From contig OZ059896.1 of the NCBI GenBank assembly GCA_964057225.1, positions 8,928,001-8,992,000 on the forward strand: a stretch of DNA of 64,000 nt, given 5' to 3'. Positions 1 to 64,000 of the stretch are shown here, piece by piece; the stretch's first letter is position 1, and each line of letters begins with the position of its first letter. Below the pieces are notes generated by a model, which did no database searches, had not been told where the DNA came from, and saw nothing but the letters and a program-made list of their open reading frames with translations. The translations under genes and the position numbers were made by a program. Source of the DNA: Auanema rhodensis (taxonomy: Eukaryota > Animalia > Nematoda).

Positions 1-3000
1 TATAGTGTTTCATGTGAAATTTAAAATTTAAAATATGAATAGCAAGCTGTTAGAATGGATCTGAAAGACAAAACGCATTTGATACACGCCTATCATGCCC
101 ATTTCAGAACCATCATCATCGTTATGTGGTCACAGAATGTGGTCCATTAGGAGGGAAGGAGCAGTGGGGTCAGACGGGAGAGACGACGACGACGGCGACG
201 ACGACAAAGAATAAGACTTGAAGACCTATAGATGATGAAGCTGATGGCATCAGAGTGAGAGCAGAAAGTAGAGATGTGTGAGAGAGAAAGAGAGAGTTAG
301 AGGAAGAGGGAGAGTAAGGGACGGGAGTACTAAGGAATTGTGGAAGTGAAGAAGCATTCAGATTGAACTCTAATGAAATGATTGTGAACGAAAGTGCCTA
401 ATCAGGAGAAAGATGAGCGAAACACTCTTGATATCCGCGTTGTCTCCTAATTTAGTCAGAAGACATTAGATCAAAGAGCACCGACTGATGAAGAAATTAT
501 TCTGAATTAGATAGACAAGACAACGACTATCGTCCGATTACTTGATCGATTTAAGGGTTTTCCCAGAAAAAACTGAAGAATGGCTGTGAAGCTAGTATTA
601 GAATACTGGCATGAAACATATTCTCAAATAAACCTAAACGTCTTTGCTCAAAGCTGACACAAGCTTGGCGGTCCATTTGCATATGGTTCCAGTCACTTGT
701 GCGTGACGTGCTTTTCCTTGTGTGCTGCATGAGTCTCTCGCGAACAACACACAAATGGCTTCTGCCAATCCAACATGTTGCATCTCTTCTCATAATTCTC
801 TTCTGTGTAACATCCTTTCCGCTATTCGCGAATAGTCACTCCTATTTGGCAGCTTAACCAGTCAAATTCATAGAAAGAATCTATCACGCAATCCCAACCT
901 CATGGCAAAGAAAAAGCCGAAAATGGTTCAACCTTACATATGCTTGTAGAAAGGAAATGGTCGGTTGGTGGAAGAGCAAGTAATTAGCTTTTCCCGCATC
1001 TGTGTCTGACGCTCTAAGTACTCTGGTTATGATGCGAGAAAAGGCAGATATTTCAAGCATATTAAGAGAGAAAGCAAATGGAAGAGAAGAAGATAGTGTT
1101 AATTGGCTGTAACTGCTCTGGGATCATTACTCTTTCTCTAAATCTGTTCGTTGACTATGCTTATTGATGGTTCATTCAAATCTACACGGACGCACACACA
1201 CATACACAAGGATGTAATTCCGTCAATTTCCTCCAATCAATTACTATAACTCTTGTTTCTAGACATAAAGGTGAATACAAATCATATAATGTTGTAAACG
1301 AAGGATCCGTATTGTGGAGATAGAAGGAAGAAAAAACAATTTGAAAAATAGTTGAAAACACACAAAGCTGACGAGCTTCATGGTCAGTCTCCATACCACT
1401 CCACGAGGTCATCTCATTTCCATTTTTACTTTTGTCTATACGAAACGATTCTTTAAATTGGGCTAGGAAATAAATCGAACGACATTTGACCATAATTAGG
1501 TGTCACAGTAGTAAAAGTTTTTACTGTTCTTTTTCAGTTTCATTTCATTCTTCTTGAGTTTTTCTTGCTAAGAATATCTAAATATTTTCCTTTTTTTTTC
1601 AGGAAAAAAAGGCATCTGATTAGTTAATTTATGCAAAAATGCCTTTATTTGAACTTATTTCAAAAATTTTCTAACCTAAGGCGTAAAGAACAAACGGAAA
1701 AAATTGAATTAGCTAGCAAAAGAAACAACAAAGTAAAATTGTTTTCACGGAAAAAGACAAAACATAGAAACGTATATGAACAATTGGTATGATAAAGTAA
1801 ATTTAAGTTTCATTCAAACAGAAACATCAACAATTTGCAATTTCTTGTTCCAACTTATAAGGTTGGTGTGTCTGTTATGCTTGTGTGGTCATCAAGACTT
1901 GAGCTCTCACTTGTCGACAAGCCGGAAATTGGCAATCGTCGGCTAGTTTTCTCAAACAGAAAAATCACAATGACGGTTTAAGATGATTTGTTTTAAAAGA
2001 ACAGCTCCTAAAAAGCTACTTCAAGATGTGTAGTCAAGCTTTCAATCCCGTTTATGAGCTCTATCTCAACCTTTCAAGCAGATATTCATTGAAGAATTCA
2101 AGATGAGAAGAGGATAATGAATAAAATTCAAATAGAAATGTATTATGACAATATTATCTTTCAAAATAACAATAAGAATAAGAAATTCAATTCACATCTA
2201 GATCAAAATTTGTGATTATAAAGGAAAAAAACCTTGAGGCGTTCAACACCTGTAAGCTCCGTCACAGGTCATGAAACAGTGAGTGGATCGTAGAGAGAAG
2301 GAAAATTTGCCTTTGACCACATTCTTACCTCCAGTTAAGAAGAAAAACGAAAGAAAGAAATATAGAATGGCCATTCAAGATTAAAACGATGAAATTTCTT
2401 TAAAAAAAAGATAAAGAGAAAGAGAAAGAGAGAGAGAGAAATGTGTTTGCTTTGGATAGATATCATATAAACCATGTCAGGACGACAAGTGAAATAGACA
2501 ATCAATCAAATAATTTTAGAAAAAATCAGCAAAAGAATAATAGCTTGATTGTATATATACAAATATAAATAAATAAATATAAATATATACATGTATGTAA
2601 TAAAGAAAATATTTAAATATTAAGAAATTAAATTCTTCAAATCAGAAACAATATCAGATGGAAATCGTTTGATGTTGCAACACATCTGGTACATCTCTAG
2701 ACTTTCAGCTGTAAATACTACATGCAATACATACAGAAATATAAAAATTTTAAAGTTTTTCTAATATTTGATATTTAGAGAAAGGGAATTGAAAGAAAGT
2801 TTTGAGTTTCTCATGAACTCTTCTTTGATTAATGAAATTTGAAAACACAAAAGAAAATGTTGGATATAAATGACATAACGATTTAAAATCTTTTAATTCA
2901 ATTTGACAGATTAAAAAAAAATTTTTATTCTAAATTCGATGTTGATATATGAAAAGAAGTGGAGGACAAAAACTAATTTAAAATATGATTGGATTAAATT

Positions 3001-6000
3001 AGTTTTTTAGAAGAAAAGTTTGAGATGTAAGGCAACTTTTAAAAAATTTTCTTTTTGAAAAACACTTATTGAAAAATAGTAAATTATGTGGAAAATATTG
3101 AATGAGATACAAATATCATATAGATTGAGTGAGTTGTGAGGACACTAGTAGAAGATAGTTAGTTCGACTGACTATATTAGGATCTACTATCCAGATAAGG
3201 TCATCTGACCCCCTGATGTGAGTGCTGATGATGAAGTTGGAAAGAAAATGAAAACCTTTCATTAGATGAAAATGAATAATATTTTTATATAATTTTTAGA
3301 AAAATAAGTTTAAGTTTAACTTAATTTAAAAGAAAAAAAAGTTATTGTTTGACATATAGATATATAGATGTCAGATTAACTAAAAGAAGACTAGTAATTA
3401 AGAGAAATTTAGATAGTAAAAGAGATTATTAAGATGAACATATTGTGAGAGAATAAGCTGAATATTCTTTAGGGAATAGAATATATAACCAAAATGATGT
3501 TTGAGTTATAATTTTAAGCAAATCATGTATTATGGATAACATCTGAATAACACCTATGATGTTAACGTTAAATTTGATGACATACACACTTTATCTTTTA
3601 CTATCTTTTTCTCTTTTTCTCTTAAGTTCCATTCAATTTATCGTCCAATTTCTTAACTTTTCCCAACCAAAATGACTGTCAACAAGACTAGCGTATCCGT
3701 TTCTGGTCTGGTTGTTACGCGACCCAGAAATATCGCTGGGGGGCTCACACCTTAAACATCCATAACCTTACTCTTTTGGCCTCAGTACATACACACTACC
3801 TCGAGAGTATATCTCACGGTGTTTCGTGATAGCGAGAAGATTGTTTTTCGAGTAATTAATAACTCACATTCTCTCACTCGTGATTCGTAACCTATTCGTC
3901 CTTTTCGAGAGCTAACTACCCATTCGATCTACTCTATCTATCTCTTTCTTCCTTTCTCTATTCCTTTTTCTTCTATACCTACATACACATATGTATATAT
4001 CTTATATGTATCTATATCAAAATTATACCGCGATCGTCTTAAGACCTAATAAACAGTCGAGGCGGAAGTTCATCATCTAACTGTGATTGACCGGACTTTT
4101 CGTGTACCTTTTTCTGGTTGAATACACTTCATCTATTATATTAGATTTATATCAAAAAATTTTAATTTTGTTACATATATTACATCCGTGATGTATCATT
4201 CATGGATAAATAAGTGATCAACAAATATATAATTTATATAATATTATAACTATATAAGATTACATTATCTTGGCTTTGACAGAGTTTGCATAAACTCTGT
4301 TCGTAAGACGAAACCTCAAGACTTCCGTTTTATGTTTTTTTTTCAGAATGCGAGATGTAAATTTAAGATAAATCAAATTGTATGGCACTGGCTCAATCTA
4401 CATTCGAATTCAATTCATATACGAGTTCATCTTCTTTAAATTCGGACAATTGAATGGTCACAAATCTGGGAAAGGTGCCAATTTTCTAAGTGAAAAGAAC
4501 GGATAAACTAGTCGATCCAGACGTTATGTCACTTTCTAATTCTGACTTACTCTCCTGCCTTCTCTCTTTTTTTTCTGTTGATTCACTTTGAAGGATGACC
4601 AAAAATAGCTGGTGTTCATTCTGATTTCTAATGGATTTCTAGATGACAGGTCCTGCCAGTCATCAGGACGACAAAAGCTGTGACGTTGAATGGTAACGAG
4701 AATAAGAAAAAGCAGGTAACGAGTAGGTAAAGAAGTCAAGAAAGAAGCTATACGAAACATCTTAAGAACTTACAAAGTAGAAAAGTTTCCATTTTTATAA
4801 AAAAATTAAGGGACGAATAACTTAGAAATAATTTCAAAGAATGATATACATATACTATGATTTGACATCTATGTTCTATAAAAGTACATATTTCTCTATT
4901 TTATGATAGAAAACGATTGAATTATGTTCTGATACTCAAATGTTATAAAGTCATTTATGAAGCATAATAGAAACTAGACAAGATTATTCGAAACCAAGCA
5001 CTTTTGAGTAACAAATTGAATTTGACGCTTCTCACCTTAAAAGGACAGTCAATTTAAAGATCTAAAGAAATTATAGTATCAAATAAATAAAATAAGAAAT
5101 TTTGACACAAGAGATTAAATTCTGAAATATATTTCAGTTTTCTTATATCAAAAAACGCAATTTTCTTTTGTTTATTAAGGAAATGTGCTTATAAATCCAT
5201 CATAGAATAAGTACTACATGAATACTTTCAACTAAAAATATGAGATTATTGATGTATTAGATAAAAGAAAAATTAAATATATAATAAAATATGTTTGTGA
5301 AGGCCATAATGAAGTATCGAATACAAAAATATAAGTTATATAACACCTTATGTAGGTTTGAGGACCATAAATGAAGGAACGATGAGGTGTAAAAAGGATC
5401 ATATACGGAAATTCTTTCGGGGAAATCTTTTATTTAAGGTTGTTAAGACGTTTCCTCGAATATGTGTTATTAATGAAAAATAAAGAGAAAAAACTAACGA
5501 ATATTTAGAATAAAAAAGAAATATATATGTATGTATATAATATTATAAAATTTATTTTATTTATATAAATCTAAATAGGTATAAACATAGTTATACTATA
5601 TTATCTTATTAAGTTAGTAGTTAGATATATATGTATGTATGTTTATACTATAAGATTGAAATACTATAAGATTACGGCAGAAAAAACAGGTGTTTCTAGG
5701 ATGAGTGCTAATATGAATTATGAAGATTACTAGTTTTGTCTTTTTTTTTCTTCTTCATTTATTAGCTTTCGAGAATATTTTCTTTTTTACAAAGAAAGAA
5801 ATAAAAATTAATTATATAATATATAAAACAATATTGTAATAAATTAATTTAATTATATATATATTTATATATACATAATTATTATTATATATATTTAAAT
5901 GATTAAGAATATTAATCTTTTCGTATAAAAATTTCATTAAAAGCAATCTGAATCACGGCTATTAGCAGCTGGATAGTGTGTGGCTTAAACCACTAGAGTC

Positions 6001-9000
6001 AGGAATGAAGGCTGAAGACAATCGTTGAATCGGATTGCTTCTATCGTTGTATTATATTGAGACTAACTGGATGAATATTAATCTTACCGAATAATAACGG
6101 CGAGAAATTGAAAGAATTTACAGGATTATATATATTGAAGAAGTTATATTAGTATAGATTTGTAGTAATTATAATAATATATTTTAATTTATATACAATA
6201 TGTTATAATTATTTTTGGTTATCGCGTAATTTTAGGAGATGGCATGTTTTTGTTTTAAGAAGAATACCAGCTGGATTGTTTAAATGAAAAATCTTTTAAT
6301 TATTAAAAAGAATAAAAAGAAATAAATGATCGCAAGATCAGTAAGATTTTGAAATTTTGAAGCATTCATCTAATGATTGAGGCCGTACAGTCATGAATGA
6401 AGGGAAATGGATGATGATGGGTTGGTCTGAAGGTGGTACGCAAGGAAACTGTGGGGTTTCGAACGCTAATAAGTGAGAAAAATGAAAAGATTTATAGATT
6501 GAATATACTAAATCGGAAATAAATATGTAATAAATCGCAAAAAAAATCAAAAAGAAGCTTAAATTCTTTTCACATTTTTCGTCAATTGTGCACGAACGAG
6601 AAAGTGTAGATAAGATAAGAAAAAACAAACATATTGACAGATTAACAAACAATCAGAAGATGTCAGATCTGATTTTTCTAATTGAATTCAAAATTCGTTT
6701 TCGGGGCGTGAAAAAGAAGAGGTGAGAAGCCAAAGAAATGTGAAAAGATGTCATTGTAGACGAACTACCTAAGCGACGAGAAGCAACTTGAGATTTGAAG
6801 AGGATCAATGTGCAAGATCTGTAACACTTAACAGGTTTTGTTTGGTTATTTCTTCTCCAAAAAAAGGAATAACATCATTTGACTGATAATAGTAGAACGA
6901 AAAAAATGAATGAGACTGTGATGTTGGCCTTGAAAATTAGATTGAATAGTAGGTTATGTTTATATTCGAACAAACACGCATATCTTACATTCTTTTCCGA
7001 ACATTTTCTATGAGAAAAAAGAAGAAAAAATAAACTTTTATAGCGAAATTGATAAGTTAAAGATGAGTATAAATACAAATTTTTATAAAAAAATGAATAT
7101 TATAGAAGATTGAAATATTGATCCATACTCAGAAAATGGTATTGATGCAAGTGTTTGGAAAAAAAAATGTATGACAAAGACGATTGTAAGAATATAGAAT
7201 AGAATTGAATGATGATAAAAGAATAAAATATAATAAATGATTACAAAATCTTTTTTTTTTCGTTGAATCAATGGGTTGATAATTATTTTTTTTAAAAATA
7301 AAAGAATCTTTAATTTAAAATAATTTTAACCACAATTATTGTGTAATTTAATTGTCAATAAATGTTTTTTTTTCGTTTCTTTTGAGAGAAATAGAGAATG
7401 TAACCGAATGCATGAGATATAAAAGTAATAGCTTTTAACATTTTGATGTGTGAAACAACTCATTATATCGCCAATAATCTTTGTAATTCATCGGCTTTTT
7501 TTTGGCAATTTAAATGATTAGAATACTTAATAAAACAATACAGTTTTATAATTAGTTTCTTATTTTATATGAGAATAGCTTTCTCTTTTTAAATTTATGA
7601 GTTTCAATCAGTGATTATATACATAAAACATTACAAAGATCAAATATACATGCGCATGTAGTTGTAACTTCAAATGAAATACACATGTATCTATTTAAAT
7701 ATAATAAAAAAAGAAATAGTTATATGATATATATAGTATACATATAGAATTTTAAATAATATACCGGATATAGTTTTAATCATTTAATTAATTATAAACA
7801 AGTTTAACTTTAGATAAAGATAATATAGTTTAAGAGATAAATTATAATCAAAGAAAACATATTAAGGTCAAAGAATATGGATGATATATTCATGAAACTA
7901 TCAAACCTCAGACTATTAACTAAAGAAGTTTTAAACTAATTATTATAAAATTAAGACAATATAACTACATATGTTCTGATCATTTCTTTTTTCTTGATTA
8001 AGAAATTACATGAAACTTAAGTTTTAAAATGTACACATCAGCACATCAAAATGACTTTTCTTTTGGAAAAAAAAAGATAAAACCTGCCGGGAATTTTAAT
8101 GGAGGTGAGTTGAAAGTGAGATTTTGTCTTTAGAAAAGAATTAACTCTTTTTACGATCATTGTCACTGAACGATGTTTAATTGAACTTGTCCTTTTCAAA
8201 CATTATAGAATTACAAATAGAAAGACCGTATCAGTTTTTTTCTTTAACTGAAATAAATAAAATTAAAATAAATTATCCTAATAGCTAAATGTACTTAAGA
8301 AATCTAAATATTAATTTAAAATATAATATAAGTTACATTTGAATAATTTTAAATATTTCTTGAAAAACTTTATTTTTGTAATTATTTAGTTTAAAACATC
8401 TTTTTTATGCAACATATTAGGTTGATTCATTTGAACATTCATCACTCATGATTCATAATCATATAGTTATGATCGACTTTAATAATTACTCTTGATTTTA
8501 ATTTATTATTTGTTTTAAATTAACCAACAAAACGTATGTAAAAACTTATATTTACATTTATATGTATGTATATATGTATATGAATGCCTTGTTTATGCCG
8601 ATCTCTCAACATCATGATGCTCATCTTCTACAATATGTCTTGAATCTGGTCACTTAAAGTGTAATATGATCTAATAAAAGTCCATTTCCATCTATGAATA
8701 TCTTATACTTGAATCCATTTGATGGTGTATTTTCTCGATTTGACTCAATATTTTACTCGAATTCAGCTCCATCTCTCACTATCTAATTCAATTCTCAACA
8801 AGATAGAAATGGTGAGATACATACGACATTAGAGAGTGAGAAGAGATGTGCAGAATAGAATGACAGAGAGAATGGGAGACGAGAAGCTGAACTGGTCAGA
8901 AAACGAAGGACAATTTCATCGTTCGGCTCAATTTCGGACTACAAGCTAGTAAGAAGCTGATTCATTCTGCATTCTTTTCGTTGACTAACCATAGAAAAGC

Positions 9001-9800
9001 AAATTCTGACTAATTCTAATATCGCTTGCGACAGCATGAAACATTCTTGTCACTTTAATATTATTGAAACATACATATATTTGTCGATAACCATAATTTA
9101 GAAGAATCCTTGAATCCATTTTTATTAATTAGTTGTTGTATAAACAATGTTCTATAAGTTAGTCTTGATTCCTATCAATGATTTTTGAAGAAAATGATGT
9201 AAAAATACCGAATTGATTTCTTTAATATTGCAAACAAAAAATATTTTTCTAGTTCCGTCGACTTCCAAATATTTTCAGAATGTTTTGTTGTTCTGCTCTG
9301 TTACGCATTTGTCTCGTTCTCTTCATTTTTCTTCTTCCGCTTTATCTTCTACGCTTTCCCAGTAGCTTCCATGAATATTGAAGAACTGCTGCAGTTCAGC
9401 TGGCAGTTTTAGATATGTTACCCCATCAGATACAAAGATATATTATGTAAGATATAGCAAAGCATGTCTTATAGAGACTCACGTGATTTTTTTTCTTTAC
9501 TTTCCTAAAATGTTTCAGTATTTATTCAAGGAAACTCGCTCTGTATATATGGCATTAATTCCAGTTTCAAACTATCACGAGAATTAAGATGCAATAGTTA
9601 TTCAAATATTATATTCATTCATATTTAGAAAATGTCTAATCTAGATTTCATATTTTTGAATTTAAAGTCTTTTACAATACAAGTAGTTTTTGCTCATTGC
9701 TTGATTTTTTTTCTTCAAATTGAAGGAATTATGATAGTAGCTAATTGATTGGGTGAAATTATCTTTTTGTTCAATCTAATACATTACATTCATGTTTTCT
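1..9800. other. Gene-poor, non-coding region (probably intergenic or regulatory DNA of a gene outside the window)
   Basis: No splice-able coding exons recognised. ORFs are low-complexity. AT-rich blocks alternate with short moderate-GC islands and (AG)n/(AT)n microsatellites, resembling the zag-1 upstream region. Confidence 0.55.
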
Positions 9801-9883
9801 TTTCTCTCTTAAAATATAAATAATGTAATACTTGAATTATAGAATTGTATTGTTTTACATTTCAGCAAAGTCAGACAAGAATT

Positions 9884-10166
9884 ATGAATGTTTATGCCAT
9901 TCCCAACTTTTCTTCTAGCACTTGCGAGTTTCTAAATGATATAGAAAGAGCAGAAAAAGTTTGTTTTCAATTATAACATGAATTATTTTAAGCTTAAGGG
10001 TCTAAGTGAAGAAGATAAGAAAACATTCAAGGATGAGATGATATTGTCTATAAGCGAATCATTGAAAGAGTTTGAAACGGTTTTTCAAGAAGTGTCTACA
10101 CCACCTACCAGTCCCTCTACGGATCAAGCTCCAACGTTTGAAGAAGAAGCAATTAATAAAAGTTAA
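9884..10166 (+). CDS. Small two-exon hypothetical protein (~80 aa, acidic), possibly the 3' end of a longer gene
   Basis: TTTCAG acceptor ends at 9865 and ATG is at 9884. Exon 1 reads MNVYAIPNFSSSTCEFLNDIERAEK. A GT intron from 9959 ends at AAG 9998 (40 nt; in-frame alternative at 9992). Exon 2 reads GLSEEDKKTFKDEMILSISESLKEFETVFQEVSTPPTSPSTDQAPTFEEEAINKS*. AATAAA near 10155 and 10240. Confidence 0.5.
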
Positions 10167-10451
10167 ACATATTCGACAAATCAATGCAGATATGTATAAT
10201 TGTATTTACGTCAAATGTTTTCTGTTAAACTCGATAAGATAATAAATGTAAATATTTATAATAAGCAAAAAAATATAAGTGATGACACTGTAACATTTTA
10301 TAAAATTTATTGTTAAACTTAGAAATAATGCACCATATTTTCATAAATTATTTAAATACTTGAATTATCTAAATAAAGAAATGAAATTTACACATAATTT
10401 ATAATATAAAGTATAATACGCAAATAGGTACGTGATCTGAGGGCGTTTTAT

Positions 10452-10481
10452 TTCGAACGGCGGAAAAAATTAATTTTCAAA
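10452..10481. promoter_or_regulatory. E2F-like and CHR-like (DREAM-type) elements upstream of haspin
   Basis: TTCGAA 10452-10457, GGCGGAAAA 10459-10467 and TTCAAA 10476-10481, about 110-130 bp before the ATG. Confidence 0.4.
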
Positions 10482-10585
10482 CTAAAGAAGCTTTCGGGTT
10501 ATTAACATAAAATTTGATTATTTTAGTGTCTTAAATAGAACAAGTTAATAATTATGTATATAGTAAGCCAGCTTGATTCAGGAAA

Positions 10586-13500
10586 ATGAGAAAAAATCCT
10601 CGATATGCGCATAGGACCAGGCCAAGCTCAATAGTTCCTAGGCTTGTATTCGATTTGCCTGATGTTCCTGAAGTACCAGATGTTGAGGATCAATATGATA
10701 AATTAGTATAGTTTTATTATGTTTCAAATGAAACCGAAACATTTTTAGGAATTTTTTGAATCGTTAATCCAAGAGCCAATTCCTGAACGCGATGAGCCTT
10801 TATTTCCAGCAACACCTGTGCATAATCAGAAGGTATTTAAAAGTTTATATTAATTTTATTCCTTGTTATCATACAGAAGAGTCGGAGAAAACAAAAATTA
10901 GAAGATCTGATAGAATTTTCTTCGGATGAGGAAGTGAGTGATGTTGAGCAACCATCTGAGGAAAGGGCAGTTGAAAAGCAAAGTGAAGAAAATGAATATG
11001 ACGCGGAGATAAAGCGCTTGCAAAGCGAGGTTTTATTATTTAATATAGAAATATTTATTAGATTATTTTTTTCAGTTCGACGATGACGAAAATTTTTCAT
11101 TGCACATTGAAGATGCCGATGGAAATATTTTAGTCCTAGTATGCATATTAAATAAATGGTTTTGATAATCGAACCTTTTTTATAGAACAATGGTTTATTA
11201 AAGAAAGCATCTGATGAAGATATGAAGAGGAAGGAACGACGAAAAGAAAAGAATGATGTGAAAAGTGCTGCCGTCGAAAATGTCGATGAACCTCTTTCAT
11301 CTCAAAAATCAAGTCCCCAAAATAATGACTCCATCGAACCAGTGATCCCAACAACAGTTGATAAACCAAAGTCTTCTAAATCTAGGTACATTTTTAGAAA
11401 ATTACTATATGAACTTTTTTTTTCAGAAATACTAGGTCCAAATCAAGTCGCCCGAAATCAGTTGTAGCGGCCGAGGCTCTTGGAATTTTGCGACATTCGA
11501 TTATGACAAGTAACATAAGTAATAATAGCATGATTATTAGTTTTTGAATATTTAGCTGCTAAAAGAGTCACGGTTGGGAAAAGTCGTATCGTATGCTCTC
11601 CTGCTAGAGTTTCTAGAATTTCTGTTGCAAATGCAAAACAAGTTAAAGTATTTACGTCAAATGCGGTAGCTTTATTCAGGTCATTGATAGTATATTAAAT
11701 TTTCAGGAAACACCTATTCGTAATGTTAAAAAAGTTAGAGACAGCTTGAATTGTAAGTTCAATATATAACCATTTGTAATTTCACGTTATTACTTTAGTA
11801 CCCATGTTGTCACCTATTCGTCGAGATTCTCAATTGTTTGACAATTTCCCCGCTTTGAAGAATGTAAATTACCGTTGAATTATTTTTATAATCTTTTTTT
11901 TTGAAGACAGTTTCGAAATTGATGCCTCAGATGTGCTCCACTCCTGTGCAAGATAAAGATTCGGGCGCAGTAAGAGAATTTGTTTGTTTCATTAATTTCT
12001 TTATCTTCCAGATTTCACGAAACGTGAATTCGGTTCGCCTAAGCATTCCAGCTTTCGATGAAACAATGAATGAAGCTCTAGACCCTACTGTTTCTGATAT
12101 TAATTCAGATATTACTCAATCATCATCGAAGCACGAATCTGGTGTTTGTTCGCCTTCTACACAAAATACTAAAATGCCAGAGCAGACATTATGCGTGTCC
12201 GAAGTACTGAAAAAAAGTTATACAAAAAAATTATATTTTTTAATAGATTATCCCATTCGATAATACTCAAAGTTCATCACGGTCTAACGATACAACAAAT
12301 ACAAGAAAGGCTGTATCTGAAACAAACGCCAGTAATGATGAAGTTTTCAAAACTCCTCTCATTGATAACTCGGTTACGAAATCTAGGTTACGGTAATGCG
12401 CACTAGTTTAAATATGTCTTAACACATAATTTTATTTTTAGCAGGTCCAAGTCTCAACGTTCATCTTCAGCAACACAATTTGATTCTACAAGGAAGCGAA
12501 AAACGTCTTCGGATGATAATTGTTAGCTGCTGTTTTTTTCTTTTTTTTTATAAACATAATTCAGACTCTACTGATAATACTCAAGCATCGGAAAACCCGT
12601 CCGATATGAGTAAAGAAAGAAGTGTAACTTCAAATGTAATAGAGGAAAAAATCGAAAACACAAGCATCAAACTTGACGATTTCGCTTTAACATCTTTCGG
12701 TAATTCCATGGAAGAAAAAGAAAATCAAGAAATATGCAACTTTACTGAGACTGCAGTGACTTTTAATAGTAAGCACTTATAATGCATGGCAATTAATCTG
12801 AATTTTTTAGATTACAATACTCTAATGTTAGGTGATAATGGAACTGAAATGAACCTAGGAAATACAACGAATCGTCCAGTCTTCAACAATATGACGAATA
12901 TGACGATGGCTTCTGTTTGTTTACTATTTGTAATTTGAATAAATTAATGATTTTAGGAATATGGGAAAAATGCTACTTTACTCAAGAGAAATGTTACTTT
13001 GATAAGAGCTGACTCAACTTTGAATGGGTCTAGAATAGTAGGATTATAGTTAGCTATAGCTAAAAAAATAGTTTTTAGTTTCCAAATATTCCATTTTATT
13101 TGGACAATTATGCCGGTGATAATTCTTCTCTTAGTCAATTGCTGCATATTATTGACCAAGACCAAATAATCGGTTGGAATGATCTACCTAAAGAGTATTA
13201 TAGTGTTATATAAGTTCAAATTTAAAATATATTCTATAGGATGTTGGAAAAACCGTTGAAGCTTGGTGAAGGTGCGTATGGAGAAGTATTCAGAACATCT
13301 TTTGAGCGGAGGCCCACGGCTCTTAAGGTTTTGTGACATTTATTCGGTTTATTCTCTTTTTTTTTAATTTTAAGATTATGCCAATTTCTGCCGAAGCAAC
13401 AGAAAATCGTTTGGTTGTCAATGGAGAATTTATATTTACCGCTGAAGAAGTTTTACCGGAGGTTAGACTATTGTTCATTTTGTGTCTGAACTGCAAACTT

Positions 13501-14625
13501 TTCAGGTTTTAATTACCAAGCTGTTATCAGGTTTAAATAATATGAATAATCAGTTTAGTACACCAAACTTCATTGAACTTTTGCATACTCGAATTGTGAG
13601 AGGTATATATCCTGAACTTTTATTAAATATGCAAATATTACATTATAGGAAAATATCCTCTAGGTTTTTTAAAAGCATTTGATAAATTTGCAAAGAATAA
13701 TGAGACCTATAACGATCGACCGTCAGAATACCATACAGACGATCAATTATTTTTGATTTTAGGATTATCGTTAGGTGGCGGTGATTTAGAAAAACAAATA
13801 GTACGTTTATGCTTTTTGTTCATTATTGAAGTTTTTAAAATAGGTAACCAATGAAAAACAATTCATATCTCTTTTCTTTCAATTAGTATTGACACTTACA
13901 ATAGCCGAAAAGGTAAAAATATTTCAATTGTTCAAAGTTTCAGTTAACTTTATAGACTCTCGAATTCGAACATCGTGATTTACATCTGGGAAATTTACTG
14001 CTAGAGAAATGTAATAATAAAGAGAAATTGCAGTACGTCATGGTTCTTATTATTACGTTTTCATGATTACCTTTTTGCAGATATAAGTTTGATGGAAATG
14101 ATTTTTGTTTATGTACACATGGGGTAAAAATCAAAATAATAGATTTTACATTGAGCAGACTTAAAAAAGGTTTCTACAGATCATTGATCTGAATTGTTTT
14201 TTTTTATTTTTAGATGGAATTACTCTTTATAAAGATTTGGAATCTGATGCTGAATTATTTGAAGGAAAGGGACTTTATCAATACGACATATACCGGATGA
14301 TGCGAAAAGAGAATAAGTAGGAGTTTCGTTAATGTTTCTTATTTTGATATTCACTTCTAGAGGTGAATGGAGTGACTTCGAACCGAAAACAAATTTGTTC
14401 TGGCTTCATCATTTGGCTTTTGAACTGCTTACAAAGCAGAATTGTCCGAAGATCACTAAAAAGAGGAAGCAGGTATCTTTTTTTTCAGTTTTACTTAAAG
14501 CGTGATAATGTATGTAGGAACTTATGCTTGAAATGGATAAGCTTCTAACGTTGGAGTCAGTTACCGACATTTTAACTAACGAAAATTTTACTTGGATGGT
14601 GCAAAATGTACTTGAAAAGGTATAA
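10586..14625 (+). CDS. hasp-1: Haspin-family atypical Ser/Thr kinase (histone H3T3 kinase), many short introns
   Basis: Spliced translation gives KLGEGAYGEVF, FEHRDLHLGNLL, IIDFTLSRL (haspin DYT-type motif in place of DFG), LFEGKGLYQYDIYRMMRKE and WSDFEPKTNLFWLHHL. The long, disordered S/T-P-rich N-terminus includes an S-T-P motif (MCSTP, ~11931-11945). The exact C-terminus and hasp-1 versus hasp-2 orthology are uncertain. Confidence 0.93.
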
Positions 14626-14926
14626 GCATAGGGAGTGTTGCAATGTCCTGGTCAATACTATCAGTTTGTATATATTTCTAATTTTTTTATTGATATATTT
14701 ACTTTTAAACATCCAACTCCGGATATTTATTCATGATGCCATAATTATTATTGAAAAAAATTATGATTACATTCATTGTTTATATATAACTTAATAAAAC
14801 TAATATAATATGATTTTTTTTACTTTTTGGTGGCGATCTTTTGCTCCACCCACCCAATCAAATTAGAAATTTTCAGACCAAACGGGTATCACAATTTTTA
14901 TTCAGTGAAAGTTAAAAAAATATAGT

Positions 14927-16131
14927 ATGAGTGTTTGTACTGCTAAATGTGAGAACTGTGATTTAATCCGGTTGATACCATTATCCTATGTTATTCCTAC
15001 TTTTATACTGTATATTTTACTAGCACGTTTAATAGTGAAACATAAAGAATTTCATTCCATTTTTTATGCACAATTTTTCGTTATAGCTGTAAATGTAGGT
15101 TTTTATCTAGTTTATTGATTGAGCTAATTTCAATTTTTTAGAATTGTTTACTATGGATAGCAGAAGCGGCATTAGAACGTATTCCCGACTTCACGGTAAT
15201 TCTACTTTAAAGAATCGTTTGAAATCCAATATTTAAGGTGTTATGTCCATTTTTGTGGGAAAATTTTAATAAGCCTAATCAGTGGTTTTTTGCATTTAAA
15301 TTTATTTTTCTATATTCACCCCATCTTCAATCTACAACATCGGTTGTTCTAGTTTTTAATCGTTTAACAGCTATTTGTTTTCCGGTGACAATTCATAATG
15401 TTAGTTTTTTATACTTTATTTTCTGATGTTTATTAATTTATTTATTTCAGATATGGACTACTCATCGTAAACACATTTTCGCAGCTCAATTTTTGGTTCC
15501 ACTACTATGCGCTGCTCATGCTATACCCTGGCCCACAATGATACATTCATTTGGTAGAGTACACAGAGGACTTGTAGTGAAATATGTTCCTTTGTGGCCA
15601 TATGTATGATGTCATTATTAGTTCAATAATTCTCAAATTCCTTTTAAGCTTCCTCTTGGAGTAATAAACAGTATCATAGGTGGTATAAACGTTGCAGTCA
15701 TTTTCATTGGAACCACATTTACTTTTTATAAGATATATACGGCTAATATTCGAACTCAAAATGGGAAACAGATAGAGTATAATCTTTTTCTTACAGCTTT
15801 TTTTCTTTCTTTGTCAACAATTTTACTTTGTGTATATCAGGTGATTTTGAATGATTTCAAAGAAAACCACTTTAACCATTTTTTAGATATTTATATTTAC
15901 AAGTTCTCAAGCTAGTTATAGGTCATTTTACTTCTGGCTCTTAAAAAACAGAGGTTTTTATCTTAAAAAATTAAATAATATTATAGTTTTTAAGGAGTTA
16001 TTTTGGATTTGTATACATTAGCACCAGCCTGGATTTTTTTTGTTCTTCAAAAGAGAATAAGATATAGGCTATTACTTAGCTGTATGTATAAGTCTCGAGC
16101 ACCCATTTCAGCACTGAGTATAACACGATAA
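14927..16131 (+). CDS. Serpentine 7TM chemoreceptor, Srg superfamily (srg/sru/srv-like), 7 exons
   Basis: Continuous spliced ORF with hydrophobic helices and family-like motifs YVIPTFILY, SIFYAQF, NRLTAICFP, IEYNLF and DLYTLAPAW. Stop TAA at 16129-16131. Confidence 0.85.
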
Positions 16132-16344
16132 GTTCAAACATGTATTTAGAATTAAACATATCTATGATCAACCAATTAGAATAGTAGTATTATTCATCTT
16201 AATCCATGATGTAAATGTCACATGCTGTTGCAATTTCAAAGATCTTTTTTTTTTCATTTCTAGATCTCACCTTTGATGTTTCAAATAATTTTACATACTT
16301 TTTGCTTTTCTGATTTTTTCATATTCTTTTTCCAATTTTTAGTA

Positions 16345-16375
<31 letters not shown>

Positions 16376-16651
16376 TAATAATAAAATGAGGCTTCAAGTA
16401 AAAATTAATTTCATGAAAAATTGATTTATAGCTTATTAAATTATTAAAGCTCGCATTTCTTTCGATATGCTGTGAAAACAAGTGGTGATGTCGAAATGAA
16501 AGAAAAAACATAAATGTTCGAAGATCTTGTATTGAAACATTGCTTGATAACTAATGATTAATACATAGCAATGTAATGAATGTGTTGCTTTACGTGAAGC
16601 TTCACGTGATGATAAATCATTTTTTTAAATCTGGAAACGTTTTCTGGTTGA

Positions 16652-19013
16652 ATGTCTTCTCCATCACAATGGCAATACGAAGAATCAAAAGTATAATTTT
16701 CTATTAATTAGTGTTTCAAATTTAATTTATGTACAGCAAATTTCGATTCAAATAATCCTTGATGATTCCACTTTACGTGTTGTTCAAGTTAGCTTAAAAG
16801 AGAAACATTTCTTGACGAAGGAATTTTCTTTCATTACTATAGAAGAACATCATAAGGTTCACATAACTTTATTAACTATTAACAATTATATTTTATTTAA
16901 GGCTAAAAATTCTATTAAATTATCAGTTAATCCACTGTTCAATTCAGAATGGGAATTGTTGTATCAGTTACGTATAAAAACAGGATCAAACTCAAATTGT
17001 TTAACAATAGCAGATAAAGTATGAATATTCAATATAGTACAATGATATAATTAATTTAGACTGTTTTTCAATTTACTTCCAAAAATAATAATGTCTCGTT
17101 TGATCTACTGGACGATATCAAGTGCGTCACATTTGAACTTAGAACGTTAAATGAGGTGAGGCTTAATTAGTTATTACTATTTACTAAAATGCTGTTTTAG
17201 TTTAATTTAATTCATCCCTCACTAACAGAAGGTGATATATTACTTCGGTTCGCTGATGGATCTTTCATTCAAACACATCGATCTTTACTATGCCTTGCTT
17301 CTGAATCTATTTGTTAGTATCAACATGTAATTTAAACCTAAAAATACTTTATTTAAAGCTGAAATGCTCACAACTTATCCGCAAACGGACTGCATAAATC
17401 TGCAGGAACTTCAGAAAGATGCATTCATGGAGTTGTTTCTTAGAGTTCGACTTTTAAATGAAAGACAACGGTTATTTTCGTTTTAAGCTATATCCTAACA
17501 GACGACTGATTTGCCACAACTTTGAAAAATTCGCGAAAGTTGCTGTTGCCTTACGATGCCGAGCTTTCATTATTAGATTATCAGAATATTTATCTTCCTC
17601 GGCTCATCAAAATGTTATTTCAATTAATTTTGCAATTTTTTAAAAACAAATATAATTATTTTATAGTTATCAAATCTAGATCGATTGAAAATTGCCGTAG
17701 ATCTACGTTTGGTACCAGCAATCAAAGATTTGGTTTATAAGTTGATTTTAGCTAATTTAATCTCGCAATTAGAAACACCTTGTCTTTAGATCGGTAAAAA
17801 GTGGTGAATGGGCCAAACTAATAGAAAAAAATTTTAATCCCACAAATTTGTTCCCATCAGAGGTTTATGACATTATTGTTCAACCAATTGTTTCAGAGGT
17901 AAATTAACTAGATTTTCCAAATGCGTAGATCATTTGGAAGTATTAATGTGATTTGCTTGTAGGAGAAATTGCCCAGCAATCCGACAATTGAAACCCACTT
18001 CGATTTCTTTTCCAATGAGGTTCAAAATTTAGTTTGATGTGGTAATTAACATTAGATACTTTCAGGCGGCATCCTTAAGGTACAATAGAAAAGTGTTATT
18101 CCTGGATACTCCATTTTATATCAACAAAGGAGTTTTAGCACTTCATGGAATAGGCAGCTTTAGAAAGAATGAACAGGGTAGATAACTAATTAATTCTGAT
18201 TATGATGTAATTGAGTTTCTATATATATATATATATATATTACAGGAGATCTTGTAGCACGATACACGAAACGTTTCCAACGAGAGTGCGCTCAGGCTGA
18301 AACTACTCCAGGTGATGTAAGTGTTTTGAATGTTTCTGTCGTTCAGTACTTTTTATTCTTCTAAGATTTTTCTACATTTGATTATGCAATTGTACCCGGG
18401 GGGTCCTGAAATTCCACAATATCATGAAAGAGCGGCTATTATATTTTGCCACGATCATGGATGGTCTAGAATGGCTTATGTACTTGAGCAGGTTTAACAT
18501 CTATGGACGAAAATGGACGAAAAGAGACATTTTATTTTTAAGATTCATTTAAACAATCCTGTAACCACTAAATCTCAATTCATTCAACGTATTACATTTG
18601 CTGAAGAATTTAATTTAAAGAATTTAATGAGGTCTTGCTTATTATATGCAGAAGGCAGGTTAGTGTTGCAAATCTTACTATTATTCTTATAATATGTTCA
18701 AAATTCATTTTACAGCTGTCATAAATATGCTCATGAATTCATACATACTATTGAATTCCAAAAATTATCTGATTTAACTCGAAGGCAACTGGTTGATAGA
18801 GTATTTTGCGGTTGGGGTTTAGACATATCTAATGGTATAATTGCTAATAGATTGTCTATCAGGTACCAGAATTTGAATTCTGTTAAGAGATATAACTAAT
18901 TTTTTATTTTTTGAATTCCACAAGAGACGGATGTTCGAGAACTAGGAATAGGCAGAGGTGGACCCAAGATATTCGAAGATGAAGAGCATACAGATGATTG
19001 TTTCGAAATGTGA
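16652..19013 (+). CDS. BTB/POZ-domain protein (probably two BTB-like repeats)
   Basis: Starts MSSPSQWQYEESK. BTB-like segment GDILLRFADGSFIQTHRSLLCLASESI...DAFMELFLRLYP, and a second similar segment FPDTPFYINKGVLALHG...FLHLIMQLYP. Micro-introns throughout. The frame of the last exon is ambiguous (stop at 18981 or 19013). Confidence 0.75.
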
Positions 19014-19178
19014 TTTTTTTATTTAAAAATGAATATTGAGTTTTTAATAACATAAATAGTTTAGCTATCTTTATTATTTAGCTGATAATATAATCACATA
19101 CGTAATGATTCTTGAAGCATATTTACAATATACTAAATTATTTATTAGTTCACTTTTTTTTTAAAATATTTTTTGTAT

Positions 19179-21238
19179 TTAAATACTAAGCTGGCCTTTT
19201 TTTTTATCAAATTGATGGCGATTATGATGATGATGATGATGATGATGATATCTATTACGTTGCTTTCTATGATCCTTTATAGAAGCAATAGTCGGAATAT
19301 GCTAAAATGTAAAGAATAATTTGAAGTTTGTTTTAAAATTTTACGTGATCTGAAGCTGCGTGTTCAATTCGAAGAACGATGACATCTCTGCGAGGTAGGT
19401 CTCTCCAAGGTATTTCCTCTGCAGGAATTTTAAATTCATCCGATTTGGTTAATTTAAATGTTTTTGATGTTCCCAGAAATTTAACAATTGTCTGAACCAC
19501 CTATGTACAAACAAAGGGACAAAGAAATATCACCTGTTTCGTTGGTTTTATATGATTCAAATATATACTAGTTCCAGATGTATCCAAAATCCAAGCATAG
19601 ATAATCGTTGTTTGTTCAAATTGTTTGTTATAAAGACTGTTATCATCAGGAATTCCGTGATAACGTGAAGTATACCTAAACAACTCTTATCGTTCAAAAC
19701 CTTGATAAGCAGTTCAATTCCCACCAAGTATTGGAAGTATCGTTTTGGTAAATCCAAGGCTTGGTATCATATAATGCTTCTCCGACAGTATCGAGAAACC
19801 TATTATAACACAAAATAAGACATAGTAAAGTTATAGTGATTTACTTACAGGCCCAATTCATGAAGTCTAGTTTGAAATATGAGTGGAATTCTTCCATGAT
19901 CATCAGGTCCAACATTCAAAAGGATATTTCCACCACAAGCAACAGTTCGAGAAATTTGAAATAATATTTCATACACAGTTTGAACATCCTCTTCCTAATG
20001 AATAAATGAAAAAACTATGAAAATATTGAATTTTTATTGAATATACCTCCATATCTCGCCTGTAGCCCCAAGATTTCTTATCCATCGTGAAACAATTTTC
20101 CCATTTACGTGGTTGCAAAACTCCAGGATCATAGTGATCGGAGAATGTTAAAAATCCTCCATGCTTTCCCATTACCCCTTTTCCCCAACGATCATTCACA
20201 ACCACAGTATCCTTTACAGGACTGAAGGAAAGAGAATATTACGTTGACAAATTAGTAAAACCTTTCATTATACAGCCATGCTAGAAATTCCTTACTCTTC
20301 CAATATTCTTCAGGTTTTTCCCAGTCTCCATCACTCCAAATTACGCTGGGTTTATAAAGAGATACAAGTTCAAGCATCTGTGGATATGACACTGACTAAA
20401 ATTGATAGTTTTCAGTTATAAATTTCAATATTATATCACATCACTAAATGCTGTTAAATTTTCATTAGCTTTATCCATCAAATATAAAGGATGAAACCAA
20501 TCATATTGAGAAAAATACAATCCAAATGTGATACCACTTTTGGTCATGTACTTCTTCAAATCTCCTATAATTTTATTTTCAAGTGTATGTAATATGTAAA
20601 GCAATATTACCAACTATATCCCTTTTAGGACCGATATCGACAGAATTCCAATTGAAACTTGTAACACTAGGCCACATTGTAAAACCTTCATGATGTTTAC
20701 TAGTAAAAACAAAGTATCTGAATAAAGAAAAACTTTAATAAGATGTGTGAAAATAACTTGCTTTGCTCCAGAAGATTTAACAACGTTTGCAAACTCTTCA
20801 GGGTTAAAAAGATCGGCCTTAAACTAAAGTAAATATTGTTACAGCAATTGTGGAAAAGTAACAACAGTACATCTTTAGCAAAATCAGCGTATGTTACCCC
20901 AGGTGGGTAATTATTGGCTATAAATTCATTTACTTCACGATCTTTCTCACCTTTCCAATACCACCACAACCATTCAGATCTGAGTTTTATACATCATTAT
21001 TTTCAAAAGCTAACGAATTAATTGCCTATGTGCTGGAACAGAGTAAACACCCCAATGACAAAAAATTCCAAACTTTTGATCATCATACCAACTTGGTAGA
21101 GGGCGTGATTCTAATGAATCCCAAGTAGGCTTAGAAGAATCATATTATAAACTAAAAAGAGAATGGAGTTACCAGATATGTGGCGAATCCAGATGAAATC
21201 AAGACAGCAGCCAATATGTAGAATGTCATTTCTACCAT
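19179..21238 (-). CDS. Alpha-L-fucosidase (GH29) with signal peptide
   Basis: Signal peptide (MVE)[16 protein letters not shown] followed by [61 protein letters not shown] (nucleophile Asp), [22 protein letters not shown] and LLNVGP. Start is 21238 or 21229. Confidence 0.96.
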
Positions 21239-21902
21239 TGACAACAAAGATGATAAGAAAAAATTGCAATACTATTAGATAAGAAGTTGTTGTCCTGTCT
21301 ATTTGTTTTTCTAATATCTATAAGAATAATTTCCAATTGACTCAGAAAAAAGTTAAGCAAAAAGTATTTATAATGCATCGAAAATTCACGTTTAGCGTTT
21401 ACTGTATTTTAAAAATAAAATGTAATATATCTGTGGGTATCAGTATAAAGTTCATTTTCGGACTTATACCTGAAGGACCAAAAATATTTTCACTAATAGA
21501 TCAAGTTATGAGAAATCATAAACAAAAATATTTGTATTTAAGAGAAATATGCCAATAACTACATATCTTTAGCCACGCGCATTGGTTCTAAAGAACAAAA
21601 ACTTTGGTACTACTAAACTCCTCATCTACTAGTTCTTGATCTATATTTGAACTTTCCTCTTAAGATCTTAGGTTCTTTTCTGTTTCATCATGAAAATACA
21701 ATGTTAAAATTTATATCAATCATTCGAATAATTGTTGTTCGTTTCCATCGTAGATTTAATTCACAAATTGGTAAATCGTTTTAAAATTTCCTTTTTCCAT
21801 CTTTTTTCATGCTATAAAGTAGAATGCTAATATTTTATGATTTGATTCCTCATTCAACAAACAAATACAAAATAAATTAGCATACTAATTGAGAAGGGAA
21901 GG

Positions 21903-22004
21903 GGCGCGAACTCACTATTAATACCTTCCTTATATGAGGGATTCACTTCGGCCGGAGGGTCTTAGCACGCAAAAATTAGTGCGCGGGAAATGGGCGATTT
22001 TGAA
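21903..22004. promoter_or_regulatory. E2F/DP sites and CHR-like element in the cdk-1 promoter
   Basis: GGCGCGAA at 21903-21910 (reverse complement TTCGCGCC), GCGCGGGAAA at 21981-21990 and TTTGAA at 21999-22004, within a small GC-rich island. Confidence 0.6.
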
Positions 22005-22153
22005 TTTTCCTGTTCAAAACGACGAAGAACTGAACAAAGTGATGTCTTGATTATAATTTTTTAATATTATTTTCATATTCTCACTGTATGTAGAATCTGA
22101 TTACAAATATAATTATGAATTTATAATGTTTTCTTTTAGCTCCATTTGTGAAC

Positions 22154-23426
22154 ATGAGGAATGGAGGGGAATCCCATTTCTCTCTTGATGACTTTGTAAA
22201 GCTTGAGAAAATTGGAGAAGGTGCTTCATCATTTTATCTTAATGCCTATGATATTTTTTCAAGGAACATATGGTGTTGTTTACAAAGGTCGTAATAAGAA
22301 AACAAGTCAAATGGTGGCTATGAAGAAGATTAGACTTGAAAGTGAAGATGAGGGTGTACCTTCTACAGCAATTAGGGAGATCTCCCTTCTAAAGGAGCTA
22401 AAGCATCCTAATGTTGTTGCTCTAGAGGATGTAATCATGCAGGTATATAATCTATTTATGTGAATTTCTGTTTGATCCAATCCGTTTACAGGAGAACCGT
22501 TTGTATCTTATTTTTGAATTCTTGTCTATGGATTTGAAAAAATACTTGGATCAACAACCAAATGGGCTTAACCGCGATACTGTTCAAAGTTACTTGTTCC
22601 AGGTAATACAAATTACTGTGATGATGTTTTTAATTTTACGTTTTAAGATTTGCCAAGCAATGTGTTTCTGTCATCAGCGTCGTGTAATTCACAGAGATTT
22701 AAAACCTCAGAATCTTCTTGTTGATGGAAAAGGAGCTATTAAATTGGCTGATTTCGGCTTAGCTAGAGCTATTGGAATTCCTGTCAGAGTTTACACCCAT
22801 GAGGTAAATATTCAAAATTATTTTGATTGAGGTTAATCGAATATATTAGGTTGTAACTTTGTGGTATCGTGCCCCTGAAATTCTTCTTGGTGGAACTCGA
22901 TATTCAATGGGAGTCGATATGTGGTCGATTGGATGTATTTTCGCCGAAATGGCATCGAAAAAGCCTCTCTTCCAGGGAGATTCCGAAATTGATGAATTGT
23001 ATAAAATTTTCAGGTTTGAGTTTATTCCTTATTTGACATTAATATAATGTGTATGGTTTAGAGTTTTCGGTACACCAACTGAGGAAAATTGGCCAGGAGT
23101 TACAGCCTTGCCTGACTACAAATCTACCTTCCCCAAATGGAGAGGAAAACCATTAACTGAAATTATGGGAGATTATATGGACGACGATGCTCTCGATCTT
23201 TTGAAGGTATATATTATCCTAATTTAATTCAGTTAGTAACCTTATTTAGGCTATGTTGATCTATGACCCAGCTTGTCGAATTTCTTCGAGAAAATCTCTT
23301 ACTCATTGCTACTTCGATGATGTAATTTTTAATAATAATTATAACTATGTAACATTATTCTTTTTTTAGGTGGATACATCTCGCTTGCCAGCCGGTGATT
23401 ATAGAGGCCAGCTTCAACTTAACTAG
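22154..23426 (+). CDS. cdk-1: Cyclin-dependent kinase 1, 8 coding exons
   Basis: [67 protein letters not shown] and GDSEIDEL. Seven GT-AG introns of ~40-50 nt. Stop TAG at 23424-23426. Confidence 0.98.
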
Positions 23427-23691
23427 ATTGAATTATCCTCTTGATGACTTCATTAACATAATCTCACTTTTATAGATACTCCATCTCTGCTTTAGAGTAT
23501 TATATATTTTGTACATCCGTTGTATTTTAGCTTCTATCTAATGAAATTATAAATACCTTAACACTCGTACTCGGTTTGATTTGATGTAGTTTTAACTTAC
23601 ATAAAAGGAGAGCACCAGTCATCTTGCTGTTTACTATGTTTATCTTTAGTTCAGTAGCATGAAGTCTTTGTTTAGAATAAAAAATAATTTA

Positions 23692-26600
23692 TTACATGTC
23701 TGATTGAAATAGTTGCACTGCAAATTTTACAAGAAGAATTTCAGTATTATTCCCTGATGTACCTAAAATATGACATAACAACTTCCAATACGGTTCAAAC
23801 ATACCGGTTCTGAGTTGCATTTTTTTTGTGATAGGACCGCGCAATTTTGAAGTTTCGTTTATAAGCTCTTTAAGGCTTACTTTAGCTTGCTCTATATGTT
23901 CAAATATAAAATAAATATTTAGAAAATAACTAATTACCTAATACAGGAAGATCCGGTGAAAAAACTCTTTTCTGATAGAGAGCTATTTGTAAAGAGCAAT
24001 CAAACGATGAAAAAGGAAATTGACACGTTAGTTGCAGATCATTTTTCGATAGATCAGCGTCGATAGTTTCTATGATAGGACCAAGACTTAAGTGAAATAA
24101 ATGCTGCAAAAATATGATATATTGGTTAGAAAAGAAGACAAGTTGACTCACTGGAGGAGATCCTACAGTTTTTGCATTAATATTTTGAACAGATAGGATT
24201 TCTACAAGTAATCTACCTTTCAAATTCTGGGATACAGTTCGACGATTCTACAAAAATGAGATAAATTTTAAAATTCACTTGGAGCAACATTTTCTATTTC
24301 AGATATAGCAATTGCATGAAGATCAATGGCTTGCTGAATCTCCTTCGTCCACAGTTTCGCAGCATTTCGAGAATGACATCGCAGATGTACTGTGTCTTCA
24401 CCTGAAACACACGAAAAGGCTAATTGGCAAGAAATTTGTTTTACCGTATTGCAAACTGATATGAGTATCACTTTCCTTGTTAGGCACGATCATTAGCTTT
24501 TGCAATAAATATGGTTGTTTATACACGGTTAGTTTCACATCTGTAGTCCGCGAAACTTTAAAGCTATCAGGCTGTAAATAATTTTAGAAAATAACAAACA
24601 TTCTTGCAAAAGTTGCCTCATTTATAGTTTCATCTGGAGTACATAGGAGAAGAAAATCATTGAAGAGGAGGGCAACTAATAATTTACCACTTCTGGCTTT
24701 GTATATAACACCAGAATGCAAGAACGATCTGTTACCCTATATAATTTATGTTATTCGTTTATAATTTTTGAAACTAACCAATGAACGAGTAAGTGAAGTA
24801 AATTCAATAGACGGATTCATATTCAAACAACGAATGTGCTGTTGTGCCCAGCACAGCAATGCTACGGTATCCATCTCTTTCACTGCCTGATTCACTTCAG
24901 CAACAAGCGCTCGAAGTAACTGTAAAGCTGCATCCAAATCCTAAACAGTTATACTAGGTTACTCCAATGTTAAATTTTGAATATACCTGTTGCTCATTCG
25001 AATACTGAACGCTACATTCTTTCAGCATTTTCTCGACCAATAATGGATATCTTAATATCTGATGTTAAGCATCATGAGGGTTTATGTACCTAGTAACACG
25101 TCCAAGAGGAATCATTAAGAAATAGTTCAAAGTCATTCCTCGAGCATGCGGAGAAGCACAACATTGTGCATATAAAGCTCTTGCTTCAGGAGATTGTAAT
25201 AGCTTTGGAATAGTTTCAAGAGCAGCTTGTTGATTCTAAATCCATATACAGAATTTGACATTCGTAATTCTTAAATACCTTACAGAATGTCGTGAAAACA
25301 GATAAAGAGCTTATCTCAGCCAAAAACAATGATCCTACAAATTATTCAGTACTACACATCAATATTTGCCAATATGTTACCAATAGACTCATTTCGTTTC
25401 ATCCTTGTTAACATTTTCTTCGATTCATCTATTAATTGATCCCAATTAAGAAAGACGTGATCAAGTTCTGTCTTTTTAACTACATTTATCAGATTTTGAT
25501 AAAATAATTTTTTAGCCAATACTAAATCACCCAGATAGCGTTCTTCAGTAGTGATCAACTCCTTAAATCCATTGAATTTCTAATGCACGACGCACTTCTA
25601 TTTCACTTACTTCTTTCAATTTCAAGTATTTCTCTGTAGGAACAAACGTGTCCATTGCCGGAGGCTCCTCATAAAGTGCAGGGATTGGAGCACTCTGTGT
25701 ACTTGGTCAGTTACGTTTTCTCTTTATGTATTACCTCATATGTACCGGGTGTAGGAGGGAAGTCATATATATTACTTTGATGAGATTTACGATCTATTGA
25801 AGTTTCCAAAGGCGGCAACTCATACAAAGAAGGTGGCTCACTATATAGTGCAGGTGCCAAGCTTCAAAAACAAAAAATAAAAGTCATTTTCAAAATTTCC
25901 CGAATTATGCATGTTCATGCACTCTTGATTAATACTTATCCATAAAAAAACATGCAATAATCTTGTTTAAACATGAAATGCTAGTGTTATAAAGTGGATA
26001 GGCCAGATAGAAAATAGTGACATTCTCAAAAGAATTAAATGAGAGAATTGAAGTATAAAACATGCACTATGAAAGTTATCACGCAAGCCACCACACAACA
26101 AGTAAATTGATTAAAATGAGATGATTCTTAAAAATAATTTTATTATAAAAACATTTGCTCGATAAACTACTATAAACTATGCAAATTCGACTATTATTGC
26201 AAAACATTACAACGGCTGACTCCGATGGCTTAACTTACAGATACGGAAAGATCTAGACTACAAAGTAAGAAATTACAAAAACTTTTAGATTCAACATTTG
26301 CCGAATAGGAAGTACTGGAACATGTGTGGTGGGCGTGAAAGTGATTAACTTAGTAAAGTGTGAGGAGAGCTCTTAAGGATGACCAGAAATCAGATTGTGA
26401 ATCAAGCCGAACTTTAAGAGCTTATGGAATTATTATGCATATGACCATATTTTGCAGAGGAAGTTAATAAATATGAATCTGTACAAAACAGTATATTGTT
26501 TTCGTGAAGGAAAACAAAAGGAAGATGGACGTAGGAATGTTGAAAACTAGGTTGGTGCAGAAGTGAACGTAAATGGAACGTTGTAAGCAGTTGGGGAAAA

Positions 26601-29600
26601 AAAGAAGAATTGAGCTACCTTAGCTGAACGTAGCTCGCAGGGAAGAGTCCTTTCTGAGTTGGATCAGTGGCTTTATGCCCGGTCCACCATTCGGCATCAT
26701 CTTTGTTGTCAATCTTAACCAAAAATATAAAAAGCAAAAATAAAGATTAATTTACAATTATTAGATCTCCAGCAATGAAAGTCAACTCATCAGCTTGACC
26801 AGCTGAATAATCAAACAATGCAGAAGCAGTCACTTCATTTGTTCCGGAACTGCTTTCCTGAAATTACCTTGTTCATTAAATTCTCTATAAACATTTAAAC
26901 CTCAACGGGAACAACATAATCTCCAGGGAACCATCCAGCAACTGGATTACCATCACGAACAGTTTCACCTTCCCACCATCCAGAATCACTCTTTTCTCGA
27001 ACCGATATCTCATCACCAACTCGGACAGTCAATTGATTGTCAGCCGTAGCATCAAAATCAGCAACAACTCTCACACGACAAAGAATAGTGCATTGTGGTG
27101 GTGATTGAGGCTGGGAAGGAACAGGAGCTTAAAATTAATGAATAATTCTCCAATTTTATTGACGGTACCCTACCAGATTCTATTTTTTCTACGTAATTAG
27201 CTGGGAAAATTCCTTCCTTTCCGTTGCATCGTCCTTTCCACCAAGACTCATTCCTAAATATGAAATAGTTCTTAAGTTCATATATTAATTTATCATACTG
27301 TTCCAAAACTAAAATTTTTTCTCCAACTGTTAAAGAAAGATCAGTTGCCTCGACAGCTTCAAATTCATACATGACTACATACCACTCACCAGGTGTATCT
27401 TAAAATATATTTTTCAAAAATTCCAATAATTCATATTCTACCTTTGGACGGTGATTTAGGAGATGAAGCAGCTATGTTTTGAATAGCTGAGTTAATGGAT
27501 GGAAGGGTAGCCGAAGAAATAGAAGCTTGACGAGAATTGACATAGCTTGGTTGAGGAGTTGCGGGAGAGGTCTGCGTAGGAGTAGCTTTATCAAATGATT
27601 GAGTGAAAGATGCTGGCTTTGATGGTGATTGAACTTTGACATAGCTTTTAGGGAACCATCCTACAGAACCATCGCTCTTTTTTCCACACCATTTCATCTC
27701 TTGTTGTTTGATAACCTAAAACATGATCTTCAATCTAATCAGATTATCCGAATAACCTCAATTGTATCTCCCTTAGCAAAAGACAAGTCTCCTTCATTTC
27801 TTGCTTTCCATGGGAACTGAGCAACACATACACATATCACTGACTCCGAGTTATTCAATTGTTCTGAATCATGAATAAATTATAAAAATTACACAATTAT
27901 TTAATACCATCAGTAAAACTAGATGCAATATTTTTTACGACAGCTTCTTCAGGAATTCTGTCTAAAGAGGGAGAAGGGGTAACGTTAGGTGGCATATTTT
28001 GTATTGGCTGGGCGATTGAAGAGTTAACCGAAGCGATAGGTTCAGCAAACGCTTCAGGGAACCATCCCACCTAAACAGATTATGACAAAGAATATAATTG
28101 AGGTTTACAAACCTTTTCCTTGATTTGACCAGCTCTCCAACCAGGTTCTGAAGCATGGCCTTCAAACACAAGAATGACATCTCCTGGTTGAAAAGATAAC
28201 TCGTCTTCGGTGCGAGCAACAAACTCGAAAATAGCTCTATATTTAGTTGTTCCAGTGGTTGTAGCATTAGGTAAACTGGTAGTCATGCCATCTTTAATGA
28301 AATTTTTTTTGAAACGAAGACTAAGGAAAATTTACTTGTTTTTAGGTCACTATGACCCGAGCTTAGTGAGGTTGTCATCACAGATTGTTTTGATTCTTCA
28401 AAAGGTGCAGGAGGTTGGGCAAATGATCCTCCTGCTTCATTGAGTTTTGCTCGAGCTTGCCCTTGTAAATTATGAAGATTTGTTAAAATTTTACGATACT
28501 CTTCTCTTAGTTTAAGCAACTCTGATCGCTTTCCCTCATAAAGACTCTTTTTCTGAAACACAATTTAAAGAAAAATAATCATGAACCGATGGAGTACCTC
28601 AACACAGAGCCGTGTTTGATTAACAGTTCTTTCTTTTGATTGTTGCAATTGCTCTCTCAAACTTTCCACAGCTGATTTGGCAATATCACGACTTTTAATT
28701 GTATTTTCAAGTTCCGATTTACGAGCTGCGGTTTCTTTATTGGCACTTTGAAGTTGTAGAAGTTGATGAGCCAGTTCTTGAGCTTGAACGCTAAGCTAAA
28801 AACCATTTAGTTAACTTTTTTGTTATCTTTGAAAAATTATACAGCTTGATTAGCTATTTGTAAGTCCTGAATAATTTTGATCTTTCCATCTCGGCTTTCC
28901 CTCATTTTTTCAATAGATTCAGTGATTTCAGCAATTTTATCTCGAGCCTTAAAAGAAAGTTATAAGTCTGAGAAAATATGAAATTGGCATTACAGCAGTA
29001 ACATCATTGTTCAGATCACATGTCTTCTCATCCAATGCTTGCAATTGGAATCCTAACGTTTTCTGTCTCTGTTGACGTTGAGCAGATCTTTCCATTTCTT
29101 GCTGTTTTTGATTCTGAGCACGAACAAGTTCTCTATGCCTTCACTCAGAATAACTACCTGTAGAGCTTTAAGTCGTGCTTTTTCCATTTCTATCAATCGT
29201 TGTTTCTCTGCTTCTCTCCTAGCAATCTCACGTTCAGCTTCGCGAATCTTCTCTTGTTCCAGACGTGCTTCTTCCTGCATCCTGAATCGCTCTAAAAAGA
29301 AATATACAATTGAAGATATGATTAAATCCAAAACACCAACCTAGCTCAAGTTGTCTTTCAGCTTCTCTCTGTCGTTCTTTCTCCAAACGTTCCCTCTCCC
29401 GTTTTTCCATTTCTTCTCGTTCTCGTTTTTCTATCTCTGCTCTACGTCGATGTTCCTAACACATCATTGGGTTATTTAAGTTACTGCAAGAGAATAGAAA
29501 CCTCTTCCATAAGAATTTGTCTTCTACGTTCCAGTTCGGCTTGGCCTTTAGCAAAGTTATCCATACGCTTATCTTCGAAAGTTTTGGGAGCTGGACTCTT

Positions 29601-30727
29601 TTGCGCAGGTGGAGCACCAGGCTCTAGCTATAAAACATATCAAAATAACAGTAACTAGTTTTAATTTAAATACCTGTGGGCTGTTATTAGCAGATCGAGA
29701 TAAGCCGCACATTTGAACTAACTCGGGAGGAACAGAGTCAGGCAGAGCATATCCAGCCTAAAAAAATATGTGAGCTCTGAATAGTGAAAATATCGCACTT
29801 TGCTCATATCTATTAGATGCATAGCAATGCAGAATTCATCCACATTTAACTTTCCATCTTTATTAACATCGGAAAGCCCCCAAATGTGAGCTAACAACGG
29901 GGTAGGTAATCCAGACATACCCAGAGCACTTCGTCCCGCTTGCCCTGTGAGAAAACCGACTCTTTGCTAAAATGATTAAGCTCATGAAAAAAACAAAAAA
30001 ATTTTACAACCTTATCCAACTGATTGAAATGTTGGCTATATTTTAATTTATTATTATGAGGAATAGTCCAATTGCCGCATTGCTTACCGCCTCCCAAAAC
30101 ACCCGTGGGAGTACCTAGAAATAAATGCTCATCAACTCAAAAATGCGTTTTTGAAAAAGTTACTTGGCACTGGTGGGCGACCGGGTGGATTGTGGCCAGC
30201 ACTAGAAGGATAGCTGGGCATTGATTGTTTCATAGGAGACCCATAGCTCATTGAAGACATATTCATTACTGGAAAATTATAATATTTTGGAAACTAGAAA
30301 GAAATATTACCATTAGGAGTTGACATGTTCATCATTGGATTTGGCCCCATATTCATAGGAGCAGCTTGAATGTTATAACCCCCATTCATACTTGGAATCT
30401 GCAGAAGAGAAGGTGGTAGGGTAGGAGGTAAAGACGCTCCTGCTATGCAATTTCTAGTCAGTCTCATAGCGATGGAGAATTCACACTCATTTAGCATACC
30501 ATCTTTATCAGTATCAGATAGAGCCCACACCTTCAATGTTTGAATATTATAGAGGATATGAAATAAGTTTGAACCTGAGCAAGAAGCTGTGGAGACAAGT
30601 TACTCTTCATCAATACAGTTCTAGCTGTGTTTCCATCGATTTTTCCCATTTGAGGATTCAATGAAGAAAACTGAGCTAGGTTAGATTGATGTTCGGCAGG
30701 AGTTACCTCCCACATTATTTGACTCAT
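23692..30727 (-). CDS. itsn-1: Intersectin, long isoform: EH-EH-coiled coil-5xSH3-DH(RhoGEF)-PH-C2
   Basis: Two EH domains (VWALSDTDKDGML, IWGLSDVNKDGKL), an E/R/K/Q coiled coil and five SH3 domains. An in-frame splice across 26618-25862 then leads to DH (ELITTEERYLGDL, IPLGRVTRYPLL, VNQAVKE), PH (LFNDFLLL, KLWTKEI) and C2-like (GRLLVEIL) domains. Stop TAA at 23692-23694. Confidence 0.88.
26615..30727 (-). CDS. itsn-1: Intersectin, short isoform (EH-EH-CC-5xSH3)
   Basis: SH3E ends PASYVQLR followed directly by TAG (26617-26615) if the donor at 26618 is not used. A candidate AATAAA lies at ~26144-26139 inside the 757-nt intron. Confidence 0.85.
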
Positions 30728-30988
30728 GGTTTCTAAAAAATTTCTTAAGAATAACTTAAATAAATAAAAACCTACATAAATAGTTATATATACACCTTAA
30801 ACTTTACAAAATGACTATGTTAGAAGCCCATAAAACCTGCAAAAATTTAAGTTAACGAAACAAATAGAAACGTAGAAACGAAATAATGAAAGATAAACAA
30901 ATCATGAGAATATAAACAGATATTATATTTTCAGCAGAAAACGAGAGGAAGTATTGCTTTATAGAGTGCTAGAAGTAGAGAGTACGCT

Positions 30989-31113
30989 TTAGGAATATTC
31001 GCAAGAGAATATCGACAAAGGCTGAATTCCATTCCCCTAGTAGGAAGAACATCGATTGTGTGCAGCTAGGACTTCAACCCACGAAAATGCAATTGCACAT
31101 ATAGAGAACAATT
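30989..31113 (+). ncRNA. Candidate box H/ACA snoRNA
   Basis: About 125 nt with a hairpin - AGAACA (H box, 31046-31051) - hairpin (TGTGTGCAG/TTGCACATA) - ACA (31108-31110) layout, followed by a T-run. Folding was judged by eye only. Confidence 0.3.
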
Positions 31114-31306
31114 TTCTAGAAGGAAAGGTTAAACGACTCAAAACTTTAGAATGTAATAGATAAAATATAAAGTAATAATCTGAATATTTACAGAATTATG
31201 AGATACTTTGTTATTCGTATCGTTAACTAGCTTAAGAAAACATTTACATATCCGATCCGGTTAATACTACAATTTAATTAAATAAAAATATTAATAAATT
31301 GTTTAG

Positions 31307-32039
31307 TTATGGTCTTCCTCGGTTCGGATGACCAGCATCAGTCCTTTTAGCTGGTGGTTGACCACCACCACCTCCGGCATTAGGGTTAAAAGCAGGCGGC
31401 CGTTTGGAACCGGAAAAACCACCTCTACTAGCCGAATTTCTTCTCGGGTCTCCACTTGATACCTTAACATTACCATATTAAAATTGCAGAAAGATATAAT
31501 AGAAAAACCTCTCCATCTTCAGGAGGGGAACCTTTGCGTGCTCGTTCATTTGCGGCATATTGGGCATTATATTCACTGATATTGGGAACTTCACTATATA
31601 CCATGAAAAAATCTCCTAATCTCATACATTCTCCATTTCTTCCACAACTTAGTGTGAGGGATCCCTTTAAGTATAATCATTACTTTCAAATTTACTAAAT
31701 ATACGTACTCTGTGAACATTCGTGTACCCGTTTTTAAGTCTAATGATATCACCAGGTTGAAAAGCTTCAATGAGATCAGGGCTACGAAGTGATAAAGTTG
31801 CAGATCCGGTGGGGTCAGCAACTTTTAATGTCTGTATAGTATCGCCATTCATTGTACGAAAATGTTGACCTAGATAAAAACTATGTAGTCCAAATGTGGG
31901 ATTTGTTATCAGTCTCTATATATATAAACAAACCTAATTCTAAAACTATGAATTGAATATTAACACCGGTCATTTGTGGAAGTAATTGATGAATTTTAAC
32001 ATATTCAGTACTTTGTTGATGAGGAGGTACAACTGACAT
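31307..32039 (-). CDS. nabp-1: SOSS complex subunit B / NABP (OB-fold ssDNA-binding protein), 4 exons
   Basis: VNIQFIVLELG, TLKVADPTGS, FQPGDIIRLKNGY and LGDFFMVYSEVPNISE match the hSSB1/NABP OB fold. Gly/Pro/Arg-rich tail. Stop at 31307-31309. Confidence 0.92.
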
Positions 32040-34178
32040 TCCTAAGAAAGAGTTCAAAGTCAGTTGATAATCACAGTCAAATGATGGAAAAGATGTTTGA
32101 AACCACACTTTTCAAACCAGGGGATTAAGCATGTTTCAGAAGTTGGGTTAAGAATTGATCGCTGACTAAACAACCTGCTAAAATACGTAATCACGTATCT
32201 GCTACTTACCGTTTCGGGTAAATGCATTGGGGGATCATTCAGTGAGGGTTTATTTTTTGAATCAGGCTGCTGTCCGCTTCAATATATCTGAAAATTTATG
32301 AATAAATTTCTAAGTTTTTCATTTGTTTTTGAATATATCTGACTTTATTGAGTTCAAATATTGCTGAAATCAAGCTGTTAATTTTCTCTTTTCGCTTATT
32401 TTTCAAACGAAGGTTGAAAATTTTGTGTAAGGGTTTAGCACAATATGATACAATTGCATGAAAGCCTAAAGATATGAATGATAGGATTATAAAGATTAAT
32501 ATTGTAAATTTGAAGGACAACCGCTCTGTACCGCATAAAATGAATAAATGAATAAAACGTTGATTATGGAAGGATCGTTAATAGCCTGATAGTATCACGT
32601 CACACATATTTGAATTATTTTAATTAACCCAATCCAATTTTTCTAGAATAAAATAAATATAATTCAGCAATTCTTTCGAAAGTAGTACACTATTTTTTTG
32701 GATTTTTGATGATTTCTTTATTTTGTACCAAAAAAGTCATTTGTTCTGGTTGAAAAGTGAAAATGTATATCTCCAAGAATATAATCGAATGAAGGTAATG
32801 AACATTGAGAAGTAATAGAATTAGCCCCAATTATACGAGATGGCTCACATATATTCTTAAGAAACATAATCTAATTATACTTATTGAACGTAATTAATAA
32901 TTTAATGTTTTGTTATTTAACTTTACCTTAAATTATTAATAATTTTTTATATTAATAATATTCGCTAATATTAATATTTCCCAAATACTCAGTAAAATAA
33001 GTTTGATTTATCTAATTTATACTCGTTAGTTGATCATACACTTAACGCTGTTTAGGCTCAAAAGGACTTCAAATTGAACCTCTTCTTTTAGAAGCTCCTG
33101 CTGTGCAGATCAATCATACGGCCATCTGTACATAAGAAAGCCAACGAGCCACCAATAAAATCACCTTAGAACGATGAAGCCATCTGTCTGTCATATTCTT
33201 CTTCGGTAATGAACTTTGAAGGAGGTGGATTGAGATGATTTGGGTGATTCAAACTGACTGCTGACCTATTGTTTAGTTGGTTTAACCTTTAACTTTGCCA
33301 TTGAAAGCTATATAGTGTGAGAACATTTTGTTTTTATTTGTTGTTTATGCTATGTATTTGTAAAATATATTGTAAATAACTTTAAACATTATAATTTAAT
33401 TAGCTTTATTGGTCATAGTATATGAATACACGACATATAAGGAGTGAAGTGCGATAAATGTTATTTGCAGTGCAAAACAGTTGGTCTTCTGTTAAAAATC
33501 CGTAGTAGGAAGGATGATAGAAAAAACTCTGATTTGGGAAGAAAATTAAAAAAAAGTTGCAACCAATTAGATAAATGGGAAGACAAGTGATAAGCTGATT
33601 AGTTGGGTGGAATTTAAACCAACATGACAAGCGACTAGTTGACAATTAAATAAAAACAAGCAAATATACAACTTGGGCTCTATATGAAGAATAGACAATT
33701 CTTTTGCTTAGGCATTAAAGCATATCTAGGATTACACCTGTTTCCAAAATTAAGCTGAGTCCAATAAAACTGGACTTAATGCAAATAACAAAGTTGACAA
33801 AAAAAACTGAAAAGGAATTCAAGTGATAAAACCAAATTGACAAGCTGGAGTACTTGAGGAAGAAAGATTGAGGCATTAAGTCTTCAAACATCAAACGAAA
33901 TTATGTATATATACATATACATATATATGGAATTAATTTTAAATAATTAACAAATAACACCGGCAATATCATAGAAGCTAGGTTTTTGAGTAAAATTTTG
34001 TAAAATTTTTCTCGGAAAAAGAAAAATGATACAAAAAATTTTGGACAAGAAACACAACATGATTTGATGGTTAGTTGTGAATGAAATTAAATGTTTGAAT
34101 TTTGCCAGATTAAATAAACTTCCATATATAGTATATAGTATAGAGACAAAATGAAACTAAAAATAACTATATACAACA

Positions 34179-34450
34179 TAGCACCATATCTTAAATAGCG
34201 GCAGTAAACTGTAAAAGGCAGAATGTAAGCGCAGTAAAAATGCATTGAGCTGAAGACTTAGACGACGAGGGCGACAATAAAGTCAGGAATTCATATATAA
34301 AGGTAAATAATTATAATTATAATTATAAATAATTATATATATATTTATATATTTATATGTATTGAGTATAAGGAGTAAGAATGTAAATTCTAAGCGACAT
34401 GGCAAGAACAGGATAGCTGGAGTGAGTTGGTTGTAGATCAATGAGATCAT
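34179..34450 (-). promoter_or_regulatory. zag-1 3' UTR segment with miRNA seed-match sites
   Basis: On the minus strand: ATGATCTCA (34450-34442), TTCTTGCCA (34408-34400) and ATATGGTGCTA (34189-34179). Confidence 0.5.
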
Positions 34451-34531
34451 ATTGGGAAAACTCAGGAAAAGAGATAAATATGGAAAAGTGAATAAAAGGA
34501 TGAATTATTTTTGTATTTTATAATTGGAATA

Positions 34532-47028
<12,497 letters not shown>

Positions 47029-50000
47029 TCGGAACCGTCCGTTACAGGTGTTCTGAAGATAAAAAATATAAGATAATTAGATGAAATAAGTATAAGTAAT
47101 ATGACAAGAAGATAAAAAAACATAAAGAAAGTAATACAAATTTTAAAAAAATCAGTTAAACAGTTAACTATAGTATTCAATATGTTATATTATAGAAGTT
47201 AAGAATATAAAATAGAATAAAATCTTAATATTGTATCAAATACACACATATTTATATTTAAAAAAATGATAATTATGATTAGGTAAATCGGGAAAGCTTT
47301 GGAACATCGATGGCAGCAGCACCAACCAGTTCTCTGTCCTGACACTGCTTCCATCGCTCATGGTCCTCAGAGCTCGTTTGTTTTGGCAGCGAATAGGAAA
47401 ACAAGCTGGCAAATAATAAGAGAACAATAGGCAAAAGAGGCTTTCAGAAAACAGAAGAAACACTACCGTATATGACACGTACGTATGTATCTTAAAGGTC
47501 TATCGGTTTGTGTGGTCTTTGTGGGGCAATAGGATAAGATATCGTTGCCGTCGAGATGAAACAGACGGCTGCCTTCAGTATTATCCTCAGATTTGAGCAA
47601 AAAGGGTAGATAGGCTGTTAAATTGGCGCCTGCGAGTTACTTGGAAGCATTTAAGAGCATTGAAATAGACAAACTATGTGATTATGAAGTGCTCATGAGC
47701 AGTTTATAACAAAGACTAGACAAATCATTAAACAAAGAAGAATAAAAGATAGATTTGAATATGTTTCATAGTTTGAATATTGAATAATAATAATTAGAAG
47801 ATAATTAATTTAGAATGGTCATATCAGTTGACTAAACCAGGAAGCATGTAGCAGCAATAAAGTCAGAATCTCGTATGAAACGGGAAGAAGATTCAAATGG
47901 TGTGGTCTGTCCAGCTAAGGAGAACAGACTCAGATGCGGATCATCCTGCTGCTCCACCTCTCTCGCTCCTCCCACTCGGCTTTCTCAAGGTCCTGATGGG
48001 AGGGACCAGGGAGGGCAGGGGGTAAGATCGGCTGTCCTCGTAGCACATGGTCGATCGATGGCCACCAACACCGGCAGCACCACCCCTGATGAGATCGACG
48101 TGGTTCGTCGTCGACCACTATGAGAGAAAACGAAATAGTCGAGAAAATTGAAAGAGAAGGAAAGGAAAGGAAAAATGAAAGAGGGAAGAGAAAGTAAGGT
48201 GTAGAAGAATGAGGGTGAGTGTAAGGAAGAGAGAGAGAGGGACGAAAACAAAGCTTTCATCGGAGCTCGTCATCATCGTTGTTCAGGAGAGAAGTATTCC
48301 AAATATAAACAGGCAAAAGCTGCTTATGATTCAGTTAGCATGACCAGAAGAAGGCCGGGAGGAGTAATCAGATGTCAAAAAAAAAATTTGTTTTAATTAA
48401 TCAAGACTGATGGCCACACATACACACTCACAACGTGAAAAATATGAAGGAAATTGAAGAGGAAAAGAGCCTAGAAAGAGATTCTAATGAGTAGTACACC
48501 GATACACATATGTACATACAAACACATACAAGCGGCGAAAGCCTGACGAGCTTTCACGGACGAGACAAGAGACTCGTTCTCATTCATTTGCCCATATTTG
48601 TACGTGAATCCAACAACCTCTTCCAGCCTGGTATTCATATAATATATATATAGTATATAATATATAAGATTATATATTTATACATATGTATGTTTTGTAA
48701 TATTACAGGAGGTTACAACTATTAACTGGAAGACTGCTTTCCACTTTCATTATCTTTTCAGATATTCGGCTGCTGCATTTGAACCGTGTATATCACGGAA
48801 ATTCTACGGTGAAATTGGAAGAATCACAGGATAACTCGCCATTCCCCTCATTCTTGTCGTAACAATCAAATTTCAAAGATGGAATCGCCAATTTGACGAA
48901 AAAAGAAGCCGTTTACTGGCGTGTGAAAGCAACTAGGCAAGTCAGATGATTAACGTGGGTAGGTGCCGTGAAAGCTGCCCAACTAAACCCGTGCGCCTGC
49001 CCGTGTGTGTGAGACTAGTTGACTCAACTCAACTCACTGCCTAGTTGGTTGACTGGACGGCTGGTATTTTGCCCCATGGGGATTCACCGACATCCATGAT
49101 GAAGACGATGATGACGGCATCAGTTAGACCACACGAACAGGATGGTAGTTGGACCTCACAAGCATTATTTGCCAATGCATCAGATTGAATAACAAGAAGA
49201 AAAAAATTGATAAAGCTGTTTGATGGTATGAAACACAGTAACTGCATTCTGAGCGGATTGTGGTCGTCAAAAGATAGTTTATAGTTTGTACAATGGCTAT
49301 TCTATGAACTTTCGAGAAAATTTAAGCAAATCGGTAGCATCTTATGGGAGAAGCGAAAGAAAAGGAAGAGCGGAAACAGAATAAAACGAGAGCGATAGGA
49401 AGACACGGAAAAAGAAAGACAGAGAGGTAGCATTGAAGAGGTAGCTTGTCGTCTCACGATAAGCGTTTTCCAAGTGGTTGTCTACCCGCGAAGAGTGGAG
49501 ATTTTGCCAGAGCACATCAAGCAGTAGAGGAACAAGAACATACGTGGCCAGCACCGTTAAAGGAAGATGATGAAGTAGATTTAGAAGAGGAATGTTTCGA
49601 ATACGAAGATGATGAAATGATGAAGATGAAGCCTATGACTACAAGAACGACGACGACGACAACGACGACGACTGATCATGATGGTGATGAAGAGGAAAAA
49701 AGAATTGGAGGAAAGAATAGAATAGAGTGAGAGAAGAACTAGAGAGACAGGGTGAAAGAGGAACAGGCAGTGGGGAAACAGAATTGAATCGAGAGAGAGA
49801 AAAAGAAAGAGGTGTTTACGTCGAAAGAGGCTCAATGTGTATGTATGTGGCAGAAGAAGAGCACAAGAAGCAGGAAGAAATGAGGAAGGTGTAGGCTAAA
49901 GCCAGCACAAGCTGAAAGACCAACGGCTCCTTCTATAATTTTTTCTCTCTTTCTCTCTCTTATAGTTTCTTTTTGTATCTCTCTCTCTCTCTCTCTTTCA

Positions 50001-51509
50001 ACTTATCAATGCATTTCCGTTTGTCTAACTTATTCTATCCGTAGATAGTATGTTTCTTCAGCTCATTTTATGATGTTTTCCTCTTGCCGTTCAATACGTT
50101 ATCATATTTTGATTGAGAACGAAGCGTAGTTTGAGATGGCTGGCTGAACGTTGAAGAAAAGGATTAAGTTGGAAAATCTTGTGATAGTTGAGTGCAATAA
50201 AGGAAATACGAATGCTACTGAGCAATAAAAGTACCTGAATTTGCTGTTGAAATTACGGGAGAGATGGGGGGGGAGGAAGGACAAAGAAAAAGAAGTAAAA
50301 GCGTTTCAGAGCAAGTACATATCGATGTGTGGATGCGTGATCTCCCTGGAGTATACGTAGTCGACAAACGAATTGTGGAAGATGTCAGCCAAACGACTAA
50401 GCACCTTGTAAGGACAAAATGCAAGGGAAAAAAGAAAATGTGACTGGTAAAGCTTGTCGTAGAAACAAGGAGACAAAGTTGAGTTTATGACCAAAACAGA
50501 AAGGATTACATGAGAGTCGCATTCAAGAGCTCACCGTCATTCACGAGCAACAACAACTTTCTCCTGGATGGTTGATGATGTTGAACATAATGTGCGGAAA
50601 ATTAAAAGAAAATGAGTGTTAATCAAGAAACATGAAACTTTTGAAATTATATGGACAACATAAAGGTTTAATTGTTAACTGAAACAATGAGTTTATCTGT
50701 AATTCTCATGATGCGAACGAGGCGGAATTGAATGATTCAACTTCAGCAGTATCTAAAGGTTTCGTCATCGAGAATGACTGGACGAAGTCATCAGATTCAT
50801 GAATACCGATTGTTTCTCATCTCATTTATCTACTTCTGTCCTCTCCGGCTCTCTCGTACTCTTTAGAATATGCATGTTGCAACATTGAAACATCATCCCG
50901 ATAATTCATTTAAAGGTTGAAAGTTCCGTTTAGTCCTTTTCTACGTTCATTATGATCAGTTTTTATGAAGATTATTCGTGAGAAAAGAAACAGTAGGTTT
51001 AAAAGTAATTAGTTATGAAAAATTTAATAAAAAGGACAAAAGGAAAAGGTTGATAATCTGAGTTATTGAAAGTAAAAAGAAGCAAACCTTGAACAATTCA
51101 TCTTTTACTCTCACACAGATCTGACTTCAATAAAAGATTGCCTTAGGCATTAGATACACACATATACACAAGCATTCGTTGAGCAAGAAAAGAAAAAAAA
51201 GAAAAAGAAGAAAAGGAAAGCTTGTTGCAGAGATGGTTCAATATGGACAACAAAGCATTCACAGATATAGACAGCTTCCCATTATGAATTAAATGCTTAA
51301 TATTATTAATACAATAATTAAGAGTGAATAGATAAAGTAGAGAGAGAAAGAGAAAGAGAAAGAGAGAGAGAAAAGGGAAGACAGAGAGAGACATGGAGAT
51401 AATATAAATTGAGAGAAAAAAAGAAAAATGAATGAAGAAATATTATATGTATACCCTATGTTTCTTCGGTTGCAATTCAACGAAAAAGTTGAAATGAGGA
51501 AAGAAAACT

Positions 51510-51542
<33 letters not shown>
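51510..51542. repeat. (AG)n microsatellite
   Basis: Direct reading. Confidence 0.9.
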
Positions 51543-51543
<1 letters not shown>

Positions 51544-54500
51544 GATGAAATATCTGAGTATCGGTGAGTATGTCTGTCTTCTGTGCAGCTATGCATATTC
51601 TATGATTAGAAATGAAGGAAAGAAATGGAAAGGAGAGTAGCCTTTCGACAGGACGATAAGAGAATAAAATGGAGTTGGACTAAGCCTACTGGCAGATGAG
51701 AAAAGTTGTGTGAATACGAAAGGAGGATGATGGTTTAATCTTGAGCAACATCACCTCAACCGCTTTCACATGAAAAGAAAACGGAGCTGCAGGCATAACC
51801 ATCGTTTATAAAAAGCTTTGCTCTTGGCGCATAGTGAAAACAAGATATAGATTAGCAGCGTTTTTGAAAAAAATATTCAATTTAGGATGAAAGATCATAA
51901 ACTATTTCAAAGTTAAGGCAATGGTAAGTTAATAGTGAGCAAATGAGTTAACTGCTCAGAGGAATACAGAAAAGGTCGTACATCGTCCTTTATTTCGACG
52001 TTGCTCACCCTTTTACTCATCTGCCGTTCTTTGCCTCTGGACTATGCTCCTTCTTGCCTCCTCCCACTCTGCTTTCACCTGACCACGCCCCTTTCAGAGG
52101 CCCAACATCAGAGGCCTGCCAGCTATCCCATCAACATCATATCCAAACCATTCAGTCTCAGCGATCTCAGCAGCAGCAGTAGCTGCAGCCGCGAGTCAAC
52201 AGCAGGCCAACACCTGCAGGCCACGCCCACTTATTACCGTATACGGTAAAGGCTGTCGATATGCAACATTGGAGGACAAACGTAAAATAAAAGTGAAATT
52301 TCGAAGGTATTGGATGAAAAAAAAAGTTAATAATTGATAATTTAATATAAAAAGAGAATAAACATAAAAAAGAAGATTAAAGGTTATAAAAGTTTGAGTA
52401 AAAATGAATAAAACTTGAATTATTAGTATTTTTTGAAAATGTATAAATGAGAAATGTGAATGTTTTATGAAATTATCTTATAAGATTATTTGAGAGAAAA
52501 TATAATTATTTTCTTTTTAAATAAATTGAATATATAAAGAAGTTAATGAACGAAGAACTGTTGAAAGACTCAAATCTTCAGCTGAAGAGGATTCTGATCC
52601 GAGAAAAAAATTTGAAAAAAAAGAGATTAAAGACCTATAAGTCAAATTTCTTAAAAAGGAAGAACAACGATGTTGAGTGATAACCAGATGACGCTCCTAT
52701 CGATAGGTTCAGAAGGCGACGAACAGCTGGTCAACAACCATCTGGATACCCAGATCACCGGATTCAGAACAAGGAAGATAGTTGGAAGATGTAAGAGACC
52801 ATCAGAAAGGGAGACGTGTGGAGGCAAATGAACCATATAAGGAGGTGGAGGCACAAATGGCCAATAAGGCAAAGCTTATATGAGCATATGAAATAGATTG
52901 GCCGCAGGGGGTAGTAAGGGTATAAGAGAGAGCGAGAGAGTTAGAATCAGCATGAGAGCTAGACAAGGATAGAAAGAAAGAAAGGAAAAAGAAAATAAAA
53001 GGAGAAAGAAGATGAGCGGAGAAGACAGAAGACGGCTTAAAGGGCTAGTGTCGTCTTGAGCTTTCCTTATATGCATGAGATTCTCTCGCTTGTCTCAGGT
53101 TTCTTATTATCTGCTTCTGCTTCTCCTATCGTCTTCCCCCGTAAGCGGAAATGGGCAAAGGCAATGAGCCAGGGGCGTTGAAGAAGCTGCAGACTGCTTC
53201 ATGAGTGAAACAACGACAGAGAAATGACGTGAAGTAGACGTGAGTTTCACGGATGGAGTGTTGGAAAAAGGAAAAAGAAACTTGCAGCATGTAGAGAGAA
53301 GAGTAGTAGTATAAATATGTGTAGATGAGTATTTTCGATTGTTATAATTAACTATCCAGGCGACATCATTCATGCAGTGTGGTCGATTAACTCAAATTTG
53401 CTTATAGGAAGACGAATCAACAGTGAGTAAGTAATCTGGAAAAGTGAAAATCAGAACAGAGTCAATCAGGAGATGCAAAAGGAGGAAGTAATTTACAAGA
53501 AAACAAGATATAAATTATAAAGAAAATGAAAAAGTAATTATAAACAAATCAAAAGGTTGTAGAGCAAAGTTGGTTATGACGTATGATGTTATGCTCAGAT
53601 TAGTCCGATGACTTTACAAGTTCAATCAAACTTCATCAAGGTTTGAAATACTTTAAGATATAAATGAAGACATTGCCAATCATAATAGTATAAGTATATT
53701 CATATAGTTAAGCAATAAACATTTGAAATTGAAACTTCATAAAAGTAAAAAAGAAACAATTAGTTAAAGCAGATTCGTAGCAAGCTGGACGTTAAGAAGA
53801 ACGACAGCAAAATTTGACGACAAAACGCACGTTTTGCCCCCGGGGGCTCACTCCTCCCCGTCGCCTTGGTGGTCTTCCTCTTGCAAAGCAAAGCACGTCT
53901 CAAGACCACATCTGGAAGACTGGTAGCAACAGCTACAATAGATCAAGATCTTGAATGATAACTTGAAGAGAATCAGAGAGGCAGAGAGAATCAGAAGTAA
54001 CTTGTGAGCGGTGGAAGACGAGAACGTCGACACACAGGACATTCTAGACTAACCATAGCTGGTTAAGGCTGTATCTAGGCGTTAGTTGTAGAGGAAATTC
54101 AAGGAAAATCTCTCGTTATCTCTTCCTCTCTCTCATGTTCTGTATCTTGAAGTCGAAACAACTACTGCTATCCTACTCCTGTTCACAAAGTAGATGGGAG
54201 ATAACCAACCTGTCCAAACTTTTCTATCTTTCTCACTCCCTTCCTCGACATGCAGCCGAAATGGTCAGGATCTGAACATACTTACATAGATGTATGTCTC
54301 TTGTATTCTTCCTTTTTCTTTTAATTCATTCACTATCTCGCATTTAGCCCTACGGCTACTATCCCGACTGAGACCATCAAACGTCAACGTGTACAGCAGG
54401 ATAGGCAGTCGAAACGAGACAAATATAATTGAAAAGGGAGAGTGAGTATGAGATGAAAAGAAAACGGATAGAGAATTCGAAAGACAGAGAATTTAACGAA

Positions 54501-55950
54501 ATTGCAATAAAGATATGTATTAACTATATGAAAATAGGAGAGAAATTAGAGAGGAATGACAGGAACACTAAATTTCTCGTATCCGTGTAAACAACAACTA
54601 CCAAAGTAACGACTTGAATCTACCTCCTGTATGTAATGTTTAAGAGAGCAAAAGAGACAAGAATCAAACCATTTCATCTTATACAATCTATTCCAAACTT
54701 TGAAATGAAATGAAAATAAAGTTTTTCTTTTATATCGTCCTTAGAGGGATAGTGCAGGTTATCATTGATTATAATAACATGTACAACCGTTTTTTGCAAT
54801 GAAACTGTTTGGAAAATGACGTTTCAAGTTGTTTTACGTGAAATAACACGTGAAAGGTTGAATCACAACATCTCCAAATTTTTTGGAGACAAATCAAATT
54901 CATACTGTTAGTTGACCAAGTATAGCTCAGATTCACAATGTATGCAAGTATTGCTTGAATCTATTTTTCGTCCTATAAACATCTTTGCCTCGTTTTTTTC
55001 CTTGAATTGGAATCATTAACAGCTGGATCAGATGTAACTTGAACAAATTGCCCTCTCTGTAACGATCTGCCATTTCTTTCACAGGTGCACAGCCGGCTGT
55101 GTGTGCTGGTTATACCGTCATTCATGATGATGATGATGTGCGACTGATTTGTCTGGCACGGATGGTTGTGATAAAAAAAAAGATGAAAAGTCAAATGATA
55201 AAACGAAATTGGCTTATGGTTCTTGTTAAAGAACTCTAGCTGGTTTAAAATCCAAGACAACAGGTTAACAACAGGTTCCAACTTACTCTCGCTGTTGATG
55301 AGTCTCATTGGTATACGTATCTCCTTTCTCCGATTCTTCTTATCTTCTACTCTCTACTGTATCTCGTGTTCTCTTAATCTTTTGTATCTGGCCGAAGACT
55401 CATGGTCACGTCAATCTCTCGCTTGTTCGTTCGCTCACATGGTGCAGATACAAGGGGTTGATTTAGGTCTAATGCTGGTGGCCAAGAAAAGTGAGTAAGA
55501 ACGTGTGAAGGTCTCGTTTTATCGAAAACTAAACACAAAAACAAGTCGATGAAAAAGGAAACGATTATAATATACAAAACATCCATGAAGCAGATTTAGT
55601 TGAAGAGAGAGTTGTTGAAATGTTTCCGCGATCTATCCTTATGTATGGTATGTCACACTTACTGTCATTTGGTCACTAACGAACGGAGAATATAACTAAG
55701 ATAAAACTAAATGTCAAAGGAGAAGAAAACTTGTATTTAAGATATCCTGCTCTCTACTCATTCTCAATCATTTTACCGTTTTACTCTTTCTTGTTTGAAA
55801 TATTTTAATTGAATTTGAGATGAAAGAATTTTGTTAAAACTAACTATAATAGATAAGGATGATGATATGAAAAGTTAGAAAGATAATAACTAAAAGAGAA
55901 TCTTCTTCATTAGAGAATGATCAAGCCAGAAATATTATTGATGATTCTAT

Positions 55951-55983
<33 letters not shown>

Positions 55984-55996
55984 GGATGAGGATGAT
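55951..55996. repeat. (GAT)n microsatellite
   Basis: Direct reading. Confidence 0.9.
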
Positions 55997-56680
55997 ACAT
56001 CGTTTTCAATGTATATCAATATCGAAAACCGTGTGTAGCAGTCATCTGGACACAATGATTCGATGAGCCACAATGGATAGAGGATGTTTCGAAGACAAAA
56101 AATCGTTTGCCGACACCTGAAAATGAGAGCCAATCGAAATGAGACGAAGAAGAAGGCAATCAGATGAGCGAACATCTATTATTTTGTCTTCTGATTCGTA
56201 ACAAATCTTCTTTTACTGTCAGTTCTTTATAGTCAATTAAGAGAGAAATATGCTTTTAAATATATTTAAAGTCAACATGCTATTGAAAGGCATAATCAGA
56301 ATGGTTAAGTTGACTTCCAAACTTTTCAAACTTTTTGTGATTCTTCACAAGAATAAGTTTAAGAAAATTTCATATTTGAATGATGAGTTAGAAATGAAAC
56401 TTATTCTTCATAATTCTCTATATCATATTAAATTATCAGAAACAATATCATATGATACAGGATAATCAGATTAATACAATCATCTAATGAATCTTGGGGA
56501 AAAAAAGAGTACTTTTATGAGAACGATTGTCCGTTCGTCTAGACAATAACCTGCTTTTCATTACCAAACGTTTCCGGTTTTCTGTGAGTCTTTGTATAGT
56601 TTTGCCATAACTCTGAGAATCAACTGACCTAATTTGCTAATGATATAACAGTATAATTAAGGAACTATATATCCCCTCTA

Positions 56681-56716
<36 letters not shown>

Positions 56717-59555
56717 AACGATATGTTTGCATACATCGCACTTTCTCTTCCTTTCTTTCTCTCTCTCTCTCTCTTTCTATCGTAGTATCTCCTTCTCTAT
56801 AGCTCTTTCGTCTTCATAAAGCAGATGAATGAATGTACATTGTTGTGAGTTTATGTTCACAGTTCATCGGTGTGTGAACCGAATTTGAGGTTGAAAAAAG
56901 TAAAAACGAAGTGAAGTTAATGAGGAAGAACGGGAATGAAGCGGATTTCATCTCATTTTTCTCACTCACTCTCGACGAGAAACAACAAAAACGGGAGAGG
57001 AGTTGATGACTTCAAGTGGTTAAACATAAAAACAAAGATCTAATGGACAAAATAGGTGCTTAACACCTTCGTGTTATTTGAATCTTAACTATATCATATA
57101 ATATTTAATATTGATCCTTGTATTAATAATGTTTCTTACTGTAAAACATAAAGAAGAAGAAGAGGATATACATATATGTATATATTCCTCATAACATCTT
57201 TCAATCCTGAAAATAGAAAAGTTTAAAATGGAACTGAAGAGGAAAAAGAACTTAAAGAAGAAAACGAGAACAATCGTTGAATGTTTTGTTTCACTAAATG
57301 AAAGTTTGAAAGCTTAAACGTTCAGTTGAAAATGAAACTTTTCCGTCAGAGAGCAAGTTGACGTAAGAACAAGTGATCATGAAGCAGATAAAAGGAAAAG
57401 AAATGACTATACGTATTCAGGAAGCAAAAAGTGGATAGATAGAAAGAAAGATAGATATAGAGATGGAAGAGCAAACGGAGCTGTAGCTGGTGCATGCATG
57501 CGGATCTATGGCTGTATGATAAACGACCCAATGTTATCGTAGAAGCGATCGAGAAATGACATAAGGTTGGAAAACGAAAAGCTGACGAAAGATATTGAAC
57601 TATGAAATGATTCTGAAAGACTCACCGTTCAAGAAAAAGTTAAGAGGCGATGTTTTTGGAGAGTTGTATACAGCTGGTATACTCAACAGATGAGAAGTAA
57701 AGGAAGAAAACGTGAAGAATGTGATAAAGAAGAGGCAAAAGGCAATTCTATGCTAAAGCAGGTGGTCCATCCAAAAAAAAGTTTTTGAAGATACAGCTTT
57801 CGCTCACTTTCGTATATGTCTGTGTCGGCTTCTGGTTACTCTACAATGAGAAGGACATATCCTTTTGAAGTCAATAAAACTGATTGAAAAGTGAAGAGAC
57901 AATATATTCTTTTAGTCAAAATGTATGGATTGTTTTCGCGCATTTCAACAAAATCTTGAGTTAGAGAGGTGTATTTGGAGAAAAATGCCAATAGAATCCG
58001 TTTGTACTGAATGAAATATATTTTTTGTGTTGGATTTGTTTCTTGTGATGTTGTGGCATAGACGAATTGAATGAAGCTCATGAACTAGGTCAGTCAGTGT
58101 ATTTGGCAGCTAATCAGACAACATCCACAAGCGGTGTTACTGCCTTTGATGACTGGGGGGTCGAAATCTATAAGCATTGAGCTAGGAAGTATAAGATGGA
58201 ATAGACAGCAAATGAGAGAAAAAGTAAAGAGGAGATAGCAGAGAGCAAATTGGCTTGAAGATGATCCACGTGAAGTAATTGGATTAGAGTCAAAATGGTC
58301 GAAATTAGAAGGAAACGGGAGATGAAAGCTAACGGAGAACTATCGTTGATGTGTAAGACATCAAGTTGCTAGTACTCTTTTAACATCTTATGAGACTTTT
58401 GATGTAAGTTGATATTGGCAAAAAGCCCATGAAATACCAACTAAGTATCATATATTATGAGTATCTACAAGTTGAAAAGACGATAATGCTCTCTTTTTTG
58501 CTTTTTAACGGCTTCATCTATTTCTCGTACTTTCGGTAGCACATCCTTAGCTCCCGTATATCATGGGACGTCCAACAGATCGTCAATGACGTTAATGGTT
58601 TAGAATTTACCGTTCCTCTGGGAGAATTATATTGCTATCTGAACGATGATGAAGCATCTTCTATGGGGGAGAAAGAGATAAATGGAATGAAGCAAGCGAT
58701 TGAGAAGAACAAGGAACAACAGAAAAAACTTGGAGAATTCTTATTCTTCTCTCTCGCTCTCTTAAATTTATATTTATTTTGCTCACTCTATCACGAGAGT
58801 AGGTAACACGAACAGCCTGATTTTGCTTGTAAAATCAGAAAAAAAAAAAAGAAAAACCGCAGTTTAGTATGCATTTGCTATGTTACATCTTAGATTCTCT
58901 CAAATTTTATTCCTATCTAATCTATCTGTCTCTCTTTCTGCCTGTGCAGTCATCCTTCTACGTCTTCAGTTTTCCTCTCCATCTCCTTCCTACTCTTTCC
59001 TAATGAGCCGACTCGCAGGTAGATCAAATTATGGCTATCGACCAAACGAGACTAACGAGAGTCGAGAGAGAGAGAAAGAGAGAGAGATGGACATAAGATT
59101 GAGAAGTTGTTAGGAAACAAGAATAGGGAGAGAATTTTGGCTAAACGAGAGGAAAGCATACAGGATACTAAAAGAAAACAAAAAGAAAGTGAGAAAAAGT
59201 AAGAGAGTAAAAGAGAGAAAAATAGATGAAAAGACTTTGGCCAAGATTTGAAGAAACTCTAGTTTTACATGGTATCTGTTTATTATGCTCATCATAAGGA
59301 TCCATCTCACTTAAAAGTAACACTAACAATCTTAAAACCCTTTGTTCAAGACTAAGACAGATAGGCTAAAAGATAACTATTTTTCATTTTTTTCCTCGTT
59401 TTTTTTAAAAGAAAACTTTTAAAATCAGATAATCTTACATATAAATGCCCCGTGAAATTAACGAGACAAGAATGAAAAATTTTGTTTTTTTTTCAATCCA
59501 ATTGTGGTCTGTCACATCACGTGTGAAGTAGATAGAGAGTGAAATGGATAGAGAG

Positions 59556-59592
<37 letters not shown>

Positions 59593-60765
59593 TAGAAAGA
59601 GTCTTGGATGATTCATTGCTATACACAGCCGTATGAGGAAAATGTCACGTAAAAACGTGAAGCAAATGCTTTTTACAATCAAATTGTCTCTCTCTATCTC
59701 TCTCGATCATAGTTATTCTTCAACATACTCTATACCTACAATATATTTCTTATACAAATCTCTAAACTGTACTTCTTCAACCGTGAAATGTTGAGCAAAA
59801 ATCAGAGAGGGAAAAGTTAAAAAAACTTTGTTATCTAATGAATGTAAATTGAAAAAAATGATTGCTAACTGTTAATTTGACATTAGTCAATTTCAATTTA
59901 ATCATGAATATCTTTTCCTTTTTTTTAATTTTTTTGTTCATCATCATTCAAGATTTTTTTATAAATTCAATGAAAAACAAGATTGTACTGAAAATAAGGA
60001 AATTAGGTGAGAAGGAATAAAAGTGATATGAGAGAAGAGACTAAGGAAAGGGAAGGGGGGATGAAAGAAAGGAAAAGAGGATAAGGAGGTAGTTGATGAT
60101 GAAATAGTAAAATATATATGTGAATCCAATGTACTATGTTATAACATACAAATGTAGATATTGAATTGTTTTCATAACCGGTAACAGTTGTATGGCTGGA
60201 AAAGTCCATTGTCAGTGTTTCTCATCTCATTAGATTCGCAAATTCAATATCTATCGTTGTTTCCTTCTTCAGATGACAATTTGGATGAACAAATGGCCGA
60301 AGAATGAAAGTGTTGCGAACGATAAAGAGGGGCGCAGGTGTGCGCGAAAACGAAGGAAGACATGCCAGATGCGCTATCGAACCTCATCGTTATGCTCTCT
60401 CTCACAATTTCTTCTATTCTCTCTGTCTGTTTCTCTCATCTGCTCCAGCATATACACACACGTATAACGATAGTATGCTTTTGAGATGAAGGAATTTTGA
60501 GGGGTTTCGTTAAAAAAAAAAGAAAAAAAAACGAAATAATTTGTGAAAAAAACACAAAATGAAAAATGAAAGTAACTCTATACATGATCTATACTCATAG
60601 GATATATGAGATAGAGATGGATTTTCAATTTGTTTTTTTTGCCAAAGAAGAGAAAACTTTTGATTTGAAAGGAATTCGGTACAGGTACTAACAAAGACCT
60701 ATCCTGTGAATGGATTCGAATTCTTTAACTGTTTCTCAATTGAAAATCCAAAAAGAAACGCAAAT

Positions 60766-60799
<34 letters not shown>

Positions 60800-63226
60800 A
60801 TTGTCTGACACATTGAGGTATAGGAAAAACAATGAAAAAGGCAACGATCTAACATAGAATGAGGCTCTTGCACAACGAAATTCTTTTACATGTCTTGTAT
60901 ACAATGTATAAAAAGAATTTTCATGTTATTTTACAAAAAGAAATAATAATTAAACAGAGCAGGTTATTTACGTGAAGGTGACAAAATGTTGGAAAATGTC
61001 ATAAAGATTCAATACAGCAGATATGATTCAGATTATCAAGAGTTCGATTAGCTAAATGATGGTTTTTAGTGTTAAAGGTGTAACAGACAATTTGGGGCTT
61101 CTGTTTCTTCTCAAAACATGATCGGAGATTATAGAATACGATAGGTAGATTGTGATTTCTTTCAATGTTTTCATTGCTGTTTTGCAGGATAAGAAGGGTT
61201 ATATATCCAAGCAAAACGAATGAAGGAATATTGGTCCGAAGCGACGCAAGGTGTTGGATTCATGTCACAAATCATTGAAAGACGAGAAATGAGATAAACT
61301 CATGCCAGATGCGAAACTGGCAAATTCGTTGATCGTCGTCATCTTCTTCTTCTTCTTTTTCATTTAGAACTTTTTTATATTTTTCTTCTTCCAAAATTAC
61401 TTTGAAACATTGAGTATTCACATGGTTATAGAAAACATAGTAAATAGTTATTGAGAATGAGATACTATAGCTCAGTGATACACAAGGTTACGGTAACCGG
61501 AATTGAGGTGCATGTTGATCACATAGTCACATAAAGATTTTTCAATATAGTATGTTGCATGATTTGTGTGTCAAGTTCATTAAAATAATAAATTTTAATA
61601 AAACTTTTGTGTCAATGTTTGAAATGCTGATGTTAGCAGATGCAGATAGGTGTCATCAAATCATCATCACCTGTCTATATGAAGCCAGAAGAGGTGATGA
61701 AGCCAGATGTGTGATACTTTCAAACGTCTTCATTTATATTTGAATGATAGAAACCTTGATATGATTCAGATTTAAATATATATTTAAGAAATAAGATGAC
61801 ATATGAAAGTATATTTCAACACATACAAGCTATACATAGAGTTTTGTTTGAGAATCAAAAGCAAAAGCTCTATGTAATTCAGATTTTTCATTCATTTAAC
61901 ATAAGATAAAGCTTTTTTCATATCTTTTCAATACATTAGAAGTATAATTACGTATTTGATATTGATATTTTCAAGCACTTATCTCTCCATATTTCTTTAT
62001 TTCTCACATATCGTTCAAATAGAACAGACGTCACAAATCCAATACAATACATTCGAGGATATTACCTTAATCTATTACCATCTGTGAACATCAGCTGTTT
62101 AGTAATGAGAAGAAGATGTAAAAGATCCAAATGAAGACACATTAGCCTATAAGACACACTATATAACATGTATTGAAGATGCTCTCAGTTTATATCCTAT
62201 TAAGGTCATTAGGGTCAAATCAGCATCTCATCTTACAAGGTAGTTAAGAGTCTGTTGGATATGTATAGCTTTCTGATGCGTTGCTCATTTTCCAATTAAC
62301 TATATGTATAAGAAGATGTATACGTATATACATAAGATTTCTAGGTTTTCAGAATGAATAGAAGAAGATCTCTGAAAGATACTTCTTCCAACTTCATCAT
62401 CATCATCATCATCATCATTTTCTTATTCACCATCATTCACTAATCATACCTTTGTTTCAATAGCTCTACAATATAAGAGCAGACAAGAAATTGAATGAAC
62501 AGACGGTTGTCTGTCAGTACTTTTTCCGTAATTGACCTATAGTTACCGTAATTGAGGTTATGTAGTACTCCAGGAGAGCAATAGCACATAACCACACCAT
62601 TTTTCTATCTTTCTCTCATAATTAGCCATAGTCTTACTATTTTTCTCCGTCATTGCCTCTCTCTACATCTAATTCACTTTTCTCTCTCTCTTGATGGAAT
62701 TGAGATAGAAGGTAGCAATTAGAGGTGCCAATAAGCCAATCAGATGAAACTGCCAGCTTGTGAGCAAAAATGGACAAGAAATGTCATACAAAGTGAAATG
62801 AGGGATCGTATACTTTCTAAATCTAAATAAATGACAGACATTCATCATATTGGCCATCCGGTTCATTATCTCTTTTTCATTTGCACCTCGAAATTACCTA
62901 GTAAAACGATTACAAAATGGGGGCTCATTGTGGTTAATGCTGTAATGTAGTAAAAAAGTTGTATTTGATTAAGTTTAGATTATAAGCTTATATGAATAAT
63001 ATTGTTTCAAACTGATCTTAATAGATCAAACTTCTTCTAACAGGTTTTATGATTCTCGTCAGGATATAAATAAACAGATGAATTGTAAGAAGCAATTAAG
63101 ATGTTCAGGATATAAAGTTCAGATGGTCAGGCTTAGATATTTGTTTATGTTAATGGTTGTGCACGTGTGACGACGAATGTCTTAGGTGTGACTACAAGAG
63201 AATGTATACGGCTTTTGTAATTGTAT

Positions 63227-63235
63227 AGAGAGATA

Positions 63236-63300
<65 letters not shown>
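63227..63300. repeat. (AG)n microsatellite, the longest in the window
   Basis: Direct reading. Confidence 0.95.
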
Positions 63301-64000
63301 GGGGGGAGGAAGCGCATATGAAGAAAAACCAGATGAATAACTGATGAAAAATCAGAAGGAAAAGAAAGGAAATAAGAGAAATTGAGAGTAAAGCAGCTGT
63401 GAAGGAGAAGACAGATCAGAAAATTTCGAGGCTTTTCTCGTTGTTCTTAAGACTATCTGACAGATGACCTTGGTTGCCTATCACCGTATGCTGATGACCA
63501 TATAAAGATATTATACATTTAGTTATAAATATAAGATTACAAATAAAATTTAATTGATATAATCGTTAAGGAAGGGAGGAGGGGGGTGGCAGATTTAAGA
63601 GAAAAAAAAGAAACAAAATACTCAAGTTTCTAGAGAATGCTTGATGAACAGTGACCACAAATGAGCTTTTCTGGAAAGATAAAAACTCAATGACATCAGA
63701 ACAAGGAAGAAGCACAATCAGCAGGCCGACCATGAACAAGCTTTAAGCGGGAAAGGACGGTTTTGATTTAAGTTCTCACATATAACGAGAGAATGAAATT
63801 GAACGTTTACGATGTTGAAGAGTGCTCATAATCGAACTGGCAGACAAAATTTCATCGACGGGCCAATTGCCGTTTCCTATCTGGTTAGATGCGAAGAGGT
63901 TAGTTAGACGTGTATCGTCTGAATAGAGACAATCAGATCAGATCAAGAGCCCGTAGAGCGTTTATTAGGTGAAAGGAGTACATACAAGAAAGGAAATGAA

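What the first reader, a model, noticed from the sequence alone, without database searches (positions are those of the whole stretch)
23692..26620. Nematode intersectin keeps a DH-PH-C2 long isoform, switched by a splice donor overlapping the short-form stop codon
Seen: SH3E ends CTA AG|GTAG. Read-through gives AGG TAG (Arg-stop, short form). Splicing from 26618 to the AAG acceptor at 25862 restores frame (AG+C = Ser) into a series of exons encoding DH, PH and C2-like domains with no stops. This 757-nt intron is the only long one in a gene of ~45-nt introns and contains an AATAAA. Knowledge: vertebrate ITSN-L is a Cdc42 GEF made by alternative splicing, whereas C. elegans ITSN-1 and Drosophila Dap160 are described as short-form only. 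Inference: this lineage retains a regulated short/long switch (intronic polyadenylation versus splicing) linking endocytosis to CDC-42 signalling, which cannot be studied in C. elegans.
Basis: partly seen in the sequence, partly recalled or inferred. Interest (0 to 1): 0.8.

Follow-up and report, generated by a model that had tools for sequence, protein, structure and literature searches.

The report
Nematode intersectin short/long isoform switch
This worm's intersectin gene makes a short endocytic scaffold and a longer version with a Cdc42-activator tail, by either ending or splicing the RNA at one site; the finding is real, but the long form is already annotated in many other nematodes.

Summary
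On the minus strand the SH3E exon ends CTA AG|GTAGCT at 26619. Read-through gives Arg-TAG. A 757-nt intron leads to 14 open exons (25861-23692).

Single exons match Pfam RhoGEF and PH_13. In the PDB, the two exons that matched anything hit only intersectin chains. The tail is a divergent C2, shown on the sister species' ortholog.

Spliced RNA contigs from four runs of one study show three pieces:
- Common exons that stop exactly at 26619.
- An unspliced piece running to about 26060-26160, just past an AATAAA. This is the short form.
- A spliced piece over all the long-form exons.

The 26619^25861 joint row was not displayed. Depth arithmetic and the count of hidden joints both imply it.

The same stop-on-donor layout occurs in Auanema sp. 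JU1783, Dictyocaulus and Anisakis. Caenorhabditis ITSN-1 ends at the same residue position, and C. remanei has no tail within 8 kb downstream.

Novelty is low. Long EH-SH3-DH-PH intersectins are already annotated in at least 14 nematode species, including the sister species, and reviews already record DH-PH loss in Caenorhabditis and Diptera. What is new is the RNA evidence and the conserved composite-terminal-exon mechanism.

Regulation and GEF activity were not tested.

The parts
26619..30727 (-). Exons common to both isoforms: two EH domains, a charged middle region and SH3A-SH3E. The start near 30727 is taken from homology only.
   Evidence: Pfam EH and SH3 hits on exon stretches. Fourteen CT..AC joints in one RNA contig per run, which ends exactly at 26619. 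tblastn of orthologs P0001 and P0010.
26615..26620 (-). Switch point AG|GTAG. The 5' splice site GT is 26618-26617 and overlaps the short-form codons AGG TAG; the stop is 26617-26615.
   Evidence: Sequence. The same layout occurs in Auanema sp. JU1783, Dictyocaulus and Anisakis (AG|GTGA). Strongylid short models end ...YVQMR.
25862..26618 (-). A 757-nt intron of the long form. Its first ~500-555 nt double as the 3'UTR of the short form.
   Evidence: Unspliced contigs run from 26648 down to 26064, 26119, 26157 and 26155 in the four runs. No run covers 26063-25862.
26139..26144 (-). Intronic poly(A) signal AATAAA of the short form.
   Evidence: It is the only AATAAA in the intron. The surrounding block is conserved in the sister species. 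The contig ends lie within 20-80 nt of it.
26078..26101 (-). Perfectly conserved 24-nt GU-rich block just downstream of the poly(A) signal. It is a candidate downstream cleavage element.
   Evidence: Identical in the window and in Auanema sp. JU1783, although synonymous sites are saturated. The function is inferred.
26061..26066 (-). UGCAUG motif next to the GU-rich block, conserved in the sister species. Two more copies lie at 25951-25956 and 25916-25921.
   Evidence: Three of the seven minus-strand copies in the 64 kb window fall within 150 nt. Only the first copy is conserved.
26323..26344 (-). Perfectly conserved 22-nt island in the short-form 3'UTR, of unknown role.
25611..25861 (-). Long-form linker exons L1 (25861-25735) and L2 (25694-25611), proline/tyrosine-rich.
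   Evidence: Open and in phase from the first base. 70-75% identical to the sister species with pN well below pS. RNA depth fits the model.
24779..25561 (-). DH (RhoGEF) domain exons L3-L7: 25561-25381, 25334-25279, 25235-25090, 25050-24987, 24940-24779.
   Evidence: Pfam RhoGEF on L3 (E 6e-7, profile positions 4-61) and L5 (E 3e-3, positions 94-142). All PDB hits for L3 are intersectin chains. The sister ortholog has a full RhoGEF match.
24289..24736 (-). PH domain exons L8-L10: 24736-24617, 24571-24445, 24401-24289. L8 and L9 are separated by a GC-AG intron (24616-24572).
   Evidence: Pfam PH_13, E 2.5e-12, on L8. PDB hits are intersectins only. Depth bins fit only a 45-nt intron here. The sister species has a GT-AG intron at the same codon position.
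23692..24247 (-). C2-like domain exons L11-L14: 24247-24152, 24103-23938, 23891-23805, 23762-23692. The stop TAA (23694-23692) overlaps the AATAAA at 23693-23688.
   Evidence: 72-79% identical to the tail of sister ortholog P0010. Profile comparison of nematode tails with tick and vertebrate intersectin C2 gives probability 95.8%, E 8e-9. The model of the P0010 tail has pLDDT 85, and its top fold matches are C2 domains, including human ITSN2 C2. The RNA joint 23804/23763 is shown.

Best explanation
One intersectin gene (minus strand, about 30727 to 23692) of an Auanema-like rhabditid nematode makes two mRNAs from a composite terminal exon.

Short form: if the 5' splice site at 26618 is not used, translation adds one Arg and stops at the TAG formed by the donor itself. 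The RNA is then cleaved about 500 nt further on, after the intronic AATAAA. The product is EH-EH, a coiled region and SH3A-E.

Long form: if the donor is spliced to 25861, 14 more exons add a linker, an intersectin-type DH-PH module and a divergent C2 domain.

Shown here: the sequence layout; both RNA species and the exon structure; the domain identities; purifying selection on the tail; conservation of the layout in clade V and clade III nematodes.

Inferred: the exact cleavage site and the poly(A) tail; a role for the conserved GU-rich block and UGCAUG in the choice; Cdc42 GEF activity; any tissue regulation.

The layout is probably ancestral for rhabditid nematodes. Caenorhabditis kept the stop at the same residue position and lost the tail.
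For: - Sequence and phases.
- EH and SH3 domains.
- RhoGEF and PH_13 on single exons. Exon hits in the PDB are intersectins only.
- C2 by profile and by fold, on the sister ortholog.
- RNA contigs 100% identical to the window carry CT..AC joints. The common-exon contig (depth 104/94.5/57/55.5) ends exactly at 26619. The unspliced contig (depth 42-46) spans the donor and ends at 26064-26157. The long-part contig has depth 18.3/18.2/13.6/13.6. There are no loose ends. All.
- Depth arithmetic reproduces the exon model in 11 bins across 4 runs. In 8 of 8 tests it needs a 30-nt piece of the long contig on 26619-26648.
- 13 joints were hidden. That equals the 12 small long-part introns plus one more.
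- The sister gene model P0010 joins SH3E to L1 at the same codon.
- Donor-overlapping stops occur in three other nematodes.
- The poly(A) cassette is conserved.
- pN/pS is 0.20 over 526 tail codons.
- The Caenorhabditis C-terminus lies at the same position, and there is no tail in 8 kb downstream in C. remanei.
Against: - The 26619^25861 joint row itself was not displayed. The overlap on the exon side is 30 nt, one below the tool's own criterion for bridging.
- Contigs cannot show poly(A) tails or true RNA ends.
- All four runs come from a single study, and the tool warns that contig depth is a poor measure of expression.
- The donor is not weaker than the gene's other donors, so a simple weak-donor competition is not supported.
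- C2 identity was tested on the sister ortholog, not on the window's own joined product.
Confidence: 0.85

Rival explanations
1. The DH-PH-C2 exons form a separate downstream gene, for example trans-spliced to a leader at 25861 and starting at the in-frame ATG in L2. Intersectin proper would then be short-form only, as in C. elegans.
For: The junction row was not displayed. Some public annotations split the locus: Dictyocaulus has two models, and Angiostrongylus and Oesophagostomum have DH-only fragments. Nematode operons and SL trans-splicing are common (general knowledge).
Against: - No contig carries unmatched letters at 25861 (tables 1 and 7).
- Depth in the bins around 26619-26648 needs a piece at exactly the long contig's depth in all four runs.
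- The hidden-joint count fits the 757-nt skip.
- L1 is under coding constraint from its first base, upstream of any ATG.
- The frame across the junction is kept in long models of at least 10 species.
Confidence: 0.05
2. The unspliced contig is only retained-intron pre-mRNA or DNA carry-over, not a polyadenylated short isoform. The gene would then make essentially only the long form.
For: No poly(A) tail or defined 3' end can be seen in contigs. The contig ends vary between runs (26064 to 26157).
Against: - Coverage stops 20-80 nt from the AATAAA in all four runs, and the last ~200 nt of the intron are uncovered.
- None of the 27 small introns is covered: depth fits exon-only coverage for the 13 long-part introns, and the 14 common-region introns appear as spliced joints in the contigs.
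- The depth of the unspliced piece (42-46) exceeds that of the long part (14-18).
- The AATAAA block and the GU-rich block are perfectly conserved while neutral sites are saturated.
- Short models ending in the same Arg exist in strongylids, and Caenorhabditis stops at that position.
Confidence: 0.07

Closest known systems
Vertebrate intersectin long isoforms (ITSN1-L, ITSN2-L), Cdc42 exchange factors
   Same: Same domain order: EH-EH, coiled region, five SH3 domains, DH, PH, C2. Short and long forms come from one gene. The DH and PH exons match only intersectin chains in the PDB. The C2 fold matches human ITSN2 C2.
   Different: In human ITSN1 the choice is inclusion or skipping of a separate exon 30 (PMC9519902). 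Here the SH3E exon itself runs on into an intronic poly(A) site. The nematode C2 falls below the Pfam C2 threshold. This is a single gene rather than two paralogs. GEF activity was not tested.
Long intersectin gene models already annotated in other nematodes (Auanema sp. JU1783, Haemonchus, Necator, Nippostrongylus, Heterorhabditis, Pristionchus, Syphacia, Dirofilaria, Loa, Anisakis)
   Same: EH, five SH3, RhoGEF and PH_13 in one protein of 1,480-1,950 residues. The sister model uses the same SH3E-to-linker junction.
   Different: These are automated predictions without isoform analysis. No paper in the held library discusses them. The window adds RNA support for both forms and for the switch layout.
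C. elegans ITSN-1 and Drosophila Dap160 (short only)
   Same: Same EH, coiled region and SH3 scaffold. Caenorhabditis proteins end one residue after ...YVEL, the position of the donor-overlapping stop here.
   Different: There is no DH-PH-C2. None was found within 8 kb downstream in C. remanei, and published tables list DH-PH as absent (PMC3645719).
Composite terminal exon / intronic polyadenylation switches, such as immunoglobulin mu secreted versus membrane mRNA (own knowledge)
   Same: A 5' splice site competes with a poly(A) site in the intron that follows it. Read-through gives a shorter protein with a very short unique C-terminus.
   Different: The donor here is not weak relative to its neighbours. 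The factors that set the ratio are unknown.
Cryptococcus Cin1 short and long isoforms
   Same: An intersectin-like scaffold with an optional DH-PH tail, cited as evidence that the long form is ancient (PMC3645719).
   Different: Fungal. It has one EH, two SH3, a WH2 and no C2.

Membership tests
Intersectin, long isoform (ITSN-L) | Two N-terminal EH domains | tested here: met
   Pfam EH on three exon stretches at 30796-29721, E from 2e-4 to 2e-12.
Intersectin, long isoform (ITSN-L) | Central coiled-coil region | not tested
   Only a charged Glu/Lys/Arg-rich translation at 29450-28400 was seen, with alignment to orthologs. No coiled-coil prediction was run.
Intersectin, long isoform (ITSN-L) | Five SH3 domains | tested here: met
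   SH3 hits on exon stretches for SH3A, B, C, D and E. The sister ortholog has five matched stretches.
Intersectin, long isoform (ITSN-L) | DH (RhoGEF) domain of intersectin type | tested here: met
   RhoGEF on exons L3 and L5. The seven PDB hits for L3 are all intersectin 1 or 2. The sister ortholog has a full-length RhoGEF match, E 1e-24.
Intersectin, long isoform (ITSN-L) | PH domain following the DH | tested here: met
   PH_13, E 2.5e-12, on exon L8. The PDB hits are all intersectins.
Intersectin, long isoform (ITSN-L) | C-terminal C2 domain | tested here: inconclusive
   No Pfam C2 hit or PDB sequence hit on the window's exons or on nematode orthologs. The tail profile matches tick and vertebrate intersectin C2 (probability 95.8%). 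The sister tail, 72-79% identical to the window's exons, folds as a C2. The window's own joined tail was not folded.
Intersectin, long isoform (ITSN-L) | SH3E and DH-PH-C2 on one transcript | tested here: met
   Depth arithmetic in 8 of 8 tests, the hidden-joint count, no loose ends, and the sister model. The joint row itself was not displayed, so this is a strong inference rather than a direct reading.
Intersectin, long isoform (ITSN-L) | Exchange activity on Cdc42 | not testable with these tools
   Needs a biochemical assay.
Composite terminal exon / intronic polyadenylation switch | Unspliced transcript ending at a poly(A) site inside the intron | tested here: inconclusive
   Contigs span the donor and end at 26064-26157, next to the only AATAAA, and the cassette is conserved. 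Contigs cannot show a poly(A) tail.
Composite terminal exon / intronic polyadenylation switch | The same donor also spliced to downstream exons | tested here: met
   (inferred junction).
Composite terminal exon / intronic polyadenylation switch | Isoform ratio changes between tissues or conditions | not tested
   The four runs come from one study. The long share of contig depth is 0.23-0.30, which the tool calls a poor measure.

The most novel reading that the evidence does not exclude
The stop-on-donor composite exon is the ancestral short/long intersectin switch of rhabditid nematodes. It is set by factors that bind the perfectly conserved GU-rich block and the adjacent UGCAUG just past the intronic poly(A) site; for UGCAUG the candidates are FOX-1/ASD-1-type proteins. 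This would give a neuron-enriched Cdc42-GEF isoform, as in vertebrates but through a different exon architecture. Caenorhabditis would have frozen the switch in the short state by deleting the tail.
Probability: 0.25. Interest if true: 0.5.

Novelty: new member of a known kind. Interest (0 to 1): 0.3.

Why it matters
Reviews treat invertebrate intersectin mainly through C. elegans and Drosophila, both of which are short-form only. This locus, with the database survey made here, shows that most sampled nematode lineages keep the Cdc42-GEF tail: strongylids, Heterorhabditis, Auanema, Pristionchus, filariae, ascarids and oxyurids. Caenorhabditis is the exception.

The locus also shows how one splice site yields both forms, and that the C. 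elegans stop codon sits at the old switch point. In practice, the link between endocytosis and CDC-42 through intersectin could be studied genetically in Pristionchus or Auanema.

This is an incremental gain. It does not overturn anything known.

Tried and rejected
- **Weak-donor idea.** The SH3E donor scores 8.1 bits, rank 24 of 28 in this gene. It is not weak, so the idea was rejected.
- **Stop overlap as a statistical signal.** Half of the gene's donors would give an immediate stop in this phase. The overlap is not remarkable by itself.
- **Alternative introns in the PH region.** A 24-nt GT-AG or a 36-nt GC-AG intron at 24572, and a 31-nt intron at 24248, all fail the RNA depth bins.
- **C2 by sequence.** Exon L12 and the nematode tail profile found nothing in the PDB at E up to 10, and there was no Pfam C2 hit.
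- **Big search with a 60-residue DH exon.** It found only five proteins. It was too short to reach arthropod or vertebrate relatives, so it says little about absence.
- **DNA look-ups that failed.** Necator, Dirofilaria, Nippostrongylus and C. bovis loci were not on record.
- **UGCAUG beyond the Auanema pair.** Only one copy is conserved in the sister species, and placement is not consistent in Dictyocaulus or Anisakis.
- **Papers.** Rose et al. 2007 is not held. No supplement is held for the Dbl survey. The one 'intersectin' hit in a Pristionchus paper was the word 'intersecting'.
Full report
**Observation**

On the minus strand the last SH3 exon ends ...CAG CTA AG at 26619 and is followed by GTAGCT. 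Read-through gives AGG TAG, that is, Arg then stop. The next acceptor, TTGAAG|C, puts an exon start at 25861, so the intron (26618-25862) is 757 nt. AG+C restores the frame.

I built a model of 14 exons: 25861-25735, 25694-25611, 25561-25381, 25334-25279, 25235-25090, 25050-24987, 24940-24779, 24736-24617, 24571-24445, 24401-24289, 24247-24152, 24103-23938, 23891-23805 and 23762-23692. Each exon was translated on its own in its own phase. None has an internal stop, and the phases chain correctly to a TAA at 23694-23692. The other 27 introns of the gene that I could check are 39-49 nt long. The intron holds a single AATAAA, at 26144-26139.

**What the gene is**

Upstream exon stretches give Pfam EH hits (two EH regions) and SH3 hits for five separate SH3 domains. 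In the tail:
- Exon L3 matches RhoGEF (E 6e-7, profile positions 4-61).
- Exon L5 matches RhoGEF (E 3e-3, positions 94-142).
- Exon L8 matches PH_13 (E 2.5e-12).

Against all PDB sequences, L3 hits seven chains and L8 five chains, and every one is intersectin 1 or 2. The DH-PH module is therefore intersectin-type and not just any RhoGEF.

The last four exons gave no Pfam or PDB sequence hit. They are 72-79% identical to the tail of a stored ortholog, P0010 from Auanema sp. JU1783. A profile of six nematode tails matches a profile of tick and vertebrate intersectin C2 domains end to end (hhalign probability 95.8%, E 8e-9). An AlphaFold model of the P0010 tail (pLDDT 85) finds C2 domains as its best structural matches; human ITSN2 C2 ranks second and has the highest identity. 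The tail is thus a divergent C2. This was shown on the sister protein, not on the window's own joined product.

**RNA evidence**

Four runs from one study hold the region as contigs that are 100% identical to the window and carry CT..AC (GT..AG on the minus strand) skips of 41-49 nt. They are therefore RNA. Three pieces matter:
1. A ~3.2-kb contig over the common exons (depth 104/94.5/57/55.5). Its last 95 letters lie on 26713-26619, so it stops exactly at the donor, as a graph-based contig does at a branch.
2. An unspliced contig (depth 42-46) that runs from 26648 across the donor to 26064, 26119, 26157 or 26155, next to the AATAAA. No run covers 26063-25862.
3. A contig (depth 18.3/18.2/13.6/13.6) over the tail exons.

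Only 15 of the 28 joints were displayed, and the 26619^25861 row was not among them. Three indirect tests bear on it:
- The flat per-contig depths reproduce my exon model in all 11 bins in all four runs, and they reject alternative intron choices.
- The two bins around 26619-26648 need an extra 30-nt piece at exactly the long contig's depth, in 8 of 8 tests.
- The 13 hidden joints equal the 12 undisplayed small tail introns plus one more.

The sister species' public gene model joins SH3E to the linker exon at the same codon.

I take the junction as very likely but not read directly. The long piece's share of depth (long over long plus unspliced) is 0.23-0.30. The tool warns that such depths are a poor measure of expression.

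**Conservation**

All 14 tail exons have ungapped orthologues of matching length in Auanema sp. JU1783. Over 526 codons pN is 0.16 and pS is 0.80 (saturated), so the tail is under purifying selection.

The sister intron is 694 nt long and has the identical donor context (AG|GTAGCTCAATT). It shares perfectly conserved islands with the window's intron: the AATAAA block, a 24-nt GU-rich block right after it (window 26101-26078), an adjacent TAGTGCATG, and a 22-nt island in the short-form 3'UTR. With neutral sites saturated, these islands indicate constraint on the intronic 3'-end cassette.

The same stop-on-donor layout is present in Dictyocaulus (ATG AG|GTAGAT) and Anisakis (CTT AG|GTGAGA). Short gene models of Ancylostoma and Oesophagostomum end ...YVQMR. 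Caenorhabditis ITSN-1 proteins end one residue after ...YVEL or ...YVQL, the same position. In C. remanei the DNA reads TTG AAA TAA. No trace of DH, PH or C2 is found within 8 kb downstream, whereas the same queries hit the window at E 1e-69 to 1e-84.

**Mechanism**

The best reading is a composite terminal exon. If the donor is not used, the product is Arg-stop with cleavage after the intronic AATAAA (short scaffold). If the donor is spliced to 25861, the product carries the linker-DH-PH-C2 tail.

The donor is not weak compared with its neighbours (rank 24 of 28), so what sets the ratio is unknown. The conserved GU-rich block and the UGCAUG are candidates. Only one copy is conserved in the sister species, and none is placed consistently in more distant species.

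The overlap of stop and donor is close to chance given the intron phase (14 of 28 donors would do the same). Its interest lies in being used and conserved, not in its statistics.

**Comparison with what is known**

Reviews state that long and short forms arise by alternative splicing in vertebrates. Their tables list DH-PH as absent in three Caenorhabditis species and in Diptera, and present in Apis, Nasonia, Acyrthosiphon, Hydra and Ciona (PMC3645719; PMC3753573). A survey of Dbl-family GEFs reports ITSN as lost in Diptera and Lepidoptera and does not list it among nematode losses (PMC5499878). Human ITSN1 switches by inclusion or skipping of a separate exon 30 (PMC9519902), which is a different architecture from the one here.

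Protein searches show long EH-SH3-RhoGEF-PH models already deposited for Heterorhabditis, Necator, Haemonchus, Nippostrongylus, Auanema sp. JU1783, Dictyocaulus, Parelaphostrongylus, Pristionchus (two species), Syphacia, Dirofilaria, Loa and Anisakis. All five named Caenorhabditis species in the hit list have short models without RhoGEF. I found no paper in the held library that discusses the nematode long form or its switch.

**Organism**

Exons are 62-89% identical at protein level to Auanema sp. JU1783, and the introns align. Other notes of the scan call this genome Auanema-type. I take the window to be a sister species of JU1783 but did not identify it further.

**Verdict**

Regulation, the poly(A) tail and GEF activity remain untested. 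Novelty is low, because the long form is already annotated widely in nematodes, including the sister species. The new elements are the RNA support for both isoforms, the conserved stop-on-donor composite exon across clades III and V, and the finding that the Caenorhabditis stop sits at the former switch point.

**Left out**

Noticed in passing
window 24572-24616 (minus strand): A GC-AG intron (GAG|GCAACT...TTACAG, 45 nt) inside the PH domain. It is the only intron length that fits the RNA depth bins. The sister species has an ordinary GT-AG intron at the same codon position (L001 7885-7926).
   Followed up: partly
window 22130-23690 (plus strand): A convergent CDK1/cdc2-like kinase gene. Its RNA contig ends at 23669-23689 (AATAAA at 23676-23681), while the intersectin long mRNA ends near 23671. 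That mRNA's stop TAA overlaps its own AATAAA (23693-23688). The two 3' ends abut or overlap by up to about 20 nt.
   Followed up: partly
window 26323-26344 (minus strand): A 22-nt island in the short-form 3'UTR that is perfectly conserved with Auanema sp. JU1783 although synonymous sites are saturated. It could be a binding site for a small RNA or a protein. Its function is unknown.
   Followed up: no
window 24248-24288 (minus strand): An intron with an unusual donor, AAT|GTTGCT (41 nt). RNA depth bins support it over the better-looking GT ten bases downstream.
   Followed up: partly
window about 34500-39300 and 31300-31900 (minus strand): From the ORF translations: a ZEB/zag-1-like zinc-finger homeobox gene and an OB-fold SOSS-B/NABP-like gene lie upstream of intersectin.
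   Followed up: no
L004 12740-12760 (C. remanei): The Caenorhabditis itsn-1 stop reads AAA TAA GTTTTT at the position where other nematodes have AG|GTAG or AG|GTGA. This may be a remnant of the old donor. About 7 kb downstream of the stop carries no called gene.
   Followed up: partly
L003 6990-6996 (Anisakis): In Anisakis an AATAAA lies only about 20 nt after the donor-overlapping TGA. This suggests a very short 3'UTR for the short form there.
   Followed up: no
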